Shown here: positions 1 through 64,000 of the stretch, piece by piece | Layout of the letters: every line of letters begins with the position of its first letter | How positions within the stretch are numbered: position 1 is the first letter of the stretch | Assembly (NCBI GenBank): GCA_964188305.1 | Contig: OZ076885.1 | Strand: one strand, 5' to 3' | DNA: 64,000 bases | Source: Podarcis bocagei | Lineage: Eukaryota | Notes under the pieces: model-generated | What the model was told of the DNA's origin: nothing | Seen by the model: only the letters and a program-made list of their open reading frames with translations | Databases searched by the model: none | Program-made: the position numbers and the translations under genes

Positions 1-742
1 CCCTGCTCCTGAACAGAGTTTGAAATAGGCATGTAAATTATGCTGGCTTCCTACAGTTTGGATTGCTCTGCCTACCGTATAGAAGAATTACAATCATAGA
101 AACATTTCTTACTCAACCTTCGAAAATGCTCCTTTCCCTTGATAATACTGCGAGGGTGGCAGACAAGTCCTTTTATAAGCAAAACGCCCCCAGCACATTC
201 ATCCTTACTGACGATATCCGACATTTATCCCTAAGTATTCTAAGGAACACAATTAATCTGTAGGAGATTTGAGAATGTAATCCAATATATTAGCTTTACA
301 AGTTGTATTCAAGTTATGCTCCTTATTTATTAGAGCCTAGAAAAACCCATTTTTTTATTTTAATTTCTGTTATTTCTGTCAATGTAGTCAGCCAGAAGAT
401 GTCACAGTCTATCTCTGCTCTTTATCTGAGAAAGATTCTTCAGTACATTGACAGATGAAATGAATTAGCACTGCAATCCCTGTCTGGGGATTGGCATGGC
501 TTAATGGAGGCTGACAGGGCTGGAAAGAGGGGTCCTTTGCCCAATCCAATATCTCCCCCCCCCCACCAGCCTAGTGTAAAGCAGGGTGGATTGCAATTTA
601 AGTTTCCATTTATATTTAGGGCTAAATCTTATGGTAGTGCTTGAAAATTAAAGAAATAGTTAATGTGGTTTCCAATAAAACAGTTTTTTAGCTTGATAAC
701 ACATATATTTTACCTGAACAGACAAAGAAAAATAATGCTCAC

Positions 743-834
743 ATCTTTTGCGTATATTCGTCATATGCCAAGATTTTGATAACTTCCCAGTTTCCTGATG
801 TCAGATGTCTTATACTAAATTGTTCACTCTTGGT
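743..834 (-). CDS. DPP10: DPP10 coding exon (~exon 14), 92 bp, TKSEQFSIRHLTSGNWEVIKILAYDEYTQK(I)
   Basis: Minus-strand translation matches recalled human DPP10 SKSEQITVRHLTSGNWEVIKILAYDETTQKI. Acceptor ttcttgcag, donor gtgagc, phase 0 in / 2 out. Confidence 0.95.
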
Positions 835-1306
835 CTGCAAGAAAATAAACAAAAATAATAATAGGTATGTCAATGTCAATGTCCCCACTCCTCTCTCCCC
901 CCCCCAAATGATTTTCTGTTGCCTCCTGAATTACCTGTAAATATGATTATAATGGCATTTTCAAATGTACAAGTTTAATGTACACAAAATGCACATTAGG
1001 AAGACGGTGATCATGATCCTGTGCATGAAAGGCATTGCATTCCAAGCATAAATATCTAGCTTGAGCCAGAGATAGATGATCAAAAGTCATTTTGTGCAAT
1101 GAGGGCTTTCTTGACTTGCATGCAAAAATGCTACTCTGGCAGGACCTTTGGGAACAGCATTTCATGGGGTATTGTGGAACTGCTGCAAGATGTAGAAATT
1201 GGGGGAGGGGAATGGGGGGGGGCTACTGTGAGCAAGTTTCTGCTCTATCTGCTTCTGAAAAACATCCCTGGATACAAGCCAGGCTGCATTTTTGAAGGCT
1301 GCTAAT

Positions 1307-3400
1307 ATGAAATCAGAACAAACAACAACTTCACAACACAACACCTCTCAACCCACTGGAGAACAACAACCACCCTCCCAACAGAACACTGACCACCAAC
1401 TACCACTGAAAAAGTGTTACACAAAAAGGGACTCCACATGGACCCCTCCTGATGGACGCAATACCACACTGGACTTGTACATTGACTGCTTCCGCCACAG
1501 AATCCAAACAGATGTAACCAGAAAACACCATCGCTTACAACAAAATCTAAACCATGCTGAAAGGAGAGCCACTGATAATCTCAGAAACAACCCAAACATT
1601 ATAATTAAAGAAGCAGACAAAGGGGGAGCTATCGTCATCATGAACAAAACTGACTACATTCAGGAGGCTCACAGACAACTTTCCAATACCGCCTTTTACA
1701 CAAAATTGGACTCAGACCCCACACAAGAATACAAGAAAGAACTGAACAAGATTGTTAAGGAGCTACCCCCACACATCCAAGAACAGATCCTCACCAACAC
1801 ACCAACAGAACCTCGACCAGGAACTTTCTATCTTCTACCTAAAATACACAAACCAGGAAATCCAGGACGCCCCATCATTTCAGGTATTGGCACTATTACA
1901 GTGGGTGTCTCCGGTTATATGGACTCTGTTCTGAAACCATATGCCATCAGTGCTCCCAGCTATGTACGTGACACCACAGATTTTCTGAGGAAAATACAAT
2001 CTTTAAATAACCTTCCCAACAATACTATACTAGCTACTATGGACGTGGAATCCCTGTATACCAACATCCCACACAACGATGGTTTACAAGCTATAAGGAA
2101 CACCATTTCAGATAAAACCACAGCGGACCTTGCCACCAAACTCTGCCAATTTGTCCTTACCCACAACAACTTCAAATTCGGTGATGACCTGTTCCTTCAG
2201 ATCAGCGGCACAGCAATGGGCACCCGCATGGCCCCACAGTATGCCAACATCTTCATGGCAGATTTAGAACAACGTTTCCTAAACTCCTACCCACTCAAAC
2301 CTCTCTTGTACCTGCGATACATTGACGATATTTTTATCATCTGGACACATGGTCAACAGACCCTGGACACCTTTCACCAGAAATTCAATGATTTTCACCC
2401 CACAATCAACCTTACAATGAATAATTCTATGCAAGAAATACATTTTTTGGACACTACTATAAAAATACAGGATGGACGCATAGACACCACCTTATACCAT
2501 AAACCAACTGACCGACAAACATATCTACATGCCTCCAGCTACCATCCCAAACATACCAAACAGTCCATTGTATATAGCCAGGCACTACGTTACAGCCGCA
2601 TCTGTTCCAATTCTACAGACAGAGACTCTCACCTAAGAGATCTACAGCAAACCTTTTCAGAACTAAAATACCCAGCAGATGAAGTTAGACAACAGATCAA
2701 CAGAGCCAGACTGATACCCAGAGAGAACTTGCTGCAAGACAGACCCAAAAAAGAAAATAACAGAACACCACTAGTCATCACGTACAGCTCCCAAGTTAAA
2801 ACAGTTCAACGCATCATCAGAGATCTACAACCTCTCCTGGACAATGACAGTTCTCTTTCTCAAGCTCTGGGAGGAAGACCTTTCATTGCCTACAGACAGC
2901 CACCCAATCTTAAACAACTCCTAACCCACAATAATACTACAACCAGACTTAACACGGACACTGGCACCAGAGCCTGCAATAAACCCAGATGCCAACTTTG
3001 CTGCCACATACACCCGGACAACACCATTACTGGCCCCAACAACATCACACATACCATCTCGGGACTATTTAATTGCTCATCGTCTAACATTGTGTATGCC
3101 ATCAAATGCCAACAGTGTCCTTCAGCTCTCTATATTGGACAAACAGGCCAAACCTTACGCCAAAGAATAAACGGACATAAATCTGACATCAAGAATCACA
3201 AAACAGAGAAACCAGTAGGAGAACACTTCAATCTCCCAGGACATTCTATACAAGATCTCAAAGTAGCTGTTTTACTACAAAGGAATTTCAGAAATAGACT
3301 GGAAAGAGAAGCTGCTGAATTGCAACTCATTACCAAACTTAAAACAATGGAGAGACCTGGTCTGAACAGAGACATTGGATTCTTATCTCATTATACATGA
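1307..3400 (+). CDS. PLE reverse transcriptase - Cys-rich linker - GIY-YIG endonuclease (697 aa from ATG 1307; native N-terminus probably missing)
   Basis: RT motifs KEADKGG, FYLLPKIHK..GRPIIS, LATMDVESLYTNIP, GTAMGTRMAPQYANIFM, YLRYIDDIF, FLD and YHKPT..YLH.SS.HP. Linker CNKPRCQLC. Endonuclease NIVYAIKC..C..LYIGQT..LRQRINGH..E..GLN. No internal stops or frameshifts. Confidence 0.93.
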   Translation: MKSEQTTTSQHNTSQPTGEQQPPSQQNTDHQLPLKKCYTKRDSTWTPPDGRNTTLDLYIDCFRHRIQTDVTRKHHRLQQNLNHAERRATDNLRNNPNIIIKEADKGGAIVIMNKTDYIQEAHRQLSNTAFYTKLDSDPTQEYKKELNKIVKELPPHIQEQILTNTPTEPRPGTFYLLPKIHKPGNPGRPIISGIGTITVGVSGYMDSVLKPYAISAPSYVRDTTDFLRKIQSLNNLPNNTILATMDVESLYTNIPHNDGLQAIRNTISDKTTADLATKLCQFVLTHNNFKFGDDLFLQISGTAMGTRMAPQYANIFMADLEQRFLNSYPLKPLLYLRYIDDIFIIWTHGQQTLDTFHQKFNDFHPTINLTMNNSMQEIHFLDTTIKIQDGRIDTTLYHKPTDRQTYLHASSYHPKHTKQSIVYSQALRYSRICSNSTDRDSHLRDLQQTFSELKYPADEVRQQINRARLIPRENLLQDRPKKENNRTPLVITYSSQVKTVQRIIRDLQPLLDNDSSLSQALGGRPFIAYRQPPNLKQLLTHNNTTTRLNTDTGTRACNKPRCQLCCHIHPDNTITGPNNITHTISGLFNCSSSNIVYAIKCQQCPSALYIGQTGQTLRQRINGHKSDIKNHKTEKPVGEHFNLPGHSIQDLKVAVLLQRNFRNRLEREAAELQLITKLKTMERPGLNRDIGFLSHYT

Positions 3401-3553
3401 CTAAACCATTTCTCACCTTCCCACCCCTTGCCTTTTCCTGTAAGACCTATTACAGTCGTTAAGAGTCGTCAACAGGCCCATCAGGCTCATCTCAGCTATC
3501 TGCCAATCTCCGATTCCCACCACCCTTCTGAGTAATACCCCTCCCCACCTTCT

Positions 3554-3563
3554 CTATATATAG
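3554..3563 (+). promoter_or_regulatory. TATA-like box in the PLE pseudo-LTR
   Basis: CTATATATAG lies about 30 nt upstream of the hammerhead motif. Function is inferred from position only. Confidence 0.4.
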
Positions 3564-3589
3564 AAGGATCTGGCAACTTCTGTTTCAGT

Positions 3590-3627
3590 GTATCTGAAGA
3601 AGTGTGCATGCACACGAAAGCTTATAC
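3590..3627 (+). ncRNA. Minimal type I hammerhead ribozyme motif in the PLE 3' end (pseudo-LTR)
   Basis: GTAT-CTGAAGA-A-GTGTGC AT GCACAC-GAAA-GC-TT-ATAC. Helix I is GTAT/ATAC, the core is CUGANGA plus GAAA, helix II is palindromic, and helix III is reduced to palindromic AGCU. Predicted cleavage is after U3623. Confidence 0.85.
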
Positions 3628-5555
3628 CAAGAACTAACTTAGTTGGTCTTTAAGGTGCTACAGGAAGGATTTTTTTTATTTTGCTAATATGAAGTTCAAG
3701 TGTGTGTGTACATGTGGTGTGCTAATTCATTTCATCAAGGTTTTAATCTATAAAAGTCTAGATATGGTAAATGGCAAGAAAAGAACTGACCAATTTATGG
3801 GGGGCTACCTATGATCTGCCAGTAGCTGACATTCTTTCAAAGAATGCTAAACTTGCAGGTCTTATTCTAATGCAGCAAGACATTTCCTATGTTCTTATAG
3901 AAAAGTAAAAAGAAGAGAAATGCTTGTGGTATCTTGAAGACAAGCAGATGTACACAGAAAGACAAAAGAAATAAATAGTGAATTGAAATGGCACTCATTG
4001 ACAATTGATGTACACAAGGAGTGGGAAATCCCTGTCTCCCATGTTCCCCTGGATGTGAAGGAAAGCCTTCTTTGCCAAAGCAACTATGGAGAATATTAAT
4101 TGGCTTCAAAATCTGTCCTGTCCTTCCCTTCCCCCCTTCAAACTAACTGTGGAAGAAAGTGGACTTAGAGCTGGTAATATCTTTGGGTTTGTCCCTCTTG
4201 ACTCTTGAAGAGATTTGGGAAAGAGGTATGTTCAGAGACAAGAATGCATTCCATTTGGTCACATTTGAGAAGTGGGCCAAATGTGTCACTTAAAGGATAA
4301 AGGGACACTTAAGCCAACCATGGTCAGAAAACCCAAGTTGCAAATAATAATAATTCAAGGGCATAATCTTGTGTTAATATAATAGCAACTTATTTTTATG
4401 CACAACCATGCATTTACTGGAAACTGCAGAACTGGCACATACGCTCAAGCCTTGTGTCTTTCTGAAAAGACTCGGTATTAATTTCCTTCAATCCTCAGTG
4501 ACACTCTGGCTACAAGCCACAATGCTATGCGCCCTTAAAATAGCTTATTCCTGTGGGATTCAGTGGAACCAACGTTACACTTTGTCAGTCATTTCTATTT
4601 TTCATGAAAGTGATCTACCTATGCAGAGGAACTAGAGCAATTTCCAGCACCAGAGAAGTATACTGTAGTGCTATCCTGATCACGAAAATTAGGCAGCCGC
4701 ACCATGTGAGCTACTTGTTCACACAGCAGGGTATTCACATTACTCATGTGAGACTACTGCAAACGTGAGAGGACAGCAGTGGAGAAACAGCAGAGAAAAT
4801 GTGATCTGTAAATTAACCTTAAGTAAGTCTACTCACTTTGTGGTTTGGGAATATGTTTCTTTTTGTACCTAGTTCTATGTGATAAAAGTCTAATGAAAAT
4901 AGAATTCTATTGTATACAGATATTTTAAATTCCATATACATTTTAATTCCTATGCATCTCAAATAAAATCAATATATGATGCTAATTTTAATCAGGACTA
5001 CGCAAAGCTTCTCTGAGGCTTGGGCCAAAACTTTGCTGGTCTCTTCCTATCCAAGAAATAAGGCACCTATGTACATGGAATTCTATCATACAATACTCCT
5101 TTTAAGCCCCACGTGGAAGGCATGAGCTAACAGTGGTTCCTCGTCCTATTTAAAGCAGCCTTATTTCTTATTGCAGCAACAGTGAATTGGTTAGGGTGGG
5201 AAACCATTTGAAAGTGTTGTAGTTACTGAAAGGGAATTATAATTACCTCCTTTGTCAGTGGCTTTTGAAAAGGATCATGTAATATTAACCCAGGAAAAAA
5301 AGTTTTCTTACTTCTTCCTTAGTGTTTAGTGCAGCAAAGGTAAACAGTGGTCTAAATATGATAGCAATTTGACCCCACCTCTCTCTCTGTCCCAGAAACA
5401 GATGTGTAGTGCAATGCAAAGAGGTTTTCCATCACTACAATCCCCCAGCATCCCTCAAAACTGTTGCTGCTCTTGAAGTTCTCCCTGGAATGTCAAGTGA
5501 TAGGGCCATGAGAGGCTCACATGGAATGGAGAAACTGAGAATTTGGTGGGGCTGC

Positions 5556-6169
5556 CACAGAATCATGGAATGGGAGAGTTGGAAGGGGCTGCAAAAGTCA
5601 TCTAGTCCAATCCCCTGCAATGTAGGAATCTTTTGCCTAATGTGGGGCTCAAACCCATGACCCTGAGGCTAAGAAGGAGACTTGGATCCAGAATGTGGCA
5701 GCTAGACTGGTGACTGGAAATGGCTACCATATATATATATAACATCGGGCCTAAAGGATCTTTGTTTGCTCCCAGTATGTTCCCGAGCATGATGCAAAGT
5801 GTTGCTGCTTTAAAGCTCTAAATGGCCTCAGCATCTCCATCTGCATTGTTCAGTCTGGACACTGAGATCCAGCTCCAAGGGCCTTCTGGTAGTTCCCTTA
5901 CTGCGAGAAGTGAAATTACAGGGAACCAGACAGAAGGTCTTACTGGTAGTGGCACCCACCCTGTGGAACGCCCTCTCATCAGATGTCAAGGAAATAAACA
6001 ACCATTTGTGTTTCAGAAGCCAACTGAAGGCAGCCCTGTATAGGGAAGTTTTTAGTGTTTGATGTTTTATTGTTTTTAATATTTTGTTGAGAGCCACCCA
6101 GAGTGGCTGGGGCAACTCAAACAGATGGGCAGCTTATTCTTATTCCCATGCTCTACCAAATGAGCTATC
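5556..6169 (-). mobile_element. tRNA-derived SINE with CR1-type tail, split into 5556-5674 and 6144-6169 by an L2 fragment
   Basis: Minus strand reads GATAGCTCATTTGGTAGAGCATGG (A box) ... TCTTAGCCTCAGGGTCATGGGTTTGAGCCCCAC (B box), then a CR1-like tail ending in ATTCCATGATTCT. Confidence 0.7.
5675..6143 (+). mobile_element. Degraded L2-clade LINE 3' fragment
   Basis: Remnant L2 ORF2 motifs IQNVAARLVTG and FKALNGL, then CTGTGGAACGCCCT and a 3' tail similar to the one at about 26660-27030. Confidence 0.65.
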
Positions 6170-7406
6170 AGGTGGATTGTGGCAGAACAGAGTCTAAAAC
6201 AAAGATGTGTGCTCCCAAGACCACATTCCTAGCATGTTCACACTCTTGTTTCAGCAACATCTATGCTGGCTTGGTCATGTCCACAGAATGGAAGATGGCA
6301 GGATCCCCAATGAGGTGTTCTATGGGTAGCTGGCTTCAGGCACCAGGCTTGCTGGCCGACCAGCTCTGTTATAAAGTCATCTCTGGTTCCAAGCATTATA
6401 CATATACATTTTTATGAGATTCCATTCAGAAGGACTAACATTTCAGTAAATGTTAATAGGATCTGAGCAACTGAGATTCACCCTGCCTATGGAAAGAATG
6501 CTAGAATATCTCTTAATTACTATTAAAAATGTAATGAACTTAATAAAAAGAAAATAAGGTGTTCCAGCATTATCCAAAGTATAACACACAGGGGAAAGCA
6601 TTAGAAGCATTCACTGACAGATCACGATAATCACGCAAAGCTTCAGTACTGCCGCTGTGGCTTCCCATGACTTTTTAAATCCCATGACATTTCACAGAAT
6701 GTTCCTCTAATTACTACAGAAACATTAAATGAAATGCCACAGACAGTTGTCATATATTTCTGTCAGTACAAATGTATAAAGTACAATAAATGTGCACTTT
6801 AAAATCTACAATCTCAAGATCAATAGAATGGTATATAGGAGCAACATATCAGGCGGTGGGGAAACACACTGAAAATACAAATCCAGCACATACACTTCAA
6901 AGTCAAGTCAACACATTCCTCAACAGACTTTGGCTGAGTCTAGACTTGCAGCAGAATGAAGTGGGTTCTTTAAACTACTGGTGGGCAATAGCACGTTTGA
7001 TAGTGACCTCATACAAAGCAAAAACAAAACAAAACAACCCTCCACATATGGCCCCATGGCCTACCCTCTCCAAGTCTGCTCTGGAGGGGAGGGTGGACTC
7101 CCAGAACTGTGCATGTGGGGAGGACAGGGTAGATTATTTTGGCAAGCAAACAGAAATGCTTGCACTGATCAAACATTCTTCTTAATGTTAGGGTGAATGC
7201 CTCACAATGCTTCTAGCTCAGCTCTCTGCCTTTTTTTTTTGCTGGTTTTCCTATTTGTGCTACATTTTTAATGTAAGGAAGCAATAAAAAAATGTGATCT
7301 CCAACTAGTAATATATTATTTCACCATACTACCACACACTGCACCCTACCGTCTCATTCTGCTGAATGTGTAGACCAGGTCTCTGTTTCTTCCAAGTAAG
7401 TACAAC

Positions 7407-7554
7407 CAGTGCTTTTTTCTGTACCCTACTACTGCCACCTCCCCCCCCACACACATGTTAAAAGCGTGGCACTTACTGTAACAACTTCATGGAAAGTACT
7501 GGCACCTTTTTTTCAAACAAAACAAACAAACAAACAAACAAACAAAAAGCACTG
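7407..7554. mobile_element. hAT-type MITE containing an (AAAC)n tract
   Basis: TIRs CAGTGCTTTTT / AAAAAGCACTG. 8-bp TSD AGTACAAC / AGTACAAT. Confidence 0.75.
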
Positions 7555-7923
7555 AGTACAATGCCCTGAGATACTGAAAATGGTTCCAAATGCTTCATTC
7601 ACTGGCTTCTTTGCAAGTGCTCTTTCATGAAACAGCAAAGGAATCTTTAGTCATTCACCAGCTTTCTTGCCAAATCAAATCACCACATCAACCTGCTGGG
7701 AGGATGCTTTTCATCATTTCAGAGCACAGAACTATGCATCATTTGAAGTGTTCTGTGATTACGATTTTTGTTAATACCTACAAATCAGTGACTAAAATCA
7801 GAATATATTTGGAGTAGCGTGCAACTCAAGGCATCGTACGTCGCTTCATAAGACATTTAAGCAATGGTACAATTAATTACAGACTTGTGCAATTATGAGC
7901 TTGAAATTGTGAAATAAACTTAC

Positions 7924-8031
7924 CTGAACATTAAACATGGCAATATGATGGAATTCACCACGACCACCTTGCTTAACAGGAACTGTCATAAAGAATTTAT
8001 TGCCATCTTTAGAAAAAACTGGCTCCTCATT
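7924..8031 (-). CDS. DPP10: DPP10 coding exon (~exon 13), 108 bp, [36 protein letters not shown]
   Basis: Near-identical to recalled DPP10 [29 protein letters not shown]. Acceptor tttatag, donor gtaagt, phase 0-0. Confidence 0.96.
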
Positions 8032-8651
8032 CTATAAAAATGAAATAGAATCAGAATTCTGCAATTTTCTGTTAAGCACTATGCTTGCCCGAGGGATCAT
8101 ATTACACCAATCCTGTAGTAGCTGCACAGGTTACCAATTTACCTCCAGGCACAACTGATAGTATTGGTGGCTCCCTTTAAAGTCCTAAGTGGTTTAAGTC
8201 CAAGATAACTTATGGGCCCCCACCTACCATTCATCTTGCTAACTCCCTAAGATGAGAAATAGGGAGGAATACTCCTAAGGTGGAATCACATCACTATACA
8301 TGTGAAAAGCCTTGTGATCCTTGCCTGGTACATTAAATGTTATTAATTAAGATCTGACAGCTGTATACACCTGACACTGCTCCTATGCACCTGTTCCAGA
8401 ATATCTGCTTGAAATGCCATCCCAATACCCTTGCGAGTTCAGTGTACTTCCAGAATTGGTAATACTTCTGCAGTTACTCCAATGCTTAAAAACCATTTTG
8501 TTTGCTTCTCTTAAGTTAATCTTTAATTCTTTTTCAGATTAATGGATCGACATAGTCTAGTTTAAAATGCGGACATTTACCAACATTTTATTAACAGCTA
8601 ACGTATTAATGATACACATTTTCCATTCAAAGCAATTAATAATGTAAGTAC

Positions 8652-8690
8652 CTGTTTAGAAAGCCACACTTCAGATGTAAACTCATATTT
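8652..8690 (-). CDS. DPP10: DPP10 coding exon (~exon 12), 39 bp, KYEFTSEVWLSKQ
   Basis: Matches recalled DPP10 KYEMTSDTWLSQQ. Acceptor ttatttttag, donor gtactt, phase 0-0, correct order between neighbouring exons. Confidence 0.92.
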
Positions 8691-9054
8691 CTAAAAATAA
8701 ATATATATAAAGTTATAAAATACATATACAAAATCTTGCTAATTGAAAATCATTGCATTTTGCATTTTCCTCTGTTACCTAGTTAAAATGCCACACAAAC
8801 AGGAATAGCAGCAGGTTGCACTTTGAACCACATAGTTCCTATAACACAGGCAATTAAGATGGCCTTTTTTAGAGAGCGCGCACATGCAATTTCTTTGTTG
8901 AAACACTGCCTTTTGATTTATTTCCAGGCATCAAAGTGCTGCTGCTGACCTTTGTTTAGGATGCTGAAGAACCACTTTTCCCTGCTGGAGTCTGCTTGCC
9001 AATTGGGCTAATCTTTGGAAGCTCTCCTGTGTGTCTCAACATCCCCAGAAATAT

Positions 9055-9300
9055 GAAGAAGAAGAAGAAGAGTTTGGATTTGATATCCCGCCTTTCACTC
9101 CCCTTCAGGAGTCTCAAAGCGGCTAACAATCTCCTTTCCCTTCCTCCCCCACAACAAACACTCTGTGAGGTGAGTGGGGCTGAGAGACTTCAGAGAAGTG
9201 TGACTGGCCCAAGGTCACCCAGCAGCTGCATGTGGAGGAGCGGAGACGCGAACCCGGTTCCCCAGATTACGTGACTACCGCTCTTAACCACTACACCACA
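9055..9300 (-). mobile_element. Young tRNA-derived CORE-type SINE (Squam3/POM-SINE-like)
   Basis: Minus strand has A box GTGGTGTAGTGG, B box GGTTCGCGTCTCC, CORE-like GCTGGGTGACCTTGGGCCAGTCAC and a (CTT)n tail. CpGs are retained. Confidence 0.85.
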
Positions 9301-11305
9301 GATCTGGTCCAATCACCTTCTAAATCTGCCCTGCAGACAGTCTGAGAATCAGCGTGTTTTTACATGAGTAGAATGTGGGGCAGATGGCATTCTACAAAGT
9401 AACACTACATGTAAGTTAAATCTTCTTAAATTAGACCTAGCAGGGCAGCAGTTGAAGAAGGAGCAAAAAAGGTTTTCTTGTGTGTGTGTGTTTCTTTGTG
9501 GCTGGTTAGCTGCTTATTTGAGACTGAGGGAGGACTCTTTTTTTGGTAGCTGCACCTAGGCTTTCAAACCAGATTCCAAGGGAAACCCATGTTGTCCCCT
9601 CAGCAGTGACCTTTCAAAAACATCCCCTTTTTAGAAGGGGTTTGGCTGTAAACTGCTGGAATTGGTATTAACTGTAAATACTTGAATTTTTTAAAATTGA
9701 TGCATTGTGTTATTATATCCTGCTGCTGTTTTAATGTTAGGTTGTAAAGTATAATTAAGAATTTTACATGTTTTTGGATAATTTATGTTTTTATTTTCTT
9801 TTGGAAGGTGCTTTGAGCTCTACAGAAAAAAGACAGGATACAAATATTTTAAAATAAATAAATGAAGTGGTATCCTAAAGAAGATTAAATTAGCTACTGA
9901 CCCTCTCAGGTGCTAAGACTGGCAGGAGGGCTTTCTTTGTTCTCTCTCTCTCTCTCTCTCTCTCTCCCTCTCTCCCCCCCCACACTCCTACCCCTGTGTG
10001 CAGGGAATAGTGGCCTGGAAGAGGGCTTTCACTGTGGAACCCCCAAATTGCAGAACTCCCTTTTCATAGAGTTGCATCTAGCATCTTCTTTGTATAGCTT
10101 TTGCTGTACGATGAAGAAACATCACTTTTTCCTGGCTTTTGACAGTTAAGGGGTTTTGATTTATGGGACCTTCTTTTGCTAATTTTGTACTGTTCTGGCA
10201 ATAATGGTTTTACTTGCTTTTATAACCGTAACTGTTTTATCTGTTCCTCTAATTGCCTGTTATACCTTATAAGCAACTGAATAGGTAAATTAAATAGCAT
10301 GTACTCTGTACTCAGCTCTGATCTAACTCCTGGAAAGTTTTGGATTGGTCACCACTAATTTGAGTAGGAAGGCTTTTAAAAACATATGTCATTTGTTTGG
10401 GAGTGAATGTGTATTTTGATAGCTAGCATTTCAATGTTAGTATATCGGAAGCATACAATGAACAATACACCTATATACAGTGTCTTTGTAACATAGCTCT
10501 GTCACACAATATCAAATAATGTTTGATTTTATTAATTATTTCAGCCCATCATGACTGAATATTTATTTTATGGTTCTTTTGCTTAACAATTATACATCAA
10601 AAGGAAATATTTAGATTAGCTAACTGTTCAGTGAAAAAAGTGAGCAAATGCGTGTGCTTGAATAATATTTACAAAAAGTGTGTTATTAGGAAACATTTCT
10701 AAAATGCATGTAAACAGTAGTAAGGCTGAAGTTCTAAATCTCCTGCTATTTTTTATGATTCTCAGCCTTACTCTGAGAGTTGAACTCAAATGTTTTGCTT
10801 AGACATAAATCACACTTATGTCAATAACTCTGATAATGAAGAGTACTCTTGTGGTTACTAACACTGCTGGAACACAGATTTATCTTTGGCTAAAGGGCCA
10901 ATTATTGCTGCTGCTGTTTGCTAAGTGCTTCCAAAGACCCTACTGAGAATCCAAATGTTTCCTCGGTGTATTGAGTTTTGGCAGGTAGAAATCTGTGTGG
11001 AACTCATGCTTCCTCTCCACACACCCAGCAGCCCTCCCTACTAGATTATCATGCCCAACTTTTGAGAGGAAGTAAAAGCATGGCAGCGGAGCAGGTGTTT
11101 GTGTGTTTTTCCATTCAGAACAATGTGTTCCACATTATTTCAACCCCAAGGTGAATTCTAACTCATGGAAATAAATTGGCCTCTGGCACTGGCAGGAAAA
11201 CAAGCAAACAAATTAAAAATAAGGACCAAAAGCATGTGCTCTGCATACAGGGACAATAACTATAAATCTATCCTATGAAAACGATAACAAAAATAAATTG
11301 CATAC

Positions 11306-11429
11306 CATGCTACAAGCACCAGTTGTCGTCTCGCACACTGTAAGGATGGACAGGTTCTGAGGTCTGTTTAACCACCGCACGACAGTTTTAGTATTGCTGA
11401 CCCACTTCACCATCATTATGTAGTATTCT
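11306..11429 (-). CDS. DPP10: DPP10 coding exon (~exon 11), 124 bp, (R)[41 protein letters not shown]
   Basis: Matches recalled DPP10 [40 protein letters not shown]. Acceptor ccatag, donor gtatgc, phase 2 in / 0 out. Confidence 0.96.
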
Positions 11430-11628
11430 CTATGGCAGATACACATTTAAAAATACAGTGGTTATATTGTTCCCACATAAGCTGTGAAATTACATCCTGC
11501 GCACTGCGATAAAGGACACTGATCCATTATTCCACTGAGCATTATACTGGTAACAAACCACATTCCAAGACCGCATTCAGATTCAACATGCAAAACATAC
11601 ATAGTGAAATTATTGTACAGTGACTGTA

Positions 11629-11837
11629 CAGTGGTACCTCTGGTTACGTACTTAATTCGTTCCGGAGGTCCGTTTTTAACCTGAAACTGTTCTTAACCTG
11701 AAGCACCACTTTAGCTAATGGGGCCTCCAACTGCTGCTGCGCTGTTCTCATCCTGAAGCAAAGTTCTTAACCAGAGGCACTATTTCTGGGTTAGCAGAGT
11801 CTGTAACCTGAAGCGTATGTAACCTGAGGTAACACTG
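11629..11837. mobile_element. Tc1/mariner-type MITE, family A copy 1
   Basis: TIR CAGTGGTACCTC / GAGGTAACACTG, TA on both sides, internal TAACCTGAAGC repeats. Near-identical to three other copies. Confidence 0.9.
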
Positions 11838-12859
11838 TACTGTATTTTACAAAACTGACATAACAATTGGTTTACTGGTTACTGGCTGTCATGTTGCTCT
11901 TAACAACTTAAGTTGCCTTATGTTTTACAGTTTTGCTTTAGGTTTTGTAACAAACAGTAGTGTTTTCAGTGATATGAAGTAGTCAGAAATAATGTAAAAT
12001 GCCAAGGACATTCTGCAAACACTCTGTGCAAAAAGGGTAGCCGACAAAGCAGCACAGATACTTGCTCCCATGAAAAAAAAGAAAAGAATAATTATAATCC
12101 CCAGCACTGTATTGCCAAATAGATTGCCTGCCTGCAAACATTTGTAGCTAAATCGGTTTTATCAGTGCTCCAGAAAAATGCTCTCTCCTTCTAAATCCTT
12201 GTTAGATTGCCATGATGAAACTGTTACCAAGACCACCTAGTACAATCTGTCATGTCTAGGCAGTTCAGTACATTATTTGTGGCTACTGACAAACAGCTAT
12301 CACCTATCATACTCTACGAGCAGACTCCTTACCCACCAGACCTTCTATGGGAAATGTGGGCTGTTGAGGAGGCTGCGACACTCAGTGCTAGTACTGGGGG
12401 CGGGGTTAAGGTAAATGAAGGATACGCATCATTGTAACCACATTAAGGTAAGTATCACTCCCAATCCACACACCCCAAAATTTCAGGGAATATCTTCACA
12501 TTTTCTCTCATTTTTACAGGGAATTCCCAATGTTCAGGGGTGTTGACTTTTCACCTTTCTCTTCCACACAAAAGCCTCAGAAACAGCACCCCCCTAATTT
12601 AAGCTACTCTAGGAACCTGGGATGCAATTTTCAAGTACTGTACTGAATGAAGCAAAACTCTATTATCTTATACAATGCTACACAAAAGACAGTGGCTTCA
12701 AGAATGCAACTCTAAGCACATTTTAGATCATAGCATATGGATAACATGACATTAATGTAGTTTTGATTAAATATTCATTATTGTTTTTACTGAAATATAT
12801 ATATGTATATTTCCAAACTGTAGGAATGATGAATCACACTTATGTATAGATATAGGTAT

Positions 12860-12861
<2 letters not shown>

Positions 12862-12942
<81 letters not shown>

Positions 12943-13015
12943 TACAGATGTGCATGCAAAGACTGAGAGATACAGTTCAGAACAGCATAGCTGAATGAAT
13001 GAATGAATGAATGAA
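12862..13015. repeat. Compound microsatellite (CA)n(GA)n, plus (TGAA)n
   Basis: Directly visible: CA/GA runs at 12862-12934 and a TGAA run at 12992-13015. Confidence 0.95.
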
Positions 13016-13408
13016 TTCATAGTTGAATATGCCCTGACATCTGTGGCATTTGGGAATGTTTTACTACCCATTCTACCTGATGTTTAGCTCCTATTTGATT
13101 AGCAATGAACTTTAACAAGTCATCTTTCTATGCATCACATACCATCTCTTTGGGAAAGTATTTTTTGGTGCTTTCCCCCTTTTAATTTGATGATTCAAAT
13201 TGTTTGTATTAAAATGCATTCTAATACATTTATTAGAATAAAAAACTGTCAGAATCCAGCCTGGGTCATCCAAACCCCAGCAGCACAGAGCAAGACCAAG
13301 AAAGAAATCTTAACATACACAGTCATTACAGTAAGGACTGTTTTCAATGTATATACAGTAACACACCATTTCTGTGGAGTGGGGGAAGAAAGGATAGAAA
13401 TTGGACAA

Positions 13409-13410
<2 letters not shown>

Positions 13411-13487
<77 letters not shown>

Positions 13488-13498
13488 TACACACACAC
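13411..13498. repeat. Compound microsatellite (TC)n(AC)n
   Basis: Directly visible. Confidence 0.95.
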
Positions 13499-14882
13499 CA
13501 TATATATGAATGGTTTATACTGCTTTAGAGCAGCAATATTTAGTAACCAGAGCATGATTTCATAGATAAAATGGATTTTCCTAGAAATGTACATGGTCCT
13601 CAAGGCTTCTGTAAAGTAACAGCAGAATGGATTTTTAAACGAGCTCCAACTCAAAAAGAATATATCAAATGCATGGAGCTTTTAGTAAGAATGTATGAAC
13701 CACAGTTTTAAAAACAAGACTGTTGTCACTTTGATCTGCAGCATTCTTGCAATCTTCCAGCTGGTGGGATATTACTTATGTGCCTACACTTGGTTGAAAT
13801 GATTAGAGAAAGCCATGTTTGATAGTCAGAGCCAGAAGGATGAGTTAGAAGCATTTCCAGGTATGGTACAATCAGGTCACATCTACACTATATGTGCACA
13901 TTTCTACCACTTTCACAGGCTTGGCTTCCCTCAAAGAATCCTGGATGGGCTTTACTAAGGTAATGGCTACAGGTTCTAGTTCTGGGATTGGTCAGTTTCC
14001 ATAAAGAACTTTGTGCTTAAAAGGGAAGCATCAATATTCTAGGAATTCTATAAAAAACTTTAATGGAATACAAGCCTATGAGTGGGATTACCAGTTTAAA
14101 GAGAGTGTCAATTTTGGGTATTAAATATGCAAAGAATTATCTGTGTTTCCAAGTAAGAAAAGAGATGGAACAGAAACTGGCAAGCTGTAACTTAGTGGCT
14201 ATAGTCTCCTGATACTGGTTGGCTATGATGTCAAGAGAACCTGAACAGAGGTGGCCATACTCTGTAATGGTCCCTTGTGCAAAATCCTCTTCTTTTTGTG
14301 GGGGAGGCTCCAAATTGAGTTTGATGATATACCTGTATCCAACTACATACCTTCTGATCGGAGGTGAAATATGATTATGAAGAGAAGACGTTTAATTAAA
14401 TATGATGTCTGTGTCTTCACTATGTACTATGTAGAAATCATAGATCCATATTTATATTTAATATTAACTAACATGACAAACCTATATTAGAATAATAATC
14501 TAATTAACACCAGTAACTTTAAATTCGTTCAGTTCGAAATTTAAGGGTATTTGTGAGCTGGGTGGGCCCCTTAGATCCTATGGGCCCCATGCATCTCACA
14601 CCCAGTATGCTGTTTATGACAACCACTAAATCTGGACCAAGTTATTATGCAGAAAGGATTGTACTTCAGTTCCATTGCATTGTAATGCATTGGCCATTAC
14701 AAGCTTTATAATAAAGATACAGTCTATTTAAACCTAAGCTGATAGTCCTGCTGTTTTTTCCAGCTACATGTTACTTCCAGAAAACTGTTGCAGGACTGTT
14801 AACTTAAACCGAGATTAACTTCAATTTATTTGTGCATGTAGAGAGTCACAGATCGTTAATTTTCAGATGACATACTGCTTAC

Positions 14883-14980
14883 CTTGATATAAAGCCATCT
14901 GGTGGCATGAGTTCCAATGTATGTGTTGGTCCATACAGATTGACTACGTATAACTTGACTGTTGGATTCATTTCTCCTGC
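14883..14980 (-). CDS. DPP10: DPP10 coding exon (~exon 10), 98 bp, [32 protein letters not shown](R)
   Basis: Matches recalled DPP10 [28 protein letters not shown]. Acceptor ttttcaaag, donor gtaagc, phase 0 in / 2 out. Confidence 0.96.
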
Positions 14981-16909
14981 CTTTGAAAAGAATGGATGAA
15001 TAAGTGTGATATGTATTTGCAAAGACACAGAGAAGAACCACAGCTGTATGTGAAAATGTTAAAAGATGGATAGCATAGCTAACCAATTGTCATCGAATAC
15101 ATACATTAGTTGAATTCATGTGTCTTAACCAATTGTTGAGAATGCACAACCCTATGCTCCCAGCTATGAGGCCATGAATGACTACATACAAGAAAACATA
15201 TATTCCTGTAGGCCTGGTGGAATGTATTACATATCCAGAGTAAAATGATTTTAAAACATGGATTTTAATCTAAAATGGGGGGAAAGAACAACTGTTATTG
15301 AAAACATTTACTTTCTGGATGGACTATTCTGACTCCTGTCTTTGTAGTTTGGGGAAGATGTGTACTGCATACACAAAACATTGTAAAAGTGGAGATCAGG
15401 CTTTCAAGTTAAGCTGTGTAAAAAGAAAGAAAAACACCTAACCTTAGTTGTCACTTGCTTGCAGCCCAAATATGCTGCTGCCATGGTGTTACTTTGGTGT
15501 GTGTTTTTTTAATCTTCTTCGTCGCTGACTGATTCTAGCTAATCAGGAATTATATAGTGACTGCATTATCAAGGCATCATAGAGCCAATCAGGACCACTT
15601 CACGACACCACTGAGGGCAAATGAATCTCTCAGATTGTCCTTATTCTGATGGGCGATGGATGTGTCATCACTGCTGCAGAAAGCAAGCAGTCTGGCATTC
15701 TTTTCTCATTGCGTATGTGTTTTCACTGAAATAATTCAAGTCATAGATGGCCAGCTGCATGGCAGAATTTGGGCAGAACCTGAATGTGGATGTCATCCAT
15801 ATGCATTTCATTCCTTTCACTGAAATGTCCCTTTGAATGTGTAATGCCACCCCAATAATGTTGCACTGAATCAACTACATATATTATGAGATTAGGATGA
15901 GGGAATGTTGCCTAAACAAGAGGGATGTGTTCTGTTTTCCCTGACACCCATCACCTTGTAAACACTTTTCACAAGGGGATGTCAAAGTTGCTGAAAAGGA
16001 CTGGTGCTTTTTGTATGGGATGAAAGCATTTGTAAAAAGTGCCATGGAAACCCTATTTTGGCTCAGCAGCAGTCATAAATATTCCAGTAGTAATGAAGTA
16101 GAATACTGTACTGCAATAACAAAGTCCTTTGTCAATATTACCAGATCACTAGCTTCATAATTAATTATGGTGAATTGAAAGCTAACAGAAGTATTAAATA
16201 AAGGTAAAGGTTTTATTACCATAATTCTGCAATGCCTGTGATAAATGGAACTAGACTTTCATTTTCTCTTCCCAAAGCTTAATTTTATTGTACAGCTTGT
16301 CTTTAATTTTGTTTTCCTTTTGGCACTATAGAATAAGACATTGCTAAAGAAAACTAACAAAGCGATTCTAGAGATTAATTTTCCTGCTACTGAAAAGAAA
16401 CAGGATATCAACTGATTTATTAAGTAAAAATAGTGTTGCCATTCAGCTGTAGGCACTGTCATATCATTTAACAATTTAATTTAGTTAAATGGAATAATTG
16501 TAACTGTCAAACAGATCCTATTACACGATAATATTATTAACTTGTTATGTTTATATTAGTTTTTATTTATGATTTACTAATATTGATAGGTGAATTCAAA
16601 TATTCACAGCAAAAAAAATCCTTGAAATCTTGCTGATCCAAATGCTTGTAAAAAATACCCAAACCCTCCTGATGTGCATCATATGTAGTTATATTAATAT
16701 ATTATGTTGTCCTATACTAAACAAAAGAGCTTTAATCCAGAAAAGAACAAAGCTTTTGTAGCTTTTTGAAAAAACAGTGTGTACAGTAATTTCTGTAAAA
16801 ATCATGACAACAAAAAATGGCTTCCTTTCCTTTCTGAAATAACTGTTTTGGTAACACTGAACACTATACCTTATGCAAGTAATGAAGATTGTATGTAAAG
16901 TTTCCTTAC

Positions 16910-17064
16910 CTTTGGATAAGGGTACTGTTTTCCTCTGGGATACAGGAATCCAGTAAACCGGGGAATAACCATGTTTGGTACCAATGAGTCGTTTATCATA
17001 AGAAATGCCAGCCTCTCTCCATCAGGTGACCACCAGTGAGTTATGTGAGAATGAAGGAGCTCCT
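16910..17064 (-). CDS. DPP10: DPP10 coding exon (~exon 9), 155 bp, (E)[51 protein letters not shown]
   Basis: Carries the DPP4-family WWSPDG and YPYPK motifs, and the residues fit DPP10 rather than DPP6 or DPP4. Acceptor ccccccag, donor gtaagg, phase 1 in / 0 out. Confidence 0.97.
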
Positions 17065-17737
17065 CTGGGGGAGGGGAGGGAAAATGTTCTTAAAACCCAT
17101 GAAATTAACAATTTTCATATATAATTCAGATCCCAATCTGAGGGAATAATCCCAATCAACTGGCTGCCCACAACAGCTTCACTTTCTCCACTGTCGTCTA
17201 AAGTCTGACTGAAGATTGCTTTATATACACATTTTGCTGCTGTTGGCAAACTTCCTACTGTTAAAAATAAATCAAACAGAGCAAATAGACAATGCTACAT
17301 TATTTTGTACCAGTTAGGCCATAGCACAGCCAGGAGGCTGTGATTTTGTATATTCAACTATAGATTAGTACTGTTTTGAAATCTGTTCTTCAATATCTCA
17401 AAAAAATATATTTTTTTTATTGCAAAAAGGCTTTTCTTTTCCTTTTTTGTAGATCTCATTCTCAGAATACTTAGAATTTCTGTGATTGTGGGGTTTCAGC
17501 TTACTTTATTCTTTCGAGCTGACCCAAGGTGGTGTGTCTGTTTCCTCTCCAGTAAACCTTTCTGCAGTCTCCTTAGCTGCTCACACTTCCTGATCTGAAA
17601 ACACTCAATTGGAGGAGTAACCTCATGATATCTTTACCTAGTCTTCATCTGTGGAAAGCTGGAGAGGCTGCAGAGTGAAGACCACTGGTGGGATGATTTA
17701 ATGAATGAAAGAAACAGACACCTGAGAATTTCATTGA

Positions 17738-17739
<2 letters not shown>

Positions 17740-17796
<57 letters not shown>
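17740..17796. repeat. Compound microsatellite (CT)n(AT)n
   Basis: Directly visible. Confidence 0.95.
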
Positions 17797-18405
17797 GAAG
17801 TGGCTGTATCTCCTTCGATAGTCTTGTGAAAAATATAAATTGAGATGCTGCAGGAAGAAATGTAAAATGCCAACAGCTTTTTAGCTGCCTTGCATGAACC
17901 ACAATTTCTAATGCTTGTCTTTCTAACCACAGATTACTTCCAGGGCACTGTTGGGTCCCTTATTATTCTGCATCCCTATATTTATTTGTATCAGAATAGT
18001 TATATGCAACCAAAGTATAATATTTGTGATGCAATGCAAAACTAATAGTCATATTTATAAGTTGAGCATAATCATATACAATTTCTGCAAATATGCCAAT
18101 GAAAAATAGGTGGAGTAATTTTCAGGGCTGTTATGCAAAAGAATGTATGTTCTTGTTCTGTTCCCTTCCCCATACAATAGTTTTCTTCTTGAAACAAGGA
18201 AATAAGAAGGATTTTGACAATTTAAATGATCACAAACAAAAGCTTATATATAGGCATCCCTTTGTTATAATGCAGACAATTTTGCAAGAAAACATTAAAA
18301 AGAAAAATCAACAGCATTGTCCTATAATGAACAGATTGTTCTCAGAAAAATTGAATGCATGTATGTCCTCTGCATTTCTAATAAAGTTGCATCTGTGCAA
18401 TTTAC

Positions 18406-18526
18406 CTTCATATAACCAGTCTGCAATTCCGTTAAATACAATTCCTTCTTTTCCAGACGATGTTAGTCGCAATGAGCTACTCTTTACATCAGGCTGGTAG
18501 TAGATGTTATTTTCAAAAATGTAAAT
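18406..18526 (-). CDS. DPP10: DPP10 coding exon (~exon 8), 121 bp, IYIFENNIYYQPDVKSSSLRLTSSGKEGIVFNGIADWLYE(E)
   Basis: Carries the DPP4-family NGIADWLYEEE motif. Acceptor atttag, donor gtaaat, phase 0 in / 1 out. Confidence 0.97.
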
Positions 18527-19941
18527 CTAAATTAAGTAAGAGGGGGAAAGGTTTAATGCAGAAGCTAATGAATATTTTCAAGTTCAGTGACAGGGGAAAA
18601 ATATGCAGTTTAATATTTTGTACTGTAAAGGATAACTCTTTCTAGTTTTCCACCAGCCATTTCCTTCCATTTACTGCTTTTTATTGTGATGTAGATTCCA
18701 GACATTACCAGAATGTGGAAATGGATAGAAGCTGAATAACGCACATTCACATTCACCCTGTTGACCCTCTCACAACTCCAAAATATTCTCATTCATCTAC
18801 ATAGCAAATGTTGTTTTGCTTCATGCTGTTCCTGAGAGGGACCAAGATAGTAGGCTGTATGCTGAAATAGGACTGAAATTGAAGGACATAGCTGATATCC
18901 ACAAGCTAAAGCTTATTTTGCTATTTCATCGTCTCTATATTCTAGTTTTCTGGAAGTCCTACAACCTGTGTTACAGCCACCCAGCTGTGTCAGCTGTCCT
19001 GCTGTCATTGTTGGACCATAAATATTCAATCTGTTAGTGGAGCTGAGAGTTGTTAGTGCACAGTAGACCTAATGCACTTTACAGTTTAGTTGCTGAATAT
19101 CCCGCCCCTCTGTGAGCTGGGCCCAGCAAATCCCCTCAGAACCCACCTCACCAGAGCAGCTCCCTCTGCCTCTCCCTCCCTTGCAGCTGGGCTCCAGCTC
19201 CAACCACGTCACAGTGGAGTGACCCAGCAGCGAAATGTGTAGCCCCACAAGAAACAGGAAGGGAAGGGAGAATGTGCAGTCATTTCCTAACCTCGCCCCA
19301 TGATGTGCTCGGCTTTCCCTCTATGCCCTTGCCACCCAAGATCAGTTCCTCCTCTCCAGATATCTGGTAAACATATCCATTCATAATTATATTTATTAAT
19401 CTACCTGTGCTTTTTTCTAGAAAAAGGTGCCAATACTGTGTACCAGCACATACCGCCAGAAAAAAGAACTGGTCCCACATATATGACTTTTTAGTTACCA
19501 TTCAAATTCCAGGGTCCACCAGCCACCATATGCATATAAATTGATTTGATGCATGTGTTCTTGTTGTTTTGCTCTCTCTCTGTATACTTTTAAAAAATGT
19601 ATTTATGGAAATTTTGTAACTGTTTATATGTTTTCATTATATTGTAATTCGCTTTCGGATGCCTCGTGTGAAGAGAATCATAAATGAAATAAGCATATAT
19701 CTCCAATATGGATACTAGCACTCCAAACCAGAACTGTGAATTCTCATTTCAGAATAAAAAACTATAGTTCCACACAGGCATTTGACACTGTGTACACAGT
19801 ATACACAAAGGGTTGTATACTGGATCCCTTATGGACAGGCCATGAAGTGTTACAGCATTAGACCAAAAATGGTGGTCCTCTAATAAGTGGCTATTTTTTC
19901 CTAGGTTTTTAAAAACATTTATTCCTTCCCTTATTCATTTA

Positions 19942-20645
19942 CTGTATATACTCGAGTATAAGCCGACTTTTTCAGCACATTTTTAATGCTGAAAAAGCCC
20001 CCCCATGGCTTATACTCGAGTGAGGCCGGTGGCAGCGGTGGCGGAGGGACGAGCAGCCCGAAAGGAGCCCTTTCTCACTGCTGGTCCCGCCACCGCCGCC
20101 CGCCTCTCGCAAGAGCAGGCACAGGAGCCATGGTTGGGAGAGGTGCTGCGCTGCACTGTGCCTCTCCCAACCGCGGCTCCTATGCCTGTTCTTGCGAGCA
20201 GCAGAGGCAGCAGCGGAGGGACGAGCAGCCCAAAAGGAGCCCTTTTGGGCTGCTCCTTCCTCCTCCACCGCCTTTGCTGCCACCACCAGGTTTGTGGTGT
20301 GGTGAACCGGCATATACTCAAGTCAGTAAGTTTTCTCAGTTTTTTCTGCTAAAATTAGGTGCCTTAGCTTATATTCGGGTCAGCTTATACTTGATACAGT
20401 GGTACCTCGGGTTAAGTACTTAATTCGTTCCGGAGGTCCGTTCTTAACCTGAAACTGTACTTAACCTGAAGCACCACTTTAGCTAATGGGGCCTCCTGCT
20501 GCCACTGCGCCACCAGAGCACGATTTCTGTTTTTATCCTGAAGCAAAGTTCTTAACCTGAAGCACTATTTCTGGGTTAGCGGAGTCTGTAACCTGAAGCG
20601 TATGTAATCTGAAGTGTATGTAACCTGAGGTAACACTGTACAAGG
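19942..20645. mobile_element. Non-autonomous Tc1/mariner (pogo/Tigger-like) element with GC-rich core
   Basis: Left end TA-CTGTATATACTCGAGTATAAGCCGAC. The degenerate inverted right end GTCAGCTTATACTTGA..TA[MITE]TACAAGG-TA is interrupted by the family A MITE. Confidence 0.7.
20397..20638. mobile_element. Tc1/mariner-type MITE, family A copy 2 (nested in another element's right TIR)
   Basis: Same TIRs and body as the other copies, TA TSD. Confidence 0.9.
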
Positions 20646-21344
20646 TATCTTACAGTCTCTTACTATTTTATTCTCTTTTGGACTCAAAGTTACTCATTAA
20701 AGTTGTCCTTTCCTATGTGCTTGCAAACAGCAGCCACAAACAGCTGTGTTTCCACAGAACTTAATTACTTTTTATAATTAATTTCATAACAGAAAAGAAC
20801 ATACTAGCGATAGTGTAAAAAACAATGCACTTCTGATACTTTAAAAATACACAGGTATCTATCACTATAATCAGTTTAGGAGAACACAAAACCTTCTCAT
20901 CGTTACACATAACAGTATGACCTTTGCTTCTTCACCTCAAACACTCAGGGCTTCTGGGGCACAGCACTCCCACAGAGAATGTCAAGCAATTTTGGTTTAA
21001 AGAAACATGCCCCCTAAAGCTCAAAGCAATACACTCTTTCCTATCTCACACACACATTTTATACTTTTATTTGAACATTTCTATCAATCTATTGTTCTCT
21101 GGCCAATCAGGTCTATACAGCACTCAGTGTATCCAAATCCCAAAGTACAGAATGACCCAATTTCTAAACAAGAGGAATGTATTTAGAAGGACTTTAAATG
21201 ATTTCAACTTTTTAATAAATCCATGAGAGGCACTGTTAAATAAATGAGAGGACTGTTAAATCAGTAGTTCTACAAATATTAAATAAAAGAAGTGACAGCA
21301 TCCAGTTTTAGGAAAGATGTGAAACTCATGTAATAATTAAAATA

Positions 21345-22273
21345 CAGTGGTACCCCGCAAGACGAACGCCTCGCGAGACGAAAAACTCGCAAAACGAAAG
21401 GTTTTTTCGTTTTCGAGTTGCCTCGCAAGACGAATTTCCCTATGGGCTTGCTTAGCAAAACGAAGCTTGCCCCGGGGACAGCGGGTCTTCCCTTTTGAAG
21501 CAAGGGGCGGCGGGGAGAAGCGATCTTCTCCCCGCAGCCCCAGGTCCGGGGACAGCAGGAAGCGCTTCCCGCTGCCCCCGGACCTCTTTTGAAGCAAGGG
21601 GCTGCGGGGAGATCGCTTCTCCCCACCTGCCCCCACCGCCCGGCTTTGGAACGCTGCTCCGAAGCGGGGCGGGGGGGAGGGAACACCTGCCCCAGCCGCC
21701 CCGCTTCGGAACGCTGCTCCGAAGCGGGGCGGGGGGGAGGGAACACCTGCCCCCACCGCCCGGCTTCGGAACGCTGCTCCGAAGCAGGGCGGGGGGGAGG
21801 GAACACCTGCCCCAGCCGCCCCGCTTCGGAACGCTGCTCCGAAGCGGGGCGGGGGGGAGGGAACACCTTCTGAAGGCGGGCGGGGGGCGAAAGTCTTTGT
21901 CCCCCCTGCCTGCCTTCCCAGGGGCTTTTAAATCACCCCGGACAGCGGAGAAGTCCTCCGCTGTCCCGGGGCGATTTTAAAATGCCGCCCGCCAGCATTT
22001 TAAGATCGCCCGGACAGCGGAGAAGTCCTCCACTGTCCCGGGGTTTTTTAAAATGCTGGGGGTGGGAAGAAAAGCCCTTGTCCCCCCCCCCCAGCCTTCA
22101 GAAGAGGTCCGGGGACAGACTGTCCCCGGACCTGGTCTGAAGGCGGTTTCCCTAGGAACGCATTAATTGATTTTCAATGCATTCCTATGGGAAACCGTGC
22201 ATCGCAAGATGAAAAACTCGCAAGACGAAGAGACTTGCGGAACGAATTAATTTCGTCTTGCGAGGCACCACTG
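21345..22273. mobile_element. Non-autonomous Tc1/mariner-type element, CpG-rich and young
   Basis: 22-bp TIRs CAGTGGTACCCCGCAAGACGAA / TTCGTCTTGCGAGGCACCACTG (20/22 match), TA TSD, subterminal CTCGCAAGACGAA repeats, no transposase ORF. Confidence 0.9.
21624..21868. repeat. 60-bp GC-rich minisatellite, about 4 units, each a hairpin
   Basis: Unit CACCTGCCCCAGCCGCCCCGCTTCGGAACGCTGCTCCGAAGCGGGGCGGGGGGGAGGGAA recurs at exact 60-nt period. Confidence 0.95.
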
Positions 22274-23140
22274 TAATGAAAGGCTACATAACCTGCAGGC
22301 ATGAAATGGAAGTGTTGCTTGTTTCTCTAGCCTTCTAAAAATATTACTACGTATATTAGATTGTAGCCCCAAGGTATAAGATTCACAGGTTTAAGACTGA
22401 ATGTTGTGTAAGCAGACTTCTACCTGTGCCGTGGGACTTCACCTTCCTCTCCTTCCCCACTGTATCCCCAAAATCTGCCCTGGAAGATCTTCCAAAGATG
22501 AGAAATCCATTCCACCAATTGTGTCCATTCCACTGGTGGGCACTGTTGAATTGCACCCAAAAGTAGTACTGTATGTTATTTATAAGGCTAATGAAGATAA
22601 TATTCATTATTTATTTTTAATACTAATCTCAGATACCAATCTACTCAATAAAAGAATTGTTTTCTGTTTCTCTACTCCTGTATCATCTTGGAAAAGATGC
22701 AAAGCATTCATAAACTTTCACTTAAAAGTTCTATTAGCTATGCTTATCAGATCCACTTAAACATGCTGTCTACTGGAGAGAATCTTGCACCCACTTTGCT
22801 CCTCCATGGTCCTTTTAGCATGGACAGCATGCTGCAACAGCTAAGCCAAAGTCTGACTGAACCCTGGATTGTGGGGTTAAGGTCTCTCCTTCCTAAACAC
22901 AATCATGAGTGGTGGAGGAAGAGTGTGTACTCACTTTGCTCCTCTTTAGGAGCAGGCTAAGAATGGCTGACTCTTGGACCATGCCAGCTGAATTTGCTCC
23001 CTTTTGGCTGCTCATCCATTTATATTAGCTGGCTTGAATTGCACTGCCAACCTGCACAACACAAGGAAAAATATGCTACCTGACCAAGAAACTAAAGCCA
23101 AAGACTAAGTAGGGTTGTTTTTTTTAAGTTGCCCTCTGTT

Positions 23141-23245
23141 ATGGGACTACAATTCCCATCATTCCTGACCACTGGTCTTGCTAGCTAGGAATGATGGAAG
23201 TTGTAGTCCAAAAACAGCTGGAGACCCAAGTTTGGGAAACACTGG
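23141..23245. mobile_element. hAT-type MITE, left end missing
   Basis: GGACTACAATTCCCATCAT...ATGATGGAAGTTGTAGTCC inverted core and right TIR AGTTTGGGAAACACTG. Same family as 37239-37374. Confidence 0.7.
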
Positions 23246-24507
23246 TCTAATTGATATGATATAATTTATGATCATGAGATGACTACGCAAAAATGTCACT
23301 AATAGGTATAGGAAGTTGTATTATTCAGGTCACAGTGCTCAATCCAATATAAATTTTGTGCATCTTCCAAAGCTTAGATATCTGACTGTCAGCTCACCAC
23401 TATAGTCGTATATAATATTTAGAAGAATTTCTTGTGTTTTCCTTACCCAAATTAGTCTGAGTGTAATTTGCACTGCCAGCACTTCAAAGTTGTTGTTTGC
23501 TATGTTATTAATAAAGCTATGGCCCTTTAACCTCATATGGTTGTCATGTATGTTCATTCTGGTGTGTGGGTGTGAGAGGGATATCACATCTGTATAGCAC
23601 TTTCACGGTTTTTAAAGTGTTTCACAAACATTATCAAGTTGTAATTCTTACAACAGCCCTGTAGGGTAAAGCATCAAAACAATGTGAGGTATATATTTCT
23701 TTTTCTGTAATTTCTTTCACTGTATCAATACTATATTGCAAGTACTGAATGTTAAGTGCAGTCCTATATATTATGATGATATATAGCATAATTCTGAAAC
23801 TGCAGTTCTCCTGAAAATAGTTGAAAGAGAAATTGCTTACATGGTATCATATATAGATTCAAGTGTGTTCTCATAAATTTATTGGTGGCTTTGTGCCTAA
23901 AAAGCTTTCCCTGATTTTTGGCATGAAGATAAGAAATAAATTGAAAAAGGCAAGAGGTGGAACCAGGCTATATTACCTTGCATGAAAATCCTTCTTTTTT
24001 TAAAAAAAGCTTTTCTCCTAACTGTCCCTGTGTGAAGACTAATACCTTTGATTGCAATTTATTTAGTGATTAGTAAATTTGAAATATTTACAAGCTGGGA
24101 CACAAATACATGCACACACATGCATATTTCCATGTTACATCACAGAGCTCTTATCCTTTGGCAGTCCCATTCATGTACCATTTTGTTATTTAATAAATAT
24201 ATCTTTGGAAATTAGGATTAGAGGGGGCTTAAGAGTTTATCATAATCACATTTTTATGATACTGTGAAGAATTAAGGGCGCAGTCACATTAACATGGTAC
24301 CTCTGTAAGGAAGCCTCCGTGATACTGTATATTTATAGTTTCATAATAAAATGAAACATTAATCATCCAGCTAAAGTAATTGTCATCTCTATGATGATAA
24401 AAACAAAGGTTTTGGGACCCAGTTACTGGTTCACATGCCGTTATCTGAACAGACATTAATGGAATTGCTGATTTCATGGTTTGGCAAAAGCTTCTGATAC
24501 TTCAAGG

Positions 24508-25262
24508 CAGTGGTTTTCACCCTTTTTGAGTCCAGGGCTCCCTTGACCAGCTACGTTCTTTCTGTGGCTCGCCTGGGAATCCTCACTTAAGCAAGGGTTT
24601 CATTCTGGACCACTGTTCATATCACCAGGATGAGAGTAAGTGGGGATCCTCTCTACTCTGTCCCTGCCCCACCCCTTTCTAGTGCCATTTTCAATGTGTG
24701 TGTAAGTGGGAGTGTGCGTGCTGATTGTGCACAAGGGAGGATTCCCCTGTACCAGGTAAAAATTTCTGTTGTTTTGACATTTAGTGGTTTTGCATATTTT
24801 TGTTTTGGGGCAAAGGTGCCCTGCCTGACCTCACCTTTGTGTTTGGTCTGGATCTCCCCCCCCCCCCCCGCCTTTGATGCAGCGGAGAAGGAGAGCTAGG
24901 AGGGGGAATAGAGAGAGAAGCCACTGTTTCTGCAGAGGCATGTACATGTTATCTTTAATGTGGGGTGGCAGGGTTTGTTTTTTAAAGAAGAGGGTGTGAG
25001 AGGAAAGGGCACACACATGGAGAGAGAGAGACGGGGAGGAAAAGGAAGAGGGAGCGATACAGAGAGGAGCTTCTACGTAGCGCACCAGAATTGTACAGGG
25101 GGAAGGACTAAGAATCTAGGACATATCTGGGAGAAGGCGGTGTGGATTGGCGAGAGTAGGCAAGAACAAGGAAGGGGAAGGGGAAGAAAGGTTGGCTGGG
25201 GCGCCCCTGAACATTCTTCAAGTCTCCCCAGTGAGCTGTGGGTCGCCAGCTGAAAACGACTG
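24508..25262. mobile_element. Non-autonomous hAT element, about 755 bp
   Basis: TIRs CAGTGGTTTTCA / TGAAAACGACTG. 8-bp TSD CTTCAAGG / CTTTAAGG. Confidence 0.7.
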
Positions 25263-26519
25263 CTTTAAGGAGAAGAATTCTTAGTGCCCACTGCAAACAT
25301 TAATCAAATGAAGAGAATAGCATCACCATTTCCAAGCATGTGCATGCACACACACTCACTCTCTCTCTCCAAAGACAATATAAAAAGGCAAGTTAAAAGA
25401 CTATATAAGGCAGTTTGAGCTAGAATACCATAGCATGATATCTCTAACCTATTTTGGCTCCATTGTCTTCTTAAACTCAAGCAATCAGTACTCATCTAGG
25501 AACAGTAAGCTTATTATTATGCAATCAGGTTACCTCACAAGTTCTTGACAAGCACACCCCTTGCAGATACAGGACAAAGGAAATTCTCTGCCACAATGTA
25601 CTTCAAGCCTTTTCCTCTCTAAAAGTACTGCATAAGCTTTATGCCATGAGGTGAGATCGCTCAGGGATGGTGTTTATGTTAGACACACTCACAAGAATCA
25701 ACGGGTTGAATGAGCAGGTGCCCTTCTGTAAGCTGAAGGCCTCTTCTGCATGCAAAAGGACTTTTTCTGCCTCTGTTCAAGACCACTGTGTAAGAAGAGA
25801 GAAAGACTATTGAAATGTAGAGGTGTACTTACATCTGTGCCAGGCATTGTGCTTTCTTGCACAAGGTCTTTTTAAATTCTCTCAGAATTATTTTTACTTA
25901 GCAGTCCTTTTTGTGGCTTTTTATATGCTTTTAAATATTGCCCAACCCCAGGCTTCTTGAAGCTCATCTTTGCTGTGGCAAATTTTGTATTGTAACTGTT
26001 TCCATGGTTTTGCATTATATGTTACATTTCATGTTACATTTTTACATGCTCTATCCAGAGCATTTTGGTTATAGGCTGACAAAGAAATTAGGACTGTGCA
26101 CTGGGATCTAGCCGAATCCAAAACTGAGTTGGGCTAATCTGGGTAGATCCCACCTTTGGCCAGCACGGGTTGATAGAGCTCAGGGTCGGCCAACCTGAAG
26201 CAATCTGGGGTAGTCTAAGGATGTTATAAGATGGGACATCAGGTAGCGGGGGGGGGGGGATAAGGAAAGGCAGGCAGCTTCTGCAAAGAGTAGTGCAGAG
26301 CCATTTGCAAAGGGGCTTTCAATCAGTCACACGCTGCACTTTGCTTTGTGTGCCTGTTCCCAGTAGGGGAACATCAGTACACAGTCAAACTGAGCAAGAC
26401 TGAACCCAAAATTAAGGACAAAAATGGCTGAAAGTCATATTCCTTTTCAGGAGGTCAATACAGATAGGTTGTATTTAGGCACTGAAGGCGGCAAAATGTT
26501 GAGCAGAGACAGACTCGCC

Positions 26520-27084
26520 AAATGTCCCTATTTTCCAGGGATTTAGAAAAGCCATCCCGGTTTCTGAATTGATCCCAGAATGTCCCGCTTTTCCTTAGGA
26601 TACCCCTATTTTCATTGAAGAAATATTGGAGGGTATGGAGTTATCCAACACCTGAGCTGTCTGAAGGAAGCCCTATACAGTGGTACCTCAGGTTAAGAAC
26701 TTAATTCGTTCTGGAGGTCTGTTCTTAAACTGAAACTGTTCTTAACCTGAAGCACCACTTTAGCTAATGGGGCCTCCTGCTGCCGCTGCGCCACCAGAGC
26801 ACGATTTCTGTTCTCATCCTGAAGCAAAGTTCTTAACCTGAAGCACTATTTCTGGGTTAGCGGAGTCTGTAACCTGAAGCATCTGTAACCTGAAGCCTAT
26901 GTAACCTGAGGTACCACTGTATAAGGATGTTTTTTTATGTTTAATGTTTTATTATGTTTTTAATATAGGAAGCTGCCTAGAGTGCAGGGTCAACTCAATA
27001 GGATGTGTGAGATATAAATAGTAAAATTATCATTATGCAATGGGACGTCTCCCTATTTTCATCAGAAAATTGTTGGAGGGTATG
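26520..27084. repeat. Composite repeat: direct repeats flanking an L2-like 3' tail
   Basis: CCCTATTTTCAT..GAA..AT..TTGGAGGGTATG at about 26603-26638 and 27050-27084 brackets a tail resembling 6025-6130. Confidence 0.55.
26678..26919. mobile_element. Tc1/mariner-type MITE, family A copy 3 (nested in an L2-like tail)
   Basis: TIR CAGTGGTACCTCAGGTTA / TAACCTGAGGTACCACTG, TA TSD. Confidence 0.9.
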
Positions 27085-27294
27085 CAGAAAGTGAGGGAGG
27101 AATAGGAATAAGCTTTTGCACAGCATCAAAAGCACAGAAGAGGCCCTTGGGATTCCTAGGCTGAGTGTAAGTGTGAATTTAGCTAGGTTGATGGCAGAGG
27201 AGAAAGATTTTTTATCACACTGTTCCATCCGTTAGATTACTCCCACCAAATGGCTTTCAATACAAAAGTCACAAATGCAGTAAAAACTATTCAG

Positions 27295-27355
27295 ACTCTT
27301 GCTGAGGTACTTTGGACCCAAGCCATTTAGGGCTTTAAAGGTCAGTGTCAGCATT
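27295..27355 (-). mobile_element. Short L2 ORF2 remnant
   Basis: Minus-strand translation LTLTFKALNGLGPKYL is a typical L2 C-terminal motif. Confidence 0.55.
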
Positions 27356-30300
27356 TTATCAGCTGATTGATGGCAAAAGAGGATTGCAATTGGATAAGTA
27401 CAATGCACCATCAAAGATAATGGAATTATTCATTGTACGTTTCAAGGATCAGTAGGTTTTGTGACAATTTACCCTCTGCACACCAGGTTTGATAACCTCC
27501 TTAAACTTAATGTTCTAGACTAATAGATAATAACAAATGTCTGATGTCTTGATGTAGTGAGTACACAAGAATTCACACCTCACTGAAACTTTTTTGTGTG
27601 ATTTGCAATAAACATATGGGAATATTCTAACCATAGTTTATTGCTGAGAATATTAATCTTGTATTCTTGTCAGTCCTGCTTGTTTATTTTATTGTCTTAT
27701 TTCTTATATTTTTTAACTTTTGTGTATTATATAATATTGTAAGACAGGACTAGTACTGGGCCCACAGAAAAGTGAAACAAAGTGCTGAAAAGAAGTTGTG
27801 TGTCAAACAGTGGTGAAAAATCAACCCAAAAGATCACTGAAGGGGAGCACATTTCACAGGCAGGTAAAATGTTCACAAAATGGGTATTTATTAAGTCAAA
27901 ATAAAAGCGGCAGAATCTTTGGTTCCATCAGACTAAAATCTAGTTTTATACATAATGTGGATTGTGCAAAAATATAAAAGGGTCAGTAAAAATATTGTCA
28001 CCTCAAGTGTGTAAATACTGAAAGACGTGTAATAAAGGATCTCATTGTTTAGTTTGGACTCTTCCATTTTCCTAAAAATGGAGAACAAATAGGAACATCA
28101 AAAGGAAGTGAGCTGAACAAGGTCAACGGAGCATGGCAAATCTAAATGGTGAAGTCCACTGCAACATGATGAAGATCATTTTAGTATTGAAATTACTGGA
28201 TGGTTACAAAGTGAATTATACTCCATGTTGATTTCCAGGAATAAATGTTGTCAGGATATCCTGCTTATATTCAGGTAATCAGCTTCTCTATCATCCATGA
28301 CACGAATAACTAAACATCCAATTCTTCAGCTCCCATTACATTAAAAGTCTAGCCTATATGAGATCTCTCCTTGATGTGATATTGCCAGCTAATTAGCTGA
28401 ATGATTTAAAGCCTTCAAGATGTTTTCCCATATGAGCTAGTTGCATATCCATTTGTTTTTTCCCCTGTTCCTGTGTATATAATTGAGCCAACCTCAAAAA
28501 GAGTGGATGAAATTAATCCATCACAAGTAAATGGACAAGAATCATGTTGTCCTGGTCATCAATATGCAATGCTCAACATTGAGATAAAACATGAATTTCT
28601 TTGAAGTTTGGAATAATTATTAACACGTTTCTTTACCATGCAATCCTATACACATATATTCAGAAGTATGCTGAAGTCATCTTGAGTTCCATGAAGCTTA
28701 ATCCAAGATAAGTGGGTATCAAATTATAAACCCAATGTAACAAAATAAGAAGGGACCAAACGTTTTATACAGGTGGTAACCATTTTAGGTGTGTCCAATT
28801 GAAGCATGATTGCTTACGTCCAGGTCTTTTTGGACCCAGAAGGGGGCAGGGTGGGGTATAATGGGGCGGGTCACACTTATGCACACTCCGCTGGTGCACA
28901 CATGGGTTGGGAAGAGAACCACCACACAAAATGGCCACCACCTGTATTTAATATGTGCAGATAATTCTAGACATGCAAACTCAGATGCTACTCCCCTGAG
29001 TTCAATGAAACAGATTTCTAATAAAATGTGTATAGAATCACAGCCTAAGCTAGCAATCCAAACCTGCTGATGTGACCACTTAGGCTCTGCTGATCAACCA
29101 CTGCATCCACAGTCCAGACATTCACTCCTTGCATCACTAACTGAATACATATGCCATGCTAGACAAGGGAGAGTAAAAGATAAAGAGACAAAGGAAGGCT
29201 GGCTGTGTAGATCACAACTTTCATTACTAAGCTTTCAGCCATCATTTGACATGCACTCTCAAACTTTTCTGCCCCAGGCTGGAAACATACATCGATACAA
29301 TTAAAGCTGAAATTCCAAGGAAGCTATATTCTGAATCAGATTAGATTCTGAATCTGGATTTAAATCTGAATGTGTATAATCTGAATCTGGATTTGTTATA
29401 TCCTATACCCCCAGAATTACAACCTTTATCTTAAGACCAAAGTGAATGCTCGACATTCATCCTTAGTATATTTGGGGCAACCCATCATATCCTTATTTAT
29501 AATCACAGTATTCCTGGTAATAATAAAAAGGCACCATAAACAGGAAAAAATGTGACACCTTAATTGTGGAATGCTCTCCCTTTTGAAATTTAGCAAGTAT
29601 CTACTGTTTTCACTCAGATGTACCTTAAAATGTGGCTCTTCAGTCATACCTTTGAAAGTTAATAATGCCCAGCTGGAATGACAGTGTTCTTTTACAGTTT
29701 CTGTGACGAATTGTTAGGTGCATTTTATTCTGCTCCTAATTATTAGGGAGTGTACATTTTAAGAATGATATTCTTTTCACCGGTCACAAAATCTCTGGAT
29801 GTTGGGTGGGGCATAAATGATACAAATAATAATAAAATAAATGAATAAATAAAAATATCCTGAAGGACTTTTTAACTTCTGAAACATGTCATCAAATCCT
29901 AGTGATCTAAAAGGTTAACCTTAAAAAGGAGTGTGATCATCAAATCTTCCCCTTGCTTCAGAAATACTGAGATAGCAGAAAACTTGTCCATGTCTTGTAA
30001 GTTTTGTGTTCAAAACCTACATGTAACATCGACAGTGACACAACTATCAAATAACAATGCGCAATCATAATAAATACCAGCAATTATTTCACCCATTCAC
30101 CAGAGGTACTTCTTCTTCTAAGCAATGTGAATGATACAATTACAGCTTGTCACAGTGGGAGTCCTTAATTAAAACAAAAGCATAAAATATATGGGAGTGG
30201 GAGAGGTGTATTCAGATAGGTTCATTAAAGGTACTTTGTTTCTTTCTCAGAATCTCATTAGTCTATCACAGCTCATTGGGCAAAACCCCTAAATGTAGCT

Positions 30301-33300
30301 AGGATAAGTGTGGAATATAGAATCTTAAGAAAACGGAAAAGGGCTCTGTATTATTTCTGCTCTGCTTGAGTTGCAGCAATGCCATTATCTATCTGACAGT
30401 TGTGCTTTAGCATTATAATTTTTACAACTGCACATTACCTAGAGGACTATTACATCTCAATTGGTGTTTCATTGGTTGCGCATATCCGGGACATGGAATG
30501 ACACATATTCATCAGAACACAGCTAGAAATGTCTCTCCCTACCCTCAACATACAGACATACTTTTGAATAAGCTGAGTTGTGGCAAGAACTAACATAAAG
30601 CAGGTCCCAGGTGGTCTCAGAATTGCTTGTGCAAGTAAATATACACCAAATCTTTGGAATTGGATATGAGACAGGCCACTGTTGTTGTAGCCAAAACATA
30701 GTCATCATTATGGAGACAATGTATGGCATGCAGTTTGAAGCAAATAAAAAATACTGTTTATGGGGGGATGCTCTGAGTTTAGTCAGGCAGATGCAGCTTT
30801 TTGCATTTAATTGTGGTTTGAACATACATCTGCTGCTCAGGAAAAAAACCCCACCTAGCTTGGAATTCAGTGACCCACCCTGCCAAATTTAGGAAGTATT
30901 TAATGACACAGTTTGAAAGAATTGAGGCAGTGAAGGGGCAAGAATCAATGCAGAAATGAAATCAGGTCTCTAAAGAATGCAACAAAGTCCACATTCAAAG
31001 CTGATTTCCCTCTGCAATGGCAGCTATACAGATTTAGCCTCCCAAAGTAGGAATTGCTGGAATTGCAGAATTTCTGCTGCTACAACAAGGATCTGCTTGC
31101 TTTGTGTTATTTTCTTGTGAAAGTCAATGCTTATATTAAAATGTGAAGCTCTGGTAATTAAGTAAGTAAATGATGAATTCACACCAAACTGGCTTTGATG
31201 TATCTGAAAGGAACAGTTGCAGACTCCTTAAGGGTTCTTATTAGATAAGCCTTCGTCATCTTACCATGCATTTTTCTCACAAATAATCCCTCAGATGCCC
31301 CAATAAGTCACATATAAAGACAAGTACACACAAATGCAATTAGGGAGCGTGGCTGGAAACTCTTTACCCACATCCATTTAAAAAAAATTCCTGGGGTTGA
31401 TTCCTAATTACAACTCAGTTATCAACACATGGTTTTCATAATATATTCAATAAGCATTTTATCTTTCTGTCACTGCTATTACTATTTGTCTCATTAGGAC
31501 AAGAATGAAAAATAAGTATTCAGGAAATCTTTTGATAGTTCTATTCATGATTTAATGCTGTTTCATCTAGCAGCTTAGCAAAAGGCTTTGAAAAAAACAC
31601 CACAAATAAAAATAGCACCTTTAAAATATTTATTTATAAAGAGGCTTCATTATCATTAATTAATTTCCCACTTGGCTCATGAACTTTGTCATATTTTCCC
31701 CTCTTTACATTGCAAATAAATTTAAAAAATCCCAGCAGAGTATTCTAAAAATTCCAAGGGTACTAAATACTAATTATGGTGATATAAACTTGTAACTCAG
31801 TATCTTCCCAAAAACCCCCACACCAGATGTGTTGCATTGTGTGATAACTATATTTTGAAAGTTGGAATATGTTATATAACTAATAGGAATTAAGCTTCTA
31901 CAATGAAATGATTTATCCAGCGTGCTATTCCACCATGATTCCTAAGGATGCAAGCAAATGCAAGAATCAGGACCGCTAAACCTTTTACACAGGCTGGTTG
32001 GAGAATTTCCAAAGATTTAAAAAGTGAACAGAAGTAGACCTGGTTTTCAGCTAACATTAAGCCAAATGGCTAAACATAGGCACATGAGAATGTGGTTACT
32101 AACAGGAAAATTCACGGCTGTTTTGCTCCTCCTTCTGAACTGCTCCTGTACTACTGGACCTAAGCCATCATTTGGCTTAGCGTTACATTAAAACTCAGGC
32201 TTGTGGTTTATCTCTCTGAGAGACAAATATTCATATCTGCTTCTGGGAGTTTCTTCTAATTCAATTTTCCAAACTGGAATGGAGCAATTGCATTGGGATA
32301 TTTTTTTAAAAAGTGAACCCTTTCCTCCAGTGTTGTTTTCCCAATTTAAATTACCACCTCTGCCTGAAAAGCTGGTATTTGTATCTATTCACCTATATAT
32401 GTCTTATATTTGTGCTATTCCTGAGACAATATATAGAAGGCAAATAGCACATACCTGGCTTGCTATCGTCTTCCCTGTAACTCAACAACTGCCTCAGCGC
32501 TGTGGAGTGAAGATTGGAAGAAGCTAACTGTTTCCTTGAAAACTTGCTTTGGGGATAACTGAGCTATTAGTGTTCCCTAAAAAGTGACAATACTTTCTGC
32601 AACACATCTTCTAAGTTGCCCCCACTCCCCTTTGCTAGCAAACAAAACCAAAGACAAAAAGAGAAGGTAACATGGAGAAACCATAGCTTAATGTGGCATT
32701 ACCATTTGCCAAGTGGTAACTTACCACCATATACATATAAAAGCTGGTTGTCTGGATTGCAAGACCAGGCACAGTTCACTGGGGACAGGCGGTGTGAGAG
32801 TACAAGTAAAGGTAGGAAAAGAGCTTGAGATAAATATAGCCACAACTTTATTGACCACAGGTGTAAGTCCTAGCCCAATTGCTGGTTGATCGCTCCTTTA
32901 GGGTTGATTCTGGGTTAAAGGATCCTCCCATGTTCAGATCAAATGAAGGCAGACCTGCTACACCACCACTTGTGACATTTTAAAGCCTGTTAACCCCTGT
33001 CTGGGCCTCTGGACAAAGGTTTTTCCTTGGACCCCTTTACCAGAGTACCCTTAACATCTGATTTCAGTTTTGGCTCAGGATTCAGGTACCAGAACTAATT
33101 TTGGAGTGCACAGAGGGAGGAGGAAGCTCCATTGCACAAATGGACATCCTCCTGTGGCACTTCCGCTGATGGGACTGGTTAGGTGAATCCTGCTTAACTA
33201 GTTTAGATACACATTTTGCTAAAGTTTTATATTCACCCAAACAATTTTTAAAATAGGTCATACTGCACTGTTACAGTATCACAAGCTGATATTTTACATC

Positions 33301-33481
33301 AACACAACCGTGCACCTCTTAGACAATTGCTTAAGGTTATGATTTCAAGTCTACCTTTAACCAAAATGCATGACATTAGCCTCCTTTTTCCACAGGAATC
33401 TTAATTCCCAGCCATCTTGTTTATCTGTTCAAATACTTCCATACATAACAATTAGACAAAATCATTCTTTGCTTCCAGTGC

Positions 33482-33485
<4 letters not shown>

Positions 33486-33526
<41 letters not shown>
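33486..33526. repeat. (AC)n microsatellite
   Basis: Directly visible. Confidence 0.95.
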
Positions 33527-33528
<2 letters not shown>

Positions 33529-35410
33529 CTTTTTCAAATGTTTCAGGGATAAGCAATTTGATGAAGCAATAGTCAGTCACAAGGGGTGTTCTTGGTTATG
33601 TTCCATTATATTGTTAGTTGCCTGTGTTACATAGCCAAGTGTGAAGAAATAAGCCCACTCTTCCTGGAAACATCTTGCAGCATATATAGGGAAACCTTTA
33701 TGTCTTCTGTACTTTTACCTGCCTTTCTGTCAAGAGTGCATGCTACAGTTAGCTGCTCTCCTCATATTTCCGACATATTTAATTTTCTCGTTATGCTCTG
33801 ATGTATTGATAAATTAGCATAGTTAATTATTTAAACATTACCCAATCATGTTCCAGATGGATGCAATTACTTCTCCCTTCAGCACTGTTTCCTGCCCCTA
33901 TTTGTTTAATGTGATACATCCTAACCAGAGGCATTTTTCACCATTCGTGCAATCTTGATTAACGATACATGAAGCAGTATATCCTTACCAAGTGCTTGGC
34001 TGTATAGACTATTAGAAAATTTCTGTCTCTTATCAGAAGCTGCATGTGTGTGCCCAGCTCCAAGATCACAACCCAAGGCAACAATAAAACATACTCATTT
34101 TTGAATATGTGTGTGTTTGCACCAACTCCTAGGGGCCCAGGTCCCTTCAGCCCACCTCAATAAAATATTTGACCTATCCCCCTCCATTGATGGGGATTCC
34201 TTTCTTTTCAACATTTGGACTTCATTTTACAACAAGCCCTGTAAAAGAACTTGTAAAAATGTTGTTGGAAGGCAAGGAAGCTGGGATTGGGCAAAAACCT
34301 CTTACATGACCCTCGCTATTGGAGCTAGAAGGGGTATGTGTGCAAGGGGGTGGAAGCAAGGAGAGAAATCCCAGCACCTCAACTTCCAAACAAGAAGAGT
34401 TAACTTTGGTTTGCATTCTCTGGCTACTTCTGCAAAGTATGTGTGTGTATGTTGCACAAGCTGTCTGCCACACATATTTCCAACAGCAGGAGAAGCTCCC
34501 ATTGACAGTCCAAGATTTCTCAGATACCCCAGAGCTATGCAGTCATCTTTGCTTAGCTCTGGCCAAACATATGAAGAATTCTGTTTAGTTGCCACACTTT
34601 GAATAATAGTTGTGGACCTCTGAACTATTGTGTGTGTATGGGAGCTCTGCACCTGGAAGGAATTCCCTATTCGTTTCACTGGAAAATCCCAAATAAATGA
34701 CTCTGTTGAAATAAGCAGGCCATCAAAAAATGTGGTGGAGTTCCATCTCCTCCAATGGAACTCTGGACTGAATTAAAAGTATTCAGAAGAGTCACAAGAC
34801 TTCAAATGCACTGAACCAATAAATGATTTCACTGAATCTTTAAAGGTATCTTGTATTTATACTTCTTTGCAATTATACTCTCTTTTCCTCCCTGGGAGCA
34901 CTCAAGAGATGTCACTTAGACAGTAAATGTGGAATCCCTAGACTTGTCTCTCAGACCTACTGAGCTCAGGATAAGGACAGGGACTTGTCCACTTCAACAA
35001 GAAAAACTAATAAGCCCAAAGGGATGGTCACTGGATGTGAGAGGTGTGAAGGATATGTGGCTTACTGTGTGGGCAGAGGTGCCATTCAGCCAACTACATC
35101 ACAAGTTCATGGGGATGCTGGTAGACAGGTATATATATATCACAACCTACTGCAGGTTAATTAATGAATAAAGTTGTATCTCTTATTTAATCTGAAATCT
35201 AGTGTTTAGTCTCCTTATTTTCAAATGTTTGTGCAGTCTACTCAAGTAGATCCTTATTTGAAAGGAAACCTGAAGTGGATTAGAACATATAAAAGGACTA
35301 AATGCTTAGAAATCAATAATAATAACCATCATTCCTTTATATTTTATCCCCCCACTTAACAGCCCCTTTAAAGCACAACCGCAGATAAATATGAAAATTA
35401 TTTGTCTTAC

Positions 35411-35492
35411 CAGTTGCTGGCCTTGTACACCCCATGCTGCATACTGTAAAACCGAATCCTCTACCTCCGGAGGGTTTAACTCCCAAACTTCC
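35411..35492 (-). CDS. DPP10: DPP10 coding exon (~exon 7), 82 bp, (R)EVWELNPPEVEDSVLQYAAWGVQGQQL
   Basis: Identical to the recalled human DPP10 segment. Acceptor tttttcaag, donor gtaaga, phase 2 in / 0 out. Confidence 0.97.
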
Positions 35493-35574
35493 CTTGAAAA
35501 AAGGTAAACATTTTACTTGAACACATTTGCACCATTACATGGCACAGAACAGCATAGATATAACACCATCTTAC

Positions 35575-35627
35575 CTCGTACGTATGTTATATATCACATA
35601 TGAAGCCGTATACGAGTAATGAAAAAC
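35575..35627 (-). CDS. DPP10: DPP10 coding exon (~exon 6), 53 bp, VFHYSYTASYVIYNIRT(R)
   Basis: Matches recalled DPP10 IFHYSYTASYVIYNIHTR. Acceptor ttttacag, donor gtaaga, 82-bp intron to the next exon. Confidence 0.96.
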
Positions 35628-37238
35628 CTGTAAAACAAGGAGAAAAAGTAGACATGAGCACCGTCATGGGATACATTTGGAAAACTTGAGAAGAAAACTT
35701 TTATTCATGATGTTAGATACCCCATTGTCTAAATTGACATGGCACGCTTGCATAAGTGGGCTTGGTCTGTGCTAAGCTGTGCTATCTTTAGCTGTTAGTA
35801 CTCTTTGTTCCAGTTCACAAGTACATGTTTATTGTCACTTAATGAGTATAACACCATTCAGTGACATGCATCTTTGAATATGCACCACAGATCAAATACT
35901 AAAGATTGAACTTTCAAACATTATCATGAGCACAATACTTCCCAGTGGAATCATACATTCAGCTGTGTGAGTTATGAAGCATTAAATAATCACGGAAAGA
36001 GAAGTCAAGAGAGGTACTTGCATGTGTGTGAATATGGTCAGGATAAAGTGTCACTGGAGACCACATGATTTTTGTGCTGAATTGTAGCCTAGATTTTTTT
36101 TCTTGTTTGTGCAGTTCAAACAAATAAACACAAACACCCTTGGGGTCTTAACAACCATAATTCTACCTTTTAAAACATTTTTTAGTTCTAAAACCACTAT
36201 GAATCATGCCTGCAAAACTGCAGTAAAGATAAATAACTGCCCTTGGAAACCTGCTGCTTGTACTTTTGATTCAGAATAATTATTTTATCCAAACATATTT
36301 GGCTAGGGGAAAAAACCTATTTGTTACACTGAATTCTTACTAATTATAATAAGGTTTTCCAAAGCTTAATCTAAATTTCAGCTGAAGCAGGGAACTACAA
36401 CCACAAATAAATAAGGACAATACTCCATCAAAACTATTTCTGTAGACCAACAAACTAAAAATAATTCCTATATGAGATGTTTTCAAACCTGCAGGCACAT
36501 TATAAATTAAGTACTTCAAATATTTTCCCCAGAATGTTGATATGTAAGCAGTATTTAATAAAGCACAGAACTGTATTAGCATTCAATTAAAATAGAGGCT
36601 AATATATGCAATACATGGACAGCTCAGAACAACTACAAAAAAGAAGACACTCAAATTTCTGGAATGAAACTCTAGATACAATTTCCCACCTTACCTGGAA
36701 ATTCCCAAATTGCACCCAAGCACAGTGAGGGTGGGAAACACTGCTGTTTGACTTCAAACAAGCATGGCTGTACAGCCACTGCAGCAACGAGAAACAGCTG
36801 GGTTGGAATATGGACAAGCCCAACTTCAGGTGGGTAATTGGCTTCAGATTGGCTTCCCAGGGGAGGGGAGGCAGGCCTGGGAGTGGATTAGCTTTTCTCT
36901 GGTTGGCTCATGGTCTAGTAAAATAGGCCCAGCCCAGTGTGATAAAGACTTCCCCAGTCTCCTTCCCTAGTTACAGAGGTTGTGCTTTGTTTTTGTTTAT
37001 CTGGTTCATTTTGCTATTTTGCTTGTTCCTCAAGATACACTGTGCTATGGTATTAGTCAGACACTGGTTACTTTTACCTGTGGGATTTTTGCATTCCTTA
37101 TAGTAACAGTGCTATATGATATTGATATATATTTTTCTTTCACAATTTCCCTTAGCAGTAGAGGCATTGGCCAAGATCTATTGTTGAGTAAAGCAAGGGA
37201 TCAGCTCCCCGCTCCCCAGTGGAAGATCTTCTTAAAGG

Positions 37239-37374
37239 CGGTGTTTCTCAAACTGGGGTCTCTAGCTGTTTTTGGACTACAGGTCCCATAATCCCTCACC
37301 ACTGGTCCTGCTAGCTAGGGATGGTAGGAGTTGTAGTCCCCAAGCAGCTGGAGACCCAAGTTTGGGAAACCCCG
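37239..37374. mobile_element. hAT-type MITE (hairpin)
   Basis: TIRs CGGTGTTTCTCAAACT / AGTTTGGGAAACCCCG, degenerate 8-bp TSD CTTAAAGG / CCTTAAGG, largely self-complementary body. Confidence 0.75.
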
Positions 37375-37644
37375 CCTTAAGGGACAGTGGGATGTTGCCT
37401 TGTGCTGGGTTGCAGCACTCCCAAGCTGCCTGGGACTAGACTATGCTGATGGGGGCCTATATACTTCAGCCCATGAGCTAGGGGCCCTGGACACTGGACA
37501 GCAAGGGAGCTGCACAATGAATGGATCTTGCACTCTGCCATGGTTGTTGTAACCAAAATAAAAGTTGTGGCATTGTTCAACCCATCAAAGCCTCTGTCAT
37601 TTGCTGCTCTGACACCCTATTCTGGGCACACAAACATCAACACA

Positions 37645-37796
37645 TGAGCTCAAGGTGGCATAGATGCTTCTCTCCACACACCTCCATTTTATTCTCATAA
37701 ACAATCCTGGTTGGCTGAGAAACACTGACTGGTCCAAGGTCACCCAGTGGGTTTCATGCCTCAGTAGGAATTTGAACCCAGGTCCAGCACTCTAAC
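37645..37796 (-). mobile_element. Old CORE/MIR-like SINE
   Basis: TGACTGGTCCAAGGTCACCCAGTGGGTTTCATG...GAATTTGAACCCAGGTC is the reverse complement of CORE plus B box. Confidence 0.65.
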
Positions 37797-38967
37797 TGGC
37801 AGTCCAACAACTAAAGTAAGTAAATTTTTATTTATACCCTGCCCTCCCCAGCCAAGATGGGGCTCAGGGCAGCTAACATCAAATGTCAAATACATTAAAA
37901 CACAAACAATTGATTAAAATACAGCTTAAAAATTAGAATCAGGATAAAATTAAATGACTGCCCAAGAAATAACAACCATAGGGGTCGGGAACCTCAAGTA
38001 TGCATCAGTGCCAGCTATCTATGTATGCAATTATGCTAACGAACTGGAGTTCCAATGACATTCTGTGGCAGGCTTTAAAGTCATCGTCTTCTTTAAAGTG
38101 GTGTGATACCAACATAAAGCCACTGAATTTGAAATTAATTAGTTTAAGTAAATGTTCATTATAAGAACCCCAGTCTGTGTGGAAACTGGTTCGTCCCCAC
38201 ATGGTGAGGAGAGCACAGTGCCGAATGAGACAACATGTTGGTGGGGCAATCATTTGGGTCAATGGAATGCAAAATAGCATTCCCATGGGAGGAAGTTAAA
38301 GGTTCGATGACAAAGACCAAGTGTACTCACTTGATCATGCCCACACGGTTGCGGCTTTCAAATGAACTCTCAAGTCATATGAAAAAACATCATGGAAAAA
38401 CAACTCCAGCTATCATAGAAAAGCAGCCATACTTGCAAGGATGACTGCAGGTATGATTTAACAGGTAATTAGTACAGTATCATCAGTAATATAAATATTA
38501 AAGTCAAAGGAAGATTACATGCATAATTTAATATGGTGATCTTTCTAGGTTTAAATATGGAAATAAGAAACTTACTGTATTTACAATAACATACATTTGC
38601 ATGTTTATATTTAGTATTTCTAACAGGCTGCTATTATGTTGCCAACAACTTATATTTTAAAAAGTATTAGTTGTCAAATGTGCTTTAGAATAAATTATAT
38701 TTTATATACATGCAGCAAGGTATTCTATATTCCATTTAATTAATCTGCATTTATGTTTAGTGAAAAATCTTTTAAATATTTATGAGGCTTTTGCTGAAAG
38801 TACCACTTATAAACTAAAAAAATGCAGATTTTATAGATATCCTAGAATTACACTTCAGCCCTCAGTATGAACAGTTGTTTATTTCAAAGCATTACTACAA
38901 TAATTAAACAAAGTCAAGGTGCCTCCTTTTCATGGTGTCATACTGAATATAGGGTTGCAGTACCCTA

Positions 38968-39041
38968 TGCATTGCAGGGGGTTGGACTAGATGAACATTG
39001 GGGTCCCTTCCAGATCTACAATTCTAAGATTCTATGATTCT
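38968..39041 (+). mobile_element. CR1-type 3' tail
   Basis: GGGTTGGACTAGATGA...GGTCCCTTCCA...ATTCTAAGATTCTATGATTCT, with the CR1 octamer tail. Confidence 0.8.
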
Positions 39042-39895
39042 GTACTTCACTGATACACACAAAGAAGGCATCAAACCTTTCTGTTGTATTTGCAAATAAC
39101 TTCACTAAATACAAAGAGTGTTTATCTAATTAGAGGTTCAGTAGTAGGTGTAAAATGGACAGACAGATGTTTTATAGAAGTAAGAAGCTATTAGCTGCTG
39201 ATGCAAAAAGGAATAAAAGAATTATAACATTTCCCTGCAGTTTTATTTAATATATATATATTGTGATGATATTTTTTATTTTCAGTCAGTTAAACGGAGA
39301 TTACCAAATCTGTATCTTAAGGCACTTCAACATTTGTAGTAGACACCCACTCTCAGTTTCTCTACCCTTTGATTTCACTCGATTACAAGCACCTTTAATC
39401 TTTACCCAGGCAAATCAAGTGCCCTGATCACATCCTCTATATCTGTTGCTTAGCCTCTGATCCAATTTCCCTGTTATTTGATCTCCATTGACTTGTGACA
39501 TGCAGCTGACGCTTGCTTATTCCATTCCAGTAGCAGACCCATCCGTGTTGTCCAGTCACCTAGCAGTACCAAGGATGAAGACAACCATAACAGTCTACAG
39601 AAACAATCCTGTAAACTTTGGAGTAAATCCCATTGGACACAATGGGGCAAATTACATTTCCCTAATACCATACTAAAAGGAATTAGCAACCCCTCAAAAG
39701 ACAACCTTAGAATAAAAGAATATACAAATTTATTATAGAGAAAGAGAAAGACTGATTGATTGATTGGCAGGCAAGTCCTTAAATAAAAGATTTGCGACTG
39801 CTCAGCAACCCTAAGAATATTTTCAAGGTTCTTGGAAGAAATAAACAGATCCTAAGGCCAAGTGGAGGGAGATAGATATCAGGTGGTGTCTTGTA

Positions 39896-40257
39896 CAGGG
39901 GTGTTGGACATATTTCAGCCTGAGGGCAGTATTTCTTTCCGGGCAGCAATCCAGGAACCACATGCCAGGGGCCAGAGGAAAAATGGGTGGAATGATTGAT
40001 GTAAATGTTATCTTTGTACAGCAAGCTGCTTTCTACACAAGGCCAACATACCCCTCTCTATCCTCCACCCAGGCAAGGAAGGGGCATCCTCGGAGTTCGA
40101 GGTCACATTGCAGCCAGGCAAAAACACTAAAAAAAGGGGAGCAAAGCAGGACCAGTGAGGGGTGTGGCTGGGGACGGGGTGTGGCCTGGGCAGAGTGCTG
40201 TGGGCTACAGCTTGGAGGGCTGCATCTGACCTCTGGGTCCAAGGTTCCCCACCCCTG
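39896..40257. mobile_element. Probable old hAT MITE
   Basis: Ends CAGGGGTG / CACCCCTG with hAT-like subterminal sequence. No TSD recognisable. Confidence 0.45.
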
Positions 40258-42498
40258 GTATATGGGAATAAAACAGTGATAATCTACATCTTAGGGAAAC
40301 ACAATAAAGTTTAAATTAACTATAGTTTATATAGTTATGTAAATGCATGGTCATTTTTGTTTTTAGTATTCTAGGAAGAGGGGGTGGGGGAAATGAAATA
40401 ATCCAGTACAAAAAGGATGAGGGATAGGGAAGAGGGTTGAGTTAGGTGGGCAGAGCTGAAACTGTAAATTAGCCACAAACTCTTCTGGCGTATCTGAAAC
40501 TGCTCCCAAGCTCAGCAATTTACAGTTTCATAAACACCCCGACTCCAGAGGATCCCAAACTAGCACTCCAGTTTTATAAAACTCAGCACAGGTCCAAAAC
40601 ATTCCTGTTTCAGCAAATGGCATTGATGGAGCTGCAGGAGATGCCAAGGTACCAATTAATCCTGGCTAGACGGGATTGCAAATTCTGCCTCTGATCTGAA
40701 ATCATTATACAGAATACAGAATCAAACATAAACACATGATCACAAAGGAAGCCCCCCATGATTCAAGTTTCCACTATCAATTTTTCCACATAACTGTGAT
40801 GAAAGAATTGCACCTGAAAATCTACATATATAAGTGCTGATGGGATATGATGCTGTTCCATTTTTATACTGATACAAAGAAGAGTAACTTCTTAATGATA
40901 TATTAAATGATGTCTGAATGATATATTTTGAGTCTAACATGAAAGAGACAATGAAACCCTTTGGTGTTGGCTTAGAAAACTAAACTCCTATACCAAGGAC
41001 AAAATACCTACCCACATCTCAAGATTTTATTGGCCCATTCCATTCCTACAACAAAGCAATATTCTATACTTACTCAGCTTTAACTTATAGATATCTGACA
41101 CTGCTAAGATTGCAGTATAAAGAAAATAGAATCAGTACTTAATTTGCCCAGAAAATTTTCAAGCAGCAATAAAAATGACTTATTTTTTTCCTTGTTCTAA
41201 GGGAGAACTGTAGCTTTCCTGTTACTAAAACATCTGATGCAGTTAATAAATTGAAATTAGTAGCAGCATGTCAGTTGCCTATGGCAATGTAGAATTGATA
41301 GATAGTAAGAAGAAAATATCCACTCCAGTTCACAGTGCATCTACTAAATAAATTAGTAAGACCATCAATAAAGTTTAAATTCATTTTATGTTGAAGCACC
41401 ATTATCAATATAAGATGCAGTCCTTGGCTTGGTAGACTCATTGGGGCAAATAGTCCCATGAATCTCCAAATGTTGGGTTCTAGAGAGAGAACCATGACAC
41501 ACAAGCACTCCTTTGGTGAACCTGAAAATTCTCATATGGATATTGGTTTCCAGTGCCAAGACTCTTCAATGCTGAAATCATATTGCACCCTCATCAGCAC
41601 AGAAATAATGTATGAAGTTCTAAGACTTAAAATTGATAACCAACAGATTTAATGCCATATACCTTGCCAGAGAGAATGCATGGGGCCTAAACTGAAGCTG
41701 GCATTCTTTATTTTGCCTGTTTCTAATAATTTACATGTTTCCAATAAATTAGAATTGTAGGCAGTGCTCAATAGGATGCTTGCATTTAAATGCCACTGTA
41801 AGCTCTGGTCTGGAAGCTCTTTAATATTTCCTAATTCCCCATGGAGTACAGTCACTAACATACTGCTCCATGCATGTCTTGTTATTAGGCTTATTCACCA
41901 GTCTTCAAGCTGCTTGTTTCTGTACCAACTGGAAGCTTTCAGAGAACTCAGAGTTTCTTGTATTGGACAATAGACATAAAGCAGCATACATAAAAGTTCA
42001 TTGTGTTACATTCACTGAATTGAATTCCACTCAGGATGCTCCCCTTAACAGAAAGAGGGGAAGAAGTTTCACCAATTTCCCCTTTCTCCTGCAGCCTCAG
42101 CATCACACTATTTCAGAAGGATCTTCTGGAGAAGACATTCAATAATATAGGGAGCTACTGGGAAGGCACTCAACAAAAATAGCCTCCCTCTCCATTCTGC
42201 TAATAGAGTTTATCAGACAGATCAAAAGCCTTTCATGGATAAAAGCCCTTCCATTTGTGGAGAACAAAGCCTGGATTCAACCCATTGGGCTCCACTGTAC
42301 TGCAGGTAGGGTCTCATTCATATTTCTATACTGAAAAACATAAAATGTAAGTTATTTTATCTAACTGGGGAGGTGATTAGCTACATTAGCCCATTACATA
42401 CTATATTGTCTCAATCCACCTAGAACAGAATGCATGAACTAAAAGAGTTTTGAGGACCTTTTTTCAAATAGAGAGCTACCATGGTGTGGTGGCTAGAT

Positions 42499-42952
42499 CA
42501 GAACTTTCCAAACTGTGTGTCACAACATGTTAGTGTTAGCTCGTCCCAAGGCTGGAAAAGGGTCAATTTAACCTCTGGTTTGCTAGTAAAACTGAATTAC
42601 TGTGTCATGAAATGATGCATGTCTGAAAAATGTGTCACCAACATGAAAAGTTTGGAAAACTCTGGAAATTAAGAGAACACTGTAAACAACTAAAAACCCT
42701 GGCAGTATTTGAGTAATGCTTATAAGGTATGAAAAAACATGGAAAAATGGATTGCTATTCTTTTTACAAATTAGAGAAAATATGATAAGAAGTTGGAAAA
42801 AAAGATTGATAATGGTAACCATGGAAGGGCGGCGGGAAGTCAAAGGATTCAGGGAATCCTAAATGAAGAGGTGAATGATTTGTTTGAATTTAAATTTGTT
42901 ATGTAAAATATATTTTTAAAAAGGGCAAAAAAGAAAAGTTTGGAAAGCTCTG
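42499..42952. mobile_element. hAT (Charlie-like) MITE inserted in the SINE head
   Basis: TIRs CAGAACTTTCCAAACT / AGTTTGGAAAGCTCTG. 8-bp TSD GGCTAGAT / GGCTAGAG. Confidence 0.8.
42666..42932 (+). mobile_element. LINE (L1-like) 3' end inserted at the MITE right TIR
   Basis: Flanked by a 21-bp direct repeat GAAAAGTTTGGAAA(A/G)CTCTGG at 42645-42665 and 42933-42953. Starts with a stop-terminated frame LREHCKQLKTLAVFE* and has an A-rich 3' end. Confidence 0.6.
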
Positions 42953-45900
42953 GGCTAGAGTGTTCAACTAAATCCAGGGAAACTGAGCTTCAAATATCGC
43001 TCAGAGCAAATATCGCTAAGCTCATGGAGTGATCTTGAGGAAGTCAATGTCTCTCAGTCTGAGCTACCTCACAAGATTGTTGTGATGATAAAATGGATAA
43101 TGGAAAATCGTGTATGTCCTTATGACCTTACATAGCATATTGGATATAACACTGCTTGCTTTATATTTAATTTCAATTCCTGAATCCAGATAATTGGTCA
43201 GCTGCCTGGTTTGGAAGTGGTTGTACTCTCCCTGAAGTATTGTTTGTTTTGAGAACTATTTCATTTACTAATAAGCAGCACTCAGAATTGCAATACAAAG
43301 ATCACACAAATAATCCTCTTAGAAACTGTTAGAAGTTTCAACATAAGAATGAAATTAGAAGATCAAATTATTAAGGGACCAGTTCACTATCAGCCAGTAA
43401 TATATTCATCTCATTGAGTAAAACAAGATGGCATCAGTACGAATTACTAGCAGATCAGTTGGAGTGTGGCACTTCTGATATTGTTTGCTATTCAAGAATT
43501 CCTTCTTATGAATAGCACCCAGCCAATAGTTACCCAGCCTAGCAAAAAGAATCAATATGCTTTGAATTAGAAAATCAGGGATAAGAACATTGGAACAGAA
43601 AATACTGCAAGAAACAGACTATTTTGCTTTTCTCTGCCATTTTGTCTACTGATTCAATTTGATGGCCTAAAAAGTGCAAACTAGAAGTTTTTTTACTTTC
43701 ACTTCCAGGAATTTATAAAGTTATGTGGGTTCCTACAGAAGATTTTTGGGTGTCTTAAAGCACAGCACCAGTTCGAAAAGAAAAATAAAGAAAAGAAAAG
43801 AAGTAAGAGAGGTGATTCCAAACAGATACAATGAAGTTAAATGACAAGGTCATAACCTCCTAAAGCATCACATTTATTTTATTCAATCAACATCAATTAC
43901 TTGTCGTGATTGATGGCAACTATTGCATATCATTGGACGGAATTTATGGATAGTATTAACACTTTTGGCTGTGAAATATTGCTACCATAACAACGATATG
44001 CTGCCAAGCCAAAATAAATATAAGAGAGGGAGATTTCTAGACATCTAATTCATCTAACAAGAAAAAAGGCTGTCAACCAAGACTAAACAAAAAAAGCACA
44101 TCTAGAAAATCTGCTTAGGCTTATGCTGCACTACTTATCATTTTTCACTAAGATTAATTATCTCATGAAAAAAGTCATCTTCTTTGGAGTGTTAATTAAT
44201 TCACAATCAATTAAACTCAATACAGCTAACCAAAAGTTCAAATGTGATACACACTGCAGATGAATACTATTTTAGAGAAACCCAACTATGCTTGCTACTA
44301 TTTCTACCAGAATTGAGATCCCTAGTCCTGTATTTGAATGCATATTTCAATCATTTCTCTTTTAGTACCTAACCATTTGAGATGAGTGAATTACTCAAAA
44401 AATGTTTCCCATTACCACATTTGAAAGCGTCATATATCACTGTCAATGGAAATTCTTTTACTACATTATCTTGTAAAAAAATGCCTCTTTTCGAGTCTCT
44501 GCAAGAAAAATAAAACCAAACCATAAAATATGGAAATAAGTTTAATGTCAAGTGATATAAGAAGCACCGCCCATGACAACATTCACAGGTGTTGTTCACA
44601 AATTACTTTCTAGCAGAGATGGAGATTTTGTTCAGTCTAAATTTTTCAGTGAAACAACCTGATGATGATGATGATGATAAATATTGATACCATATTTAAG
44701 AAGTTCAACTTTTGTTAATCAGTGTAGCACTAATTAAAGTGATTTTAATGAGAAAAGGTTCTAATTCTAGACCATCACTTCCCTTTCCTCCCTACCACAA
44801 AATGTGACGGAGTACAAATTGCAGGGAGAGGAAGAAATCCCCATAGAGTGAAAATAAGGAACAAAAGCAGCAGCAAAACAACAAGCATTCCCTCTAGAAA
44901 TTCAATAAAGAAAACAGAGTTGTTTGATTGCAGCAAGAAAATGAAGATACTGTACAAGTGCAAGTTGTGAGAAAGCATGAGGATGCCAGAGTCACATATG
45001 CTAGGAAGGGAAAAGTATAGTAGGGAAGGGGGAAAGTCGAGTGACAACTTGCATGAGAAGGGTCAGAACTTCAAGGGGATGAGTTACAGGGTAGGAGGCA
45101 GCAGAAGGAGCTATGTGGATGTGATAACCGAAGCACACACATCACAGGAAAAAGCTGCAGTATCCCAAGAAAGAAGGCTGCCTGCAGCACATGGAGCATC
45201 ATCCCGTATCTCTAGAGAATAAAGTCAGAAAGCCAGTAGCAGCCAGCCAGTCCATTTGCACCCACCAACCTCCCCGTTGCCTCCCTTCCCCTTTCAAGTA
45301 AGCTGTAGTGGTAGAATCACCCAGCGCTCACTATGCCATCCACTACTGCATGAAGCGGAACCAGAAAAGAACTTGCTCTATTCCTCTTCCTTTGGTTGAC
45401 AGTCTTCAAATATCTTACACCTGGCAATGAAACATAGTACAGATTATGAGCACAATCGTTTCCCATTCCCAACAGCGGTGCTCTGTGGAGTGGCAGGACC
45501 ACATAGAAAGTGGGGTAGCAGGACCATTGGGTTTGATGCCGTCACATGACAGCACTGTGACCAGCTCAGGAGCTAATGGATTTCAAATTGGCTCTGCCCA
45601 TCTCTCTACCAGACTTTTAATTGCTCCACTTCAGGGCCATCTGCTATCACTGGTGGGCATTCTGCCAACAGCACTCCTGTCCACCCACCCATTTGACAGC
45701 TGGAAGGGGGAGTGTTGCACCAGCAGCCTGCAGAGGGCCCGCTTAGGCAGGAGAACTGGGTGGAAGGACACTCCACCCCAAGCCTGGTTTAATGAGGAGG
45801 AAGGTTGGATTGTTCACTAACAGAGGAGTTTGAATAACAATGGTATTTTGAGAGGAACTCCTCCACACTATTTTACCATACTTTAACAACCCCAATTGCC

Positions 45901-46478
45901 TAATGTAAGGAAAGGCTGTTTTAATGATTGCCTAACCTGCATTGCATAATGACAAGTATGAAAACGTCGGCATTAAACCATATGGTTGGTTGTAAAATCA
46001 GAAGACGGATGTATCATTTATGTTAATCTGGAATAAGTGGGAATATGATTTTGCTAATTACCATCATGCTAGCTCAAAGAAGGATCAACATCAGGCATAT
46101 TGCTCATATATTTAGAATAAATTGTAATAGTGCTGGTATCATTAACCAGGACTCTGGTTTATCCATTATGAAGATTATTTTCATGACAGTTTACATAATA
46201 GCGGAGAGATTAAATTATAAATTATAAAATATTATTAAGATCATATTTAATGACTAATTCTTGGTAATAAGCTCTAAAATGACCCTTCTAGAGATGAACC
46301 AGGGTTAATTTCCAATATCTTACTCTCTTTGTGGTTCCAGATTAATTTAAATATAATTACTCAAGCTTCTTGGGAAATACTAAGGAGCTTCCAGACCAAA
46401 GCTTCTTGTCTCACAACCAATAATATGGATTAAATTAAATGTTTCTATACTAAAATTAAATAATTAATAATACTAAAA

Positions 46479-47110
46479 TGGTATGCCTTGTGCAACTGCA
46501 TTTGGGATACCATGCACAGTTCTGGTCACCTCACCTGAAAAAAAGGATTTTGTGGAGTTGGAAAATGTTCAGAAAAGGGCAACCAAACTGCTGAAGTGGA
46601 TGGGGCAACTTCCTTACAAGAAAAGGTTCCAGCATTTGAGACTTTTTGGTTTAGAGAAAAGGTGAGTAAGAAGTGACATGATAGAAGTTTAGAAAATTAT
46701 ACATGGTATGAAGAAAGTGGATAGGGAAAAGTTTTGACCCCTCTCCATAACCCTAGAATCCTTTAACATTCAATGAAGCTGAATGCTGGAAAATTCAGGA
46801 CTGACCAAAAAACAAGAACCACAACAACCTCCTTATGCATGGAACTTGCTCCCACAAGAGGCGGTGGTGGCCACCACCTTGGCTGGCTTTAAAAGAGGAT
46901 AAAGTTATCAAAGGCTACACTCTTTCTCCCTGGATGGAGGCAGCATACTTCTGAATACCAGTTGCTGGTAAATGGAGGAGGGGAGGATGCTCTTGTGCGC
47001 AGGTCCTGCTTGTATGTTTCACACAAACCTCTGGTTGGCTACTGTAAGAACATGATGCTGCACTAGATGAGCCATTGGCCTAATCCAGCCAGCTCTTCTT
47101 ACGTTTTTAG
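46479..47110 (+). mobile_element. CR1 LINE 3' fragment (degraded ORF2 C-terminus plus 3' UTR)
   Basis: CR1 motifs QFWSPHLKK and LENVQKRATKL..M..LPY.KR.QHL.LF.LEKR with frameshifts, and a 3' end GCACTAGATGAGCCATTGGCCTAATCCAGC..CTCTTCTTACGTT. Confidence 0.85.
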
Positions 47111-49657
47111 GTTTCTTAACATGCATCTGTTAACAGTTCTTGCTGAAACTAAGCACTGAAGTTCAGTGTTCTACTTATTAGCCCTGAAAGCAATTGACCA
47201 CATAAATGTAGCTGAATAATATATCAACAGTCAAGAATGGCTTACTTGTTGTGTTCTGCATTTCATTAGTAAAACAGGAGAAGAAATATGTAGAGAAGAT
47301 GCTAGGATGGTCTGGAAGACTTGTGTATTTTGGTACACCCATGTTTCAAGCCTGAGTCATTTCAACTTAAGATATGATTATTGACCCTTGGGTCATTTTA
47401 TTGCTCTTATTGTTTTGTGCGTCAACATTAGTCACTTTTAGAACAGTATTTTGTAGCTATTTACACATTTAATGACAGCGTTTTAATTCTTCATAATGCA
47501 ATACAAAGTCATGATAGCAGGGTTACTCATTTCAAGCATTGCTTATGCCTTTGCTGTGGGATTACTTCATTATGATCTCAAACACATTATAACATACTGT
47601 CCTACCAACAAAGCACAATACTTCACTAGAGACAAAATTCTGTGCTCTGTTTTCCAAAACTAAATTTTGTATTATAGAATGGCAAGTGATAGTTATTCTC
47701 CACATATTAAGCTCACTAGGGCTGTCTGTTCTCCTTCAGATTACTTTAGACGCTTGTGCCTTGCCAAAGTTAGAGGGGAATGAGTTTTCTAGGAATCTGT
47801 ACCTCTTTGATTCCAGCTGGACTCAGACGGATTGAGGCTGTTCTCCTTTCCTACATGTAACTTTAAAAGCTTGTGCCATGCCAGAGGTGAGAGCCTATTG
47901 GTACCAGTCCAAGGGCAAGAACGAAAAATCTGTTTGTCTGGGGCCCATGTCCTGGCAAGAAGAGAGAGGGAGCCCAGTACACTCCTCGAAAGGCACTATA
48001 GAAAGACATTATCTGAAATACCCGACTTGGAGAAAGGATATTGAAAAAGAAGTCAGTGCTAAGCTATGACAGATCTTGCTGCCTGGGAGTAAGCTGGTCA
48101 CTGAGTGAAGAAGACTGAAGCCCCATCCCAGAGAGAGTTTGCCAAGTGGCAGAGGGCTGGTGCTCAGCAGCCATTTCTGATATTTTTGAATCCGAGCTTA
48201 CCATAATCCAAAGATGTTATTTTAGGCAGCCTTAATTGTTATCTGAGCCAAAAGAACTAAGAACTCTGCATGACCACATAGCCATGCCAAATCTCCCAAT
48301 AAGCATGCTGGAGTGTAGGGACCCATTTAATGAAAAAGGACTTACTGGAATATAAGCTAGAATGGTATCTAAGGGCAGTCAAAAAGTATTTCATATTCAT
48401 TTCAGAATGAACAAAGAACTTTGCAGCTGATGGGAAGTTTCTCGGTATGAGTCAATTTGAAATAAGGAAATGTGTGTTATAATTAATGTCTATGTGTAGC
48501 TACGGTATATCCAGTGAATGACACACAATGGGAGTGTGTCCTACACAAAATAAACATGTTTAAAGGAAGGTATCGGGCTTGGCAGATTTATAACCCCTTT
48601 TAACTGAAAGCATATTTTTTAAAGAAAATCAATAGACATTTTAGACATTTTAGAGATAGTACAACTTATAGCCAACAAATCAAACATCCTCCTTTGTCTA
48701 ATATAGCATATTTTCTCTACCTTTGGTGCATATAGTTTAAAACATTTCTTATTCTGGCAGATCTGATTTAAAAGGACTTGGCTCTGCATTGCATTTCAAA
48801 GTATTCAGTCCTTTTTCGAAAATCTTCAAAAACATTTTCGGTTTATCTACAGCACAGAAATGGAGCTAACTGTTATTCTCTTGGGATTCCGCTATTCAAC
48901 AGTTCCTTTTTCAACAGGTCTCTTTTGTACATTCAGGTATGCAGTGTTTAGAAATGCAGAAATAAAAGTGTATAGCAGCTCCCCCTCCACCCCAGGTTTT
49001 GGGAATAGTCTTTTATACTAGCAAACAGAATAAAACCAGCCATCATTAAGAGGCAATCATGGCCTTCCTATATCTGAAAGAAAGGGGCTAGCTCACCAGG
49101 ACAGGATTACTTATTTTTTTACAAAGAAATTGGGAGGAAGGGAGCCACTGAATCACATTCAAATGCCATGCCTGCAGCAACTTTGTTCAGCAGTGTAACC
49201 TCTGTTGAAGTCTTTAATTTTGCTTCCTCTTTTTCGTTGTGCAGGACATCCCACAAAAGGGTTCGTGATAATTTGATTCTTTCCCACCCACCCAAGAAGA
49301 AATTAGTACATCAGGAAGCTGCCATAGTTCCTGTTAAATAAAGAATTAACTGTATAGACTTCAGTTACCCAATCTGAGGATGTGGACAAGGTTCTGGGAA
49401 AGATGCAGCCTGCCACTTGTGAGCTTGACCCTTACCCTTCTTGGTTCATAACACTGAGCACATAACATTCTGAAGGCTGAATGTATCCTGCTGGTGTGCC
49501 TGCCTGCTCCTCCCCATTAACATCCCAGTACTTGGCAGTGACTCCACTGCCAGGAGGCTTTGTCCATGGTGTTGCACCTCCCCCAGTGGCTACTCCTGCT
49601 GGAATCAGGTGTGTTGAACCAGCCCTGCCAAGCTTAAAGAATCCCAAAGTAGCAATA

Positions 49658-49883
49658 CAGTGGTACCTCGGGTTAAGTACTTAATTCGTTCTGGAGGTCC
49701 GTTCTTAACCTGAAACTGTTCTTAACCTGAAGCACAACTTTAGCTAATGGGGCCTCCTGCTGCTGCCGCGCCACCGGAGCACGATTACTGTTCTCATCCT
49801 GAAGCAAAGTTCTTAACCTGAAGCACTATTTCTGGGTTAGCGGAGTCTGTAACCTGAAGCGTATGTAACCTGAGGTACCACTG
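49658..49883. mobile_element. Tc1/mariner-type MITE, family A copy 4
   Basis: Same TIRs and body as the other copies, TA TSD. Confidence 0.9.
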
Positions 49884-50040
49884 TAATGAAATAAGATGGG
49901 TAACAGTAGTTGAAAAGGTCAGCTCTGTGTAAGCTTTGTGGAGACTTAGAACTTGCAAGGTGGCCTCACAGAGTAGCACCACTTCCAAACAGGAACATGC
50001 ACAAAGAGGCCAGTTATGCTATTTTGTATATGCCCCCAAA

Positions 50041-50494
50041 AAGGCATCTTAAAAAGTAGAGGCATCACCTTGCCAACAAAGGTCCGTATAGTAAAAGCTA
50101 TGGTTTTCCCAGTAGTGATGTATGGAAGTGAATTATGGTGCTGGAGGAGACCCTTGAGAGTCCCACGGACTGCAAGATCAAACCTATCCATTCTGAAGGA
50201 AATCAGCCCTGAGTGCTCACTGGAAGGACAGATCGTGAAGCTGAGGCTCCAATACTTTGGCCACCTCATGAGAAGAGAAGACTCCCTGGAAAAGACCCTG
50301 ATGTTGGGAAAGATGGAGGGCACAAGGAGAAGGGGACGACAGAGGATGAGATGGTTGGATAGTGTTCTCGAAGCTACCAGCATGAGTTTGACCAAACTGT
50401 GGGAGGCAGTGGAAGACAGAAGTGCCTGGCGTGCTCTGGTCCATGGGGTCACAAAGAGTTGGACACGACTAAACGACTAAACAACAACAACAAC
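50041..50494 (+). mobile_element. BovB (RTE clade) LINE, 5'-truncated 3' end
   Basis: Translation ILKSRGITLPTKVRIVKAMVFPVVMYGSE...SLEGQIVKLRLQYFGHLMRREDSLEKTLMLGK...WRALVHGVTKS is the BovB ORF C-terminus. (CAA)n tail, imperfect TSD ATATGCCC at 50028 and 50495. Confidence 0.93.
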
Positions 50495-53445
50495 ATATGC
50501 CCAAAGTGAGCAACATAAGGTATTTCAGATGCTGTGTGTTATTCTGGAGTTTTCGTGTGCTAGAATGAATAATTTATACCAGAGGCATAAATATTTATAC
50601 TAGTGTATGTGACCTTCCAGATGTTGCTAGCCAATGTTCAAGGATAAACACACATTTAATCCAACAATATGGAGGTGGGGCAGTTTTTCCATATCTGGCT
50701 CAAAGACTCTCTATGAAAACTCTGGTGGAATGAAGACACTTGATTTAGCTCAGTTCCGCTCTAGTGCACTAATTCTGCATAGTATGCACTCAAAATGTCA
50801 AAACTTCTGTATCTCAGAGGCTACTCCAGTCATTTGTCTAGGGACCAAGAGCATCTAACTCCATAATGAAAATGGCACCATCTCACAGCAAGTTCTTCAT
50901 ATTTATGGAGCATATACACTCAGTCATAGAATTAGATATCAATATGTATGTTTGCATATTACATACAAAATCCAAGAAAGTAACTGTTACTTTTGAGTGT
51001 AACTCTTTACAATTCTGGTATGGCTATCAGCATCCAGAATAATTTCTTTGGAGTTGCATCTGGTCCATGGACACCAGTTGGCCATCGCTGACCTACACCT
51101 TATACAGTTTGTATGATGCAAGATGTTTAGAGACTGTGAACCTCTTATATTTTTTGAAACATCTGTGAAGGCACCAACTCTTTTCATTTCCTTTATTTAT
51201 TGCCTTGTCAAGCCAGAGACAAAGGTGATTTAAACTCTCAGAGCATGAGTTTCTAGAGAATAGAACAACTGTCTATGTTTTGTTGTGCCTTCATGTTAGC
51301 TGGTCCTGAATACATTATATCAAATGTGTAGGTCATAGGTATTTCAGCACAAATTGATAGTGCAGATGGTGCAGCCTATATTAATATGGGGCTCAAGGGA
51401 ATTAACTTTATTTTGCTCATGTTCCTTTGTCTTTCAACATTTGATAATTTTGTTGATGTATTTATAGAATCTGAATTTCCCATCTGTCAACAGGCTGGTT
51501 TCTTGTTTCCATCAAGTGAGATTGGTTCCAAACACATTATTGTGCTATTTTATGAAGCCGCGTTCCATTGTCACAGGATGTTTATCAATACATACAAAAT
51601 CCACTGGTGGCCACTTCACTTATCACTTTGCAATGCAGTATCCAGGAATGTTTTAAACTATCTATATTTATTAAATAACCAATAACAATTTCATAATGTT
51701 TAATGCCAAGAGGAATTCCAAGGTTACTCTGCCAACTGAGTTGATAAGCACTCAAGGATAAAGCAAATCTATTTCGTTGATTACCCTTGAAAAATAATTT
51801 GCAATCATCTATCTGGGGGAAAAAATCAGTGTGTGTAAAAACCAGTTTCAACATTATAAGTAGTTCACTAAATTTGTATGGAAAATCCTTAGTAATATTA
51901 ACTGTAAGTTTTTAATGGATGGGCTGAATAAACTCATTGCTTATAGCTACATAATGAAGTTATTCTGCTGGATGCAGAATATAACTTAAATAGACATTGT
52001 TTTGCATTTATTTTTTGTTGATTGACCCACAATCCTTTGCAGGGTGAGACAGTGTGTTTCATTTATATGAAGTTCAGGTAGTAGGGCCTGGTTAATAGAA
52101 ATAATTTAATTTTGTTTCTTGTTTGCTTTGATGAAATTGTATGAGATACATTTATTGAATTTGCTATTAGCAGTTTCAGCCTTCCTAGTAACAGTTCAGT
52201 ACAATGGCAAACAAAAGTGAGATAGCCAATGAAGCTTTGTGTGTGTGCCACATTTTATTCAACCACTTATCAAATGTGTAGGAGAGCTGTCATTAATGTT
52301 CTATAGCCAATATTGCACAAGCTCTGAACTCACCAGATCCCATCATCATTATTGTTAGAATTATCATTAACTATTATTAACTATACTGTATTAACTAAAT
52401 TATACTAACTTCTTTAGTACTTCCTATGCCAACATAGTAGCAGACTTTCAGCAAACATGGTCATTCAGTGCACTTTTCATTCAATATTTCTGTCTATAAG
52501 TACTTTCAACACAACTAATAATATATAATCCATTTAATCCTTGGATTTTGCAATGTTGCCAATAGAATCAGAACCAGAATGAACATCAGGATGATTTTAT
52601 TGATATTTTCAATATTTATTTCATCTGCCAAAATGTGGGAATGAAACATTCTGGCTCTGTCAGCCTCATTCTGTGCAAACAGGTTTAGCAAGGAGGACTG
52701 TAAAACAATGTAATGTTGCTGACAGATTTAGTTTTTAGGAGCAAAGAGTGAGTTCAGCCTAAATCTCAAGTCTAACAAAAACACTAGATAAAGGACCTAC
52801 AGAGGAAGAACTAGGAAAATTTAAACAATCTCATCTAGGATATCAGTGGGCAGTTTACACTGAGAACTAGTTCAAATTAGCTAGATAGGTAGGCTTCCCG
52901 TAGCATGTTTTCCTCCATGTTGAAAAAGTCTTATAATAATAAATTCAAACTCAATTTAAACATGACAAAGGGTCTGTATGGTGAAGTGAGTTTGAGTTTG
53001 TTGACCCTTATCCAGTGCAGAAAAAAAGACTTTCTTGTGAAGTGAGTATCTCATAGGAAATAGTCTGAGCCCTTTTCATCTCATGTATTTTTGTGTGATC
53101 AATACCATGATCAAGCAAGGAGTGGATATGTTCATTTGTGCAATGATATGACAGATGGACCCTAGAAAATGAACCTAAAGGACTGAACTGTACAACTTGT
53201 GTGAGAATGCCAGGAGGGTCACGCTAGAACTGAACATCTTCCATTCTGTATGCAGTTGCCCCGTGCACTGCCATATAAGAACTACACTTTGGAGTAACTT
53301 CATGGCAGTGAAGTATTCTCTGACTCTAGGCTAGCCTGACCCACCTAGGCTAGGGAGAAGAGGGCTATAAAAGGTTTCCTGGTAGGGATTTTGTTTGAGA
53401 AACAAGATCTTCCTAGCTGTGATGTGCTTTGATTGATTTGGACCT

Positions 53446-53575
53446 CATAGAATCATAGAATTGCAGGGTCATGGGAGTTGGAAGGGACCTCAAGGGTCAT
53501 CTTGCCCAACCCTCTGCAATGCAGGAATCACAGCTAAAGCATCCATGACAGATGGCCATCCAGCCTCTGCTTAAA
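53446..53575 (-). mobile_element. CR1 3' tail
   Basis: CATAGAATCATAGAAT...GGAAGGGACC..AAGGGTCATCT..CCAACCC..GATGGCCATCCAGCCTCTGCTT is the reverse complement of a CR1 end. Confidence 0.8.
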
Positions 53576-53792
53576 GAATCTGCAATCTATTGAGGGAGTA
53601 CTGACTTACATCTGACAACTCCTCATAGCTCAACCTTGGGGGCCAGGGCAGAGAGATCTTATGCCTTATTTTACATATTGCAAAAAAACTGAAAGTATTA
53701 GGATTGAGGTGTGTGTTTGCATTATACAGGGATATTTTAAGACAAAGAAAGCACCCCTTTCCCTTTGCAGCTCTCCTGAGTATTTCCTTTTC

Positions 53793-53867
53793 CATCCTGC
53801 TATACAATATTGGTAGCCACATCCTGCTATACAATGTTGGTAGCTATACAATGTTGGTAGCCACATC
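53793..53867. repeat. Short tandem duplication (27-bp unit plus partial copy)
   Basis: CATCCTGCTATACAAT(A/G)TTGGTAGC(CAC) is repeated, with a third GCTATACAATGTTGGTAGCCACATC. Confidence 0.85.
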
Positions 53868-54689
53868 AAATCTGAGCCCTCTGTTCCTAAGTAGCTCAAT
53901 AAGGAAATAACTGGAAATATGTGATTTCCCCATTCCTTTTATGACCCCTCTCTCCAAATAAATAAAGACAGGCTCCTGTTACAGGGTATGTAGAGCTCTG
54001 AGCAAATGCAGTGCTTTGGGGGATTGGGACACATTACAAAAATTCATGAAGGTTGCACTGATTTGACAGTCAATTCACATCCATTATTTCAATATGAATA
54101 ATTAAATGATTAAACCAAAGTAATTATATATGTAATGAGGAGATGCATGTTATCAGCCCCTTACAAAATTCAATTTAATTGGTGGGAGTTGTAAAATTGG
54201 TAAAGTACTATTACTTTAATTCACAGTTGTTTTCTTGTCCTAGTCTTAATAAAAATAAATTACTCATCAAATCAAATGAAACTTCTCATGCTTTTCAGTA
54301 AGTTCAAGCTAATTCATTATACATTATTAAAAACAATATTTGATGGTATCATGTAGAACCATGTGCAATTAAATTTCCTACAAAACTGGTTCACAGTTTA
54401 TTCTTAAATATGCTGCTGTAAGAATGGGGACATACATTATATAAAATAGATACTTTGAACCTGTATTTCAGAAATTGCTTCAACTGAATCATAACCAATA
54501 CTACTATGTAAACAAGCTACAAACCTGCTTCTTCCAGGGAAGTAGAACCTCACCTGTAACCATCTTCTCACCTCCAGGACTCCAGGACTTGGAACATATA
54601 ACACCACTGTCTTTTTGGGACTGAGCTTCAGTTTTTTGGCTCATATCCAGCCTATCACTACCTCCAGGAACCTATCTAGTACCTGAGCT

Positions 54690-54990
54690 GCCTCTCCTGA
54701 TTCAGATGGAATGGAGAGATAAAGCTGGGTGTCATCCACATATTGGTGATGCTCCAAATTTCCAGTTGCCTACTCCCAGTGGCTTCATGTAGGCGTTAAA
54801 TAACATGGGAGACAAAATGGAACCTTGCAGGATGTGACAGGAAAGCTCTCATGGCAAGCAGTTCCCCCACCTCAGAACTACTTTCTGGAAATTGCCCTGG
54901 AAGTAGGAACAGAAGCACTAAAGTAAAGTGACCCCCAACCCCCATATCCCTCAGCCACTCCATAAGAATACTGTGATCAAATGGTATCAA
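54690..54990 (-). mobile_element. L2-clade LINE RT remnant
   Basis: Minus-strand remnants FDHSIL, QGSILSPMLFNAYMKP and HQYVDDTQLYLS (RT motifs A, B and C), frameshifted. Confidence 0.75.
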
Positions 54991-57626
54991 CAAAGGAAAC
55001 ATCTTGCAAGTTAGCAAATGTGGGATTGCAGCTTTATTTGTGACTGTGTTGATTTCAATGGAACTTAGTTTCAGGTGACTTTTGTTAGATTATGCAAAAA
55101 ATGTTATCAGAATAATGCTATCTCTCTGTCCCCTTTCATTACACAGGGACAGGATAAAGAGGGGATATCACTGTGATTGGGTTAGCATAGGAACAGGGTT
55201 AAGGGGAAGGGGAATTCTGTATTTCTAAGCTGCCTGGAACTGCCCTTATGTTTCCACTGATATTTCTCTAAAATAATATGAAAAATATATTACTGCAAGC
55301 AGGTGAAATGACAAGATCAGCAGGAAACCTAGATACTAGTAAATCATTTCCTTGCTCCATCAATCTCAGCCACTCTAGGAAGCAGTTTGTGCTTGGAAAA
55401 GGCGATCTTGCCGTGGAATCCTATATTATGCCACGTTTCAAACTGCTCAGTTAAATATATCTAATAGGCAGCATATACTACTGTACCAAAATCTCTGATG
55501 ACTTTCATTATTCTACGTTGGCTTTGGCATGGATTAAAATTGTGACAATTGCTTTAAAAATCTATAGTTTGTTACTCAGATGTCTTTCTACTTTCTGTAA
55601 ATTTAAGATGATTACATATTAATGTTACTGTAGTTTTAATATCCTATGTACACAAAAATGCACTTCTATGAGGTACCATTCTTTTTATGTGCCACTTATT
55701 GTGAAAATCACAATACAAATGGATCAGTGCATTTATTTCCATATACTATCCAGAAGGCTGCTCAATATCTTTCCACCTCGTTAGAAAAATGACTGAAATT
55801 ATGATTTGCTCAACAATTTAAAATCATTACTTTGCATAGGCAGTAAATACATGGCTGTTAAATAATAAGTGCTGAAACCCATTTTGGTTATTACACCTGT
55901 CAACTAGGCATTTAGTTACCTTTTATTGTTTTCAAAATGCCAGATAACATTGCATCTTTATAACTATGGAAGATAAATAGAATGACTGATTTAGAACTAA
56001 GCTTGTTGATACTTCATAAAAAACCACCCAAAATGTAAACTGATAATATGCATGTTAACAATAATCATAAGAGAGTATGGAATGATTAGACAGTTTCCTA
56101 AACTAGGCCCTATAACCAACTCAGAAGCCAACTCATGACCTCCGGATTCTATTAGGCCATGTAAGAACATCAACCACATCCATTTACACATCTTCCAGTG
56201 AACAGATATCACCTTCTTTAGAATTTAAGCTGTATTATGCACCCATGTTTTTAACTGGACAACTGGTGTTTTAACTTCTTGCCTTAATTTCACATATGTT
56301 TTGTTATTGCTTCTTTTGTAATTAAAAAAAAATGAGAGCGTTGCTAAAGAAGCAACATGCAAATATGTTTAACAAATTATTAGAGAACACATTTGATATT
56401 TGAAGATAATAAATGAGCTGAAAACCATGAGGTAATGTTTGATAAAAACTGATGGTAGATAACTAATAATTATTCTGCTTGTATTTCTGTATGAGGTTAT
56501 GGGCACACACAAGTTTTCAAAGAGATTCTTACTTGGAATGATGCAAAATCTCTCATTGAAATCTAAATGTCCTTTAGTTTTCACTTGTCAGCCAAAAACA
56601 CGTAGCAAAAAAGGCAGCTTCTTCTAACATACATCTCATAAGGGCATGTTATTATATTGTTATCCTCTAGGTGCCTGCAGACTGATTGCTTTATTATCAG
56701 CTTCAGTGAAAAATCCCATGGCGAGGTTAAAGTAGGTGATTTGTAATTTTCAGAATCTGTCGGTATTGTCTGAGCGACTCCCTTTGTTTTCTTGCTTTTC
56801 TGATATTTATATCCACTTTGTTTCTTTCCTTCCATTTTGTGACTTCTCTGTGGCTGAGTATTTGGCTTCATCTGTTAATTGTAGTTTCATGTCCTTTTTC
56901 TACGAATTTGATTTTCTCTAGTTTTATTTCTGGAGGACAAGGCAAAGACATCATTTCATCCTAAAATAAATTATAACACTGTGAAGGAATTTTTTGCCTT
57001 GGAATCTAAATGCTATAAAAGCAGAAGGCAGCTCTGAGCAGACTTTGCCTTTCTCCCAGCAAATGGAAAAGTCTATTCAGAGAAGAGGTGCCCTATGTAG
57101 TGCCCCCCCAACGTTGGACAACAACTCACACTATCCCTGAACACTGACTAGGTTGACTGCGGCTTGTGGGAGCTGTATTCCAACAATATCTGGAAGGCAC
57201 CACACTGGCTATTGCTACCCTAGATGATTTGGAGGACCTGAACATCATAGGATGGGGTATATGTGATGTGGAAACTGATGAGGAGGCGGGAATTTCATAA
57301 ACAACATTGCTGTGGACAAAAAAGCCATCTTCCAGTATCTTCCATCTGCTCATTGTTCTCAGGACCCAAGTCACTGAGACTGTCATAAAAACAAAACAAA
57401 GCAAAACAAAACAACATTCCAAATATAAGAGCAATTTGATTTTTAGAATTTTCAGGAGTCTGCAGCTGGGCTGCAGACCTATACTTACACCTGCCACATA
57501 CTGCCCCCCCCCCCCAAAAATGGGGATCCTATAGTGTATTAAGAAGCAAGACAAAGTAATTGAAAAGATCTGACAACCATTTGAAAAGGCAATAGTGAGT
57601 CTGGAAGCAGATGTTTGTTGCCTTGG

Positions 57627-57759
57627 CTCTGTAATAGCTTCACAGAACAACCAACCTACACAGAACAACCAACCTACACAGCCAACCAACCTCTGAACAA
57701 CCAACCTAAACAACCAACCAACCTCTGTAATAGCTTCACAGAACAACCAACCTACACAG
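57627..57759. repeat. Complex local duplication / CAAC-rich tandem repeat
   Basis: CTCTGTAATAGCTTCACAGAACAACCAACCTACACAGA occurs twice (57627 and 57723), separated by AACAACCAACCT subrepeats. Confidence 0.85.
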
Positions 57760-60700
57760 ACACAGCAAGCCTCTAGCTGACCAGTTCTGGACCAGTGTAG
57801 GCCTGTTACCTTGGCTTTGTTAACTTCTACTAACATATTGTCTGGCTTTACAATTGCACTGGGTCCCCTCTCACACTGGAACACACACACACACCAAACT
57901 TGAAACAGCAGTACCTGTCCTTGCATTGTTTGACATCAGGAACAAGACTGGGAAAGATTTCTAGTCCTGGAGATCGCAATTTTTTGTCTGGCTGCCAAAC
58001 TCAGCAATAATAATAATAATAAATAATAAATTTTATTTATATCCCGCCCTCCCCAGCCAAAGTAGATCTCTGGATATGATTAATCTAAAAAAGTATGATT
58101 ATATCAAAGGTAAAGAAAGCCCAATTACATTAATAAAATCGAAAAATGATTTTGTTTCAGATGTTTCTATTCTGCATTTTGATCAATTTTAAAAGTAAGG
58201 ATTCTGAGGTGTTTTAACTGGTGGAAGTCACCAGATGAAGCCTATGACACTCATCAATCAATCAACAAGCTAAATCAACTCCACCATTAATCAACAAATA
58301 AATGTACAGACTGAAAACAAATAATAATCAGCCAGAAAGAACAATATAAATAACTCATGCTCCAGCGCTCCCCAGTCTGTTGGTGTGGTGTTTGGGTCCA
58401 CAGACGCAGCTTGGAGGCTGGGACTCACAGCCTTTGTATGCAGCTCAGGGAAGGAAGGACGCAATTTGAAAGGTTTGCTGCAGCGTCATTTTTGGGGAAA
58501 CACTTGGGAATTAGTAGCAAAACGAAAAGATAAGCACTTAAGAGGTAAATCAAATCTTCACAGATGCAAAGATGCTGAGACAAGATATTTTCACACCTCT
58601 ACAGTGCCCACAATCTGTTCTGCCAGCAGCAGCTTTCTGAAGCCCAAAGAAGGAAATTAAGCAAATCAAAGCACTATTTGGATAATTTTGTAGCTTAAAA
58701 AGTTGGGTGTATGTTTCAACACTGATTAAAGGCTGAGGCTGAATCATCATCAGGTTTCAGGCAACATTAGTTGCAAAAGACATTTCTTAAACACACACAC
58801 AAGAGCAACAAAAGACATGATATAATAATTTGAGTAGAAATGCTCAGTGGTGTTGTAGTTAGTACACTTCTTCACTTTGATAACATTTACCGGTACTTCA
58901 CTTCTAGAAACCTTCACTATTGAGCTTAAAGTTGAATACTGAATATGTTCATATTCAATTTCAGCATGATGTAAAAATCTACCATTTACTAAGTATATGG
59001 AATGCTAATTTCCCATGATCTACCAAAATATACATCTAATTCTCTATTGAATAGTTAAACACCTCAATTTTTCTGCACATTCAGCAAAATTATTATGCAA
59101 AGCATTCTATTCTCTACAAATACAGTCACATACTTTGATTTGTAGCAGAATGATTTTCATTTTTACTGCCATTAAGATTTGACGTAATATAGGTATGATG
59201 TTTAAAAAATATATAAATATTCTAAGGTTCTGATACACATTGGGAACATTTAACTAATGAGTCACATTAGCATAAACTCTACATAAGCACTGTCACTTGT
59301 GCAATGGGATTTGACCCTCCTCTCTTCCTGCCACACACCCCAAAATTGGCTCTGGGGGGGTGTAAGGAGAGTCTCCAGAACAGCACATGGAGGGGAGAGG
59401 AGAGGAGGAATCATTCGGTCTGGGAGCCAAAATGCTTACCCTGAAGGAATGACTGTCTTGGCACAAATATTGGTACATAAGCATAGGTATATATTGATAC
59501 AATTTACCAGCCTTTACAGCAATGTCCATCTTTATTGCAGATATTAATATTGCTCAGCTTGAAGCAACAGGATTAATAAAAACTGACTCCTCTTAGAATA
59601 AAAATTGTCCAGTCCCAAAATAGGGCTTCAAAGCTTTACTAACAGAACTTTCTTCAAAACAGAACATAAAATAATTATGCTATATCCAGATAGTTGCATA
59701 AGATCATGTGCTTGTCCAGGTACAGGTTCTTCTTCTTACAAATATGAAATACAGTACTGTTATAATCTGAGCTGATAGAGCTCTGTCTCTCCCAGAGACT
59801 CCATTATCCTAAAGGCTGTTTTCTCTCCACACCTTTGTCTTCTGTGTCTTGGAAAAAAAAAGGCTCCCAGAAAATGGAGATTTGCAACAGAATAACATGT
59901 GATCTAAGTTAGACACACGGAGGGCCAGCAGAGATACTTAAAGTTAATTATCAGCCTGGTGGCACTTAGACAGCTCCTAGTTTAGCTCAATGGAATTTTC
60001 CAAACCCTTTTAGCAATACACATACAGAGCTATTTTCCATTTCAACAATTAAACCATCATATTTAACAATCTTTTACTAAACTAAGGGCTGCCCAAGACA
60101 TCACGGTTTGTAATCTTAACGCTTTGTTATTGTTAACTTTACAATTTTGAATTCTTCTATGCTCATGATGGATTCCATAGAGCAAATGCTGATCCCTCTC
60201 CTAAACACATTAAACTTCAAATATCACACGCACACACGTCAAAGATTGGTGGGAGGTCAAAAGTATTTTTCTCCCGATATCAGCCATACTGTTTACATCA
60301 AATTTCAAATGAGTAAATGATATTTTATCTGCTGGTAGATTATTAATCAAACAGAAATATTCAATTGAAGTTTCTCGTTCTAATTAAACTTTCACTTTGC
60401 ATAATATGCCACTTACTCCATATCTACAGTTGCAATCACTGCTACATAAAAGAAATGTCAACTTCAAAGTAAGTGTTCCTTTCAGATAAGGCTTTCTGCC
60501 TCTGTGCATTATGTGTAGCTGACTCTCAAAATAATTTAAACTTGGATGAACTACATTTTTCATTGCATCGAACGGACATTATGCTCAAGATGATAACATC
60601 AACTAAGGCCATTAGATTTTCAAATTAGAAATAACATGCACATCTAGAAAATTATCAACCATGGCATCTGAAGCTAATGTATAATAAAACTCCAAAACAT

Positions 60701-63700
60701 GTACTGAGTATATGCCATTTTTTCCACAGAGACTAGCACCCATCATAGGTAAGATCCAACCATTCAACCCTACTCCTTTGCCTCAGAAGACATCAATATC
60801 TGTAGCAATACAAGTGTACAACATTTATATTTTTCTACAGCCACCATTGCATAATTAATATCATTTGACTTTGGTTGCACAGTCCTAATATTTATTATTC
60901 AACCTGAATGACTCCTGAACTGGGTGGCTAAATTTAATTCAGAGTGGAACCATTGAAATTAATGAATGTGATTGACTTTGGTCTAATAATTTCAACTGTT
61001 CTAGAGTAAAACGTAGTTGAATATCACCCACAGTCTCCAAAGTGTTGCAATTATTAATCACACCACCATATAAGGGGAATGTCAGGGTGGGGAGAGAGGT
61101 AGTAGGGGAACTGGACTTCACTCATTGAAAGCTTCCAATCCAGGGGTAGAAGCTCAGTCAACACTTTCCAATCACTGTACTTAGGTGGGAGGGATATAAT
61201 CTGTGCTAAGTTTTCTGTGTGTTAGTAGTCTGTCTTCTGTTTGTGTCGGTAGGCCTTGTAGGGGAAAAGTAGCATATAAAAAACTCTGGTCAGTCACCCA
61301 GCCCTGCTACTTCAGAGAAACCAGGCAGGCAGGCGGGCAAGCAGGCACTGGCATAGAGAGGCAGGCAGGCAGACAAGGGAGAAATACTCTTGCCAGGCTG
61401 GCATCCACAGACCCCATATGGCAGTGCTGAAAAAGCAACTAAAGTTGAGCTACTATACTGGAGCATGAGAATTGGCAGGATTGGCCAGTGCAAGTGATTA
61501 GGAGTACCAAAGATTTGGATTTATAGAGCAGGACAGAACAATTTTTGTGCTGAGTCGGGGATGGATCTGGATGTATTAATTCAATCCCAAGCAAGATCAA
61601 GGAGGCTTGAACAAACAATCCCAATAAAAGAAAAATGTTCTTAATACAAGTACCAATTTCCCACATTTGTATTCTAATGCTTACCAAACACCACTTTCTA
61701 GCCACATTATTTTATGAATTAAAATGAAGTGTCATTATTTGTGTTGATTGGAACTATTCTGGCATATAATGGGAGAAAAATATAACGGCAGAAGCCCTAT
61801 TTAAGTCAGATACCATAATCGTTGCTATGAAAAGAAACAGCTATAAAACAGTGTGCCTCCAAGCGAGAGTCCAAGACAACATGCGATCCATTACTCTTTT
61901 CAGATATCTCTTCCCTGGATTTTGCATGATGCAAGGGGAGTTCAGGCAATTTTTCCATTTCACTTAGATCACCTCAAAAAGACACTCTAATGTGGGCATT
62001 TGAAATCCTTAAATAAAATTATATGTTTCCCTGTATTTCTCTCTGGGATAGAAATTCTCACAGCATGCTAGAAGCAAAACCCTCTCATCCTTATTTCACC
62101 AGGCAAGCACAAAATCACACTTTATATACAGAGAAACCATGCACTGGATTCTCTGTTACTTTTATTCACAGCAGCTTGCTTAGATTCTACTACGTACTTC
62201 TGCAAAACAACCCAAGGTAATTTTTTATGGTAGCAATAGCATCCCTATCAAACTCTTCCTTTCTTAATATGTTTTCCAGGGTATATCAATAGGAAAGCAG
62301 GATTCCAATCAATAAAAATACCTACCACTCATCCTATCTTTTTATCCTGCTGTTATATACTTTTAGAAATATAGTTTCATATTCCATTCCAAGTCCTGTT
62401 TTTAGTTTGGGTTCTTTTCAGTCTGCAAATAAACAGTGGGTAGTCGATAGGCCATTATACTACTCGACAAGGCTAATAATGATGATCCAGCTCTCTCTGC
62501 TCCCTTCTTATAACTAATTCAGATAGTTTCATTTATTATTTTCCCCATCTTATATGTCACACTCAAGAACTGGTTTTGATCCCACTAAAAGGTGAATACA
62601 ACATATCCCTTTGTAGCTAAATCCTTCTGTATCTGCATTATGTACTCATATCCCAACAACATAAAAGGTTCCTGTTAAAGAATGCTCCTTTTCCCCAATC
62701 ACAAAGACTTTTTTTATTGTGAACACAGAACAGAAAGAAAAGCGTAATATTACCACTTATATGATCCTGCTGTTCCAGTACCTATCTTTGCCCAATTTTC
62801 CTTAATTTTTCATAATAATTATATTAAATATTAAAATAAAGAAAATCCTGTTTTTTAAAATAATAATTCAACTGTTGAGGAATTGTTAAGAAGATTTATT
62901 TTTGTACTGAAAGGATCCATTTGTACTGATAGCATCAGTCCTTGTGGAACTCATGTTTGTTGGATATGTGTGATATGTAGGTCTGGCCTGATTTTATTAG
63001 GGGGAGGGGAACACAATGCTACTTCAGTTTAACATTTTAATACATACTTAGGGTCCCACAAACCCTTCGTTCCATGTTCCTCCTTTCTGCAGCGATGGCT
63101 ACTAGGCAGCATTTAGGCCTTTTGGCTGAACATTCTAAGCTCTGAATAAAGGTTTTACAAAGCTGTTACTGGCTGCAGCCTCCTTCTCTTTGGATGAGAA
63201 AGAGTAGACCTTGCCCTTAACTACTGGTACTTCCTGGCACCTCCCAGGAATAGTAACCACCTCAGGCTGTATCTAGTAATTATTTCCTTGTTACAGTGAT
63301 AGTCCAAACCTCAAGTCACTTGCATTTAAACTTCTGCCTATTGTATCTAGGCATTCAATTTTTCCTGATTACCTAGCACCTTTTTTACTTCATAAAAGGC
63401 AATTTTCCCACCTATATCCATCTCTGAAATAATAACTGTCTCAAATTGAAGGGTTATGGCTCTGCTTTGCATGCAGAAGTTCCTAAGTTCAGTCCCCAGT
63501 ACCTTGAGGTTAAAATTAATGCTCTCTAACAGGAGAAAAACTTGTGTGAATGTGATTATTGTTGTTTGTTATTCAAAAGCATTTAAGACTACCTGAACAT
63601 TTTCTATGTAATGCTTTCTTTGAGATGGTTATTATATTGTCAATAACTTCCTTTGAAACCACCCGGTATGAAGAAGGAAACTTTATTTTTATTTTTCTAT

Positions 63701-64000
63701 CGATCGGTCAGGTATGAATCAATATAGAAATATTTTCCTTTGTGAAACAATAAAACAATTATTGCTCTCTACTGTGTAAACAGGAGAAGGAGAAAGTGAA
63801 GGAAGAGACGTTTCATATCCAACTTATTGGAAAACTAGTCTTAATACACATAACAACCATTCAGGTGAAGAAAAGCACACCTGTAACTTAAGAGAAACCA
63901 CAGAGAAAAGTTGTACAATTCAGCAATTTCACAATACTTCGCTCTAATTGTTATAGGTGCAAAGCGTTCCCTAGGGACAATATAAGAAGAGAACGGATCT

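Follow-up and report, generated by a model that had tools for sequence, protein, structure and literature searches.

The minimal hammerhead ribozymes (min-HHRs) of Penelope-like elements (PLEs) were defined by Cervera and De la Pena (PMC4209133) by their catalytic boxes, a conserved G10.1-C11.1 pair and a location in the pseudo-LTRs (pLTRs), together with a long helix II, a short helix I, a palindrome at positions 15.2-16.2 and the absence of loop 3. Members of the class have been reported from turtles and snakes and, among fishes, from Neptune, Poseidon and Xena elements; published examples had no activity as monomers and weak activity as dimers in vitro (PMC4209133). Dimer cleavage is credited to Lunse, Weinberg and Breaker (RNA Biol, as cited in PMC6765202).

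PAc, a Poseidon element of Anolis carolinensis (PMC11167929), and the lizard motif described here are both squamate PLE hammerheads without a stable helix III. The PAc hammerhead is cleaved only with the PAc protein, which is predicted to dimerise; either C3G or G8C alone abolishes the reaction, the combination of the two restores it, and the GIY-YIG active site is not needed for it. Catalytic mutations of this hammerhead left insertion in vitro unaffected, reverse transcription begins past the cut site, and at that site RNA-seq showed no read ends (all PMC11167929). Experimental cleavage has been shown for related PLE hammerheads (PMC4209133, PMC11167929). The Naiad and Chlamys PLEs, for their part, proliferate without hammerheads, and it has been suggested that hammerheads may simply parasitise PLEs (PMC8557442).

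Two further systems share parts of this design. Canonical type I hammerheads, found in satellites of newts and Schistosoma and in animal non-LTR retrozymes (Rfam Hammerhead_1, RF00163; PMC7229834; bioRxiv 10.64898/2026.07.22.740005), do not differ in their catalytic core, have a helix III that is unstable or palindromic and depend on dimers for activity; an origin from the pLTRs of PLEs, as non-autonomous derivatives, has been proposed for them (PMC7229834; bioRxiv 10.64898/2026.07.22.740005). They differ from the motif studied here in a helix III hairpin of 1-2 bp with a loop, a helix I of 6 bp, a helix II of 4 bp with loop-loop contacts and an arrangement in short tandem repeat units, all of which are absent from it. 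The CChMVd (+) hammerhead (De la Pena and Flores 2001, as cited in PMC4209133) carries an extra A between A9 and G10.1 that is tolerated in an active natural ribozyme; it is, however, a viroid type III hammerhead with three closed helices, unrelated to retroelements, and in this the present motif differs.

Here we analysed a 64-kb stretch of lacertid DNA (the window), in which the plus strand at 3590-3627 reads GUAU CUGAAGA A GUGUGCAUGCACAC GAAA GC UU AUAC, a 38-base motif. We consider it highly likely that this is a genuine min-HHR of an endonuclease-bearing PLE, carried as an inherited passenger, most likely idle, in a solo 5'-truncated copy. It shows no architectural difference from the published min-HHRs. 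Every sequence feature of the class (PMC4209133) is present, namely the boxes, U16.1, H17, the bulged A, G10.1-C11.1 as the closing pair of a helix II longer than the canonical one, and the palindromic positions 15.2-16.2, and so is the layout, with an open-ended 4-bp helix I (type I), no helix III hairpin and a position in the 3' region of a PLE with reverse transcriptase (RT) and GIY-YIG domains. The ribozyme class is a known one and this member of it is ordinary; the lizard family that carries it is not specifically described in the literature searched, and neither are lacertid PLE hammerheads.

Host insertion and anatomy of the motif

The 3' end of the insertion was placed at 3682-3685, where homology to two Podarcis raffonei copies and one Zootoca vivipara copy stops, and the 5' end at about 1312, from the start of protein homology to full-length Podarcis muralis proteins and the position of the flanking direct repeat (Table 1). 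The first three nucleotides of the direct repeat (GCT) may belong to the element, as the Zootoca tail also ends in ...TTTTGCT. Because the apparent start ATG of the open frame (1307-1309) lies inside the left target-site duplication, it is host sequence. About 29 N-terminal residues (MIQFCGDLEAFFRRLRLKEYF...) that are common to full-length P. muralis and Gopherus proteins are absent from the frame (the proteins compared at the N-terminus were P0123, P0124 and P0002).

Neither an upstream pLTR nor a 5' UTR nor a second ribozyme was found at the locus when the window was examined by self-BLAST, repeat finding, a structural descriptor and a covariance model, R1 (both described below), and the PLE copy is solitary within the window. 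A reading of the DNA made before our analysis, from the letters alone (the first-pass annotation), had counted only one motif in this copy, with which self-BLAST, the descriptor and R1 agree. It had also taken the locus for a compact module of RT, endonuclease and ribozyme. These components are indeed all there, but they do not amount to a working module, as the copy is 5'-truncated and has lost about 29 codons, the 5' UTR and the pLTR; it is a dead-on-arrival insertion.

Table 1. Features of the insertion and of its hammerhead motif, in window positions.
Feature	Position	Strand	Basis or remark
5'-truncated PLE insertion, lacertid, putatively Neptune-like	~1312..3685	+	homology limits and flanking direct repeat
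Left target-site duplication, GCTAATATGAA, at least 8 nt AATATGAA	1301..1311	+	direct-repeat search
Right target-site duplication	3683..3693	+	direct repeat, (GCT)AATATGAA, 8-11 nt, abuts both ends
Open frame, 697 codons and stop TGA (3398-3400)	1307..3400	+	ORF listing
RT domain	about 1979-2425	+	PF00078, 1.4e-12
Linker CNKPRCQLC (CX4CxxC), ORF residues 557-565	2975-3001	+	motif reading
GIY-YIG domain	about 3089-3235	+	PF01541, 2.8e-05
Helix I, 5' strand, GUAU	3590..3593	+	pairs with 3624-3627; 4/4 pairs covary across relatives
Core box C3-A9, CUGAAGA	3594..3600	+	C3, G5, A6, A9 invariant; G8 in 11/12 sequences
Unpaired A between A9 and G10.1	3601	+	A in 12/12 sequences; defining trait in PMC4209133
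Helix II hairpin, stem GUGUG/CACAC (5 bp), loop CAUG, closing pair G10.1-C11.1 (G3602-C3615)	3602..3615	+	
Core box G12 A13 A14 A15.1, GAAA	3616..3619	+	invariant, 12/12 sequences
Helix III remnant, palindrome AGCU (A15.1 G15.2 C16.2 U16.1), zero loop	3619..3622	+	invariant, 12/12 sequences
Cleavage-site nucleotide 17, U (U17)	3623	+	predicted scissile bond 3623/3624
Helix I, 3' strand, AUAC	3624..3627	+	pairs with 3590-3593
Conserved post-ribozyme tail, includes GTCTTTAAGGTGCTAC	3628..3660	+	88-97% identity in lacertid copies; alignable to turtle copies

As in Neptune-type elements, the GIY-YIG domain lies C-terminal of the RT, with a Zn-finger-like linker of the CX2-5CxxC form between them. 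This linker is given for Neptune and Nematis PLEs in PMC8557442, and by this shared motif the element appears to be Neptune-like. The CX4CxxC version carried by the window protein, typical of Neptune and Nematis, sets it apart from the clade of PAc, and the placement of the ribozyme differs as well: in PAc, a member of the Penelope/Poseidon clade, the ORF starts inside helix II and the ribozyme overlaps the coding region, whereas the window motif starts 190 nt past the ORF stop. Its predicted cut site lies 59-62 nt before the 3' end of the insertion. In both elements the cut site precedes the point at which inserted copies end, where reverse transcription starts, by about 60 nt in the window copy and by about 90 nt in PAc (PMC11167929). 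By analogy with PAc (PMC11167929), the segment at 3628-3660 probably belongs to the RNA region in which reverse transcription is initiated. The ~25 nt that close the element are rich in T and differ from copy to copy.

Low-complexity sequence near the insertion comprises short poly-C and poly-G runs upstream of it, at 553-566, 895-908 and 1201-1222, and a GT-rich stretch just downstream, at ~3699-3720. A perfect 18-nt inverted repeat, GATGAAATGAATTAGCAC, occurs at 454-471 and 3719-3736, with one arm about 840 nt before the insertion and the other 34 nt after it. As the repeat does not extend on either side, we did not take its arms for the termini of an older element.

On re-reading the window, all bases and coordinates given by the first-pass annotation for the boxes, helix I, the extra A, the palindromes and AGCU proved correct. 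Its designation of the motif as a minimal type I PLE hammerhead is likewise borne out, by homology, covariation, the independent model R1 and the published class definition (PMC4209133). Three of its readings were refined. The extra A is present as described, and is a hallmark of the class, invariant in 12/12 sequences, with nothing anomalous about it. The palindrome AGCU is also present, but its extent had been understated: because position 17 is a U in the window copy, the palindrome around it comprises six nucleotides (AAGCUU).

The third refinement concerns helix II. A loop of 2 nt being impossible, the 14-nt self-complementary segment GUGUGCAUGCACAC of a monomer forms 5 bp of stem closed by the loop CAUG, and this helix II hairpin has a predicted energy of -5.5 kcal/mol. 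The AGCU of helix III has no intramolecular closure and can pair only with a second motif. Helix III between two motifs has 4 bp and is weak; the self-duplex of GAAAGCUU was calculated at -4.9 kcal/mol, a value that counts two extra A-U pairs specific to U17. The U17-extended AAGCUU could let A14 pair with U17 non-productively. When the 111 nt from 3575 to 3685 were folded, the minimum-free-energy structure differed from the hammerhead, and the z-score was 0.03. We also observed that UUCAG (3584-3588) can pair with CUGAA (3594-3598) of the catalytic box; the local hairpin so formed would cover C3-N7 as well as helix I. This segment (3578-3598) is kept in the Podarcis copies and has one extra base in Zootoca, and its fold z-score is non-significant.

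Conservation and covariation among relatives

The protein closest to the window ORF, P0001, is 99% identical to it and belongs to a cluster that includes proteins of P. raffonei, P. muralis and Z. vivipara, by which the window is assigned to a lacertid lizard; the next relatives are from turtles, at 67-69% identity. A Logan contig of 98.6% identity (L001) ends at the stop codon and contributes no tail. Further afield, the ORF is 57-60% identical to crinoid (Anneissia japonica) and hemichordate (Ptychodera flava) proteins (P0030, P0052), with newt or shark proteins below these at 42-45%. The patchy distribution of these PLEs might reflect horizontal transfer.

Related PLEs found by way of the ORF carry the same motif in turtles, a shark, a crinoid and marine metagenomes. 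In the Gopherus sequence L002 it stands on both sides of the ORF (at 1343 and 4229, 2886 nt apart), with an additional inverted copy; it also flanks the ORF on both sides in the ENA sequence L006, lies between two tandem ORFs in the ENA sequence L009 and just upstream of the ORF in Anneissia (L007), and was found in Lepidochelys (L003) and TARA (L005) sequences too.

In an alignment of 12 sequences (A2), 94.2% of cells at the paired positions of the hammerhead are paired, as against 19-51% when the partners are slid by 1-3 columns. Compensatory changes were seen in nine of the ten pairs (helix I 4/4, helix II 5/6), with helix I taking forms such as GCAU/AUGC, UUGC/GCAA and CAC/GUG; G10.1-C11.1 is G-C in 12/12 and never varies. 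The invariant set consists of C3, G5, A6, A9, the bulged A and GAAAGCU. In A2 the core boxes are kept with few exceptions: U4 is replaced by C in two decayed turtle copies, and G8 by A in one shark copy. Since the catalytic nucleotides are invariant while the helices covary, selection appears to act on the ribozyme fold rather than on a sequence-specific protein site. The turtle exceptions take the form of CCGA for CUGA (core positions 3-6) in Lepidochelys and Chrysemys, at L003:8525-8531, at L004:4457-4463 and in an inverted L004 copy. As this change creates or destroys a CpG, it may be either a product of decay or the state of a turtle subfamily.

Within lacertids, the motif in L011, which holds two P. 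raffonei copies, and in L012 is identical to that of the window except at position 17. The first-pass annotation had proposed comparing base 3623 with the rest of the family, and the comparison gave C17 in the three other lacertid copies and U17 in the window copy; the 12 wider relatives are divided between U (7) and C (5). The natural C17 and U17 variants would make a tidy comparison for ribozyme assays. Identity to Zootoca amounts to 97.4% for the motif, 92.4% for the ORF and 52.7% for the 3' UTR upstream of the motif, and because the motif is so much more conserved than the upstream UTR, the ribozyme appears to be constrained in the active lineage. As a side observation, the two family copies in L011:1317-5541 are both 5'-truncated and lie head to head, with a junction at ~3408-3416; each carries its own tail and hammerhead, and such an inverted arrangement has been described as typical for PLEs.

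Pairing between motifs, the element's protein and the role of cleavage

Helix III would form when the AGCU of one motif pairs with the same palindrome of a second. In active tandem master elements, two motifs or two transcripts would, as the literature leads us to suppose, come together as a two-site dimer, perhaps with the element's own protein to unite or chaperone them, and this dimer would cut multimeric transcripts after position 17 (3623). We infer the dimer dependence of cleavage from the missing intramolecular helix III together with the literature. As the window copy is 5'-truncated and solo, with no upstream pLTR, promoter or second ribozyme, its motif is best viewed as an inherited passenger that still resembles the consensus apart from U at position 17, and nothing functional is expected of the window locus itself.

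As an alternative or complement to this scheme it is possible, though we think it the less probable course, that the ribozyme is protein-assisted, acting as a monomer or as a dimer held by protein rather than as a purely RNA-driven dimer. The need of the PAc hammerhead for the PAc protein, a predicted dimeriser (PMC11167929), speaks for this, as do the poor cleavage of min-HHR dimers on their own (PMC4209133) and the mere 4 bp of helix III between two motifs. However, A15.1-U16.1 and the rest of helix III would still need a pairing partner, and AGCU is invariant and palindromic in 12/12 relatives, which argues that RNA-RNA pairing is selected. PAc is moreover a different case, belonging to the Poseidon clade and having a hammerhead that overlaps the start codon.

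We regard as unlikely a second alternative, in which the stem-loops serve as a recognition element for the RT or endonuclease, or as a signal at the DNA level, and the likeness to a hammerhead is that of a relic or parasite unused for cleavage. Such a purpose would fit with the unchanged insertion of PAc hammerhead mutants and the lack of reads ending at the PAc cut site (PMC11167929), with the success of Naiad and Chlamys and the idea of parasitic hammerheads (PMC8557442), and with the conservation of the adjoining 3628-3660 segment. It fits poorly with the fact that the invariant positions are exactly the catalytic nucleotides of the hammerhead, while both helices covary freely, and with the experimental cleavage of related PLE hammerheads (PMC4209133, PMC11167929).

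Even with a cleaving ribozyme in the active lineage, its part in the PLE life cycle is debatable, given the PAc mutants and the hammerhead-free Naiad. With 59-62 nt between the predicted cut site and the end of the insertion, cleavage at the 3' hammerhead would deprive an RNA of its initiation region, save where a tandem, uncut or circular template is used. The natural variants at position 17, the constraint on the motif and the location of the cut site ~60 nt before the insertion end, a layout like that of the anole element, all bear on this role.

The palindromic helix II had been suggested in the first-pass annotation to help two transcripts pair. We did not find this upheld: the helix II loops of relatives are non-palindromic (AUUC, UGUA, GUUC, UGU), and the 14-bp duplex between two molecules gives a domain-swapped dimer without helix III. 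Lacertids have a helix II of 5 bp with a self-complementary CAUG loop, whereas relatives most often have 6 bp and a loop of 4 nt. That the palindrome is a functional dimerisation element joining two transcripts is, in our judgement, very unlikely. In its favour, the 14-nt palindrome is identical in four lacertid copies, its self-duplex is strong (-25.2 kcal/mol) and dominates the minimum-free-energy dimer of two monomers found by RNAcofold (-33.2 kcal/mol), which is the helix II duplex and not the helix III dimer; and one unrelated min-HHR from a metagenome, L116, is likewise palindromic throughout helix II. It should be said of this calculation that a helix III dimer with both helices I closed is non-nested and so beyond what RNAcofold can score. 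On the other side, the loops of all other relatives are non-self-complementary, 1/16 of tetraloops are self-complementary by chance, and the lacertid copies give no independent signal because the whole motif is identical in them. A helix II duplex puts the two AGCU at opposite ends of a 14-bp helix, and therefore leaves no helix III; such a dimer lacks part of the catalytic fold and is more probably a misfolded form. The palindrome is a lacertid-specific feature that would compete with the active dimer.

An elaboration of the same idea seems to us more improbable still. The self-complementary helix II, which is conserved in Podarcis, Zootoca and the window copy, would here act as a concentration-dependent switch, with hairpins leading to active AGCU dimers and duplexes to an inactive domain-swapped trap or to higher-order chains, so that cleavage would be gated against the supply of uncut template for reverse transcription.

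Detection of the class against background

The two boxes on their own are uninformative: a loose pattern of them had 7 matches in the window, with 8.2 expected from shuffles, and so no enrichment. A structural descriptor, in which the boxes are combined with 4 bp or more of helix II, 3 bp or more of helix I and a palindromic A15.1..U16.1, matched the 64 kb once, at 3594, whereas 1000 dinucleotide-preserving shuffles averaged 0.014 matches per window. A stricter version, asking for 5 bp or more in helix II, 4 bp or more in helix I and the bulged base, brought the average over shuffles down to 0.001. The covariance model R1 was trained on 11 homologous non-lizard motifs and run over the whole window with filters off; it matched 3586-3629 with 45 bits and an E value of about 7e-12, the next best match having an E of 1.1. 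No second motif was found in the window by either R1 or the descriptor, and R1 gave no other match below an E of 1. In metagenome contigs, the exact box pattern occurred at 120 loci, 10 of which pass the structural descriptor while 110 fail and are taken as chance matches of the boxes; the 10 were used for loop palindromy only and kept out of the covariation count.

That CUGANGA and GAAA merely happen to stand together in AT-rich DNA, as the unenriched boxes, the 110 failures among 120 metagenome matches and the silence of Rfam might be thought to suggest, is refuted by the specificity of the descriptor, the R1 match, the covariation in homologous positions and the conservation in lacertids next to far less conserved flanking UTR, and we give it practically no credence.

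The silence of Rfam has its own explanation. The first-pass annotation had recommended a hammerhead search, and of those we ran, the dedicated model R1 and the descriptor matched and the Rfam models did not: Hammerhead_1, Hammerhead_3, HH9, HH10 and Hammerhead_II gave no match over the whole window at the gathering threshold, and none at E up to 10 on 3300-3900. Rfam hammerhead models require a closed helix III. They also miss 8 descriptor-positive copies of the motif in L002, L005, L006 and L007, and because the models fail on the copies of relatives too, we take their silence as a blind spot and as no evidence against the motif. Annotation based on Rfam will overlook the PLE min-HHR class without a dedicated descriptor or model. 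The present case is in this respect a clean positive control, the motif having been recognised by eye by the first-pass reader.
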